A stretch of DNA of 64,000 nucleotides, taken from NCBI GenBank assembly GCA_951406725.2, contig OX597819.1, forward strand, positions 8,184,001-8,248,000, in the 5' to 3' direction. Under the pieces are notes generated by a model. It had not been told where the DNA came from, ran no database searches, and was given only the letters and a program-made list of their open reading frames with translations. The position numbers were made by a program, and so were the translations under genes. This DNA is from Octopus vulgaris. Its lineage: Eukaryota. Numbering within the stretch: position 1 is the stretch's first letter; each line of letters begins with the position of its first letter. Below are positions 1 through 64,000 of this stretch, piece after piece.

Positions 1-785
1 TACTGTGAATTGCAACTCTTATATTAAATACTAACGCTACGAGCTAAAGCTCTATATTTTGCACAGCACTTAAACCACCATCTTATGACGCTGTTATATG
101 TGTTGTTATCAATTGGTTGTGGCTGGTAACAACGTAACGATACTATTCCGCCAAACAACATCGATTAAATGTCTAAATGTCTGAGACTGAGTAGTTCTTA
201 ATAATTTTATGGGCTATTAACCGTAATCTTGACGATGAAGCATTGTTGATATTTTCACGTACATTCTATTATTCAGATTGGTTCAAACTAATCCAGTAAG
301 TATTGGTGCATGTACAAATAGAATACAGGAGCATAAGAGTGTTTTCCCTTAAGTTTAGCAATACTAATGCCTAGTTTTAATCAAGCAAGTTACTATCTAG
401 TAACAAGGAATATTTAGTTACTGTTAACAGTCTCTAAATGTATAATTCACAGTTTGAAAAATTGTCTTTTTACCCGAAATTGCCGGTAAAAAGTTATGCG
501 AGGGACAAAATATAAGCAAATATATGCAGTTTGAGTAAAAGAACAATAACTTAGCTACGGTTACAGGCTATGAAATGATACAACAACAGTCGATCAAAAT
601 TATTATTTTCAGCTTAGACAGACGGTAGTTTTTTTTTCGTTAGCTGGTTTAACTATTATTGAACTATTCTGCACTGAAATAGAACGAAATGTTTGCAGCA
701 GATTTGAACTGACTATTTAGACTCAGTAGTCCCATATCTAACACGCTTCGCCAGCGGCGTTTATGTAATATTTCTACTATGAATT

Positions 786-829
<44 letters not shown>

Positions 830-1435
830 CAAACACACATGTACGTATGTATGTGTGTCTATCTATGTCTATTTATGTATATATGTGTACATATATATGT
901 ATACGTTTATATATATATATATATATATACTCGTAAATATATATACATTGAAACATAAATATATATCAATAAAAACACATTTCTTTTCAAGAGGGAAGAA
1001 AAAAACAACTGAGTAATAAATAAAATAAAATATATTGTCTATAAATCATTGTGGCAGATAATTAAATTGTTCAATTCTGGTACTGTGTAGTCTCTCTGCT
1101 CTGGCATAGATTAGATCTCTATCTTTATTGGATGGCACTGTACTGCTTTGTGTTGCTCTCAACCTGAAAACTTGGCCCAGTCTTGTACACAAGAATCCTA
1201 TCTCTTTGTCACTGAATGCAGTCATCAGAATCAACAGAATAAGAGAATGATAGAATAGAGACATACTAATAGTTATTTTGATGAAGCAGTTGAAAGGATA
1301 TGTATGTATATTCAAATATATATATATATATATATATTATATGCGCGTGTATATGAATGTGTGTATATTTATATTTATATATGTACACATTCATATACAT
1401 GTACTCATCTGTGTATGTTTAAGAGTGGGGAGGTC

Positions 1436-1469
<34 letters not shown>

Positions 1470-2180
1470 TGCATGTGTATGTGTGTGCGTGTACCGACAG
1501 AGACAGGGGCCAACCAATGAGAAATGTAAGATAGTGTGTCAAAAAGATGCCAACATATTGCAGAGAACTATATTAATTTGTGAGACATCAAAATGTTTTG
1601 GCATCAGTGAATTGTCAATTCTGCTTACTGAGTTTTGCTATTGATAAATTAATTGTAAACCACTCAACCGTGTGTTTTGTTTTTCGTATATGGAGTAATG
1701 TTTGGATGTGATAAACATCTTATTGTTTTTCTTATTATCCAGTTCTCACTTCACCTCTATGACCGGTCTGGGAAATAGACAAAACGAACATATCGAATCT
1801 GCTCTGTTGTCGGTCTTTCGCTCTTCTTGATCAGTGTTGTCAGTGACTATATATTACTTTACAACATTGTTAAACCAAGGTCGAACTGCAAGATACATCA
1901 GTTCTCAGGGGGATTGAACTTCGAAAATCTAGACACACATTTGTCTATTTGTTTGCACATTTACCCTTTTCCAATCTATTTACCTATTCCAGTCCATTTC
2001 TTTCTGGGCCATTCCTTTTTCGGTCAACTTCATTCACTCATTCACCAACACTTTGTGTGTGTGTGTATTCATTCATGCACACATACATACACATATACAT
2101 ATATGTATGTACATGTATGTGAATACATACACATATATAATCCTTACATACTTACCCAAACATATACATACATATACATG

Positions 2181-2216
<36 letters not shown>

Positions 2217-2224
2217 TGCACACA

Positions 2225-2602
2225 TCTTTATATATAAAAGTCAAGTTGTGTGTCTGTCTCCTACGATTTAGATTCCTAACTACTCCCACATTTTGCGGTG
2301 CAGTTTAACCAAAACCGGGTATCTTATAGTCGTGATTCATATCGAGCCCTTCTGGGTATTAGCGCGCGTCTACGATGAGTTTACCATCATTTTTTTCCAT
2401 TTTAATGCATTTTTCGCTATTATATAAGGGAAGTAACTCTCTAAAAATGTCTACGATGAGTCAACGATTTAAAAAAAAATTTACCAGCATTTTTTTCCAT
2501 TTTTAATGCATTTTTTTGCTATTTTTTTTGCTATAACTCTCTAAAAATGCTTATATAGTTATTTCCCTTACAAACCCGAGCAACGTCGGACGATACTGCT
2601 AG
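2225..2602 (+). mobile_element. Non-autonomous Helitron, family H1
   Basis: Starts 5'-TCTTTATATATAAAAG; ends CCCGAGCAACGTCGGACGATACTG-CTAG (subterminal hairpin plus CTAG); sits between host A and T with no TSD. Near-identical to the copies at 24928 and 55902. Confidence 0.88.
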
Positions 2603-2978
2603 TATAATATATATAGCTAGTTAGCTGGCTAGATAGATAGAGCAGTTAAATAATTCATTAGGATCGAGGTAAATCCATGTAGGATTCCAAGAATGGGTGG
2701 ATGGGAACTTAGGATCGATCTCACACTATGTTAAAGCATATCTTAGTTGTCGTTTGCTGGTGGTATTCTATAAGTATCTGTATATACTGTATATACTGTA
2801 CGTTTGTGTATGTTTTCATTATGGCAGTTGCTAACTGGTTATCTTCTGTTTCTAACTTACCTATTTATGTAATGATGGCGGGGTTTTGCTTTGAAGTAAT
2901 CCAAGAATGCATCGACAAAATGTTCCCTAAACAACTGTTGGTTTATGAGCATCATTTGTATTCTCCCTTAATTAGTTA

Positions 2979-3342
2979 TACATACATACATACATACATA
3001 CATACATACACACATACATACATACATACACACATACATACATACATACATACATACATACATACATACATACATGCATACATACATACATGCATGCATA
3101 CATATATACATACATACATATATACATACACGCATACATACATACACACATACATACATACATACATGCATACATACATACATGCATGCATACATATATA
3201 CATACATACATACATACATGCATACATACATATATACATACATACATACATACACAGATATATACATACATACATACATACACACATACATACATACATA
3301 CATACATACATACACACACACATACATATACACATACATACA

Positions 3343-3376
<34 letters not shown>

Positions 3377-3482
3377 CATACATGCATGCATACATACATA
3401 CATACATACATACATACATACATGCATGCATGCATGCATGCATACATACATACATACATACACACATACATACATACATACA
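2979..3482. repeat. (TACA)n microsatellite; similar tracts at about 5810-6330, 29250-29600, 33655-33910, 38343-38620, 57975-58437 and 61315-61575
   Basis: Directly visible; source of the YIHT/MYVC pseudo-ORFs. Confidence 0.97.
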
Positions 3483-3624
3483 TATATATATATGTGTGTG
3501 TCTGTGTGTGTATAATTCAAAACTACAAATAAAAAAGGAGAAAAGAGAGATAGAGAGAGAGAGAGGGAGAGGCGGGAACAATAAACAAGGTGCATTAGTT
3601 TGACGCATAGGTTAAATGGAAGAA

Positions 3625-3662
3625 CTTTCGACGTTTCGAGCTTACGCACTTCTACAGAAAGG
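3625..3662 (-). ncRNA. Minimal type-I hammerhead-like motif (A6U core variant) in a short non-coding repeat (about 3512-3790)
   Basis: Minus strand reads ccttt-CTGTAGA-A-GTGC gtaa GCTC-GAAA-CG-TC-gaaag. Flanks are homologous to 47660-47745. Confidence 0.55.
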
Positions 3663-4489
3663 AATGAGGAAGGAAACAGATGGAAAGTAAGGGGATGGGG
3701 AGAAAAGAAAAACGTGTCTTGATTTACGGTTACACCTCTTCGATTCGCCGGAGGGAAGAAAGTGGTTGGGGACATTGACGGCAAGAGAGATTATGGTGAT
3801 CTGACTAAAGTGTGTGCGTGCAAGCATGCGTGTGTATGGGAGGATAATGTGCTATGTGTGTGTGTGTGGGGCAAACCCGTGTGTGAGTATGAAGATTATG
3901 TAAGCACGTATATGTATACGTATGGGAGCGCAGATGTGTATGCGCTTGTGTGTCTAAGTGTGTGAGTGAACAAATATGTACGCGTGTGTGTGTGGATTGA
4001 TGTGTACGCGCTTGCTCCGGGTATTTATGTGTGTGTTGTACGTGTGTGTGTGAATATGTTTGAGTGTGTGGTGTATTTGTGTGTGCGGGGCTATCGGATG
4101 TGTGTGTGTGTGTGTGTGTGTGTGTGCTTGTGCGTGACTAATGTGTGTTTCATAATTAGTTACGGTCCACACCTAACTCGACGACCCTATTTTCGTGAGC
4201 AACAAAACAACGGAGGAGCAAATTAGGGGCCTGGCATAATTTACTGCAATCAGTAAGAGACGTAACATTACTTCATAGATCAATAATACAGGTTCCCCGC
4301 CAGTCATTGATTTGTTTTTGAGAATGTAAAACAGAAAACGATTCTCGGTAATCTAACTTGGAATTATCTGACTTTGTTATCTGACCTAGAATAATAGAAA
4401 ACTCTCGTTGATTGCCAATCTGTGTTGCTTAATTACTACTCTAAATACGTGTCTCTTTATACCCTTATTAAATCCTACTTTCCCATGGC

Positions 4490-4890
4490 AACAAGGTAGC
4501 TTTGCAGGGAAGGGAAAATCGATGACATCGATCCCAGTAATTGACTGCTACTTATGTTATCGACTCCGAAAGAATGAAAGGCGAAAATCAACGTTGGTGG
4601 AATTTGAACTCAGACCGTGATGACGGACGAAATACCCATTTCTTTATTACCCACAAGGGGCTAAACACAGAGGGGACAAACAAGGACAGACATAGGTATT
4701 AAGTCGATTACATCGACCCCAGTGCGTAACTGGTACTTAATTTATCGACCCCGAAAGGATGAAAGGCAAAGTCGACCTCGGCGGAATTTGAACTCACAAC
4801 GTAACGCAGACGAAATACCGCTAAGCATTTCGCCCAGCGTGCTAACGTTTCTGCCTGCTCGCCGCGAAGCATTTTGTCCGGTGTTGTACC
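4490..4890 (-). mobile_element. Deu/Nin-domain-like tRNA SINE (family D): a young copy (about 4637-4865) embedded in an older diverged copy
   Basis: Matches the 20354-20584 copy. Carries TTGCCTTTCATCCTTTCGGGGTCGATAAATTAAGTACCAG on the minus strand. Pieces of the old copy lie on both sides (4490-4636 and 4866-4890). Confidence 0.85.
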
Positions 4891-4982
4891 TTAAGTTATA
4901 ATACAAGCAATTTTTTTTTATTAAACTAAAGGATTTTTCCATACTTTTTGTAGAGTATATATCTATTATTCTTCAATAATAG

Positions 4983-5078
4983 TATTGATAGTGATTTCGA
5001 AGTTTTCGCCCGCTAAGCCATCGTTGGATTGTCCAGTGACAGCTTAGCAGGGCCGACACTTAGAAGTCACTATCAATA
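4983..5078. repeat. Imperfect 96-bp palindrome / long hairpin
   Basis: TATTGATAGTGA pairs with TCACTATCAATA, GCTAAGC with GCTTAGC, and CGTTGGA with TCCAGTG around a ttg loop. Confidence 0.85.
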
Positions 5079-5963
5079 GTATGGTGTAGTAAGTAACTAC
5101 ATGTGTGTGTGTGGAGGGGGAAGGAAGAAAGTGGTTATACTTTCCTAGATTTTGTCATAAAACAATGACTACGCTGGGGTGATCCATACATTTCCCTACA
5201 CGCTAACATATGAGCACTCCCAGAATGATGATATGCAGAGGTTCGCCGGTCGGGATTTGAACACCAAATTTAAAGAAACACGATCGAATATTGATTTCAA
5301 AAGTTGGTTTATAAGTATATATGCATGTATGTATGTATGTATGTATGTATGTATGTATGTATGTATGTATGTATGTATGAAAGCAAACACACACACACAC
5401 ATATACATATATATATATATAAATGTGTGTATCTGTGTGTGTGTGTGTATGCATATATGTTTGTATATGTGTGTGTGTATGCACATATATTCATGCATGT
5501 ATAATACACATGTGTAGTTATATGGGCGGGTTTGTGTGAATGGAAGGTTGCTCTTTTAAAGCCTGGCCAATTAAAATCACAACTTCAACGTTATATGTCA
5601 AATGTTCGAGCATTAGGATTTTATAGAGACTTCAGTATTAATATCAGTCACGATATATTCAAAATGCTGCAATATTAGATAACACAATCTTTAAGATAAA
5701 TGTGATTGAAAACTTTTAAAACATGTTTTATAGACGTTTTATGATAAACTTTACACGCTACATCACACACACACACACACACATATCACTCCCGTACGTA
5801 AGTACATATATATGTATGAATGTATGTATATATGTATGCATGTATGTATGTATGTATGTATATATTTACGTATGTATGTATTTATGTAAATGTATATGTA
5901 TGTATGTAAGTATGTATGTATGTGTGTATGTATGTGTATATGTATGTGTATGTATGTAGGTAG

Positions 5964-6042
<79 letters not shown>

Positions 6043-6279
6043 ACTCTATGTATATTATTATGTGCGTATTATCTTGCCAATAGAGAGAAAGAGCCGGTTT
6101 CTAACCTAGATCCAAAGTTCCTTCATTTGAATTTGAACATCAACAACAGGAAATTTTTGTATGCATGTATGTATGTATGTATGTATTTATGTATGTATGT
6201 ATGTATGTATGTATGTATGTATGTATGTATGTATGTATGTATGTATGTATGTATGTATGTATGTATGTATGTATGTATG

Positions 6280-6313
<34 letters not shown>

Positions 6314-6825
6314 TGTATGTATATATGTATGTATACCTGCAGATTTGTATGTTTTGCTTTATCGTGTGTAATCTTATGCGTACAGTGGCATATCTGGACA
6401 TGCTCATATATATTTAAATGAAAAACTTCTGGAAAGTTTTACAGATTTTTACAGTTCTAGTGATGAATTGGATCTATAGTCTTCGTATTAAAATGCAAGT
6501 GCATTCAATGCGTGGCGTAATGCGCTGACTTACATTGCTATTATTCAAATTTTATTAGGCAAGAAAGCACGTCTGATGTTCACGGTAAGTGAAGCATTGA
6601 CATGTGAGTCTTAAAAAAAGTTTTTCATGTAAGTCCCTAGTAAGCTATTTTTCTACGGGAAGTGCCAGGTCACGAGAAGTAAATTTTTGCAACTGTTGTG
6701 TAAATTACGTCATTGCAGATTTTCAGTTGAAAGAAAGCTTACTTCTTGATGTTTCCTCTCAAAAAGTATCTCTGTTAATTGCTTCGAAGTGACAAAATTT
6801 AGCCCGTAACGGCTTTCTCTCTCTC

Positions 6826-7219
6826 ACTCTTTTACTTGTTTCAGTCATTTGACTGCGGCCATGCTGGAGCACCGCCTTTAGTCGAGCAAATCGACCCCGG
6901 GACTTATTCTTTGTAAGCCCAGGACTTATTATGTCGGTCTCTTTTGCCGAACCGCTAAGTGACGGGGACGTAAACACACCAGCATCAGTTGTCAAGCAAT
7001 GCTTGGGGGACAAACACAGACACACAAACACACACACATACATATATATATACATATATACGACAGGCTTCTTTCAGTTTCCGTCTACCAAATCCACTCA
7101 CAAGGCATTGGTCGGCCCGGGGCTATAGCAGAAGACATTTGCCCAAGATGCCACGCAGTGAGACTGAACCCGGAACCATGTGGCTGGTTAGCATGCTACT
7201 TACTACACAGCCACTCCTG
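6826..7219 (-). mobile_element. tRNA-headed SINE, family B (internal CA/TA microsatellite, GAGTAAAA-type tail)
   Basis: Minus strand has A-box-like TGGCTGTGTAG, B-box-like GGTTCAGTC and CORE-like TTGGGCAAATGTCTT; more than 10 copies in the window. Confidence 0.92.
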
Positions 7220-7492
7220 AAGATATTTGTAGAGATATATTACGGACAGTTTCCAAACATTTGGTTTCTTAGAAAATTACATTATCTTCTAATGTATGGA
7301 AGAGCCCTATCGACTCTTTTGTGCTACTGGTTATATTCTTTGGCGTCAATGCTTCTAAATGAGCGCAACAAAGAAGAGAATTTTGACTTGTCTCTTGTTA
7401 AACAGTCTTTTCAAGTTATCATCGGTAAGCTCCAAATATTTTCTTTGAAACCATCGAATCAGGGTCTTGGAAAGTTATAGCCCTCATAGTGG

Positions 7493-7623
7493 GCTGGCAT
7501 GGCTGTGTGTTACATGCTTTCAGGGTTCAGTTCCACTTCGTGGCACCTTAGGGAGGAGTCTTCTAATATAGTTTCGGGTCAACCAAAGCCTTCTGCGTGG
7601 ATTTAGTAGACGGAAACTGAAAG

Positions 7624-7673
<50 letters not shown>

Positions 7674-7687
7674 TAGATATAGATATT

Positions 7688-7724
<37 letters not shown>

Positions 7725-7836
7725 CCCGCCATCGCTTGACAGTCAATGCTGGTGTGTTTGTACAAGAAACTTAGCATTTCGGCAAAAGAGACCGGTAGAA
7801 TGAGTACTAGTCTTACAAAGAATAAGTCATGGGAGT

Positions 7837-7838
<2 letters not shown>
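7493..7838 (+). mobile_element. SINE family B, old diverged copy
   Basis: Recognisable head (GGTTCAGTTCCAC), GGATTTAGTAGACGGAAACTGAAAGAAG and 3' half. Confidence 0.8.
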
Positions 7839-7878
<40 letters not shown>

Positions 7879-7903
7879 ATAGATAGACAAAGAGAGAGGA
7901 AGC

Positions 7904-7955
<52 letters not shown>

Positions 7956-9327
7956 TAAATAGGTAAAATGCTTTGTTCCATTTTTCATCCGCCCAAACGT
8001 TTTACGAAAGGATCAGATTTTTCCTCAGGAGCCCTCTCTGCTGACAACAACCTCTACGGCGCAGAGCACTAGATGTGACATGTGAGATGACGCGAACACA
8101 TGCATTAAGGCTGTGGCATCAACAAAGAGTCCGAAATTGTGAGCACGTGTGACTGGCTTTTGTGAATCACTCTCACAGCGCGTCCTTTTGAGAAACCTAC
8201 AGTCTTGTGTCAAACATAAACACAGCCTACTTAGCAGCTGAAATTTTATCAAAAACTTACAGTTTTCTTCTAATCCGATAACGCGGTGAGTGATATAAAT
8301 AAGTGTCTATGAGAAACAAAGTTTGCAGGGATATCACTTAAAGTGGAATATGAGGTGGATAGTAGCGTTCTTTCCTGAAGAAAATTGACTGAAAAGTTTA
8401 TTCAAAGTTGTAAAATTAGCACATAAAAGATAGCCAGTTATTTCAGCTTGTCCTGTTACCAAAGCCGAGTAAAGCTGTGTTCGGCTTTCCTAGTGGTTTG
8501 TGGCTTCAGGTATCCTGATCCTCCATAGTCCGCGATTTCAAGCCATTTGTGGATACTTTTCATTGTTTTCTATTGCTATATTTTGTAAACGTTACAGGAT
8601 TCTATAATTCGCCATTCATCGATATAAACTATATCATTTGTATTTGGTCCTACGAATAAGAGACAAGCCCTCATTCATTTAGACCCTTTCAAATTGATGA
8701 GGTAGATATGGTTGTATATAACTTGAAATTCTGCCGGTTCATATGTATGGACAAAAGTTGAAATACTGTACATCTGAAGATTAAGGGTATGAGACCCAAA
8801 TTGTGGATGTAACGCAATAAATTTGTAGTACAATAAGAACCCCACCCACCAATATATTGTAGGTAAGGCTACACATTCGGTTACTAGTCCAGAACATGAA
8901 CCGTTGTTACAGACGAACGGATGTATGAGTGTGGATTCATAATTGACATGCTGATTGCTGTACGTTGAGTGAAGCCACTAAACGCATCTGTAACCATAGA
9001 ACTTGAACGAAGCGACGTAAGAAGTTAAATAGGTTCTATTAGCACCAAGCTATTCTGCTTTACAATTGTCTGTTATTCACACCATAAACTCACTTCCCTT
9101 ACATAACATTCTGTGTAGGAATGTGTAGATACAAAACGGCGCCAGCAGTCGGTGCTGTAACATTAAAAGTAATAATGATCCATAAGCCGACTCGTTTATT
9201 GGAGCAATAGACAGATACAGCTATCTATACACATTCACAACCACCTCCATCGATGTATCTTTGTGTGCATAATTATATGCACGTATGTCCGATAAACACA
9301 TTTTATTATACATGTATATACATACGT

Positions 9328-9408
<81 letters not shown>

Positions 9409-9862
9409 TATAAAGTATATGTATGTATATATATATGTGTGTGTGTGTATATATATATATAAATACACGTACATTTATATGTGTATGTGTACAGATATGA
9501 ATATATATTTGTATCTATGTAAGTATATGCATCTGCATAAATATACATATATATACAAAGAAATAGAGAGGAGGAGAAAGAGAAATTGTGAGAAATCGTA
9601 TTTTATAGGTCTTTACACGGCCACAATACAAAATACTCATTGTATATACTTGAATGAAATATAAGAAATAATAAAATCTGTTAGTGGTAATACATTGCAA
9701 CTTGGACTTTTATATCCGTGGGAGACGACAATCATCGGACATTTTAAATTCAAAATCTTATTCGAATATCCCTGGCATATACGAACATGTTATTGGGGAA
9801 GTGCTAATTACATCCAATCTACAAAAAAAGTTGTAGGTCTATGTATATGTTTACACACACGT

Positions 9863-10245
9863 GGAGGCGCAATGGCCCAGTGGTTAGGGCAGCGGACTCG
9901 CGGTCGTAGGATCGCGGTTTCGATTCCCAGACCGGGCGTTGTGAGTGTTTATTGAGCGAAAACATCTAAAGCTCCACGAGGCTCCGGCAGAGGATGGTGG
10001 TGATCCCTGCTGTACTCTTTCACCACAACTTTCTCTCACTCTTACTTCCTGTTTCTGTTGTACCTGTATTTCAAAGGGCCGGCCTTGTCACTCTCTGTGT
10101 CATGCTCAATATCCCCGAGAACTACATTGAGGGTGACGTGTCTGTGGAGTGCTCAGCCACTTACACGTTAATTTCACGAGCAGGCTGTTCCGTTGATCGG
10201 ATCAACCGGAACCCTCGTCGTCGTAACCGACGGAGTGCTTCCTTA
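9863..10245 (+). mobile_element. tRNA-derived SINE family C, tail type 1
   Basis: Head GGAGGCGCAATGGCCCAGTGGTTAGGGCAGCGGACTCGCGGTCGTAGGATCGCGGTTTCGATTCCC has A and B boxes; inserted in a CA tract. Confidence 0.88.
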
Positions 10246-11301
10246 AACACACACACACACACATGCACACACACACGTCCGGGGAAAATATCTAATGTAC
10301 ACCTTAACTGGTTTTTAGCCCCTCCGTTTCAGCGCTTCGTTTCGTCACTGAAGTTTCGACCGAAGTAGAACGTCTGGTACCTAGAGTATCGTGGGGCACT
10401 CAAATTTCTCTGCCTGTCTTGGCAATGCGGTTTGTAGAATTTTCGTTATAAGTAATTAATTCCAGGTAACACGACAACGACGACGACCTCAGGGCAACAC
10501 TGCGCGTCAACGAAAATATATTGACTGGTCTATTCCGGAGGATTTTTCTGCCTAGGGCTTAGGGATAATTCCTAGAAATCTCTGGCTTGTTGTTGCTGGT
10601 TTGCGACAAACTCTTAAAGCATGGTAACAATGATAGCCAAGCTGATACATGCAGAGCGACGAAACAGCGCTTTACTCATCCATACAGTGCCCGAGCATTG
10701 TTCACTTATGGAGTTATGTCGAGTAGCTGCTACTGTGAGTAGTACGTATCCGGCAGCAAGCCGTCTCCTTCATAAAGTTCGCCTGCCGCCCTCCTTTGGA
10801 GGAAAAAGGCGGGCAATTTTTCTCTCAGTGGTGGCTATGATAAAAGAGGTTGTGTGATGGACGAAACAGAAAGAACTTATGAAGGAAACTTTCCTCGTTG
10901 GTTAAATCCTAATTGTCATTTTCATTTCTATTACGAAAGGAAAGTGAAGGTTGAGAAAGGTGCTCTCACCTGGCCGTAAATTTGTTGAGAAGTAGGTGAA
11001 TGTAACGAGGATGACCTGAGTCAGTGGGACTACTTTAACTTGCGCCTGTAGAATGGAGAGAAATAATGAAAGAGTGGTGCCTTTCCGTGGTACACTTAAG
11101 TGCAGGAGTAATCCAGTGTCATTGGGGTGCCTTATTTAAACCCCGTGTAGTACACCCTCTCACTTAAGCAATTTGTAATAAATTTTCTAGTTAATTGCTA
11201 TTGTTTTATTTACACCTCTATTTAAATCGCTATTGTTCTTATCTCAAAATTCTACAGCTTTCTTCCTGCCTTGTGTTCAATATGTTATCATCATCATCAT
11301 C

Positions 11302-11847
<546 letters not shown>

Positions 11848-11849
11848 GC

Positions 11850-13800
11850 AGGGTACGATGGAAAGTGTTTAGCTGTTCATAGCCAGTAGACTAAGGTGAC
11901 ACTTGTTTACTTGTCATGCTTCAAAAACCCTGCGAAGAATTCTTGCAGTTCCAGGCAATGCTGATTTTTGTGGGTGTTTTATCTTCCCACTCACACCAAT
12001 CTTTTTCAGCCATGTTGGTAGCTGAGTGCAGATACTTCAATGTGGCACCAATTACTATTGGTATCGCGTCTACTCTCTTAAGTGACCACAACCTTTCGTA
12101 TTTCCCACTTCAAATCGTCACAGTTGTTTATTTTTTTCTTCTTCTTTCACACTGACCTTGTTGTCACCGGAGCATGCCGTGTCGATTATCATGCATGTTC
12201 TTTCATTTATATTGACCACAACAATGTCCGGTTTTAGGGGAAAAGGGACAGAAAATTCATAGCGACAATGCTCTTCTCAGTACCTGTGACGTACCAGTTA
12301 AGACAATCTTTTGCACTTCCTACATGGATGGTTAGCCAAGGATCATTCTTAAATAATTTTCAGTTCCTTTTTCGATCATTCCATGTCTTCCTACAGTCAC
12401 TGGTATTGTAACCGTCTCGAGACGCCACATCTTTTCGATTTCGGTTACCAAATCTTTATACTGATTTCACCTTCTACCATGTTGTTCAACCTGGGTGTTA
12501 TGCATAAACTCACTTGAGAATTTATTGCTCTCCTCCATAACAAAATGAAGTTTCTTATATCTTTCGTGGTTTTCAACGAGCTCTAGCATCCAGCCGTTAG
12601 ATGTTTCAAGATATTTTTTCAGTCCAGTTGTGGTGGTTCTGTAAGAGATTTCAAACTGGATCAACCCTCGACCTCCTTGAACTCTAGCTAGGTAATGGCG
12701 ATCTGCATCCGCCTTTGGGGGGAGTGCACTTATTTCAAGTCAGCAGTTTACGGAGTTTCCTGTCAATCTTCCTCGTCGTCGTCGTCATTAGACTGAATTG
12801 CATTTTATTTCATGTTCTGACTGGGCCTCAACAAGAGACCTAAGGCACGTATATATTTGATGGATAGAAACTTCCTGAGAATGTGGCCGGTTGATTTCAG
12901 CACACGTTTTCGAGTCTCTTAAATTGTTGGTTTCCTAGGAATCGTGTCAAAACATTTTATGATCATTCCTAGGGCACCCACAGCAACAAGAATGGTTTTG
13001 ATTTTTAACTGCCACGTCCTAAATATCTCAGTCTCAAGGTTCTAATTCCTTTGCTGCGATGTTTCTGTGTCACTGCCATATTAATCAACATGCATGTTTT
13101 TCGTCTTAAATCTTTGATGACGATTTCTGGCGTGTTATCGCTTACTTTCCTGTCTATATGTACTCTGTAATCTCATAAGGATGGTAACATTCTATGAAGG
13201 GTGTTCATACCAGTTCTTAGGGTGCGAGATATCATAGTGACGGTATTGGCCAACTCGTTCAGAAGCAAGGACTGAGCAACCAGCAAAAAAGTGGTCAATA
13301 CTCCCAAGTTTATCATTGCAGATTCTACACTTTCTGTCTACCTCATTGTGTGTGACATTAGTTTGACAGTCCCGTATAAGGAGGCTCTGATCTTGTGATG
13401 CTCGAATAAATCCTTACTTCGGCTTTCAAACCAGTGCTCTGCAGCTATTGATGGGGGTCTTTCATATCGACATTAGCTTCCCCAGTTCGTTTAGGGTATT
13501 GCTCAAGCAATGGTTTTTCTTACCACAGTCTCGACATTGCCTTGAAGCTTTCCTGTTTGGCTTTTGTCTTACACTATTTTACTGCCTTAATGGGTGTGAA
13601 CGCTTATTGTCTTTATAGACACACAAAAGTCTTCATCCACAAAACTGCCAATTTTTGCAACCAGCTCTAATGTTCTGACGTCGCCTCTCATTATCTCTCA
13701 TCGTCATGAATAGCGAGCTCCCAAACGTCCTGATTGCATTTTGAAGACTAGTCTGGTATAGCCAGAACTGTTTACAGCCGTCCTCTTCAATCTTGAATAG
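11850..13800 (-). pseudogene. Stack of three decayed RLE-type non-LTR retrotransposon 3' fragments (R4/Dong-like): about 11850-12240, 12330-12800 and 12800-13800
   Basis: Minus-strand translations give the CCHC knuckle KCRICNDKLGSIDHFFAGCSVLA, RLE motifs PDIVVVNINERTCMIIDTAC and NTPEIVIKDLRRKTCMLINMAV, YKDLVTEIEKMWRLETVTIPVTVG, and KADADRHYLARVQGGRGLIQFE. Many stops and frameshifts. Confidence 0.82.
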
Positions 13801-15316
13801 CAAAAGTTCGCAGGTCAGCTTTTTAGCTGCATAGTAATGATGTATTAAAATTCCAATATTCTTAAACAGTTATAACTGCCACTCTTGAAAAAGCCTCAAA
13901 ACTTCAGGAATGCAACTCGTAAATTTCAGCTTTTCATTTTTAAATCCGCTGGAAGCCGATTTTGCCTTTCACCTACCAGGGTCGATGAAGAAAGTACCAG
14001 TCAATACCAATAATCTGCTTTATACTCTTTTTTTAACACCATGGCTATGTTGTAAATCATTATTATTCAGTTACGAACATGGAAACAGTAAGTTTCTTGT
14101 TCAGTGCTTTAACCATTTATTCTTGCCTTTGAACATCGAAATATAAATTTTCAATAAATAACTGTTTTATTTATTTTCTTATCAGAGCTGCACATATTTC
14201 TATTTACTTCAAAGTGTTTCAAGTTTTTGTTAATATCCATAGGGACCACTGTGTTTACGTATAAAGAAAATGATGTATTACTGCGCGAGGTGAGAGGATT
14301 AGTTGGCAAAATGGTGAACTGCATCTTGTATCACTTTCTTTAGTTGCATGAAAAAATATATAGCTATATTGATAAATTTGTATTCAATAAGTTTCCAAAA
14401 CAATCCTTCTAAAGATCTATTTGTATTTAGATACAGAGTAACAAATAAGTGCACGAACACAGTAGCAAACAGAATAATTTTATAATTTATGTAATTTACA
14501 TAAATATTAGTAAAAAGCAGTTACGAAACTTATTTATATAATCGCCAGTATATGTATACATTACTATGCATACATACTGTAAAAACAATACTATTTATAA
14601 TATACATTTTGGGTCTGTATGTATAAGAGATCTTGTCTATCGATCGATCAATCTATATAAATATATCCAAATACTTTAATTCGCTTATTTGATTGGTAAA
14701 TATGGACGTCGTTGGGTAAAGATTCCAGCGGGGATAATCGCTGGTAACCACTTGAAGTATCTATGGCTCAGAGTAGGACGAATGTTGCAAATCTCGTTCT
14801 AAACATATTGATATTTCAGTTTACTGACCGACGTATATCTGTAGAAAATATACCCGAAGCGAGCACGCATGCACACACAGTATACAGTTAAGTCGAGGGA
14901 GTATAGATATATGCAGTTTAGTAGGTTGCAGGGGTGTGGGGGAGAAATGAGAGACAGAATGAGAGATGTGTGACCGTCGAGAAGGAGATAATTTGGTGTT
15001 TTAGTAGGGTTGTACGATCAATATAAAGTTTGGATGGAGAGAACCGTATTAATGGATGAAGAATGGATAACTAGTGAAAAGATTTAGAGTTATAAGAAAA
15101 ATAATTGCTATCTAGTAAGAACTACAGTTAGAAAGTTGAAGAGGAATGGATGTTGGAGGAAAAAGGCATATAAATGTCCAATCACGGCTCTTTCAGAACA
15201 CAGTCCTGTCTTCCGTGAAGTTTAAGGAGGTCCTGAGATCAACCATCAACCTCTACACCTTCAGTTGTCAAGTTGGTGCATTGGACAAAGACGCTCACCT
15301 CCTCCACCGCATATAA

Positions 15317-15400
<84 letters not shown>

Positions 15401-15551
15401 GTGTGTGTGTATATATATATATAAATCCATTAACAAGACAGTTACCCAAGGTGACACGCTGAGGAACTGAACCCGAAGACAAGTAATTAGGAACAAAGCT
15501 TCTTACCACACACCTATACACACACACACACACTACACACACACATGTATA

Positions 15552-16765
15552 TTAGGTCGACAAGTATGAAATTTGTAGTAAGGTATCTGGTAAAATTTGA
15601 CAGCTGCTCATTTTGCACCATTATTATATTTTGACAATGTTTTTTGTTAGAAAGCTGACTCATCTATTTCTTTATTCTAACTCATTTTGCGCTTTACAAA
15701 GTATTTATAATTCGTTTTTGCTATTTTTGTTTAGAAATGAATAAGTCGAAATTCGTAAAGTTTTGAAATATGAGTTTTGAAATACGGCATCGCAGGCAGC
15801 TCGAATATTAATGGAGTATTTCGTTCTAATGTTATTACATAGCAGGTAGTATTAAATAGGTTTGCAAAACCTCGTTCTGGTAACTTTGATCTCATAAATG
15901 AGCAACGTAGCCGAGCAGAAACAAAGGTTGATAATGACGAACTGAAAGCCACTGTCGAGTCAGATCCATCTCATGGTGCCCGTGAATTATTGTTGTTGTT
16001 TGGTGTTAGCAAGCAAACTCGGTAAAGTGAAAAACTTATTTAAGTGGGTTCCACATGAACTCAATGAAAATCAGAAACCCGCATTATGCTACTTTCTCGT
16101 CACAAAAATGAATCAGTTTTGAATCGAATTGTAACATGTGATGATAACTGGAGCCAATACAACAGCCGTAAACGTTCAGCACAAAGGTTGGACCAAGACG
16201 AGCCACCGAAACACTGTCCAAACAGCAAAATTCCTCAAATGAAGCTGTTGGTGTGCGTTTGATGGTCTGATGCAGGTGTGATCCATTATGATTTCATTAA
16301 ACCTGGCTCATCAATCACGGCCGAAGTATACTGCAGCCAACTGGACCAAAAGATGCAGAAACTTACAAAAATAAAAGAAAACAGCAAAGATTAGTCAACA
16401 CATCCATTACTATTTTATTGCAAGACAACGCTAGATCACACATCGAAAAAATGACATTGACGAAACTACAGGAATTGGAGTTGGAAGTTCATCCAACTCC
16501 ACCATACTCATGTGATCTCGCCCCCCACTGACTACCACATCTTCCAGAATTAGGATGGGGAAAATATTTAATTCCGACGATACTATAAAACAAGCCTTCC
16601 AAGATTTTATTGACTCTAGATTGCCAGGCTTTTACAGTTCCGGGCTAGAAAAGCAACCCCTGAAATGGCAAAAGTGTATTGACAATATGGGTGCATACTT
16701 TGATGAATAAAACTATTCCTTGTATTTATAATACATTAGGATTTTTTTTCTACTTGACGACCTAA
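15552..16765 (+). mobile_element. Full-length decayed mariner (DD34D) transposon
   Basis: TIRs TTAGGTCGACAAGTA and TACTTGACGACCTAA flanked by TA. The broken transposase has KWVPHEL, RIVTCDDNW, LQDNARSH and PPYSCDLAPTDYH. Confidence 0.93.
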
Positions 16766-16829
16766 TATATGCATATAAATATATATACACCTATACATAA
16801 ACACACATACACACACATATGTGTGTGTG

Positions 16830-16874
<45 letters not shown>

Positions 16875-16875
<1 letters not shown>

Positions 16876-17016
16876 TCTCCTGTTATTTGACTGAAGAAAG
16901 AAAGCCAAGAATGACTCGTCCTTTTTTTGCCTGTTCTTCTAATTATTGTTCCTTTTGTCCACCTTTGTGTCGTCTATCTGTCCGAACGTTTTAATGCTCT
17001 CTATTGCGTTTTCGTT

Positions 17017-17020
<4 letters not shown>
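16875..17020 (+). repeat. Partial, opposite-orientation relative of the 25803/40951 microsatellite-embedded family
   Basis: TGACTGAAGA...GAATGACTCGTCC...TTTGTGTCGTCT matches the reverse complement of 25840-25892. Confidence 0.6.
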
Positions 17021-17070
<50 letters not shown>

Positions 17071-17095
17071 ATATGTTACAATTACTCAATAGTCA

Positions 17096-17158
17096 AGATA
17101 AAACTCTGAGTTTCAGATGCCGAAGTGGAAATCCACAACACCATCTCTTCGGTTATCT
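17096..17158 (-). ncRNA. Type-I hammerhead motif (U4C variant) in a ~170-bp insert (17065-17235) in a (TA)n tract
   Basis: Minus strand reads AGATAA-CCGAAGA-GATG...CATC(T)-GAAA-CTCAGAG-TT-TTATCT, giving a 6-bp helix I and helix III ACTC/GAGT. Confidence 0.68.
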
Positions 17159-17669
17159 GGCCATCTGAAAAAACGCTATGAAAAAATACCGTTATATAAA
17201 GGGAAATTACTGTGTTATAATTCTGCTACTTATATAAAATATATATATATTACATGCATACATTCGTACCTGTATAATACATACATACATGCATGCATAC
17301 AAATGTGTGTGTGTGTGTGTGTATAGATACACATATGAGTTTGTGTAAATGCATAACAATAATAATAATAATAATAATAATAATAATTATTATTATTATT
17401 ATTGTTATTATTGTTATTATTGTTATTATTATTGTTGTTATTAATATTATTATTTTTATTATTATGATTGTGATGAAGATAGGAAGATAGGCGACTGATT
17501 AAACATATAAATCTTTATTAGAACACAGCATAACATCAACATATTCATCATCATCAACATCATCAACAACGACAACTTAATAGTAAAACGTCTTTAATAC
17601 AGAAATATGTCTTTTTGATCAGTGGAAGAAGCTGCCAACTGGCAACGCTATTCTGTTTGACTTTTACAC

Positions 17670-17733
<64 letters not shown>

Positions 17734-17851
17734 ACAAACACACACACACACATACACACACACTTACGCACTCCCAGACATGCACGCACATGTGGACAGC
17801 TACAAAGGAATAATACATACAAGAACAAATATACACATACATACACTCGCT

Positions 17852-17906
<55 letters not shown>

Positions 17907-17963
17907 GCATAAGAATAGATCAGAGTTCATATAAATTTATTAGTAAGAATATTTTCACACACA

Positions 17964-18019
<56 letters not shown>

Positions 18020-18146
18020 AATATACGCGCATATATGCATTATATTCAATTGATGTGTATATATGTATTTGTATTCACATATATATTTATGCGTGCAACC
18101 TGCTACACAACTCACGTGCACACATATACATTCATATATATATATA

Positions 18147-18514
18147 CTAGCAGTATCGCCCGGCGTTGCTCAGGTTTGTAAGGGAAATAACTATAAAGCA
18201 TTTTTAGAGAGTTATAGCCAAAAAATAGCAAAAAAATGGAAAAAAAATGATGGTAAATTTTTTTTGAGAGTTAAAAAAGGTGGAGTTGCGTCCCCTAGAC
18301 GGTCTGTGGTTTGGGTTTCTGATTCTCGACCCCATGTCGAATTTATCGATTTTTTTCAGAACTGGGGGAACTTTTCAAAATTTTCGCTGCGTTAGTTTTG
18401 AATTATGACATTGGGCTTCATCAGAATCGGTTGAAAGCCGTGGTCAGAGTGAGGGTACGAGAAAACAGACACACAGAAAACGCACAGACAAACTGCCGTT
18501 TATATAGAGAGAGA
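18147..18514 (-). mobile_element. Non-autonomous Helitron with an H1 3' end but a different 5' half
   Basis: The CTAG end and about 115 bp match H1. The 5' part (TCTCTCTCTATATAAACGGCAG...) is unrelated to the H1 interior. Confidence 0.8.
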
Positions 18515-18522
18515 TATATATA

Positions 18523-18729
18523 TCTTTACTCTTTTACTTGTTTCAGTCATTTGACTGCAGTCATGCTGGAGCACCACCTTTAGTCGAGCAAATCGACCCC
18601 GGGGCTTATTCTTTGTAAGCCCAGTACTTATCTATCGGTCTCTTTTTGCCGAACCGCTAAGTGACGGGGACGTAAACACACCAGCATCGGTTGTCAAGCA
18701 ATGCTAGGGGGACAAACACAGACACACAA

Positions 18730-18766
<37 letters not shown>

Positions 18767-18935
18767 CATATATAAGACAGGCTTCTTTAAGTTTCCGTCT
18801 ACCAAATCCACTCACAAGGCATTGGTTGGCCCGGGGCTATAGCAGAAGACACTTGCCCAAGATGCCACGCAGTGGGACTGAACCCGGAACCATGTGGTTG
18901 GTTAGCAAGCTACTTACCACACAGCCACTCCTGCG

Positions 18936-18938
<3 letters not shown>
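18523..18938 (-). mobile_element. SINE family B, full length
   Basis: Near-consensus copy ending ...CCACTCCTGCGCCT. Confidence 0.93.
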
Positions 18939-19023
<85 letters not shown>

Positions 19024-19026
19024 TAC

Positions 19027-19059
<33 letters not shown>

Positions 19060-19701
19060 CACGTTTATGTATAGATGCAATGCATGTCTGTGTGTCTATA
19101 AGATTCCTCCTGGGTTCGATCACACTTTCTGGTATTTCACTAATACTACCCTCAGTTTGACCGTATTCTTGTGTGTGGAATTTGGGAGACGGAAATGGTC
19201 TTAGAGCCTCGTTGTGCAATATGATGCGATATGTTTCTGTGTGTGTGGGGCTTGTGCATATGTGTCGTGTGTGTGCATGAATGCGCGCATTTGTGTGTGT
19301 GTATATATACATGTGTCTGTGTGCATGTGAGTGCGTGTGCTTTTGTGTATGCGAACGTTATTGTGTTTGTATATGTATGCGTGTACATGTGTGTATGCTT
19401 GTGTGCATGCATTTGCATGTGTGTGTGCTTGCGTGTGTGTATGTGTTGCGTGCCTATTATGTTTATGTTTACTGTCAACAAACCAGCATATCAAGTTCAG
19501 ATAAGCATCGCAGACGATATGACTGACTAAACCGTTGAAGGCGGAGCTCCATCATGGCTGCTGTCCAAAGATTATCACCAGTAAGAGGACAAGTTTTTAT
19601 ATACACAGGAGGATACACACATACAAGCATACATATACACACATACACACACAAACAAACACATATATACAGACATACACTCATTGATTTCATCTTTACT
19701 G

Positions 19702-19740
<39 letters not shown>

Positions 19741-19748
19741 CATACAAA

Positions 19749-19819
<71 letters not shown>

Positions 19820-20353
19820 CATACACATGCATGTGTGTTTCTGTATTTGTGTATGTCTCTGTGTGTGCCATTGGATGTCTTTGTATGCGTATGTATACAT
19901 ATTACGTTTTCTGCAGATCCGGTTAAAGGCTTACGAAGCGCCAAACACTAAGTCATTGGTATTGATAATTTAGCCTTGCTATGATGTAAATATGTATAAT
20001 GCGTTAGTGAGACAGAAATAAAGGCGAGTGAAGGTGGGAACGTTTTGTGGATTTGTGCCATGGAAGTCCGGAACCACATGCCAAGAACATGTTGTGCTTT
20101 GCCGCATAATGTTTTGTTTGCATTCGTTTGTCATCTACTTTCCTTCTGATCACATATATCTTAAGAGGATAATTATTTCAAACACAAGTATAGGCGGATG
20201 TATATTCATGTACTTCTATGAGACAGACACACACACTCATTCATATGGTCATACATATAGACAGGAGTTTCTTTCTTTCTTTCTTTCTCTTTCCAATCTT
20301 TCTAACTTTCTCTCTTTTTATTTTTCTATATATCTGTCTATCTCTCTCTCCTT

Positions 20354-20584
20354 GGCGGCGAGCTGGCAGAAACGTTAGCACGCCGGGCGAAATGCGTAGC
20401 CGTATTTTGCCTGTCGTTACGTTCCGAGTTCAAATTCCGCCGAGGTCAACTTTGCCTTTCATCCTTTCGGGGTCGATAATTTAAGTACCAGTTACGCACT
20501 GGGGTTGATGTAATCAACTTAATCCCTTTGTCTGTCCTTGTTTGTTCCCTCTGTGTTTAGCCCCTTGTGGGTAGTAAAGAAATA
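20354..20584 (+). mobile_element. SINE family D (Deu/Nin-domain-like), full monomer
   Basis: A-box-like AGCTGGCAGAAACG, B box GAGTTCAAATTCC, GCCTTTCATCCTTTCGGGGTCGATAA domain and AAGAAATA tail. Confidence 0.88.
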
Positions 20585-20611
20585 TATCTCTCTCTCCTTA
20601 CACACACGCAC

Positions 20612-20645
<34 letters not shown>

Positions 20646-21031
20646 CTCTCTCTCTCTCTCTCTCTTTCACACACAAACACACACACACATACATGCGCAC
20701 GCACTCAAAATATATATATATTTGTTCCACGTCCTCGCGTTGTTGTGTTTTTTTGTGCTTTCATGTTTGGATAAATTTTAACAATATATATATATATTTA
20801 TATATATATAGGAGGATATGTGAAAATGTGATTATGGTGCTGCACTCTTTCGATTCAGGGTGATGCACTGTTTTCTGGAGCAATACACATTGTCTCATGT
20901 TGGTCTACGATCACTTTGACATCTGATGTGTTGCACTGTGCACCTGCACAGTGTACAGGCTGTTCGTTAAGAGATTGCAGGATTTTCATATATGACCTAC
21001 GACAGGAGAGTTCACAATATACGCACAGGTA

Positions 21032-21083
<52 letters not shown>

Positions 21084-21160
21084 GAAACGGTTTCACATTT
21101 GATTTTTAAAAGTATTTGGTATATGACATCATTGATTTTATCAGAAATCAATTTCCTAAT

Positions 21161-21300
21161 TTTAGTGGAACAAACCGATCCCAAGATTTATTCTTTGTGA
21201 GCCTAGTACTTATTTTATAAGTGTCTTTTCCTGAACCGCAAAGTTGCGGCGACGTAAACACACCAACATCGGTTATCATGCGATGGTGGAGGGACAAACA

Positions 21301-21352
<52 letters not shown>

Positions 21353-22031
21353 CAATTTAGGGTAGCAAATTGTTGTTGAATTTATATATATAGTCTTTGA
21401 CTATTTTCTCTTTCCCACTAGACCGCTGGTAGCGATAAATTTCTATTGAATTTTTTGCTACCCTAAATTGATTAATTGATGATTTTCTGACTAAATCTGA
21501 GATTGAATCAGCAGTTAATAGTTACTGCTGATAAGTTGGCGCGAATACGATGGTTTTGAATATTTTAGGGCAGATATTCCGAGGGCATTGATACAGATGC
21601 CTCGTGTATATCCGTCTCTCCTGGTTTCTTTACCAGTGAGGTGTAACCTTTGGTAGATTGACTTAATTTAATTTAATTAAGCTGGTTTGCCATAAAAAAC
21701 ACCGAAACGATGCATCGTCTAAAGATGAATTAGGGTAAATGTTTTAAAATTTTCATTTAATTTCTGAATTACTACTACTTAGCGGTTTGAGTCCTGGCTG
21801 CTTCTTCTAGTGGTCCGAATGGCCTATTAAGGCCATTCCTTAATTGTTGTTGAATATATATATATATATACACGCACAAACACGTACACATATATATACG
21901 GCGAGCTTCTTTCAGTTTCAGTCTACCAAATCCTCTCACAAGTTTTTAGTCGACCCGGGGCCTATAGTAGAAGACATCTGCTCAAGGTGCCACGCAGTGG
22001 GACTGAACTCGGAACTATGTGGTTAGGAAAC
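21161..22031 (-). mobile_element. SINE family B (truncated), split by a ~500-bp insert; inverted duplicate of 26211-26575
   Basis: Halves lie at 21161-21304 and 21895-22031 and share non-consensus substitutions with the 26187 copy. Confidence 0.85.
21350..21855 (+). mobile_element. Non-coding insert in a (TA)n tract with an internal inverted repeat and a decayed hammerhead fold (21628-21724)
   Basis: AATCAATTTAGGGTAGCAAA (21350) pairs with TTTGCTACCCTAAATTGATT (about 21455-21474). The fold reads CTTTA-CCAGTGA-GGTGT...ACACC-GAAA-CGATGCATCG-TC-TAAAG. Confidence 0.65.
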
Positions 22032-22679
22032 CATGTGGTTTTCTAATTCTACTCACGAGGAACAACAATCAATATCGAATACTACTCACTCATCTTTCTC
22101 CAATATTTACTGCTCAGACTCAGTATAATACAACTAGTGTGTCACTAAAAATATCTGAAAATTGCCCTGCAGTTTACATTTCAGAATATCACATTAAGTG
22201 AAATATTGGTTCAGCAAAATTCACCTTTTTCTTCGGTGGCGCTACATTCGCTGATTCCCATGACTTTCTGTAGCCACCCGATTCCATTATTATGACTTTG
22301 AATGGATACACTGCAGTTTTTTGTGAATGTACAAACAGCTTGTTCATTTATATAAAATAATTGTTTGGGGGTGTTGTTTAGAAGAGAGATTGATAGATTG
22401 AAATATAGGTTGGTAGATAGACTGATAGACAGACAGACAGACAGACATCACTGAAAGTCATTTTGTTGTCCTTCTCTCTTCCTCCTTTTTCCTTCTTTTT
22501 TCCTCTTTCTTTCTTTTTCTTCTCTTCGAGTCAGATTTGGAATACAAAATGTACCGTCTGGAGGGAATTTTTTGATGAAATGTAGTTCTGCATGAAAAAA
22601 CATTAGTACAATATTTGCGAATTAACAATTTAAAAATAAATGAATAAAATAATATGATATATATATATATATATATATA

Positions 22680-22801
22680 TCACGTGACCGACCAGACCAT
22701 CAGATGTTGTTACACATCGCTGGTCACAATGCGTTCGCATTGTTTTAGCCTTCTAATGACGCCACCCCGCTAGCTAAGCGAGCAGGCCAACAGAAGAAAG
22801 A

Positions 22802-22802
<1 letters not shown>
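22680..22802 (-). mobile_element. 5'-truncated SINE family C, tail type 2
   Basis: Matches 33000-33120. Confidence 0.8.
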
Positions 22803-22839
<37 letters not shown>

Positions 22840-23106
22840 GTAAAGCAAGAACGTCCCAATACTATACACACAAATATATATCTGAACATTTGTAGAGATG
22901 AGCCACATTTGGAATAAAAAATGCAAATTCTCCACTTTACCTTCAAGCCTTCAATTTTAGGGAGAACACACGATGAAGTGTGTGTGTGTGTGTGTATGTG
23001 TGTGTATATGTGCGTGTGTGTGTGTGTATTTGGGAGCGTGTCCATGTTTATACTGTGTAATTTCGATCACGCCTCTTTCAATTTCATGATTTTGCATTAT
23101 AGAACA

Positions 23107-23504
23107 CTAGCAGTATCGCCCGGCGTTGCTCGGGTTTGTAAGGGAAATAACTATATAAGCATTTTTAGAGATGTAAAGTATAATAGCCATCTCAATATGG
23201 CTAACCACAAATGGGGGTGTTACTGTAGCTTTTTACGTTCTGAGATTTAATAATACATTTTTAGAGAGTTACTTCCCTTATATAAAAGCAAAAAAAAGCA
23301 TTAAAAATGGGAAAAAATGATGGTAAATTTTTTTTTTAATCGTAGACTCATCGTAGACGCGCGCTAATACCCAGAAGGGGTCGATATGAATCACGACTAT
23401 AAGATACCCGGTTTTGGTTAAACTGCACCGCAAAATGTGGGAGTAGTTAGGAATCTAAATTGTGGGAGACAGACAGCACACAACCTCACTTTTATATATA
23501 AAGA
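23107..23504 (-). mobile_element. Non-autonomous Helitron H1 variant
   Basis: TC and CTAG termini, hairpin CCCGAGCAACGCCGGG, A|T target site. Confidence 0.88.
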
Positions 23505-24321
23505 TTAGTATAAAACTTACAAAATGTACAGTCCCCACTTTTCTTTCAAACATTCAATTTCGAAGAGAATTTTTTGATGAAATGTAGTTCCATTGTTTCT
23601 CAGTATTGCAGATCGTCCCGTGCACATTTGTAAAAGGGAAACATTTTGAATTTTCGCTGCATATTTCCAGATGCTTAATTAATGGAATCTTACGTAATTC
23701 CTCTTGTAGCTTATGTTGCCTGTGGATTCTTGCACGTTGGCAGACGGAATTATTTGTTTCGCCTATGTAATTTTCTTTGCGGTTTGGGCAGGTAATGCAG
23801 TATATGAGGTTATCCGTTTTGCAGTTCATATCTTCATTTATTTTGAAAAGGGATCCGCTCTTGAATTTTATGTGGGAACCACTTTCAAAGTATTTGAAGT
23901 TGTTGATGCGTTGATGCTGTTACATGTTCCACATCTCCTATCTCCGCATTCTATTACTAAGAATTCTGATTCATTACTCTTATTTGAGTTCTGCCCTTGG
24001 GAGGGATTTTAAAGATTTTTTGGTTGGCGTCTGCTATTTCGTAATCAGATTTTTCATTTTGGGGCCTTGTAGGAGTATAGGTAAGTTCGATTTTATGGCG
24101 TGAAAGATGTTGGTTATTCCAGGATTGTGTGTGTTAACGAAGGGAATCGAGTTTTCATTAACTTTTTCCTTGGGTGTCTGTAGATGGGCGATGTTCAGTT
24201 TCATCACCTTTTTAATTCCCTCATTAATTAATCCTAAGAAGTATTTCTGCAATGTGAGGAAGCCTTTGAGTTCATTGAGTCGGATTTCAAGTGTTTTTGG
24301 GTCAGTCACTATAGAACAGAT

Positions 24322-24736
24322 ACTCTTTCTCTTTCTCTTTTCTCTTTTACTTGTTTCAGTCATTTGACAGCGGCCATGCTGGAGCACCGCCTTTAGTCGA
24401 GCAATTCGACCTCGGGACTTATTCTTTGTAAAGCCAGTACTTATTCTATCGGTCTCTTTTGCCGAACCGCTAAGTGACGGGGACGTAAACACACCAGCAT
24501 CGATTGTGAAGCAATGCTAGTGGGACGAACACAGACACACATACACAAACACAAACACACACATATATATATATACATATATACGACAGGCTTCTTTCAG
24601 TTTTCGTCTACCAAATCCACTCACAAGGCATTGGTCGGCCCGGGGCTATAGCAGAAGACACTTGCCCAAGATGCCACGCAGTGGGACTGAACTCAGAACC
24701 ATATGGTTGGTTAGCAAGCTACTTACCACACAGCCA
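24322..24736 (-). mobile_element. SINE family B nested in the PLE
   Basis: Near-consensus copy interrupting ...IPYSM|SICSIV... of the PLE ORF. Confidence 0.92.
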
Positions 24737-24927
24737 CATGCTGTATGGGATATTTCTATTGAGGCAAGAGTAGAAATTTAAATATCGGTGTGTGTCTGTT
24801 TTTTTGTAAAATTCTGTCTGTTATGACTGTGGAGTTCCGAATTTTTATGTGGATATCGAGGAATGGTAGTTCATTGCAACTGAATTGTGTCGTGAATTTC
24901 ATGGATGGGTGAAGTGTGTTCAGTATA

Positions 24928-25326
24928 TCTTTATATATAAAAGTCAAGTTGTGTGTCTGTCTCCTACGATTTAGATTCCTAACTACTCCCACATTTTGCG
25001 GTGCAGTTTAACCAAAACCGGGTATCTTATAGTCGTGATTCATATCGAGCCCTTCTGGGTATTAGCGCGCGTCTACGATGAGTCTACGATTTAAAAAAAA
25101 AAAGTTACCATAATTTCTTTCCATTGTAATGCATTTTTTCGCTATTATATAAGGGATGTAACTCTCTAAAAATGTCTACGATGAGTCAACGATTTAAAAA
25201 AAATTTACCATAATTTTTTTTCCATTTTTAATAAATTTTTTTGCTATTTTTTGGCTATAACTCTCTAAAAATGCTTATATAGTTATTTCCCTTACAAACC
25301 CGAGCAACGCCGGGCGATACTGCTTG
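24928..25326 (+). mobile_element. Non-autonomous Helitron H1 nested in the PLE RT
   Basis: TC start and CTTG variant end. Removing it restores the in-frame sequence LNIFNN|ILNTLHPSM at an A|T junction with no TSD. Confidence 0.92.
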
Positions 25327-25802
25327 TTGTTAAATATATTTAGAACTTCATTCGATTTATCCCAGAAGAGGGAGCAACCATCAAGTACGCATTTCCACTT
25401 TTTAATAATATATTTCTTGTGCTCCTGATCAAAAGTTTTTTCTACTTCCTCATAAAGTTTTTCTTCCAAGTATCCCATAACTAAGTTTGCATATGAGGGC
25501 GCAAATCGCGTACCCATAGCTGTGCCCTTTATAGGTCGATATGTTTTATTGTCGAATCTAAAGGTATTTCCTTCTAGTACTAGGCGTGTGGCAGTGGTGA
25601 TGAAGTCAGTCTCGCAGCGTTCATTTATCCGTTGTCAATGTTTCTCTACCCAGTGTTTGATTGCTTCTAGGCCTAAAGTGTGAGATATATTAGTATAGAG
25701 ATGCCACCAATCTCTCTACTCAATACATACACACACACACACACACACACAAATATATATATATATATGTGTGTGTGTATATATATATATATAAAATATA
25801 TA

Positions 25803-26046
25803 TAAAAATACAAAATGGGACAAGAACGCAAAACACACAAAGAGACGACACAAAAAACGGACGGGTCATTCGAAGCCTCTAATCTTCAGTCAGGAACCGG
25901 ATCATCCTCGCAATTTCGGCTGATTAATCCTGATATCGCTCCGATCCGGCCAGCTCCAAGGAAAAACTAAGCTGTGAGCATTAGATTTCTTGGAAAAAGG
26001 ATCGAATGTATACGAAACAAGGACAGAAAAACGGACGATGCCACTT
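25803..26046. repeat. ~250-bp non-coding repeat embedded in (TA)n; second copy at 40951-41260
   Basis: Shared blocks GGGACAAGAACG, AATCTTCAGTCA.GAACCGGATCATC.TCGCAATTTCGGCTGATTAATC and TCGAATGTATAC. Confidence 0.8.
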
Positions 26047-26073
26047 ATATATATATACACACACACACACACA

Positions 26074-26128
<55 letters not shown>

Positions 26129-26130
26129 AT

Positions 26131-26186
<56 letters not shown>

Positions 26187-26188
<2 letters not shown>

Positions 26189-26385
26189 ACAGGTGTGTGG
26201 TAAGAAGCTTGTTTCCTAACCACATGGTTCCGAGTTCAGTCCCACTGTGTGGCACCTTGGGCAGATGTCTTCTACTATAGGCCTCCGGTCGACTAAAAAC
26301 TTGTGAGAGGATTTGGTAGACTGAAACTGAAAGAAGCTCGCCGTATATATATGTGTATGTGTTTGTATATATATGTGTATGTGTT

Positions 26386-26435
<50 letters not shown>

Positions 26436-26640
26436 TGTTTGTCCCTCCACCATCGCATGATAACCGATGTTGGTGTGTTTACGTCGCCGCAACTTTGCGG
26501 TTCAGGAAAAAGCACTTATAAAATAAGTACTAAGCTCACAAAGAATAAATCTTGGGTTCGGTTTGTTCCACTAAATACGATGCTTCAGCATGGCCGCAGT
26601 CACACGACTGAAAGATATAAAAGAACATAAGAAATAAAAG
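26187..26640 (+). mobile_element. SINE family B, diverged copy
   Basis: Head, middle and tail are all recognisable. Confidence 0.88.
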
Positions 26641-26700
26641 AATATATATATTATATATATATGTATGTATATATATATATGCATATATTTATATATTATA

Positions 26701-26798
<98 letters not shown>

Positions 26799-27504
26799 AG
26801 TGTATGTATATATATTCGTACAAGGTAAAATCTCGAAGGATATAGAATAATTTCCATTGAAGGAACTCAACGATTTGCGAATATATATACACTTCTTGAT
26901 GTGACCTCAACTTTCAGCATAAAGGATCCCAATGAAAAATACCGCATAGGATTTAATCTTAACATTTAAAAATAAAAGGAAGTAAAACAAAACACAGATG
27001 CACCACCAATGCAATCGGCGGCGGTGGCGGCGGCAGCAGTAACCACGGAAATAACAAGAAGGACAAAACAAACTATTAAAAGAATAGCTAAAAGAACGAC
27101 TAAACCTACCAACCTCACAACCCAAAGAATTTCGTAATCAGAAAGTATCAAGAAGTAAAATGTAAATTATATCAGTTTTCTTCATTTCCTCAGTTCGAAA
27201 CCTTATATTTAGAGTAAAAACACTAAGACATAAATAACGAAATTTGCTTTCGCTCAATATCCACCATGATTTAACGAGAGCCAACATTTTTTCTTCTTAT
27301 TTAAGTAACCAATAAAATCTCTCCCCGTTCTCTGTTTTTAACAGACAGCAGCCATATTACCTCACGCACCTATTGTCTCTTCCGGTTCAACCTCAGAAAT
27401 ATAATACATCTTAGAAAATTAACTATTGCCATTGTTGAAAAGAATAATGGCCAGCTTAGTTTAGGACAAGGAACATAATATAAACATAGATATGTATATA
27501 CGAT

Positions 27505-27700
<196 letters not shown>

Positions 27701-27887
27701 TATATCTATCAATCTCTCTCTCTCTCCCTATATATATATATATGTGTGTATATATATATATATAAATCCATATATATATATGTATATATATGGATACATA
27801 TATGTATATATATTTATATACATATGTATATATATATATATTAATATAGGTCCATTAAATTTATATATATAAATATATATATATATA

Positions 27888-27928
<41 letters not shown>

Positions 27929-28339
27929 CATATGCATATATTTTCACACATGAACACACAGATTCATGCACACACGTGTATGTGTGTGCATGTGTGTGTA
28001 TACATGGATTGAGTGTGTGTATGTGAGTATATATAAATATATATATACACAAGCACACACATATATATGTGTATGTATACATACACACACACCCGCGCGC
28101 ACACGCATATATATACTTGTATATATGTATATATATGGATATATACACACATCCACACGCATGAACAGACAAATGTATATGGATGTGTATACATATGAAT
28201 ACATATACACATATATTTCCAAATATACATGATATATGTGTATATAATATATGTATATATATATCTATATATATATATACATATATATATACATAAATAT
28301 GTACATATATGTATATATATTTATGCATATATATATGCA

Positions 28340-28370
<31 letters not shown>

Positions 28371-28589
28371 GTTTATATATATATGTGTATATAGATATGT
28401 ATATGTAAATATATGTATATATATATTTACGTATATTTATGTATATATATATGTATATTTACATATGTAAACATGTACATAAGTACAAGTGTATTTGTAT
28501 CATAGACGGTTAATAATTCTTTCATTGTAATTTTATACATACATTCACATACAACACACATTTATGTATGAAAACACTCATCACACACA

Positions 28590-28650
<61 letters not shown>

Positions 28651-28982
28651 TTGTGAGTGTGTGTAGTATGTATGTACTGTATATACTCACGCGCAAGCTA
28701 ATATTACAATAAAAATATTGTAAGGGGTTACCGGAAAGGAAAAATGTGGACAAAAGGGGAAAAAATAAAATAACGATGGGAAATATCGAGATTTTTATAG
28801 GAATTAGAGAAGATAAAGAATATCATAAAACTAAAACTGAATCCCGAGAAAATGGAATGACGAAATATATACATAGTTATAGGAACATACACACAAGACA
28901 CACAGACGCACCCACGTAATGAGTACCCACACATACACACAACGAACGCACGCGGGGTTGTATATACATGCAAACGTATATG

Positions 28983-29024
<42 letters not shown>

Positions 29025-29496
29025 GGTATATATATGTATATATATATATATATATGTATATATATGTATATATATATATATATACTTACATATCCATGTA
29101 CATATATCACATATGAAGTCGTATACATGCGTACAATTATGTATATAGATATGAATATATGTGCGATATATATATCTGTGTGTGTGTGTCGCTCTGTGTA
29201 TTCGAATAGACGTATGCATTTATGTATGTGTATATATGTGTCCATATGTACGTATGTATGGAAGTATGTATGTATGTATGTATGTATGTATGTATGTTTG
29301 TATGTATGTATGTATGTATGTATGTATGTATGTATGTATGTATGTATGTACGTACGTACGTATGTATGTATGTATGTATGTATGCATGTATGTACGTATG
29401 TATGTATGTAAGTATTTATGTATGTATGTATGTATGTATGTATGTATGTTTGTATGTAAGTATGTATGTATGTATGTATGTGTGTATGTATGTATG

Positions 29497-29527
<31 letters not shown>

Positions 29528-29751
29528 GTATGTATGTATGTATGTAAGTATTTATGTATGTATGTATGTATGTATGTATGTATGTATGTATGCATGTAGA
29601 TAGGTATAAATTTTTCACGCTAATTTCAAAGAACAGATACATACAAGAAACATTTTTATGCAAATGAAAACTTTAGTTCATCATATATATATATATATAT
29701 CTTACATATATATTGTATACACTAAATTTTATGATATATATTATACAGATG

Positions 29752-29831
<80 letters not shown>

Positions 29832-30086
29832 ATGTATATTTATAACTTAATAATATACATTTATGTATATATATATATATATATATATACATATATACAG
29901 GTATAATATTATACAGATATTGTATATATATGTATATATATATATATGCATGTATGTATATGGATATATATATATACACACTTATATATATATTTATATA
30001 CACATAGATGTATATTATTATATTATATTATGCACATATGCTATATATATATGTGTGTGTATATGTATATCTATAATATAATATAC

Positions 30087-30123
<37 letters not shown>

Positions 30124-30936
30124 TATAGATATACATATTATCATATTATGCATAAATTGTATATATATATATATGCATGATTGTATAGATAGATATATAT
30201 AAATATATATGCATAATATATATATATGCATATATATATATGTATATATATGTATATATGTATATATATATATATATCCCTAAAAAACCCATATTCATCT
30301 ACACATACCTGCATTCCCAGCGCTTTTTATGTGCGTTTGTGTGTGCATACGTGAAATTACATTAATAAGCCACAGGAAGATATAAGAGTTAAAGCGATAT
30401 AAACAGAGAAACGAGATGGTTGGTTATACATACGCACACACGTACACACATACAAAGATAGAAATATACATATAGATACGTGTGTGTGTGTTTGTTTATG
30501 TGTGTGTGTTTGTGTGTGTTTGCCTGTGTGTGTATGCATGTATGTGTGTAATTGGTAAATTAACATTTAGACAAAGAAACAAGGACAGTTAATCAGGGAA
30601 GTGAGACATATGAAAGACTCTGATAGAAAACAATAAGTTTACAAAAGTAAAGAAACAAAGGGTGGGGCGCATCAAGTGGAAATATATATTATAAAAGGAA
30701 ATGGAGTGAAGTGAAAGGTTTATAAAGAAAAATGGGTGTGGGGGGGATTGTTGGATTTATTAAGTAATCAAAGCAAGATATTAATGAACAACTTTGGAAA
30801 TGAAGGGAGGCTGCTCAAAGTGAAGTGTGTGCAGTAAGGTATATACATACATACATACATGTATGTATGTATATATGTATATATGTTTGTATGTGTGTAT
30901 GTATGTATATATGTATGTGTATGTATAAATAAATAA

Positions 30937-30993
<57 letters not shown>

Positions 30994-31139
30994 CATATTT
31001 ATAGACATGCATACATATATGTATGTATGTATGTATATATATATATATATATATATTTATACTATACATAGATATATATACATACATGCATACATACATA
31101 CATGTATGTATGTATATATGTATGTGTATGTATAAATAA

Positions 31140-31258
<119 letters not shown>

Positions 31259-31282
31259 TTTATAGACATGCATACATATATG

Positions 31283-31327
<45 letters not shown>

Positions 31328-31505
31328 TACACATATATACATATACATGTACATACTTATAGGAGCAAGTACACAAACGAACATCTAAATGAGATATTTG
31401 ATGTGAAGCATATTTATTATATTGTATATATTTATGTTTGTGCGCGCACATGCGTACGTAGCCATGCGTACGTGTGGAGTCCATATGCATGTCTATAACT
31501 GAGAG

Positions 31506-31550
<45 letters not shown>

Positions 31551-31826
31551 GTTTTATCTATCTATTTAAGTATACAGTCACACACGCACACACACATAAG
31601 CACATGTATATTTATATGTTTATATATATAAGTGTGTGTGTGTGTATGTGTGTAGATGAACAAGATATATAGCTAGACATAGAGAGATGGATAGATAGAG
31701 AGATAGATATACAAACACACACGCACACGCTTGTATCTTTATATATTTATATATAGGTATAAATATATATATATATATATTTGTATATATATATGTATAT
31801 ATATATATACATGTATGTATACACAC

Positions 31827-31857
<31 letters not shown>

Positions 31858-31941
31858 CAATATATATATATCACATGCTCACGTATGAATCTATATATAA
31901 TTATATATAGGTATACATATATATTGTCTATATATTTGTAT

Positions 31942-31976
<35 letters not shown>

Positions 31977-32282
31977 GATATATACTTGATCACCTATGAT
32001 TAATCAAGTGTTTATCCCTCCACGGATGTGTGTGCTCGTGGGCTGGGAGTGTATAATGGACTTACAATCAAAGAAACGTATTAGCGAACATATTTACATA
32101 AATATTTACACAGATACATATGATGCAAAGCATGATCACCCACAGTTATGTATACACACATGCATATGAACATGCATGCCTACATACATACATGCAGCCA
32201 TACAGCCATACATTCACACCTATATACATATATATTTACTTTCATACATACAGACATACATACATATGTACGTACGTATAGG

Positions 32283-32326
<44 letters not shown>

Positions 32327-32333
32327 TAAATAA

Positions 32334-32367
<34 letters not shown>

Positions 32368-32879
32368 TGCTTGCGTAAATACATAGTACATACATACAGA
32401 CATATGCACACATACATTCATACATACATGGATACTTACAAACATACATACATACATGCATAGCAAAATGACAAGCAACTTCAAGTTAGTGTTGGAGAGG
32501 CGGTGTTCATGAAGTTTTATGCGCAGGAGAGTGCGAGAAAAAGTGAGAGGAGACTGGGGGAGATTGAGAAGGAGTGGAATAAGAAAAATAATGTTTTAGG
32601 AAGAAGCAGAAGGATTTTTTTTTAGAAGTGACATTGAGAGATTAAGGAAATTGAGGAAAGTTAATTACAGAAGAAAGACAAAATGACAAAGGGGAGGTTT
32701 AATGAAGAAAAAGAGGAATGGACAGGGACGGTGGCTCGATAGGAGTGAAATATGAACGCGGGCATAAACTGAAATATGCACACACACACACACATACACA
32801 CACGCACACACATACACACACAACAAGTTAGTTTACATACTTCTTTTTATATATATGCATATAAAAGTAGATACCTATG

Positions 32880-32951
<72 letters not shown>

Positions 32952-32978
32952 GATCTATCTATCTATCTATCTATCTAT

Positions 32979-33295
32979 ATTCACGTGACACGTGAATATT
33001 CACGTGACAGACCAGATCATCAGATGTTGTTACACATCGCTGGTCACAATGCGTTCTCATTCTTTTAGCCTTCGAATGACGCCACCCGGCTGGCTAAGCG
33101 AGCAGGCCAACAGAAGAAAAAGTGGGAGAAAGAGTGGTGAAAGAGTACAGCAGGGATCACCATCCCTTGCCGGAGACACGTGGAGCTTTTAGGTGTTTTC
33201 GCTTAATAAACACACACAACGCTCGGTCTGGGAATCGAAACCGCGATCCTACGACCGCGAGTCCACTGCCCTAACCACTGGGCCATTGCGCCTCC

Positions 33296-33296
<1 letters not shown>
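32979..33296 (-). mobile_element. SINE family C, tail type 2
   Basis: The first ~125 nt match the 9863 head; the rest differs and ends in repeated CACGTGA(ATA). Confidence 0.88.
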
Positions 33297-33341
<45 letters not shown>

Positions 33342-33344
33342 GTT

Positions 33345-33376
<32 letters not shown>

Positions 33377-33554
33377 TGTATGTATGTATATATATATATA
33401 TGTGTGTGTGTGTGTAAACTGACACAAACACACAAACACACATGTATACAAACTTAAATGTATGTTTTTGTATGTATGCATGTGTATCTCTCTCTTTCTC
33501 TCTCTCTATCTATATGTATGTTTATATACACGTATATATATATATATATGTATG

Positions 33555-33605
<51 letters not shown>

Positions 33606-33736
33606 ATATATATATATATGTGTGTGTGTTTGTGTGTGTGTCTGTGTATTTATATATACATACATACATACATACACACATACATACATACATACATATA
33701 TACATACATACATACATACACACACATACATGCATG

Positions 33737-33767
<31 letters not shown>

Positions 33768-33810
33768 GCACACATACATACATACATACATACATACATA
33801 CATACATACA

Positions 33811-33843
<33 letters not shown>

Positions 33844-33882
33844 GCACACATACATACATACATACATACATACATACATACA

Positions 33883-33916
<34 letters not shown>

Positions 33917-34059
33917 CGTGCTGAACGCGAGCGATGTGAGACGTTGGAAGGCAAAAATAAAGTAATAATAATTGAAAAAGAAATGCGACGCCCTGGCAGA
34001 ATCGTTAACACGCTGAACAAAAATGCTTCATGCCAATTCGTCTCTATTTACGTCTCAAA

Positions 34060-34383
34060 TCTCTCTCAAAGACTTCTCCATCGGCACAGAGACTTGGGAG
34101 ACACTTGCTGCCGACCGCTCATCCTGGCGCAGCGCAATCAGCACAGGAGCAAAGACAGCCGAGGAGAGACGGATTCAGTCAGCAGAACAGAAACGCCAGA
34201 TGCGGAAAGCCAGAGCCACCTGCACCAATAGCACAGCCCCTACCCACATCTGCCCCACCTGTGGGAGGAGCTTTCTTTCCCGGATTTGCCTCACCAGCCA
34301 CCTCCGGTCTCATAGCAGCAATTCCACCAAATGATGACAATGGTCATCTTCGAACCCGAAGGACGAACATTATTATTATTATT
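34060..34383 (+). pseudogene. RTE-clade LINE 3' fragment
   Basis: Translation WETLAADRSSWRSAI...CPTCGRSFLSRICLTSHLRSH* (C2H2 finger), short 3' UTR with hairpin TTCG aacc CGAA, and (TTA)n tail. Confidence 0.85.
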
Positions 34384-34650
34384 TACGTTCTGATTTCAAA
34401 TTCTGTCGAGGTCGAGTTTGCTTTCCATCTTCTGGGATGAATTACATAAATACTAGTGGGGCACTGCGATTGAAGTAATCGACATGCCTCTAGCCCCGAA
34501 ATTATTGACCTTGTTCCAAAATTCGAAATCAATATTAATTCAGAGCCCTCGGAGTATAGAGAGAGATTATGACAAAAGACGGAAAAAATTTAGAAAGCGA
34601 TGGATAGAGAAATATGATAGAGAGAGATATTGTATATGAATGTATATATG

Positions 34651-34744
<94 letters not shown>

Positions 34745-35010
34745 ATATAAATATGTATATCTAATGTAGGCTAAAATTTTTTTCGAAAAAAATTCTTTTC
34801 CCAAAAAATTTTATCAATGGCCAGCATATTAAAAAATACCTTTAAAGGTTAAATTTATAAACAATTCATAAATAAGGGAAACGAAAAAATTTCTAATGCC
34901 AGATATACCGAAAAATTGGACATATTGTCCATTAACCATTTAATTTTTTCACAGTACGCACGCTACTCGAAAAAAGGTCGACAAAAATTTTTTTAAAATT
35001 TCATTATTAC

Positions 35011-35067
35011 CATATCGGACCGATTTCAGGGTTAGCTTATAACAGCCCTCCCTTCGTCAGTGATACA
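35011..35067 (-). ncRNA. Minimal type-I hammerhead ribozyme (canonical core) in a ~380-bp insert (34760-35140) between (TA)n tracts
   Basis: Minus strand reads TGTATCA-CTGACGA-AGGG...CCCT-GAAA-TCGG-TC-CGATATG; helix I has a terminal A·C mismatch. Confidence 0.75.
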
Positions 35068-35213
35068 TGTGGCAGAAGAAATAAATGAATTACTTACTCA
35101 TACCCATGGAAGAAGCAAGCACTAAGTCATGAGCACAATTAAGTATATATATATGTATATGTGTATATATATGTATATACACACACACATATATATATAT
35201 ATGTATGTTTACA

Positions 35214-35255
<42 letters not shown>

Positions 35256-35287
35256 TATATACATACATATATGTACATATAAGGGCA

Positions 35288-35516
35288 TATATGGGCACAG
35301 GACGTTACAGAACGTAAACAACTTGAAATACGAAAACATGGAATACGAACATTTTTTGCGAACAAAGAAAGAAACAAATGGAAAACAAGACAAGCAACAT
35401 AAAGAACGACCCTTCATATTTTGCTCGATATACGGAGTAGAAAAATTTCTTATTCCATGTTTTCGTATTTCGTATTTCATGTTGTTTACGTTCTTTGGTG
35501 TCCTGTTCCCATATAT
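35288..35516. repeat. Fold-back insert with ~60-bp inverted arms in a TA tract
   Basis: ATATATGGGCACAGGAC...AGAACGTAAACAAC.TGAAATACGAAAACATGGAATA is mirrored by its reverse complement at 35451-35516. Confidence 0.85.
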
Positions 35517-35776
35517 GCATTTGTATATACATATATATGTAAATATGTACATATATGTATCTATATACATGCATATATAACTATGTACATATATGTATGT
35601 ATATATGCATATATATGTATATATACATACATATACATATATACATACTTATATTAATAAAAGGAATTCCAACCTTGTCTGATTTTCACGTTTTATTTAC
35701 AATCTTACAATGATATAAGATAATATAATATAATAAAATAAAATAAAATAATAGAATGTTAAATTTTCATTCTGAT

Positions 35777-35821
35777 TGAACTAGTACTTTCATGCATTAA
35801 ATTCTGCAATCTTCAGGTTCA
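35777..35821 (-). ncRNA. Minimal type-I hammerhead ribozyme (canonical core)
   Basis: Minus strand reads TGAAC-CTGAAGA-T-TGCA gaatttaa TGCA-T-GAAA-GTAC-TA-GTTCA, with a perfect helix I and palindromic helix III AGTACT. Confidence 0.8.
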
Positions 35822-35888
35822 TGTAGTAGTGGTGACAGTCATGCTTCACAATTTTTGACTGTCAAAAATTGTGAAACAAAAATGCTAG

Positions 35889-35938
35889 CAAAAACTGTCC
35901 GATGAACGGCAACGGGAAACTCAGAGTAACAGGTTTTG
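35889..35938 (+). ncRNA. Type-I hammerhead motif (U4C variant)
   Basis: Reads CAAAAACTGT-CCGATGA-ACG gcaa CGG-GAAA-CTCAGAG-TA-ACAGGTTTTG; homologous to 41620-41657. Confidence 0.7.
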
Positions 35939-36077
35939 TTGAATTTTCAGCTGCTTTAAATAAAGTATATATATATGTATATATATCCTCGGTCCTTCTT
36001 TCCTGAGAGTCTGATAATACAGTACTTGTACCACGTCCTCGCGTTATGTTTTTTTCTTGTTTGTTCTTTGCTTGCAT

Positions 36078-36136
<59 letters not shown>

Positions 36137-36219
36137 GCATACATTCATACACAATATCTCTCTCTTCCATCTTTCTCTATCCATCTATCTTCCGCTCTCT
36201 CCCCCTCTCTCACTGCATA

Positions 36220-36960
36220 TGTACATTTTATACTTCTAATTTCGCAGATGCGAATTGTTTATTTTTGATTTTGTCTGCTATACAGTATAGTAGGCTCAGT
36301 TGGGCACCGTCTGTGAGAAAAACAGTACCATGACTCAATTCAGTCTGCCAGAAATTTGGAAACGACAAGCTGTACTGCTTGGCATTTGCGCTGGAAGCTG
36401 CAATACGAACATTTCAGAGTGTTTGGATGTCAATCTGAAGACCGGGAAACGTGCGGACATGTATTGAGAGTGATAAAATTCAAAAGTTCAGTCAACATCA
36501 TGGTGTTTGGAGTGATCACTAGTAATGGCGAAGTTATGCCTCCATTCATCTTCCTACACAACCTCACACTCGACACGGAGGTCTACATCAAGTACCTGGA
36601 GGAAGTAGTGCTGCCCTGGGATAAGGGTATGTCTGCTGGAAGACTCTATGCCTGGCAACAGAACTCTGCACCATGTCATAGAAGCAGGAGAACCCAGTCA
36701 TGGCTGTCAGACAATTTCTGCGACCACATCGTCCTTAACATCTGTACACCTAAACTTCTAGACTGCAACCCCTTCATTATTACGTGTGGGACGCAGTTGA
36801 TCAAGAGGATAGCAAAACTACTTGCAGCCCCCAAGATTAACTGAAGGCAAGAATTACAGCAGCATCCACCAACTTAAACGAGGAAACCTTCCAGAAAAGT
36901 GGCAGGAGATTTCGAAGACGTCTAGAGGCCGTAGTTGAAGCCAATGCCGATTTTATTAAA
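36220..36960 (+). mobile_element. Internally deleted maT-like (DD37D) Tc1/mariner relic
   Basis: Translation IMVFGVITSNG..WQQNSAPCH..DCNP; homologous to 61931-62711. Confidence 0.8.
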
Positions 36961-37019
36961 CAAGGCACACAGAGTTGCGCTCGGTAGTGAAGTGAAAGCA
37001 CACTATAAAAATAAAACTA

Positions 37020-37090
<71 letters not shown>

Positions 37091-37831
37091 ATCCAATTTT
37101 GGCCACAAACTGGAAGGTTAACCTTAGGAATAAGCAAGTATCTCCACTGAGCTGCATCTGCAATAGACCATATCACGAACGAATGCCCTAGACTCGCCCA
37201 TAACTACTACAAGTTGTGGCGACACTACCAGGTAACGAAGTGCTACATTGGGAACTGTGCGAAAAGTGGGAGCTAGAGAGATGTAAGGCGTGGTATGAGG
37301 ACAAATGGCAGAGAGTGGCGGAGTCGGAGACTAGCAAAATCCTCTGGGATTTCTCAATCCTAACAGATCAGGTGCTAGAGCATAACAGACCGGACCTAGT
37401 GCTGGTGGACAAGGTGCCCCACATATGCTATATAGTTGGCGTTGTATGCCCCTTTGACCCACGAATAGTCAAGAAGAAAGACGAAAATATCGATAGATAA
37501 GAACCCTTTTATGTACGAAATAACCCGACTATGAAAAATGAAGAAGGTGAAGATAGTGCCAATTATTGTTGTGTCTTTAGGAATTGTATCAGAAGGCATC
37601 AAGGGGAATATAAAGGAAATTGCAATAAAGTGCCCAGTAGAAGTGTTACAAAAGGTTTGCCTGCTTGGCAAGGTCAGAATAACCAGGAAAGTATTAGTAG
37701 AAAAGAACGAATAGCTTGGTACTGTAGGCTGCAGGTTGTTAGCCCACTACACATGTAAGTCTCCAGCAGCTCCAGCGATACCTGTGATTAAAGAGAAAAC
37801 GATTCTGATGCTGATGATGATGATGAGGAGG

Positions 37832-37927
<96 letters not shown>

Positions 37928-37951
37928 CTACTGAATAATAATAATGATAAT

Positions 37952-38032
<81 letters not shown>

Positions 38033-38315
38033 TAATAATAATAATAATAATGATAATAAGCATAAAATTGGCTGGATGGAATAAAATCTAAGCACTCAAT
38101 ATGTGGGCGTTAGCATGACTTCGATATAGAACGGGAATTATAAAATGGCAAAAGAGAAAAAAGAAGGAAATGGATACCAAGACCAGAAAAATGTTAACAG
38201 TACACGGAGTGACACCGATAGGCTGTACTTATCCAGAAGAAAGAGTGGGAGAGGTTTGAGCAGTTGCCAGGACTGTACTGAAGCAGAGGAAAACAGCCTA
38301 GGGTGATATATAAAA
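36961..38315 (+). pseudogene. RLE-type (R4/Dong-like) LINE fragments interleaved with (TAA)n tracts
   Basis: LHWELC..WYE..ILWDFSILTDQVLEHNRPDLVLVDK at 37216-37500; DTDRLYLSRRKSGRGL at about 38215; the 3' signature TAAAACTACTGAA(TAA)n appears at about 37013 (one A fewer) and 37923. Confidence 0.82.
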
Positions 38316-38689
38316 AATACCGTGGAACCACTGTTGACCTATCATACATACATACATACATACATACATACATACATACATACATACATTCATACATACA
38401 TACATGCATACATACATACATACATACATACATACATACATACATACATAAATACATACATACATACATACATACATACATACATACATTCATACATACA
38501 TACATACATACATACATACATACATACATACATTCATACATACATACATGCATACATACATACCTACATACATACATACATACATACATACATACATACA
38601 TAAATACATACATACATACATAATACATATAGACATATATATAAAATAACAAAACATACGGTATATACCAGGTAGCTTACAGGTGAAGC

Positions 38690-39085
38690 ACATCCACTCT
38701 CACAGTGTTCGTTGTCTCAGTTTTCTGCGGTGCAAAAGGCATTGTGTTTATCATAAAAAACCCACATCATCAAAGTAGAGAGATTTGCTGAAAGGCTATC
38801 AATACCAAACCGCTTGGAAAATTGAAGAAAGGAACCTTGTATGATCAGGACAATGCTCTAGCCCACAAGTCCTTGGTTTCATTGACTGCTCTGCATAACT
38901 GTGACTTTGAACTGGTTGATCACCCTCTCTATTCTCCTGATCTGATCCTATTTCCCTATCGTCTACCTAACATGAAATATCACTTGGCTGAGAACCAGAA
39001 TTGCAGTGATCATGACGTCATATCTGCTGTTGATGACTTTTTTGACTGCAGCACCGATGGAAGAAGTGTGTGGACCGTAAGGAGA
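38690..39085 (+). pseudogene. Mariner transposase C-terminal fragment
   Basis: Translation QDNALAHKS...ELVDHPLYSPDL. Confidence 0.82.
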
Positions 39086-39141
39086 ACTCTTTTGGTCTCA
39101 CTCCATTCACCCTATGAATGTTTCAGTCGTATGTATGTATG

Positions 39142-39175
<34 letters not shown>

Positions 39176-39261
39176 TGCATTTATGTATGTCTGTATGCAT
39201 CTATGTATGTATGTATGTATGTATGCATGCATACATGTATCTATGTACGCATTTATGTATG

Positions 39262-39301
<40 letters not shown>

Positions 39302-39334
39302 CACGCACACACATACACATACACATATATATGA

Positions 39335-40030
39335 TGGATTCTCTCGTCATGAACGACAAATGGGGGTTCATTAAAATAAAGCATTAATCTTGTACTATGG
39401 ACGCCAATGTGTCTCTTGAAGCCTGCTGGTTCTTTGCAAACTTTTTGGCCAATGGGACAAGTTGAGGACTCAGTTTGCTCGAGTTCTTTTGGATAATTTA
39501 CTGTGTTTTCTTGAGTGGACTGCAAGGTCTGCATTACTTCGTCCACAAAACCACAATGACAGGTAGGTTTCAATTTAGAGAAGAAGCATTTTGCCAACGT
39601 ACCTTCACGCTTGCCCGAAGTTGGTCCCGATGTTGGAGTCGACTTTGTTCAAATTTTTGAACTGTGGAGAAGCAGGACTGGTGTCAGGTTCTGCATTCTG
39701 ATGCTTTGTTTCCCCATGAAGAAAAGAGAATTTTGCATCGCTTCAGATTGTCTTTTAGTTTGTGTTTGAATCCCATGAGTGGCCTTCCAACTGACTTCCC
39801 TGTTTGGAATTGGCCAAAGAAAAGTTGCTTTGGAATTCTGATATTTGTGAGAGATGACGTGACCATCTTAGCTGTATTTTGATGAGGATGGACTCAACAC
39901 CCGATATGTTGAATTTTGTTAGTGCCTGACTGTTATGAATATGACCACACGGTTTTATGTACGCAAGCATCGCATATGAAAAGCATCATGCTGGTTGATG
40001 GGCTTTCGGTACAGAGTTCAAGATTCAGTG
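39335..40030 (-). pseudogene. RTE-like LINE 3' fragment
   Basis: Translations ESILIKIQLRWSRH, RIPKQLFFGQFQTGKSVGRPLMGFKHKLKDNLK, and a decayed zinc finger CPIGQKVCKEPAGFKRHIGVH. Confidence 0.78.
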
Positions 40031-40950
40031 CCATAAAGCGACGATGTAAAAACACTGACTTATATACATCGTCTATCACCTTCAATATAATGAATATATG
40101 TATATATGTACATGTATAGAATCCATAATTAATATATGTATAGAAATATATATTTTTGTATGTATGTATGTATGTATGCATGCATGCATGCACGCATGCA
40201 TTCGCGCGCGCGTGTGTGCGTGTCTGTGCCTGTGGCAAGAAAGTGTTGACAAGGGACAGGATGGATACTTAGGTATTTCAGGACAAAAGATCAAGAAGCA
40301 ATGTTGACCTGTCAAAGACCTTTGTTTTCAGCTGCCTGTGCCACTGCTCCCAACTGTGCCAAACGCACAACCACGGTGAAACTGATAAACGTATGGCGGA
40401 GGTTTGAAAGACTCTCTCTGGAGCGATAACGCGAGATAAATAATAATTTACACGCCAACAATTCTAGAAGGACTAGTAACTAACTTTGGCATCAAAAGTT
40501 ATGCAAATACCTCTTCTGGATTTCATTGTGTAGTACCAAAGATGACATAATCTCCATATAAAGTGAGGACGAGGCACAGCAATAGCTTGGTATTCAAAGT
40601 CTCACATCTCTTCAATATTTTTTTTCTTCCAAAAGGAATTGTTCATTCTCATATCTATGATAATAAATAAACCATTCTTCCGACATAAAGTTCAGCTGAG
40701 AACTGAGAGCCCCTCATACACCAAAAGAGTTACCGAAAGAACAACAGAACATGCAAAAGTGGTAATATGGAATCCCATCAACAAGAAATAAACTAAATAA
40801 GGGAGTTGTATGAAAGTACACAAAATCAAGGTGTGTTCAAGTGTGACTGCAACTGCTTGGCTGAAACATATAAAAAAATAAATAATGATACAAATATTAT
40901 AAATGTGATATATATATATATGTGATATATATATATATATATATATATAT

Positions 40951-41254
40951 GTAAAAGTAAAAAATATACAAACTGGGACAAGAACGTGAAACAATTAGAA
41001 GACGACACAAAAAACACGGACTTCAATCTTCAGTCAAGAACCGGATCATCTTCGCAATTTCGGCTGATTAATCTTGAGATTGCTCCGACCTGGGCAGCCC
41101 CAAAGGAAAATCTAAGCCAAGCACATTAGATCCCTTGGAAGAAAGCCTCGAATGTATACAACACAGGGACGGAAAAAGGATGATGTTACACAAATAAAAA
41201 CACAAAAATACGTAAAACAATAATGATAATAATAACAACAAAACCAGGACGTGA

Positions 41255-41260
<6 letters not shown>
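40951..41260. repeat. Second copy of the 25803 family, in (TA)n
   Basis: See 25803-26046. Confidence 0.8.
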
Positions 41261-41301
<41 letters not shown>

Positions 41302-41619
41302 ACAGAGACACACACACACACATATATATACATACATATACATATATATATGACTGTATAAGGTATCTTTTAGCTTTCACTTGTTTCAGATTGTGACCAT
41401 GCTGGGGCTTCGTCTTAAAAAATTTTTCTCGAATAATTCGACCCAGTTTACGGGGACGTAAACACTTCAACATCGTTTGACATTAGATGGTGCGAGACAA
41501 ACACAGACAAAAAGACAAAAGCACACACTCACACACAAACACACACACCGACCCCCCCACACACACACACACTTTATTATAATTGAAGCTGCAAAAACAT
41601 CACAAAAATATTACAAAGA

Positions 41620-41655
41620 CTGCTACTCAGAGTTTCACGTTCCCGTTCATAGGAC

Positions 41656-41657
<2 letters not shown>
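41620..41657 (-). ncRNA. Decayed hammerhead motif (core CCTATGA), homolog of 35889
   Basis: Minus strand reads CTGT-CCTATGA-ACG ggaa CGT-GAAA-CTCTGAG-TA-GCAG; lies in an 80-bp insert (41578-41658) abutting (TA)n. Confidence 0.6.
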
Positions 41658-41751
<94 letters not shown>

Positions 41752-41754
<3 letters not shown>

Positions 41755-42158
41755 CGCAGGAGTGGCTGTGTGGTAAGTAGCTTGCTAACCAACAACAATG
41801 TTCCGGGTTCAGTCCCACTGCGTGGCATCTTGGGCAAGTGTCTTCTGCTATAGCCCCGGGCCGACCAATGCCTTGTGAGTGGATTTAGTAGACGGAAACT
41901 GAAAGAAGCCTGTCGTATATATGTATATATATATATGTGTGTGTGTGTGTTTGTGTTTGTCCCCCTGGCATTGCTTGACAACCTGCTGGTGTGTTTACGT
42001 CCGCGTCACTTAGCGGTTCGGCAAAAGAGTCCGATAGAATAGGTACTGGGCTTACAAAGAATAAGTCCCGGGGTCGATTTGCTCGACTAAAGGTGATGCT
42101 CCAGCATGGCCGCAGTCAAATGACTGAAACAAGTAAAAGCGTAAAAGAGTAAAGAGTA
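41752..42158 (+). mobile_element. SINE family B, full length
   Basis: AGGCGCAGGAGTGGCTGTGTGG head through AAAAGAGTA tail. Confidence 0.93.
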
Positions 42159-42358
42159 TAGAGAGAGTAGAGAGAGAGAGAGAGAGAGATAGATAGATAT
42201 TTTATATACATACATATACATTCGAATATATATATAAATGTGTGTGTATGTATATATATGTGTGTGTGTGTGTGTGTGTGCAGAGAGACAGGAAGATAGC
42301 GAGACAGAGAGAGACAGAAAGACAGATAGATAGAAAATCAGATAGATAAATAGATATG

Positions 42359-42433
<75 letters not shown>

Positions 42434-42471
42434 GTAGGTAGATAGAGATAGATAAATAGATAGATAGATAG

Positions 42472-42550
<79 letters not shown>

Positions 42551-42551
42551 G

Positions 42552-42624
<73 letters not shown>

Positions 42625-43427
42625 CATACAGACAGATAGACAGATGAATGATAGTGAGTTGTGACTGGGAGAGGAACGAAGAGGAAGTTTACGGTGAAGG
42701 GAGTGGGGTAAAAGGTGGAGGGGGAGGGTAGATAAATTAACAAGTTGGCATGGCATTAAGAATTTCTGTCTTATCTTATTATCTTCGTCATTTTGCTGTT
42801 TATAAATATTTTTTTCAAATTTTTTGTTTTGTTGTTTACTAATTGTTCACGTGGTCTAGTAAGGATGATACACAATACCTAGCAATAAATTTATGTCTGC
42901 CCTTTGAAAAGTAAAACCCACCCCAGTACCCCCTTGTCGTAATGGTTTCCCAGCAGGATTAGCTATCATATCTCTCTATTTCTTATGCACCTTTAATCTT
43001 CCTCTCTCTCTCTCTCTTCCTCTCTCTCTCTTCCTCTTTCTCTCCCTCCACTCTCCGTACAACCGTACTCTCCCCACTCCATTCCACCTTAGTCACTCTC
43101 CACATCACCTCACTCTTTACTCCCCATGTCACTGTACTCTCCACTCCCCATATCACCTTACTCTCCAACACCACCCGTTGCCGTCACATAATTCTTCATC
43201 ATCTGATATATTATCACTGATATCTTTTTTCTTTAATGAGCTCAAAAAGAAAAAAGAAAAAAAAGCCAAGGCAAAGCAAAATGTATAGATCGAAGTTTTC
43301 CATAAACCATTCACCCAAACACACAAGCACTCACACGAACATGGACATATACACATGCACATACATTCACGCATACATAAACGCATGTGTACATAAATGC
43401 TCTATAGTATATAATTTAAATACAAGG

Positions 43428-43516
<89 letters not shown>

Positions 43517-44023
43517 TTCATACAAACATGTGTATCTATTTCACCGTCTCTTTCTTTCTACCAGTAGGTGTGCGTATATGTATATATACATTTAAACGCA
43601 GGTGTATGTATGCATGTGTGGTGTATGCGTGTTTGTGCGTATGTGTGTGTGTGCTTGCGTGCATCTACATGAAAAGCGCAAATGGAAAACTCTGAGTAGT
43701 GTTCAAGATAAACCTTACATTCGAATACTCTATGTATTCGATGCATACATACATTTATAAATGTATAGAATCACACACAAATATATATATACGTAAATTT
43801 ACACACACGCACATATATATATATATATATATATATATGATAGAATAAGATGTTTATTATGGCTGATACCTTAATGGTTATTTTTGTGAGAGCATATATG
43901 GGCTCAAATATATGCAGATATTTACGTGCAAATAAATATGCCTATAATATGCGAACAAGTGCGCATACACCAAAATGAGTGAATGCATGTATGTATGTAT
44001 ATCTATATATATATATGTGTGTG

Positions 44024-44071
<48 letters not shown>

Positions 44072-44418
44072 TATAAATATGTGTACACATGCACAGACAC
44101 AGACACACATATATTATATATATATATATATGTATGTATGTATGTATGTGTGTGTATGTATGTATGTATGTGTGTGTATGTATGTATGTATGTATGTATG
44201 TATATCTAGATTCTTGTAGTCAGTCAAACATAAAGGGAAATATACATAAATCATACCTTGCGCATTGCTACATGCGAAGTATCATATTTGCACGCATCTA
44301 TAGCTATTCTTACACACACACGTCGTAGGATTACTTTAAGCATACACATCTACATACATACACACATACACACATACACACAAACACACATATTTATATG
44401 TATATATGTATATATATG

Positions 44419-44477
<59 letters not shown>

Positions 44478-44506
44478 GCTTATGTGTGTGTATGTGTGTG
44501 TATGTT

Positions 44507-44567
<61 letters not shown>

Positions 44568-45375
44568 TTATGTGTGTGTATGCGTGTGTCTGTGTGTATA
44601 CAAACATTGACATAAACTCTCACGTACACAATATTTCCACTCCACTAACACACATGCACACATATATACCATATACGTCGTCCGATTGCTTTTTTATTTT
44701 TATTTCTAATATCATCTAATAGTTCAAGTGACAGCCATTTTTTTGTTAATGATTGTATCGCTATCGCTTTATTTTTGCTTTATTTTATACAATTTCTTGT
44801 AGTTTGTTGATGAAGATTTGAAGATGAAGAATAAAAAAGAAGAAAAAGAAACGAGAAAAGAACGAAACAAAATACAATTTGTTAAAAATTACTGAAGGTT
44901 CTTGTAGTTTATTTCGCTACTCTTCAATTTTCTATACTGTATTAGATGTGAAATGTTATATTTTCTGAATGTTGTAAATGGATTAAAGACAAATGAATAT
45001 ATTACATTCAATTCATTTATACCTTTTAAAATAATACTTAACAATTGCAGTTTATTTTTATGTAAATATAAATGCAAAACTTCTTTTTCTCTATAAATCA
45101 ATGCCTTTATTTCACAAAAACTAAAAGCCACTGGGGACTGGAAAGTATTATAAAAGAGAATCTATCATTTTTACAAATGTTAAAACGAGAATTAGAAATG
45201 CTAAGAAATGTAATAGAAAACATTATGGCAACAAATGTAACACACACACATACTCACCTATGCATATACATACATACATACAGATATATATATATTTATA
45301 CATGTATATGTGTGTATATATAAATATGTGTATGTATACATATGCATACATATACATATATATATACATATATAT

Positions 45376-45427
<52 letters not shown>

Positions 45428-45907
45428 GCGAATATGCATGTGTGAATATGGGCGTGCGTGTGTGTGTAAAAGAGAAAAAAAGAATTTCAAACGTATTAAC
45501 AAATTTAATGAGACAACAATACTACTGTCACGAGACCAACAAAGTAGAATGGGAACTAGATAATGACAAATCGAAAATATGTTAAGATGCACCTTCCTAA
45601 AGCTTTCTACCATGGCAACGCCAGTGGCGATGAGGTTGGGGTTATAAGTAACCTATGGAAAGTGCTCAAATAAGCTACTATTGATATTTGAATAGAAGTG
45701 TCTCTGAAGATTTTCAAAACGCCAAATACAAACGATAAAGATAATCGGGCTGGGATTCCGAGATACTTCACATAAATATCTAAAATATATCACTTAAAAC
45801 ATACGTTAATTCCGTGCGTATAATAAAAATAGCAATGAACTCGCTTACATCAATGTACGCACTCTGATACACCTATTTCCACATACATTTACGTAAATAA
45901 GTATCTA

Positions 45908-45969
<62 letters not shown>

Positions 45970-46836
45970 ACACATGCGTACAAGTACACACGCATACACA
46001 TACGCATGTATGTTTATGAATGCATATATTTATACATACGTGTGAGTGTGTCTGAGTGTGTATCTAATCAAACGGTCTATAGCTTTGAACTTATCAGTAA
46101 AATATATAAAATCAACACATATTCTGTAGAAATTTAATTGAACTGCTCACAACTGTCCTGTTTACGATATATCAGTAACCACTATATTTCTAAAGCTTAT
46201 TGTAATTCTACCTAAAATTATCCATACAAACTTATACATACACACGTACGCATAAAGGGAGCAAATTCTTTCAAATACAAAACAATATAGAAAATGCATT
46301 CTCGCAAACTTACAATATATAAATTGCCATGTTTAATACAGGGAGTATGAAAAGTTAGCTAGAAATAGTTATGAAGTGTTAAAGGAATATTATTCAATGA
46401 CTTAGCATTGGTTTAATTACTGTACAAGAGACTGCTCCACTTACGCTTTGATCTTATTCTGTCCTTATCAGAGAACTGTAGATATGAATTTAATTAGTGA
46501 AATAGTGCATAAGTTGGTGTGCAAAGGCAATATTGTTTAGACAATAAGTAACTAATAGATGCCTTACATATGAAAACTATATTTCAGTTAATATCAGCAT
46601 ATTTAATCTATCTTAATTTATTATTCAGAGAGAAAGAAAATTCAAGGGCAATAGTGGTCAATAACTATTATTAATTTTTCTTTTCCGGGTAGTACTGGAC
46701 ACAATTGAGAATCTCCGTAAGACTTATATCTCCAGTGAAGTACAACTTTTATCTCTGTTTCCGAACAATGATGAGAGAAACATAAATACCAACAGATGCA
46801 CATAACTGCTTGCTATGATGAATACTTAAATACATT

Positions 46837-47250
46837 TACTCTTTTACTCTTTTACTTGTTTCAGTCATTTTGACTGCGGCCATGCTGGAGCACCGCCTTT
46901 AGTCGAGCAAATCGACCCCGGGACTTATCCTTTGTAACCCCAGACTTATTCTATCGATCTCTTTGGCCGAACCGCTAAGTGACGGGGACGTAAACACACC
47001 AGCATCGGTTGTCAAGCAATGCTAGGGGGACAAACACAGACACATAAACATATACACACACACTTACATATATATATACATATATACGACAGGCTTCTTT
47101 CAGTTTCCATCTACCAAATCCACTCACAAGGCATTGGTCGGCCCGGGGCTATAGCAGAAGACACTTGCCCAAGATGCCACGCAGTGGGACTGAACCCGGA
47201 ACCATGTGGTTGGTTAGCAAGCTACTTACCACACAGCCACTCCTGCGCCT
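46837..47250 (-). mobile_element. SINE family B, full length
   Basis: Near-consensus copy. Confidence 0.93.
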
Positions 47251-47476
47251 ATCTATCTATCTATACAGGAAAATATTTTTGTGCGTTTATCTTCAAGTAA
47301 GCTTACGCAGAAAGACAGTAAATATAGTCATAGGTAATCGCAAATTTTCTAATCACTTTGTTACATCTGTATATAGCATGCAAAACTGACACCTTGGGTA
47401 TTTTCTCTCGGCGCTATGGTTGATTTTCATTATCTACATGACTATTGTCCCTATCTCTCTCTTTCTATCCCTACCC

Positions 47477-47614
<138 letters not shown>

Positions 47615-47703
47615 GGAAAGTTTACGAAAATAAACAAAAGACGAAGGAAGGTGGAGTGCAAACAAACAAATGTATTAGTATAGCGCTCAGGAATAGAAAA
47701 AGT

Positions 47704-47739
47704 CTTTTACGTTTCGAGCCTACGCTCTTCGACAGAAAG
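47704..47739 (-). ncRNA. Minimal type-I hammerhead-like motif (A6U core) in insert 47591-47797
   Basis: Minus strand reads CTTT-CTGTCGA-A-GAGC gtag GCTC-GAAA-CG-TA-AAAG; helices I and II pair perfectly and helix III is the palindrome ACGT. Confidence 0.65.
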
Positions 47740-47797
47740 GGACACATAAAAAACAAGGAGAGAAACAAGGAGAGAAAAAATGCGTGTAGGAGCTAAT

Positions 47798-48481
47798 TGA
47801 TTAATCTATATTTTTGTTACTTTTCATTTGTCTTGCTCGCTTACGTTTCAGGTGTGCTAAATTTTCTGGAGAACAATTCTTAGTGGTTGAGACCATAGCG
47901 GATCTTCTTCTAGCATAAGGGTTTCCAGATAGCGGTTAAAAATTCCCTCTTATATTTATGTATGAAATACTATTTACTGAATCTCAGTTTTTTTTATATG
48001 CTAGACCACTGGTGTTAAAATTGATGTTATCAAATTAATCTTCATTTTGATTTTAATTTTAAATTAATACGTTCTCAAACCGGCGAAAACTACTGCAGTG
48101 AATTATTTATGCAGTATTTATTTCGGTAATTTAGCGCGCCTAAACGAAGACTTTTGAAAATAACCGCAAATGTAATAGGTGGAACTACACGGATTTTCGA
48201 CCTCGTGTTGATATCCGGCGTGAGGTTCTACAAATTATATCTTGCATAGAGGATCACACTGACGATCTACAGATAAGTTGTGTAAGTAAAATTACGTAAT
48301 TTGTTGATAGTGAAACAATTGTTTATGATTAATCTATATTTTTGTTACTTTTCCTTTGTCTTGCTCGCTTAAGTTTCAGGTGTGCTAAATTTTCTGGAGA
48401 ACAATTCTTAGTGGTTGAGACTATAGCGGATCTTCTTCTAGCATAAGGGTTTCCACATAGTGGTTAAAATATTCCCTCTTA
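47798..48481 (+). mobile_element. Retrozyme-like 1.3-mer of a 528-bp unit with a hammerhead at 48253-48329
   Basis: 47798-47955 is repeated at 48326-48483. The HHR reads ATCACA-CTGACGA-TCTA...TAGT-GAAA-CAATTG-TT-TATGAT. The element ends in (TA)n. Confidence 0.75.
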
Positions 48482-48485
48482 TATA

Positions 48486-48517
<32 letters not shown>

Positions 48518-48554
48518 CATTTATATATACACACACACACATATTTATATATAC

Positions 48555-48585
<31 letters not shown>

Positions 48586-48869
48586 AACACACACACACAT
48601 ATATTTATAGGAATTTTGCAAAGGTACGTGTGGCACTTACGATCAGGAGTTCCTGGTTTCGATTTCCAGACAGGGCTGTGCATTATATTCTTGAACAAAG
48701 TTCCTCGTCTCTCATTATTTTGATATATGACACGTGGCACTCTTGCACACTTGTAGCACAGGCAATGTCGACTCGACAAACATATGTGAATACTGAATAC
48801 TACGCTATTATCCTTGAGATATCCTGTCATATAGGCGTTTGGTGCGTAAGAGCACCATACACCAATCAC

Positions 48870-49262
48870 CTATATGTGAACATCCAAATACCTCAACATT
48901 GTTCTCGCACCCTAGTCGCTTCCCTCCCCCACATCTACAACACTAAGCATGCTCTCCGTGTCTTCTGTTCACTCTTGATATCAAGAGTTTATATACGGTG
49001 GCCATGGGAACAAGAATGGACCCCACCTATGCGAATCAGGTTGTTGGCTATATGATGGCCAAAATATTCTCACAATTCACTGGTCCCACTCCCTAAAAAT
49101 ACGGTCATTATATCGATGACTGTATCGGCGCGACATCAATCTCCCGCGAACAACTAGACTCCTTCCTCTCTTTTGTCCAATCCTTCCATACTGTCCTCAA
49201 ATTCACCTGCACTATCTCTAACCTTTCTGTCGAATTTCTCGACATTTTTGTCAGAATACACC
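48870..49262 (+). pseudogene. Penelope-like RT fragment
   Basis: Translation VAMGTRMDPTYANQVVG...GHYIDDCIGA...LKFTCTISNLSVEFLDI. Confidence 0.82.
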
Positions 49263-49269
49263 ATATATG

Positions 49270-49342
<73 letters not shown>

Positions 49343-49344
<2 letters not shown>

Positions 49345-49572
49345 TACGAAGATGTACTTGCATAACAAGTGATCTGATCTGAGATCGTGTGCTGGAACGA
49401 AAACAATTGCAGCACGGACAAAATTCCGTGTTGCACGGAATTTTGCCTGTGAACAGGTCGCGGTCACAAAGCGATGAAAATATTTTGACAAATTAAATTT
49501 AAATGTTGAAGTGAATCTAACGGTTTTTGTGTGTTTCTTAAATGGCTTATAAACACCTTCCACGCTGCAATT
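49343..49572. repeat. Microsatellite-embedded insert with inverted repeats
   Basis: AATTGCAGCACGGA (about 49405) pairs with TCCACGCTGCAATT (about 49559); internal hairpin GCAGCACGGA caaat TCCGTGTTGC. Confidence 0.6.
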
Positions 49573-50055
49573 ACATATATATATGTAACACTAACCTCCC
49601 AGTAGAGGGCTTTTTACGTGACACAAACACGGGTAATGTCAGGTTTCACAAGGTTTTTACAGCTGGATGCCCTAACAAACGCCAACCACTTTGCATTGTG
49701 GATTGGATCCTTTTTACGCGGTATCAATACATTAACCACTTTTAAGACTTGCTAAATTAATGAGAATAGGTTTGCTGAGATGTTATGAAACAGAAACTTC
49801 CTTCTCATTTACTTAAGATGAACAGTATTATAGCATTGTTTTTATTTTCTAAATATTTCAGGTAGCTGATATGGTAGCTTGTGGTTTTCATGCATTAAAA
49901 CCACACAAAGTAGATATCGCCAATAAAGTACAAGGAGACCCTCTGTGAATGGAAGCTTTACATCCTACTACATATCTGAGACCCTAACACAGGCGCAAAT
50001 AATGGTATACAATTTAGCATAGGTGTCAATATCACAACTTATTATTTAGGGTATG

Positions 50056-50460
50056 TCGCTTATATAAAATCCGTTCTGTCTGTCTGTGTGTGTGTCTTCT
50101 AGGATTTCGGGCATCCTCCATTCGATTGCGCTCAAATTTGATATGTAGATACCGATGGTATCAGGGCGTGTATAAGTCTTGAAAAAATTACAAAAATTGA
50201 TTCCATGTGAGAATGTGATCGATAAAGCCGTGGGAATGTGCACTTGTACGCGCAAGTACATCAGCTGTTGCGATCGATACTACGTGTACGCGAGAAAAAT
50301 GCACGTGCAGTTTGCGCACAGAAAGCCAGCCTGTTTGGTGTCTCAAATTTAGGTTAAATCAGTGTTTCTCAAAGGGGAAGCCTATGGGACGGTCGGACGA
50401 GCTGTTTTGAGAAAATTTGACAACTCAGCACCGTCCATTGGACGAGGGACATTTTGCTCG
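50056..50460 (+). mobile_element. Probable second non-autonomous Helitron family (H2)
   Basis: 5' TCGCTTATATAAAAT followed by a (TCTG/TG) run as in H1. 3' hairpin CGTCCA t TGGACG precedes ...TTTTG-CTCG|T, a CTAG variant. Single copy only. Confidence 0.6.
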
Positions 50461-50759
50461 TCTATATATATATATATATATAAAAAGCATTTTACAAATT
50501 GTAACACATACAATACATGGAAACTTTTTGCTATTCTGATTCTGGATAGTAAATTGTTGAAATAGTGTCTTATAAAATTATAGCTAGACGGATAAATAAA
50601 TGAGGTACTGTACGAGATATTAATATTTTTATATTTGAACTCGCATTTATAATGATTTTTATCATATTTTTAATGTTACAGCCAGAATAGTTTCAATAGC
50701 ATTATAGTCCACGGATAAATTAATAGGCCCTCATACATATACAGCTGTTGATTATATAT

Positions 50760-51170
50760 ATTTCTTTAATACCCACAAGGGGCTAAACATAGAGGGGACA
50801 AACAAGGACAGACAAAGGGAGTAAGTTGATTACATCGACCCCAGTGAAAAACTGGTACTTTATTTATCGACCCCGAAAGGATGAAAGGTAAAGTCGACCT
50901 CGGCGGAATTTGAACTCAGGACGTAGCGGCAAACGAAATACCTATTTCTTTACTACTCACAAGGGGCTAAACATAGAGGGGACAAGCAAGGACAGACAAA
51001 GGGAGTAAGTCGATTACATCGACCCTAGTGAGAAACTGGTACTTTATTTATCGACCTCGAAAGGATGAAAGGTGAAGTCGACCTCGGCGGAATTTGAACT
51101 CAGAACGTAACGACAGACGAAATACCGCAAAGCATTTCGCCCGGCGCGCTAACGTCTCTGCCAGCTCGCC
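50760..51170 (-). mobile_element. SINE family D, tandem 1.8-mer with a 15-bp TSD
   Basis: Units at 50943-51170 and 50760-50941; GCTGTTGATTATATA at 50744-50758 and 51171-51185. Confidence 0.88.
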
Positions 51171-51349
51171 GCTGTTGATTATATAGATCAGTATTGGGTC
51201 CCGAGATCCGTGCAGCCTCCTGCAGCCTCGAGCATCACCGGACAACAAGCATAAAGCATAAAATGCCCATGTTCTCGAAAAGACGCTGATTATATTGTGT
51301 ATTTTAATAGAATTAAACGAAGAAATATGAGATAAAATCATATGATATG

Positions 51350-51565
51350 CGAAGGGGTGCTGAAAGGTTCCTGGGTTTAAGGGTATCGCGGAAGACCTGG
51401 TTGGAGGCCCAACTTTCCAAGTTCTTTTAGTGGGCTTAGAAAAACTTAAGGACCGCTGCAAGATGAGTGTGAATCTGATAGGGGAATATGTGGAATAAAG
51501 TCATAATTAACTGATCCGCCCGTATTTTCTTTTACCCACAGTCAGGAACTTTTCAGCACCCCTCG
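51350..51565. mobile_element. Mariner-derived MITE
   Basis: TIRs GGGGTGCTGAAAGGTTCCTG and CAGGAACTTTTCAGCACCCCTCG-TA. Confidence 0.85.
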
Positions 51566-51701
51566 TAATATAATGTAATATAATATGATATGATATAATA
51601 TAATATAATATAATATAATATATTATAATATAATATAATATAATATAATATAATATAATATAATATATTATAATATAATATATATATGTAAAACTGGCCA
51701 T

Positions 51702-51861
51702 AGTCGCAGGAGTGGGTGTGTGGTAAGTAGCTTGCTAACCAACCACATGGTTCCAGGTTCAGTCCCACTGCGTGGCACGTTGGGCAAGTGTCTTCTGCTA
51801 TAGCCCCGGGCCGACCAATGCCTTGTGATTGGATTTGGTAAACGGAAACTGAAAGAAGCCC

Positions 51862-51928
<67 letters not shown>

Positions 51929-52164
51929 AAAAAGGAGATGTGGAACACGAGTTGTGATATATAAAAAAGGAAATGAAGAAAATGCTGACAAAATAATTTA
52001 AGTAATTTAAGAGGAAAAAATATATCAGAAGTAACTCTATCTCTCTTAAAAAAACATCTTTTGATAAGCATAACAAATGCGCAACCGGTAAAAAGAACAT
52101 TCACCTAATTAAATTACTTAAATTACTAAATTATTTTGTCAGCATTTTCTTCATTTCCTTTTAT

Positions 52165-52261
<97 letters not shown>

Positions 52262-52468
52262 TGTGTCTGTGTTTGTCCCTTTAGCATTGCTTGACAACCG
52301 ATGCTGGTGTGTTTACGTCCCCATCACTTAGCGGTTCGGCAAAAGAGGCCGATAGAATAAGTACTGGGCTTACAAAGAATAAGTTCCGGGGTCGATTTGC
52401 TCGACTAAAGGCGGTGCTCCAGCATGGCCGCAGTCAAATGACTGAAACAAGTAAAAGAGTAAAGAGTA
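51702..52468 (+). mobile_element. SINE family B split by a fold-back insert (51925-52165) in its internal TA tract
   Basis: Halves at 51702-51865 and 52255-52468. Insert arms AAAAGGAAATGAAGAAAATGCTGACAAAATAATTTA and its reverse complement at 52129-52162. Confidence 0.88.
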
Positions 52469-53140
52469 AAATGTATTAAGTAGTCAAGAAAGTTCTTGGG
52501 GAATTTTTTATTTGGGTTTTAAACCATGTATTTTCAGATTAATTTTCGTTAAATTACTTTGACTTTATATATCATTTTAAAGCTCGTTTTTCGCTCTATC
52601 TAATCGTGTTGCTTTTTTTTTTAATTATTGGGCCATAAGGAATGAGGCGGAAGTTCCGAAAAACCAGGTAAAGTAGCTAATATTGTTGGTACAAGAAGGA
52701 CAAATAATCTTTTATATTCAATTACCTGTATATGAAAAGTGTAAACAGAAAACTGACAGGAAACGTACGCCAATACTCTCACACACAAAGTAACACGCAA
52801 ATACACAGACACACACAGACACACACAGACACACACACACGCACCCATACACACACATACACACACGCACGCACAAACAAATACATCTGCAAACTGATGC
52901 AAACACACACACACTCACACGCACATACACTTAAATAAGCCTCAGATGCAATACGAAGATGAAGACAGATTAAACAAAGATTGATTTAAAAATGAAGAAG
53001 TGTGCAAATGGCGAATAGCATATCAAATAGAAACGTTAACACAAATCAAAATATAACACATGCCTGATCATCACCATGTAAACCACCACATATAAGCGCA
53101 CGCACACACACATACACACTGTCAAATATATATACATAGC

Positions 53141-53221
<81 letters not shown>

Positions 53222-53224
<3 letters not shown>

Positions 53225-53391
53225 CGCAGGAGTGGCTGTGTGGTAAGTAGTTTGCTAACCAACCACATGGTTCCGGGTTCAGTCCCACTGCGTGGCATCT
53301 TGGGCAAGTGTCTTCTGCTATAGCCCCGGGCCGACCAATGCCTTGTGAGTGGATTTGGTAGACGGAAACTGAAAGAAGCCTGTAGTATATA

Positions 53392-53469
<78 letters not shown>

Positions 53470-53690
53470 AGTGTGTGTGTATATGTTTGTGTGTCTGTGT
53501 TTGTTCCCCTAGCATTGCTTGACAACCGATGCTGGTGTGTTTACGTCCCCGTCACCTAGCGGTTCGGCAAAAGCGACCGATAGTATAAGTACTGGGCTTA
53601 CAAAGAATAAGTCCCGGGGTCGATTTGCTCCACTAAAGGCGGTGCTCCAGCATGACCGCAGTCAAATGACTGAAACAAGTAAAAGAGAGT
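53222..53690 (+). mobile_element. SINE family B, full length
   Basis: Near-consensus copy. Confidence 0.93.
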
Positions 53691-54505
53691 ATATATATAT
53701 ATGAACGTATATCGTATATATTATATGTTAATATGTGTATAACATATGCATGTGTATATATATATATACATATATATATACATACATATATGTGTGTGTG
53801 TATACACATAAATACTCAAATTCACATACACACATACAAGTATATGTATGTACATATATGTGTGTATGTGTATGTGTATGTGTGTGTGTGCTCACGCGCA
53901 CACAACTATCGACGTATAAGTATAAAATAATAGACATGGTAAACCAAAAATTATCCCTATAAATACACATTTGAAAAACCATAATACTTACACTATATAT
54001 ACACACACACACTTACACACAAATACATATACACACAAGTATGTATATATTTATGCACACCCACACGCATACATACATGCATACATACATACATGCAAAT
54101 GTATATGCACAGAGCGTGAGGAAAGGAGAGAGGGTGTGAGAAACGATGAGAGAGAGGGAAGACTATAGCGTATATATGTGTGATTCTCTGTACGTGTGAC
54201 TATGCGTAAAAGATAGGAATGAATAGGCTATTATTTTTGTTATATCATAAATCTCCGTTTCTTTCTCCCACTTTTCCAATTTTTATTACTCAGACCACTT
54301 TATGTATTGATCAATTAACTGTATTCAGCTAAAAAGTATTTCAAAAATACAATGTATACGTGGATACAACCGTACGTTCTTTCCTACCTACCTGGTTTTG
54401 TAATTCTAAGGGAAGTAACTCAAATGGAATATGAAGTAAAGAGTTGTGATTTTGGTGGTGGTGGCGGTGACTTTGTTGTTGATAATGATGAATGGAGGGA
54501 AATAC

Positions 54506-54540
<35 letters not shown>

Positions 54541-54798
54541 AAGAGAGAAAAGAGAAAGAGAGAGAGATTTAAACACAAAAAGAGAGAGGGAGAAGGGAGA
54601 ATATCATGGCGTAGGAAAGATTGCGACGTCACTGTGTCTTTAGTTATCTCATTTTCTTATCCATTTTTAGAGTCATAACTACAATCACACAAACAGTCTT
54701 CTACTATAGTCCCGGGCTGACCAACATTTTTTAAAGGATTTGGTGAGGGAAACTGAAAGGAGCCTGCCGTATACAACATGTACGTGCGTGTGTATGCA

Positions 54799-55194
54799 TA
54801 CTCTTTTACTCTTTTACTTGTTTCAGTCATTTGACTGCGGCCATGCTGGAGCACCGCCTTTAGTCGAGCAAATCGACCCCGGGACTTATTCTTTGTAAGC
54901 CCAGTACTTATTCTATCAGTCTCTTTTGTCGAACCGCTAAGTAACGGGGACGTAAACACACCAGCATCGGTGGTCAAGCAATGCTAGGGGGACAAACACA
55001 GACACACAAACACACACACATACATATATATATATGTACATATATACGACAGGCTTCTTTCAGTTTCCGTCTACCAAATCCACTCACAAGGTATTGGTCG
55101 GCCCGAGGCTATAGCAGAAGACACTTGGCCAAGATGCTACGCAGTAGGACTGAACCCGGAACCATGTGGTTGTTTAGCACAGCCACTCCTGCGC
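54799..55194 (-). mobile_element. SINE family B, nested in an older opposite-strand copy (54695-54772 and 55220-55410)
   Basis: Young copy flanked by the 5' and 3' halves of a diverged copy. Confidence 0.88.
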
Positions 55195-55409
55195 CACTAT
55201 ATTTTTAGCTTTTATATTTGTGTTTGATCCCTTGACAACCGGTATTGGTTTTTAAACTTTTCCTTAACCTAACATTTCGGCAAAAATATCGATAAAATAA
55301 GTACCAGATTTTAAAATTTAAGTACAGGGGTCGCTTTGTTCGAATCCCTTTGAGCCTTCAAAGTGGCGCCCCAGCATTCCCGTTCTCCAATGACTGAAAC
55401 GAGTAAAAG

Positions 55410-55450
<41 letters not shown>

Positions 55451-55451
<1 letters not shown>

Positions 55452-56673
55452 GCGGTCTGATCAATAAGTATTCGGACCGTTGCCATAGTTACAAAGCTAT
55501 AGCAGAGTAAAGCCAATTAGCACAGATTGGCCGTGATCTCTGCTGTGCACTAAGTTTTAACGTTCTAGCTGGCTTCTGCTCTTTCAGGCTGTGCTCGGCA
55601 GGAAGGTGTGTAACGTGTGATCGTCGCAGTCATGGTTATACCTGCAAAGTTACAGAAAGTGTATGGAGAGGAGTTTATGAGCCGCACACAAGTGTACGAG
55701 TGAGTAGTTCAGACGTTTCCTAGACGGCCGAAAAAATGTCGAGAGTGGCGAACGTTCTGGGAGACTCGCAACCAGCAAAACTGAGAAGAATATCGCAGAA
55801 GTACGTGTAGATACGAGGAGAAATCGTCGCATCACCGTCGATGAGATATCAGAGGATATTCAGATCAGTTACGGTTCAGTTCAGTCCATTATCACTGAAT
55901 ATCTTTATATATAAAAGTGAAGTTGTGTGAGTGTCTGTCTCCTACGATTTAGATTCCTAACTACTCCCACATTTTGCGGTGCAGTTTAACCAAAACCGGG
56001 TATCTTATAGTCGTGATTCATATCGAGCCCTTCTGTGTATTAGCGCGCGTCTACGATGAGTCTACGATTTTAAAAATAATTTACCATAATTTTTTTCCAT
56101 TTTAAAGCATATTTTTTAAATAAAGGGAAGTAACTCTCTAAAAATGTCTACGATGAGTCAACGATTTAAAAAAAATTTACCATAATTTTTTTTCCATTTT
56201 TAATGCATTTTTTGCTGTTTTTTGGCTATAACTCTCTAAAAATGCTTTATAGTTATTTCCCTTACAAACCCGAGCAACGCCGGGCGATACTGCTAGTTTG
56301 GGTATGAGACGCGTGTCTGCCAAATGTGTGTCAAAGCTGCTTTCAGTTGACCAAAAAACACTCGGACTTCAGTTGCACAAGATCTTGATTGTTGAAACCT
56401 TTTTGAAAATGCTGCGTAGGCCTCTGAGCAAATATTGCTTTTGGCAAAATTTGATGCAGATTCTCTGCGCAGCGTTTTCTGTCGTGGTCACTAGGATAAA
56501 CACACGCTACACACGTTACTTCCAAGCAGTGCCGTAAACAGTGGAAGTGAGGTAGTAGGCTAACACCTAGTGCGCGTGCACAGCAGAGTTCAATCTGTGC
56601 CAAGCGACTACACTCTGTATGCTTTAGCTTCGATTCTATGGCAACAGTCCGGATACTTATTGATCATCGCACG
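55451..56673 (+). mobile_element. Mariner deletion derivative with long inverted arms
   Basis: TA-flanked TIRs TGATCAATAAGTATTCGGACCGTTGCCATAG and CTATGGCAACAGTCCGGATACTTATTGATCA; HTH remnants ERSGRLATSKTEKNI and ITEY|LGMRRVSAKCV. Confidence 0.85.
55902..56296 (+). mobile_element. Non-autonomous Helitron H1 nested in the mariner
   Basis: TC...CTAG termini. Excision restores GAA TA|T TTG GGT ATG (E-Y-L-G-M) with no TSD. Confidence 0.93.
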
Positions 56674-56959
56674 TATATATACACATACATACATATATAC
56701 GCATGTATGTATACATATGTATATGTGTATATATATATACATATACCTACAATTTAAGTGCACTAATGATCATGCTCGTATGTTTATGACTAAACTGACA
56801 GACCGGAATGACTGACAGAACGGAGGAATATGAACTCAAAGCCTCACTTTAGGGAGCAAAAACTAAATTTTTGTTAGCGAAAACCCAACTGAATTAATTA
56901 ATTTTCTCAAAATCAGGTACAGGTATTTAGTTTAAAATATTTGATTAGGGTAATATTAG

Positions 56960-57520
56960 TTAGGAAATATGTTGCAGATTGGCCAGAAAATCTCGATAAT
57001 AAGGACAGTACTTCATTTATCCAATTTCATGTACATAACTACCACCTATCTATCTCCAGATATTACTAAACACTACCATTGTATTCTCTAGGAAAAGGTA
57101 CGGAAATAATCAACGAAGAGGTAGACACTTGTTTTATCTACAAGAATGCGTATCTTTTTCCAGGTTTAATATTGTTAAAGAAGGTCTGAGTTAAGTAAAT
57201 TCGACATTGTTATGGGATCATCTGACTCGTCACAGGTTACAGACGTAGTAGTTCTGTATAGTTCTATATAAACTAAAGTTTTTCCAGCCTTGGAGTTTTC
57301 CAAACATTCGAGGTCCCTTCAGAACTACCAAACTCCGTTTTTGATGTAATGCCAGCATTATATCTATTAAGTTTGTATTTATTAGAAACAGTTATAATGT
57401 TGGTAATGTCATGGGGTGGTGGAATATGACATCATTGTGTTTTTAGGAAATATTGTACGGTATCTTCGGTATTGGGTAAAGCATTTAACGAGCATCTGGA
57501 AGAAACCATTAGGGACGTTA
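56960..57520. pseudogene. Highly decayed Naiad-like PLE RT fragments in inverted arrangement
   Basis: Plus strand gives SFIQFHVHNYHLSIS and FDIVMGSSDSSQVTDVV (cf. FDVTMGSYDGAEVCELV). Minus strand gives TIFPKNTMMSYSTTP. Confidence 0.55.
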
Positions 57521-59073
57521 GTCTTTACTCTGCAAGAGTAGTGAGTTGTACCATATTCCTTGTCTTCTACACTGTATCCCACTGCTAGGTTGTGTGTTCC
57601 CAGAAGGAGTGTTCAACGTCTTCAGTTTAACCCGGTTTAGATTCCGAGTCGATATCCTTTTTTATCTCAAGGTCGTATCCACTTTTCTCTGTTTTCCTCG
57701 CAGCACCTTTTAGTGGCTTCGTAGATCGGGGTATCTCTAAGGGGAAGTGGTTCTCTATTGGTCCCACCAGCATCACTTTTATTCCCCAGAATCTTTTCCC
57801 TACCATTAGATATAGCAGTATTTGAACGAGTCTTCCTAGTTTTCACAATACATCCACATTTACTGATGGTTACGTATTTGTAATAAACTTAATCCGTTTC
57901 GTCCATGGCATTCTTATAACATTTCGGTTTCCCCATAAAATGTTTTAAATAAATATTACAACAACTTATTTGTACGTACGTACGTACGTATGTATGTATG
58001 TATGTATGTATGTATGTATGTATGTATGTATGAATGTATGTATGTATGTATGTATGTATGAATGTATGTATGCATGTATGTATGTATGTATGTATGTATG
58101 TATGTATGTATGTATGATTGTATGTATGTATGTATGTATGCATGTATGTATGTATGTATGTATGATTGTATGTATGTATGTATGTATGTATGTATGTATG
58201 TATGTATGCATGTATGTATGTATGTATGTATGTATGTATGTATGTATGTATGATTGTATGTATGTATGTATGTATGCATGTATGTATGTATGTATGTATG
58301 TATGTATGATTGTATGTATGTATGTATGTATGTATGTATGCATGTATGTATGTATGTATGTATGTATGTATGTATGTATGTATGATTGTATGTATGTATG
58401 TATGTATGCATGTATGTATGTATGTATGTATGTATGCATAAATTAAGCACACGGTCTTATATTTATATTTGTGATGAATGCAGTCGAATATATGCTTTTA
58501 AATACTTGTAATTTATTTTATCGACCTCAGTGAGATAAATAGAAAGTCAGTCTCGGTGATACTTGAACTTAGAACGTAGACTGTTGCGACTAAATTCTGA
58601 AAGGTATTGTGTTCACTGTTCTAACCACTCAGTTTGAACAGCAAGACTGTGGATGCTCGTTAAATGATAAACGAAAACTGAGAACAGACAAACACACGCA
58701 CATATGTACACTCATTCATATATGCATAGAAGGGTCAAAGAAAAAGCACTATATCTATGGTTCATAAATATTGAAATTGCATTTATTGATTCAATGTTAT
58801 AGTTTTCACTAATCAAATTTGAATTACTGATTCATTGGGTTAAATATTTATAGAGTATCGCTGAGATATCGGAGTTAGTTTTACAAATACATAAATAAAT
58901 AGTCTAGCCAAATTCAACAAGTTGGTGAATTAATTAAAACGCTTTCGAAGTCTCTAATATTTAACTGAGAATTAAGTTGTTCAAACAACAAAAGGAAAGA
59001 CAAACGAAAGAGCCTTTGCGTGGCTACTCTCTCTGCTTGAAATAGCAACCATATTTCCCATAAACTATACTCT

Positions 59074-60390
59074 CTTGTTTCTTGAACTTCTAATATAAGG
59101 ATTTCTAATATTAGTCTAAGGTCACAAATTTTGGAATGGGTTGGGAAGAGAAACAATCAATAAAATTAATCAGAGTACTTAAATGGTATTTTGTTCTATC
59201 AAACCAGGGAAGTGGTATACCAAAACGGATCTCAGAATATAAATATACACCTAAAGATACAAACCTAGATATCCATAAAAACTAGAATCAACGAAGAAGC
59301 ATCTTTGCAGTTACTCAAGTTCCTAAATCTTTAAATGAAACCCAAGTGTCTTACGGGGTGGGGGGGGGAGCCACATTAGATAATGTAGTATAAATAAATT
59401 GCAGGATGATCTTTTCTGGGGCGTCTTTCATCACCTGCCTTCTCAAACTCAGCTGACTTAGTGCTAAACAACACTTTCACTACCTCAACTATATCCAGTA
59501 TCACTAACACCAGCAACAAATTAAAACCTGTAAAAACCAATGTAAAGACGAAGGGAAATTTTCGTGTGCGAAACCCAATGAGCTATGAAGTTCATTCGCA
59601 TGGTGTGGAAACATATTGGTTTCAAGTTTTGGCAAAGGCAAAGTCTACCGTAATGAAGGATGAGATACCACTAAGCATCTTGCCCGGCGTGCTAACGATT
59701 CTGTCAGTTTGCCGTCTTCAGTGTGGTAATATATTGGTTTCAAATTTTGGTACAAGGCCAGCAATTTCGGAGGAAGGAGTAAGTCGATTATATCGATCCC
59801 AGTGCTCAACTGATGCTTGTTTTACCGATCCCGAAAGCATGAAAAGCGAAGTCAACTTTGGTGGAATTTATTCGGAGAACGTGAAGAGCGGATAAAATAC
59901 CACTAAGCATTTTGCCCGGCACCCTAACGTTTCTGCTAGCTCACCGTCTTCAGTGTAGAAATCAATATATTGAAATTTCAAATGTCAAACAATATCTAGT
60001 TTTTGTTCAGCAAGATATATCATCAAAAGCATTCCTGCTCTGACCATCCAACCTTTTCTAGGTTCAAATTATCCAACGTTTGGTATGAATTGAATGATAA
60101 TTAGCTGGTATTTCTAGCAGATTAAGAAACCACATAGAGTTACTCGCGTTGGCTCTAGCCATGGTTTACTATTTATGCAAAAGATTCGACATTATAAAAG
60201 TTAATTAGATAATTAGACTCCTTGTTTCTTGAACTTCTAATATAATGATTTCTAATATTAGTCTAAGGTCACAAATTTTGGAATGGGTTGGGAAGAGAAA
60301 CAATCAATAAAATTAATCAGAGTACTTAAATGGTATTTTGTTCTATCAAACCAGGGAAGTGGTATACCAAAACGGATCTCAGAATATAAA
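59074..60390 (+). repeat. 170-bp near-identical direct duplication (59074-59243 and 60221-60390)
   Basis: CTTGTTTCTTGAACTTCTAATATAA...CGGATCTCAGAATATAAA occurs twice. Confidence 0.92.
59612..59956 (-). mobile_element. Older SINE family D subfamily, tandem remnants
   Basis: ATACCACTAAGCAT.TTGCCCGGC...GTCTTCAGTGT and ATATTGGTTTCAA.TTTTGG each occur twice. Confidence 0.75.
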
Positions 60391-61315
60391 GGATGAAATA
60401 TTACATTTCCCAGGCATACAAACCTGAAGATTAAGTGAAGGATTTAGTGCTTATCAATCAGCTACCGTTTCCTTCCTTTAATAAAAAAAAGAAAAAACTG
60501 TACGTCCCAAACGAGTATGAATTCCTGGACTGCAGCTCGCTTTGGTAAACTGTTTTAGGTACCTCTGCATAGAAACACTCTCGACCCTTACAATTTTGAT
60601 TCTGAGAAAGATCTGGAAAATAACAGTAAGCACAGATTGGGACAACGTTAAAGGAAGAGCTTTATTCAGGTTAACAAAGTACTACTCTTTCTAGGAATGT
60701 AACCTACCGTTTAATGATCATTAGCCAAAATAACCTTAAAACTTATATCGCACGCCTTCATTTCCTGCTTAACGAAACTTTCTATCATAGGCACAAGTTT
60801 ACTTCTTCTGGGGAAGAGGGAAGCCAAATAAATCGACCCATCTTTATAGTAAGAGTATGAATTTTATCGAAATGAGAAGGACGAGGGTTTAAATTCGATC
60901 TCAGTAGAGCTTGAACTGAAAATGATAACGTGGCGTAATGAAATAGAGAAAGAACTTTTAATTCACTGCTCCACCGATTTTGACATTATGCACTGTCCTT
61001 TATGCTCTCAGAAATATTTCCGGAAGACACACTTCACCGTATTGCATCGTCTCCCTTGTCTTTGGCATAAATTATTTGACTGTATTATGTGACAAAAGCT
61101 ATTTTATCCATATGCTGTTCAGGCAATTTCTGTGAACTTTCATCAAATATTGACACAGAAATTCTATCCTTCATTTGCGTTGTTTATTGACTCCTGAACG
61201 CATGCAAGATATTTATACTACAATACAGCAAGAGCTTCTGGTGATAATGTTTGAAAGACATATCAGTCTATGTAAACACATTGCTGTCGTGTTTGGAATT
61301 CTATAACCTTACATG

Positions 61316-61349
<34 letters not shown>

Positions 61350-61519
61350 TGTAGGTATGTATGTATGTATGTATGTATGTAGGTATGTATGTATGTATGT
61401 ATGTATGTATGTATGTAGGTATGTATGTATTTATGTATGTATGTATGTATGTATGTATGTATGTATGTATGTATGCATGTATGTATGTATGCATGCATGT
61501 ATGTATGTATGTATGTATG

Positions 61520-61551
<32 letters not shown>

Positions 61552-61609
61552 TGTATGTATGTATGTATGTATGTATATATATGGATGTATATCTATCTAT
61601 CTGTCTAAG

Positions 61610-61720
<111 letters not shown>

Positions 61721-61739
61721 ATATCTATCTATCTATCTA

Positions 61740-61779
<40 letters not shown>

Positions 61780-61781
61780 TT

Positions 61782-61817
<36 letters not shown>

Positions 61818-61850
61818 AAGAGAGAGAGAGAGATAAATACACACACACAC

Positions 61851-61889
<39 letters not shown>

Positions 61890-61930
61890 TACAGGTGATC
61901 TATATACATACATACATACATACACATATA

Positions 61931-62711
61931 CACTGGGGGCGGTGAATAAACTGTTGTCTAAATTACGCAAAAGTGAAAATAACACTGACGTGTCATTTTA
62001 ACAGATATATATATCAAAATTACATAAAATATCTTGAAATACTAAACTACGGCCTCCTCTCTCCTTGTTTAAGTTGGTGAAAGTTGCATAATCCTTGCCC
62101 TCACTTCTTCTTTAGTGTTACATGGAGTTTTGTTGGTCTCTCGCTCAACTGCGCCCCGCACATAATCAATGGGGTTGCAGTCTGGGGAGTTAGTTGGCCA
62201 GATTTTCGGGGTGATGTGGTCACAGAAATTGTCTGACAGCCATAACTAGGTTCTTATATTTGTGTGGCATGGTGCAGAGTCCTGCTACCAGGCACAGGGT
62301 CTTCCAGCAGCTACCCTTCTGGCCCAAAAGCAGCACCTACCTTTTCCAGGCACTTGATGTAGGCTGCCGTGTTGAGTCTGAGGCCGTGTAGGAAGATGAA
62401 TGGATGCATAACGTCGACATCGCATGATGTTGAATAGATGTTTGATTTTTTTCCCTCTCGGTGCATGTCCTCAGATTGACACCCAAACGCTCTGGAATGT
62501 TCGTAGAGGAGCGTCCGGCACGAATGCCAACCAGAACAGCATATCATTTCCAAATTTCTGGTAGAGTGAATTGCGTCATGGTGCTGTTTTTCTCACAGAC
62601 AGTGCCCAACTAACCCTACTACACTGTGTAGTCGACAAAATCAAAAACAAACACTGCGTATGGGCATAATTAAAAGTATAAAATGGTGACAATTTCGCGA
62701 TCGAACCCTGT
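61931..62711 (-). mobile_element. Internally deleted maT-like DD37D transposon
   Basis: Minus strand QDSAPCH...WPTNSPDCNPIDY has 37 residues between the two Asp; degenerate TA-flanked ends. Confidence 0.82.
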
Positions 62712-63527
62712 ATGTATACGTCTTTTGCTTGTTAGAGTCATTAGACAGCAGCCAATGCTGGGGCAGCGCCTTTTTAGTCGATGAATCGACCCCAGAATTT
62801 ATTTTGTTAAAACACGGGATGTGTTTTATAAAGTTTTCGTTGAAGCCTAAAATTCGAATACCAACAGCTTATCTTTTTGTTTGTTTTATGAAGGGCTGAA
62901 TGTTAAAGGAAAAAATAAGGCTTGAGTGTGGAGAAGGGAGAAAGAGAGAGAACAGGGTGGGGGAGATATGGAAGGAGAGAGGGAGAGAGACATAAAGAAA
63001 GAGAGGGAGCGAAGCGATAGAATAAAGTGCTCAGTCAAAAATTTGTTATAATGAAAGGGCTTGGAATATTAAGTCCATCACAAATTTTGTTTTTCAAAGA
63101 TTTTTAGATTCAGAAAAATAAAATTAAGATAAAGTATGTAGGTTATTTATGGTTTGTATCAATCGATAAAGTGATAGCTTTTTAAAGATGATGGATGAGA
63201 TCGAAGGAAATAAACCACGGGATAGTTTTTAATTCAAATTAATTTTAAACATATGACATACGAATGATACTGCTGATGCTGATGCTGATGATGATGGCGA
63301 TGACGAGGAGCGGCATTTCTTTTATTGGCCACAAGGCCAGTGACATCGGGCACAATACAAGGACGGAATACACATACATAAAAATATAGTCTACATCGAG
63401 TAAAAAGAGGTGAAATGGTATACACAGGCTGCAGCAAAATGAATTCAATAAAAAAGAAATTCCCCGATCAGAGAAGACCTGTTTGTCAGCAGAAGACTAG
63501 ATGTCCTTATCGACCCTGTAGGTAAGT

Positions 63528-63756
63528 TATCTTCTCGAGTTATGCCGATTCATAAGGGCCGGTTTCCATGGCAAATAAATTCCCCACCTGGAGGGGACGC
63601 CTGTCTGTCGCAGGATTACTAATTTTTAGCCAACTATGTGGACTGGAGCGGAAGTGTTTTGGTCAAGAACACAAAACATTGCCCGATCCAGGAATCGAAA
63701 CCTCAATCTTACGATCATGACTTCAACACCCTAACCACTAAAACATGCGCCTCCAC
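63528..63756 (-). mobile_element. tRNA-headed SINE with a V-domain-like core
   Basis: Head GGAGGCGC..AGTGGTTAGGG..GGTTTCGATTCC; core CCTGCGACAGACAGGCGTCCCCTCCAGG. Confidence 0.7.
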
Positions 63757-64000
63757 TTATAGAGTCAGTTGGTAGCTGGATTCAAAATCTCTAGTCTGCA
63801 TTATGAATATCAGGGCGTGAATATATTATTGTGGCGCATTAATGCTGATGGATGAATCTGTTCTGGTGAAAATATCTCTGGAAATCCCTTGGGCTTTCGT
63901 CTTGAAAGCCTTTATACAATCATGCAAGAATGCACCTGATTTTTAACATCAAAAAAGCTTGGTACACAGCGGCATACCGTGTCTTACACAGTTTCTCTAC

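Follow-up and report, generated by a model that had tools for sequence, protein, structure and literature searches.

The 64-kb stretch of Octopus vulgaris DNA analysed here (the window) is AT-rich and rich in TA and TACA microsatellites. Between two of its TA tracts lies an insert of about 310 nt with two hammerhead motifs, A on the minus strand and B on the plus strand, that point away from each other (Table 1). A sequence-only reading had placed the motifs at these coordinates and in these orientations, with the outward ends running into TA, and all of this was borne out. Both outer ends of the insert adjoin TA tracts and no such tract is found at the joint between A and B. The 122 nt between motif A and the left tract are assigned to family A by presumption, because 35640-35762 was skipped as a repeat in the contig mapping described below; the last bases of this tail are similar to the ends with which another family, at 51925-52167, meets TA. 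On the other side, a paralog of B in the window (41605-41657, minus strand) shares the last 7 nt of the B tail and then runs into microsatellite. A search for a TSD around the insert returned only TA-repeat matches of 6-7 nt, none of which can be read as a TSD.

Table 1. Features of the two-hammerhead insert and its TA flanks (positions in the window)
Feature	Position	Strand	Remarks
Left TA-rich microsatellite	35522-35654		Presumed left target; TA/AT dinucleotide fraction 0.63
3′ tail of family A piece (presumed)	35655-35776	-	122 nt, AT-rich, abuts TA; collinear with hammerhead A
Hammerhead motif A	35777-35821	-	Minimal type I; descriptor scan gives exactly these coordinates; stem I of 5 bp and stem II of 4 bp, intact CUGAAGA and GAAA boxes, palindromic helix III of 6 nt, triplet CUA
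Family A sequence upstream of ribozyme	35822-35862	-	Contig matches; copy 5′-truncated at 35862
Perfect hairpin	35845-35875		15-bp arms, 1-nt loop, centre 35860; 2 more pairs past one mismatch, to 35878
Inverted fold-back copy of A's truncated end	35863-35878	+	Reverse complement of 35842-35857
A-rich filler	35879-35882		About 3-4 nt; no match to the A arm or to the B upstream consensus as listed
5′ end of family B piece	35883-35890	+	8 nt, self-complementary; site of B/B head-to-head palindromes
Hammerhead motif B	35889-35938	+	Minimal type I; core scan and part-by-part reading; stem I with 9 of 10 pairs, stem II with 2 bp, U4C core, GAAA box, palindromic helix III of 9 nt, triplet GUA
3′ tail of family B piece	35939-35965	+	Ends at TA; family contigs cover to about 35955
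Right TA tract	35966-35985		20 nt; a fragment of another repeat family adjoins at 35986-36081

Motif B escaped the first descriptor scan on account of its short stem II of 2 bp. When the descriptor was relaxed in stem II, 4 matches were obtained in the window as against a mean of 0.05 and a maximum of 1 in 100 block shuffles. Helix I is formed in both motifs. Stem II is of 4 bp in A, 2 bp in B and 3 bp in the B paralog, with a mismatched closing pair in A and in B (pair 10.1-11.1 is U.U in A and A.G in B). The G10.1-C11.1 pair is thus absent from A and B; its place is taken by A-U in the B paralog and in a further motif at 35008-35065. Neither motif alone folds better than its shuffles (z of 0.19 for A and -0.40 for B). 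Searches of the whole window and of two sub-regions against Rfam gave 0, 76 and 38 matches, among which no hammerhead family appeared at any threshold; the output held only microRNA-like matches to TA tracts and to the hairpin at the joint. A mir-2024-like reading of the hairpin scored 27.6 against a gathering score of 69 and was dismissed as a chance fold. Judged by their sequence, both ribozyme copies look decayed and are probably inactive. We also considered whether A and B might co-operate as ribozymes. The helix III duplex energies are -4.8 kcal/mol for A/A, -7.4 kcal/mol for B/B and 0.0 kcal/mol for A/B, and a joint role was rejected since A and B lie on different strands, do not cross-pair through helix III and are both damaged.

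The U4C change of motif B is also present in other copies of families A and B among the run contigs. Some of the family A copies have, at position 35815, the substitution that results in U4C, which is also the state of B and of a hammerhead-like motif at 17096-17158 (minus strand); U4C seems to be common in these families. Position 35915, in motif B, is variable among the copies. The motif at 17096-17158 has the helix III of B, a much longer stem II and a TA end. The B paralog is 81% alike over 53 nt, keeps A-U at 10.1-11.1 and has no A sequence upstream; it is truncated inside stem I and has a G5U change. Its helix III differs from that of B at the central base, and as a result the two would form a perfect mixed dimer (-12.5 vs -7.4 kcal/mol for B/B). 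The best-preserved motif of the window is the one at 35008-35065 (minus strand, within 34750-35143), which has an intact CUGACGA core, A10.1-U11.1, a longer palindromic helix III and a long stem II (-9.5 kcal/mol, z of -2.36).

An open frame of 21 codons (35902-35964, plus strand) runs from an ATG within the core of motif B to the end of the B piece. The cut site lies 27 nt after this ATG; the value is 26 in PAc, where it is counted from a different core position. In Poseidon and Pen2a the ORF begins within the pLTR (PMC3846280, PMC11167929), which the ATG of B recalls. The frame may possibly be the start of the ORF of a parent element; this is a weak reading, as a stop codon interrupts the same frame in the paralog and the parent protein was not found. 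The frame check gave no open frame at the ribozyme for motif A. In viral and metagenome contigs the exact 20-nt pattern of motif A had 0 matches. The pattern of motif B had 7 matches in metagenomes, all 7 of them in unrelated sequence of 45-55% GC without a hammerhead continuation, and these were discarded.

Public sequencing runs were used to see how A and B occur elsewhere. Out of 24 runs listed, 20 hold part of 35655-36075, with at most 0.61 of the 46 words sampled; for RNA-type runs the value is 0.33-0.37, which is a word share only and no measure of expression. Four runs, one for each of four organism labels, were mapped at 82% likeness and gave 5071, 810, 2425 and 1552 records; runs X20-X24, with word shares of 0.00-0.04, lie outside this mapped set. 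It may be noted that the mapping skipped 35640-35762 and 35956-35991 as repeats, and the zero depth over 35640-35759 and 35970-35984 is an artefact of this skipping. Consensus agreement is 0.52-0.98 in the rows listed, which comprise 32 of 10015 pieces and 24 of 422 loose-end rows. The summed depth, which does not stand for copy number, was 0.51-0.77 million, 8.8-19 thousand, 0.37-0.47 million and 13-58 thousand in the four runs over the A bins (35775-35849), and 0.86-2.5 million, 47-144 thousand, 0.66-1.7 million and 0.32-0.80 million over B (35895-35954). At the joint (35865-35879) the corresponding values were 1201, 2.25, 124 and 160, i.e., 0.03-1.3% of the lowest A bin, a contrast of two to four orders of magnitude with A and B. 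The insert is therefore not the consensus of one abundant family, an origin that the sequence-only reading had itself raised against its claim of two unrelated elements.

That claim agrees with the comparison of the two halves, whose similarity is at the level of chance (best local score of 20, matched by 81 of 1000 shuffles), and with their appearance as separate families in the run contigs. Among the rows listed, A copies diverge behind 35854 in 24, 24 and 22 contigs of three runs and behind 35862 in 8, 5 and 15 contigs of three runs, and B copies enter before 35883, 35885 or 35891 from other sequence. Taken with the depth contrast, these divergent upstream continuations reveal two separate families, both abundant, and a fused form that is rare or unique. 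The families consist of dispersed 5′-truncated copies with several 5′ end points and the hammerhead near the 3′ end (810-5071 records per run). No contig across the whole stretch and no A-B joint was found among the 32 pieces and 24 loose-end rows listed. Also, four of the contigs listed link B 35925-35939 back to 35886-35894 via 3-4 other letters, which reflects either B copies in short tandem or else the complementarity of stem I.

The joint itself had been expected at about 35850-35865. It is no point within that range but takes the form of the 15-bp hairpin at 35845-35875, with B starting only at about 35882-35885. This hairpin is the longest non-simple perfect hairpin of the window (z of -5.33, 0 of 200 shuffles), and even 12 bp were reached by only 13 of 20000 shuffles of the insert. 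Its left arm, its loop and the first 2 nt of its right arm are family A sequence, up to 35862, past which family A continues differently in other copies. The next 13 nt (16 with one mismatch) are a perfect reverse complement of A's own end. On the B side, among the rows listed, the sequence before 35883 is the reverse complement of B from 35891 onwards in all 4 runs (16, 4, 12 and 14 contigs), giving perfect B/B palindromes centred at 35886/35887. Since these palindromes share this centre, the B half of the insert starts where B normally meets its own inverted copy. A B/B centre of zero loop is expected from two cDNA ends that anneal via a short self-complementary end, or from fold-back.

The insert belongs to a cluster at 34750-36081 in which at least five families are found. 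It comprises another hammerhead element (the third), a tail-out pair of one family (35282-35521), the insert and one more repeat piece. From piece to piece the TA spacers measure 138, 133 and 20 nt; between A and B there is none. As same-family tail-out pairs are present, head-to-head geometry is ordinary here, and what is special about the insert is the foreign partner and the missing TA. Such pairs, each enclosed by TA tracts and with an asymmetric centre, are seen at 35282-35521 (arms of about 75 nt) and at 51925-52167 (arms of about 52 nt).

The likeness to the inverted pLTR layout of PLE insertions, which had been suggested from the sequence, holds good, since same-family versions of it occur in the window and among the B copies of all 4 runs. 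Inverted 5′-truncated PLE copies beside an upstream pLTR, with a bias to (TA)n and TSDs that often cannot be read, are described in PMC8557442; palindromes at inverted PLE junctions, with a model of self-priming on an antisense template, are described in PMC3846280. Head-to-head insertions of EN+ PLEs as given in these two sources resemble the insert in the divergent layout, in 3′ ends that run into (TA)n, in the palindrome at the joint, in having one hammerhead per end piece and in the unreadable TSD. The insert differs from them in that its arms come from two families and its same-family inverted arm is only 13-16 nt long. The head-to-head layout is thus already known for PLE insertions, and the insert shows it with two families. 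Our literature search, which took in few subscription papers, met with no account of PLE pairs that are head-to-head and of two families. The supplement of PMC8557442 gave 0 matches to five short A/B motifs, a weak search because long cells were cut. A and B are likely to be members of the PLEs, and no parent ORF is linked to either of them.

We tentatively favour, at a little under an even chance, a single integration into the TA repeat in which each broken end was primed on a different RNA, one of family A and one of family B, and the A cDNA folded back. In such an event a PLE endonuclease would cut both strands of the TA repeat. The left 3′ end would prime cDNA on the family A RNA and copy it rightwards from 35655 to 35862, and the right 3′ end would prime cDNA on the family B RNA and copy it leftwards from 35965 to a point near 35883. 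Next, the A cDNA would fold back on itself at its free end and be extended by 13-16 nt, after which the two cDNA ends would be joined via a few A-rich bases and the gaps filled. The product would be a dead 5′-truncated pair of pLTR ends from two PLE families. It is the PLE parentage, the order of priming and the joint arrival of the halves that we infer in this scheme. The opposite orientation of two RNAs without target DNA between them supports a single event. Because its 5′ end is the site of the B/B palindromes, the B half resembles an unshortened arm of an ordinary head-to-head insertion, joined here to a foreign partner. Against a single event stand the one locus and the lack of a readable TSD in TA, and an empty or half-filled allele was not seen; a joining step that skips the TA tract would also land near the 5′ edge of B. 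Template switching, which the sequence-only reading had offered along with twin priming, does not survive in its plain form. A switch between sense RNAs gives pieces of the same direction (PMC13174262) and is excluded by the divergent orientation; switching fits only if the second template was a cDNA or an antisense strand.

Two sequential insertions explain the joint almost as well as one event. Here B would have entered the TA tract first, and A would later have inserted in the opposite orientation just upstream, its folded-back cDNA being joined with a deletion at the target site that took away the rest of the TA as far as the edge of B; we consider this course somewhat unlikely, with a real share of the probability. 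Families A and B are very abundant and both abut TA, and the crowding of the cluster marks the region as a hot spot of TA insertions, where sequential neighbours are to be expected. A PLE 5′ junction formed by microhomology without a TSD is described in PMC3846280, and as TA would offer little microhomology to a non-TA end, a joint near the edge of B is what one may anticipate. Yet the TA spacer must vanish wholly with almost no loss of B, and the other three neighbour pairs of the cluster retain their TA spacers. The hairpin may otherwise be the centre of an A/A inversion, left when a long A/A palindrome stood beside B (or B/B) and a later deletion took the spacer and the greater part of the right A arm. 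B/B palindromes do exist, and beyond the hairpin 5 of the 9 positions of 35876-35884 still match the A arm, which at 35884 may overlap the B/B arm by 2 nt. But the 4 mismatches among these positions are all A, unlike random decay. Deletions in long palindromes usually take out the centre, and here the centre is kept. We regard this deletion as improbable.

The remaining explanations concern the standing of the fused form as such. The depth at the joint is nonzero, and in run X1 it is 1201 as against 30-63 for the X1 pieces listed, as might be seen if A-B were a small mobile subfamily spread from one master locus. This depth is such a small share of the lowest A bin that it could come from pieces reaching in from the sides, and with the joint absent from the pieces and loose-end rows listed we find a subfamily very improbable. 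That same absence of a bridging contig among those listed, along with the word share of at most 0.61 in any run, may be turned to the opposite account, namely that the joint is an assembly or library chimera such as a fold-back read. Short contigs of abundant repeats seldom bridge such sites, the hole proves nothing, and the anatomy of the joint fits described PLE junctions (PMC3846280); the chance of a chimera is slighter still. An endogenised ambisense viroid-like circular RNA with one hammerhead per polarity would suit the length of the insert and its one hammerhead on each strand. However, the halves come from separate genomic repeat families, the insert folds with 50-53% of its bases paired and has no rod shape, there is neither terminal redundancy nor a tandem copy, and both ribozymes are damaged, which leaves this origin hardly credible.

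If the single integration on two RNAs is taken as a guide, PLE head-to-head insertions in general would use two RNA molecules, one per cut end and not necessarily of the same family, and heterologous pairs without a spacer would be a recurrent class. We hold this generalisation to be doubtful at present. For the origin of PLE inversions self-priming on an antisense template has been proposed (PMC3846280); in vitro, a Poseidon protein cuts and extends both strands (PMC11167929). Same-family inversions cannot separate one template from two, and two-family pairs can. Were the generalisation true, heterologous pairs would be the trace left in the genome by an integration step on two RNAs (a dimer), and they would speak against pure self-priming on a single template as the source of PLE inversions. 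The many copies in the genome make a genome-wide count of pairs feasible. PMC11167929 reports that the purified Poseidon protein, a predicted dimer, cuts and extends both target strands and that hammerhead cleavage is unnecessary in vitro. In Adineta vaga, according to PMC3846280, there is no evidence for cross-mobilisation between PLE families. The locus itself is probably inert, and as a single example it is no proof of mechanism.

Other known systems share part of this picture. Minimal hammerheads in PLE repeats are described in PMC4209133, which for Schistosoma mansoni also notes opposite-strand pairs separated by 100-700 bp; the metazoan pLTR hammerheads treated there are likewise of type I, with a short stem I and a tiny palindromic helix III suited to dimers, mostly in solitary copies. 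They differ in having G-C at 10.1-11.1, as against A-U in the related copies here, and B has U4C. The insert is a two-family pair, whereas the passage on the pairs in PMC4209133 states no family relation for them. Antisense chimeras of L1 with other RNAs, attributed to twin priming (PMC13174262), also place two RNAs in opposite orientation at one site. These rest on TSDs and on co-arrival seen across species, and here both partners are retroelement ends. L1 twin-priming variants are the subject of bioRxiv 10.1101/2024.08.27.596794. Non-LTR retrozymes, regarded as PLE derivatives (bioRxiv 10.64898/2026.07.22.740005), are like the insert non-coding, PLE-related and equipped with a type I hammerhead, but they are head-to-tail tandems of one family and the insert is head-to-head of two; no head-to-tail hammerhead tandem is found at the locus. 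A repeat consensus library on Zenodo (PMC13282606) may include A, B or a fused consensus.

Elsewhere in the window, decayed PLE-like coding remnants are found at 23554-25634 (minus strand) and 49097-49372 (plus strand), with RT-like frames recognised by eye and no Pfam match to these. Within the former, a GIY-YIG remnant (23554-23919) gave a Pfam E value of 7e-05 in one of the six frames tested; it has no link to A or B. Beside the RT-like remnant lies a second perfect hairpin (49419-49445) with 12-bp arms and a 3-nt loop. The repeat piece that follows the right TA tract (35986-36081) is 74% alike over 85 nt, including TA, to another piece at 20719-20803; this family is abundant and TA-flanked, and depth from family contigs is present over 35985-36074. 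Further downstream, a plus-strand remnant at 36317-36844 resembles a Tc1/mariner transposase by eye, with no Pfam match at E 0.01.

Follow-up and report, generated by a model that had tools for sequence, protein, structure and literature searches.

Non-LTR retrozymes of animals are described as non-coding, low-GC head-to-tail repeats whose highly self-paired unit carries a type I hammerhead ribozyme (parts of PMC7229834 and of bioRxiv 10.64898/2026.07.22.740005). Their circular RNAs were demonstrated in PMC7229834, and a circular intermediate and a Penelope-like element (PLE) as helper have been proposed for them. PLEs are marked by 5' truncation, partial tandems, an inverted 5' copy, a tail at one end only and microsatellite targets (parts of PMC8557442). 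A circle was proposed as PLE intermediate in a section of PMC4209133, which also reports that hammerheads with a palindromic stem III as short as the one found here must dimerise for efficient cleavage. A PLE protein studied in vitro cuts AT-rich DNA on both strands and extends each; its reverse transcriptase (RT) starts at two internal sites downstream of the hammerhead and needs RNA 3' of them. The anole element used mainly uncleaved RNA as its substrate, and no read stopped at the ribozyme site (PMC11167929). In the available parts of this literature the link between retrozymes and PLEs consists of shared ribozymes, co-occurrence and terminal-repeat phylogeny, and the mobilisation step is open.

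A 64,000-nt stretch of Octopus vulgaris DNA (the window) contains a copy of a repeat, here called family B, at 47798-48481 (the window copy). L-numbers denote the other genomic loci compared, and phases are counted from +1 = position 48324, the first nucleotide after the predicted cut. Judged by its sequence, family B appears to belong to a known kind, the non-autonomous Penelope-related hammerhead repeats or retrozymes. With the non-LTR retrozymes it shares a non-coding unit of low GC content (32-33%), the type I hammerhead and the head-to-tail repetition of a highly self-paired unit; a circular intermediate, so far predicted, and a PLE helper are proposed for it likewise. Unlike these retrozymes, family B showed no full dimers or arrays and reached at most 1.6 units (longest arm 866 nt) among the best-scored matches. 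Its unit is longer than the 170-400 nt of the invertebrate retrozymes given there as examples and lies within the 51-972 bp of bioRxiv 10.64898/2026.07.22.740005. Its copies show explicit PLE insertion signatures, which the available parts of PMC7229834 and of that preprint do not describe for non-LTR retrozymes.

Like EN+ PLEs and their pseudo-LTRs (parts of PMC8557442 and PMC4209133), family B has 5' truncation, partial tandems, inverted 5' copies, a tail at one end, microsatellite targets and a palindromic stem III, and its fixed 3' ends lie downstream of the hammerhead, as with the internal initiation of PMC11167929. Unlike EN+ PLEs it has no ORF, its stem II is about 19 bp long, and its two ends lie about 115 nt apart, against 30-40 nt. 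The pairing of one long with one short end is near obligate in family B, whereas the in vitro study found no strand difference in start site (PMC11167929). As a non-coding PLE derivative with pLTR-like partial tandems it resembles Chlamys MRC1 (parts of PMC8557442). Non-autonomous Chlamys PLEs share 3' ends with autonomous families in the same parts of that source, whereas the one autonomous-type family examined here did not have the end of family B; N-terminal-EN PLEs are there said to lack canonical hammerheads, whereas family B has one. Distinctive in family B are the dispersed sub-dimer copies, the long stem II, the wide spacing of the two start sites and the near-obligate pairing. No description of the family was found in the literature searched, and supplements of retrozyme and PLE papers may list cephalopod examples.

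Features of the family B copy and its surroundings in the window
Feature	Position	Strand	Remark
(CTAT)n/(AT)n tract	47477..47610	.	probable left part of target microsatellite; 3' end of family A arm
Family A arm, about 190 of about 207 nt	47608..47797	-	head-to-head with the family B window copy
Minimal hammerhead-like motif of family A	47704..47739	-	putative; read by eye
First pass of repeated segment	47798..47953	+	phases +3 to +158; insertion is 5'-truncated where this pass begins
Nearly one whole non-coding family B unit	47798..48323	+	fold z -5.2 against shuffles
Junction microhomology	47798..47806	+	B +3..+11 against A opposite strand, 7/9; holds an 8-nt palindrome
Private 15-nt deletion	48039..48040	+	just before the internal L site (about 48050-48065)
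Type I hammerhead	48252..48330	+	core 48259-65, GAAA 48312-15, predicted GUU cut after 48323
Stem I of hammerhead	48252-48258/48324-48330	+	C48257-A48325 mismatch
Stem II of hammerhead	48266-48311	+	long, about 19 bp; U-U at base
Second pass (tail)	48324..48481	+	ends at fixed S end, presumed RT start site
(TA)n tract	48480..48585	.	presumed primer side of target

A sequence-only reading of the locus had claimed a period of 528 nt in 1.3 units, and this was confirmed by comparison of the window copy with itself: 528 was the sole strong offset within 500-559 (score 124, next best 14), the two passes had 159 identical columns and 7 mismatches, and BLAST gave 95% over 167 nt (E 4e-72). The tandem-repeat finder had a longest period of 500, below 528. 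The CTGACGA at 48259 and the GAAA at 48312 were both present as claimed, and the first pass began at the equivalent of 48326, or +3, in agreement with the claimed start about 2 nt past the cut. The proposed monomer of about 528 nt holds for this copy and not as the period of the family, which in the other two-pass copies was 505-548, mostly 530-545 nt; the window period is 528 because of the 15-nt deletion after 48039, present at the window locus only among the copies compared. No long ORF was found in the six frames of the window copy, nor the ORF with RT plus GIY-YIG of an autonomous PLE. Rfam gave no match at gathering scores in the whole 64-kb window, and its hammerhead models gave none in 47500-48600 even at E up to 5; the unusually long stem II may be the reason for the latter result. 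Whole-window repeat searches were dominated by microsatellites.

The claimed hammerhead is real and of type I, but its stem I carries a private C-A mismatch in the window copy. This mismatch (48257/48325) occurred in 1 of 65 pattern matches, 3 of them spurious, the window copy being the sole one with CACA/TATG, and it weakens the stem I duplex from -6.1 to -2.4 kcal/mol. The other variants of stem I included CATA/TATG (32 matches), CACA/TGTG (10), CTCA/TGGG (7) and other complementary forms. The core was CUGANGA and GAAA with an NUH site and A, C, U or G at N7. The search pattern fixed the core and left stem I free, and the invariance of the core is partly built in, because the pattern demanded core-like letters. 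In 46 aligned, related sequences stem I was 96.9% paired, both partners varied in 5 of its 7 pairs, and its covariation score was reached by none of 500 shuffles; all three stems covaried as those of a type I hammerhead, the counts resting on few subfamilies. Stem III of the window hammerhead was a 2-bp palindrome. The base of stem II (10.1-11.1) was unpaired in 42 of the 46 sequences and G-C in locus L221, and the cleavage site was GUU in 50 of the 65 matches. With this site and the unpaired stem II base, the atypical ribozyme of the main subfamily may cleave poorly, and at the level of the family the ribozyme appears to be under selection. The whole unit folded far below shuffles (z -5.2 and -4.6), five of six monomers folded as circles gave z from -2.4 to -8.7, and the long-range helices had compensatory changes between subfamilies in 13 of 129 pairs. 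Two further hammerhead-like motifs were seen on the minus strand of the window, one at about 35010-35070 in a loose scan (CTGACGA, GGG/CCC stem II, GAAA) and a weaker one at 35782-35816.

Family B is dispersed in the 2.8-Gb genome. The best 40 scored of 4342 candidates gave 113 matches, and two conserved motifs had 182 and 76 exact matches, against 0 for the reversed controls. Of the first motif, 100 of the 182 matches were listed and 89 loci analyzed; of the second all 76 were listed, and the 67 loci that these added to those already included make up a sample unbiased for end type. Copies were de-duplicated by flank signature, at least one segmental duplicate (L041/L144) being counted twice, and the ends of arms were taken from BLAST, with an uncertainty of several nucleotides in AT-rich sequence. 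Two passes were seen in 18 sampled arms. No full dimer of two complete units was found among the best-scored matches for the whole unit or its middle, where a few loci reach into or past a second ribozyme; those that do are L010, L017, L022, L027 and L119. The window copy, with a single ribozyme, had been called the best single candidate for a circular ribozyme RNA. That ranking was not supported in the comparison with these five loci: because its one ribozyme has a broken stem I pair, the window copy is predicted to be a poor source of circles and an ordinary dead copy. A family at L221, 65-72% identical to family B, pairs an S with an L arm and ends at the same two sites; its period of 506 nt was copied for more than one round, and its hammerhead is canonical, with a GUC site. 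The hammerhead layout recurs in more distant B-like families, which were noted at L212:2520-3140, L221:2060-2804 and L060:72-182, with canonical G-C stem II bases and GUC sites in L221 and L060. L091 and L092, on one contig, have a common 5' end (+16) and about 240 nt of similar upstream flank, probably by duplication, or else as a co-mobilised flank.

The 3' ends of the family are fixed at two sites. Among 271 distinct arms, 242 ended at S (118 arms, about +160 to +171; the window copy at +158) or at L (124 arms, about +272 to +285); many of the 29 that ended elsewhere were evidently interrupted. A TA-like tract followed 149 of 167 S or L arms and 5 of 26 others in the first 193 arms. A TA tract as the target, as had been proposed for the window copy, agrees with these ends of the family, whereas the left neighbour of the window copy is no TA tract but family A on the minus strand. 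With the covarying hammerhead and the TA tracts adjoining the inserts, the idea of a retrozyme-like mobile RNA was upheld. In the unbiased sample, two arms joined 5' to 5', each TA-ended, were found in 33 of 67 loci. The 92 distinct head-to-head pairs comprised 67 S+L, 3 S+S, no L+L and 22 with an unclassifiable arm; the corresponding figures in the unbiased sample were 26, 1, 0 and 6, at 53 S arms and 44 L arms. Partner arms differed by 5.9% mismatch against 10.5% for shuffled partners (53 pairs) and shared 20 rare variants against 1.6 expected, and the partner was among the closest tenth in just 28 of the 53. The 5' ends were scattered and also lay past the cut site, which copies crossed up to twice. 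Extra 5' ends near phases 155-170 and 262-278 could reflect RT meeting the other start site, are explained equally by TA microhomology and were not used as evidence. In its fixed 3' ends, optional tail, truncated 5' ends, inverted 5' copies and AT-rich or microsatellite targets the family agrees with a non-autonomous PLE, and we consider Penelope-type insertion of family B highly probable, S and L being the likely internal RT start sites.

The boundary of the repeat at the ribozyme cut had been read as the footprint of a cleaved RNA, with the expectation that 5' ends pile up there. In two pattern-ascertained samples, with the expectation taken from the background rate and with the 29 arms whose 3' end lay elsewhere and all arms shorter than 45 nt excluded, only 1 of the 83 arms reaching +5 ended in +5..-2, where 5.1 were expected; the wider zone +10..-2 held the ends of 5 of 87 arms, also below background. 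The second junction was reached by 14 arms, mostly from the best-match search, of which 2 ended there, L013 at +4 and the window copy, itself picked for ending near the cut, at +3; the other 12 crossed it and ended between -5 and -118. Nor were the copies random circular permutations of a monomer, their 3' ends being fixed at two sites. The footprint idea is also inconsistent in itself, since ligation into a circle leaves no end at the cut, and RT could not read a cleaved linear RNA across that point. Instead, the boundary is the junction with family A, and the start of the window copy beside the predicted cut is likely a coincidence. It is explained by a microhomology of 7/9 with family A, established by comparing the window with the family A read-through of L086; overlaps of at least 2 nt occurred at 42 of the 92 head-to-head junctions. 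Family B joined either a family A cDNA made at the same break or a pre-existing family A copy to which it annealed. A cleaved RNA end that sets the 5' boundary of the window copy, with template jumps giving more than one unit, is therefore an improbable account; in its favour are the ends of the window copy, of L013, of L148 (0) and of the distant-family S arm of L221 (about +4 to +9), together with four further arms at +9, and the number of arms ending close to the cut is within chance.

Slightly favoured over all else is the account in which the window copy is a 5'-truncated copy of a hammerhead repeat of about 540 nt, brought into (TA)n by Penelope-type insertion from a circular monomer template. 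Rare two-ribozyme loci would be transcribed, and their RNA would cleave as a dimeric hammerhead by way of the palindromic stem III and be ligated to circles. A Penelope-type protein would cut both strands of a TA tract and prime one strand from each of the internal RNA sites S and L; synthesis of each cDNA would break off at random, in some cases beyond a full round, and the resulting two ends would be joined, frequently through microhomology. At the window locus an S-primed cDNA of 684 nt would have run across the junction a single time before joining family A sequence at a point 3 nt past the upstream cut position, leaving a copy whose one mismatched ribozyme makes it a predicted dead end. 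The claim that reverse transcription exceeded one unit stands: 12 arms cross two junctions, and the L arms of L011, L023, L060, L074, L119 and L274 are longer than one unit. A cleaved linear monomer as the main template is excluded by the read-through across the cut. In 9 of the 18 two-pass arms the passes share 13 rare variants, where 0.8 would be expected, and any difference that sets the first pass apart from the last is confined to one or two loci. The shared rare variants and the lack of a full dimer among the best-scored matches make a circular template the best guess, and the stable folding of monomers as circles agrees with it; some of these variants are subfamily traits, and gene conversion could also have homogenised passes and arms. 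A local duplication of DNA or an assembly artefact, with no RNA involved, might be suspected in a region so rich in simple repeats. It is very improbable, since copies of more than one unit, alike in layout and 3' ends, lie on many contigs and the ribozyme stems covary, and an artefact is unlikely because the passes differ at 7 of 166 sites and 18 sampled arms have two passes.

The circular template has a rival, somewhat doubtful in our view, in an uncleaved linear transcript, starting 60-120 nt upstream of the first cut site, of a locus of 1.4-1.6 units or of an unseen tandem array, inserted in the Penelope manner with no circle. After the second junction 11 ends fell in 508 nt at risk, against 3.7 expected (P 0.0015), and none lay past -118; this excess and the ceiling fit a linear template with a 5' end, and strand displacement after one round could also cause the ceiling. 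The weak-looking ribozyme core and the in vitro substrate of the anole element, uncleaved RNA (PMC11167929), agree with this rival too, and since only top-scored candidates were seen, a tandem master array could have escaped notice or have disappeared. On the other hand, the passes of a linear template should diverge and be inherited separately, yet rare variants are shared and pass-specific variants do not recur. The L arms of more than one unit would moreover need RNA beyond L, if downstream RNA is required as in the anole element; the helices that enclose both start sites depend on sequence on the 3' side of L, and the last unit of L-ended loci has none of it. To return to the circular template, the fuller proposal that long-lived circular ribozyme RNAs of about 540 nt parasitise a Penelope-type enzyme priming both strands of a single TA break from S and L, as dedicated internal sites 115 nt apart on one and the same RNA, is possible and falls a little short of an even chance. 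If true, the hundreds of copies would directly record rolling-circle reverse transcription, would give a mechanistic link between animal retrozymes and PLEs and would explain why PLE tails stand at one end only.

In family B the insertion signature of PLEs is found on a unit that is purely non-coding. The family also follows a rule that can be counted: a double insertion pairs a long end with a short one, and the two mostly stem from the same or a closely related source. With this rule the origin of the inverted and one-sided tail structures of PLEs, and circles as template, could be tested with a small RNA.

A possible helper was met in L042, where a fragment of a PLE RT is fused to a B arm on its upstream side. 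The PLE family concerned has a C-terminal endonuclease preceded by a CX4CXXC (Zn-finger-like) motif and, by the criteria given in the available part of PMC8557442, appears to be of the Neptune/Nematis type. In this one PLE family examined, no resemblance of the 3' ends to family B and no autonomous PLE with a B-like terminal repeat were found; given these unlike 3' ends it is a candidate helper and not a shown parent. Of the 12 extended loci, one, L212, has the ORF of the same PLE family directly attached to a distant B-like pair. The two chimeras, the second found through the first, are a hint of template switching and not proof. In the window, broken RT fragments of this PLE family lie at 24740-25592 (-), with 60-80% amino-acid identity; a broken PLE-type RT fragment at about 48938-49264 (+), with AMG..P.YAN and YIDD motifs, is 27% identical to it and is a separate insertion.

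The family A arm of the window copy is flanked by its own TA tract and has matches of about 90% in L041, L043, L086 and L114, the full-length start of the family being present in L086 and L114. Its putative hammerhead-like motif has a 4-bp stem I, the core CUGUCGA, a GAGC/GCUC stem II and a GUA site; a relative in L084 has a CCGACGA core and a GUC site. Cores of family A were CUGUCGA or CUGUAGA, instead of CUGANGA. A second family A stretch lies at 3580-3662 (-) of the window, and families A and B stand head-to-head in L026 too. In contigs of four presumed-RNA runs, which are uninformative on strand, ends or circles and were not used as evidence, the depth of family A was about 100-fold or more above that of family B, the latter being only partly and thinly covered. 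The window also has a 184-nt unit in 2.0 tandem copies with 93% match at 50759-51126 and an abundant SINE-like repeat at 46845-47250 (+), and sequence similar to the latter interrupts the B copy of L013 at the TA-rich S site.
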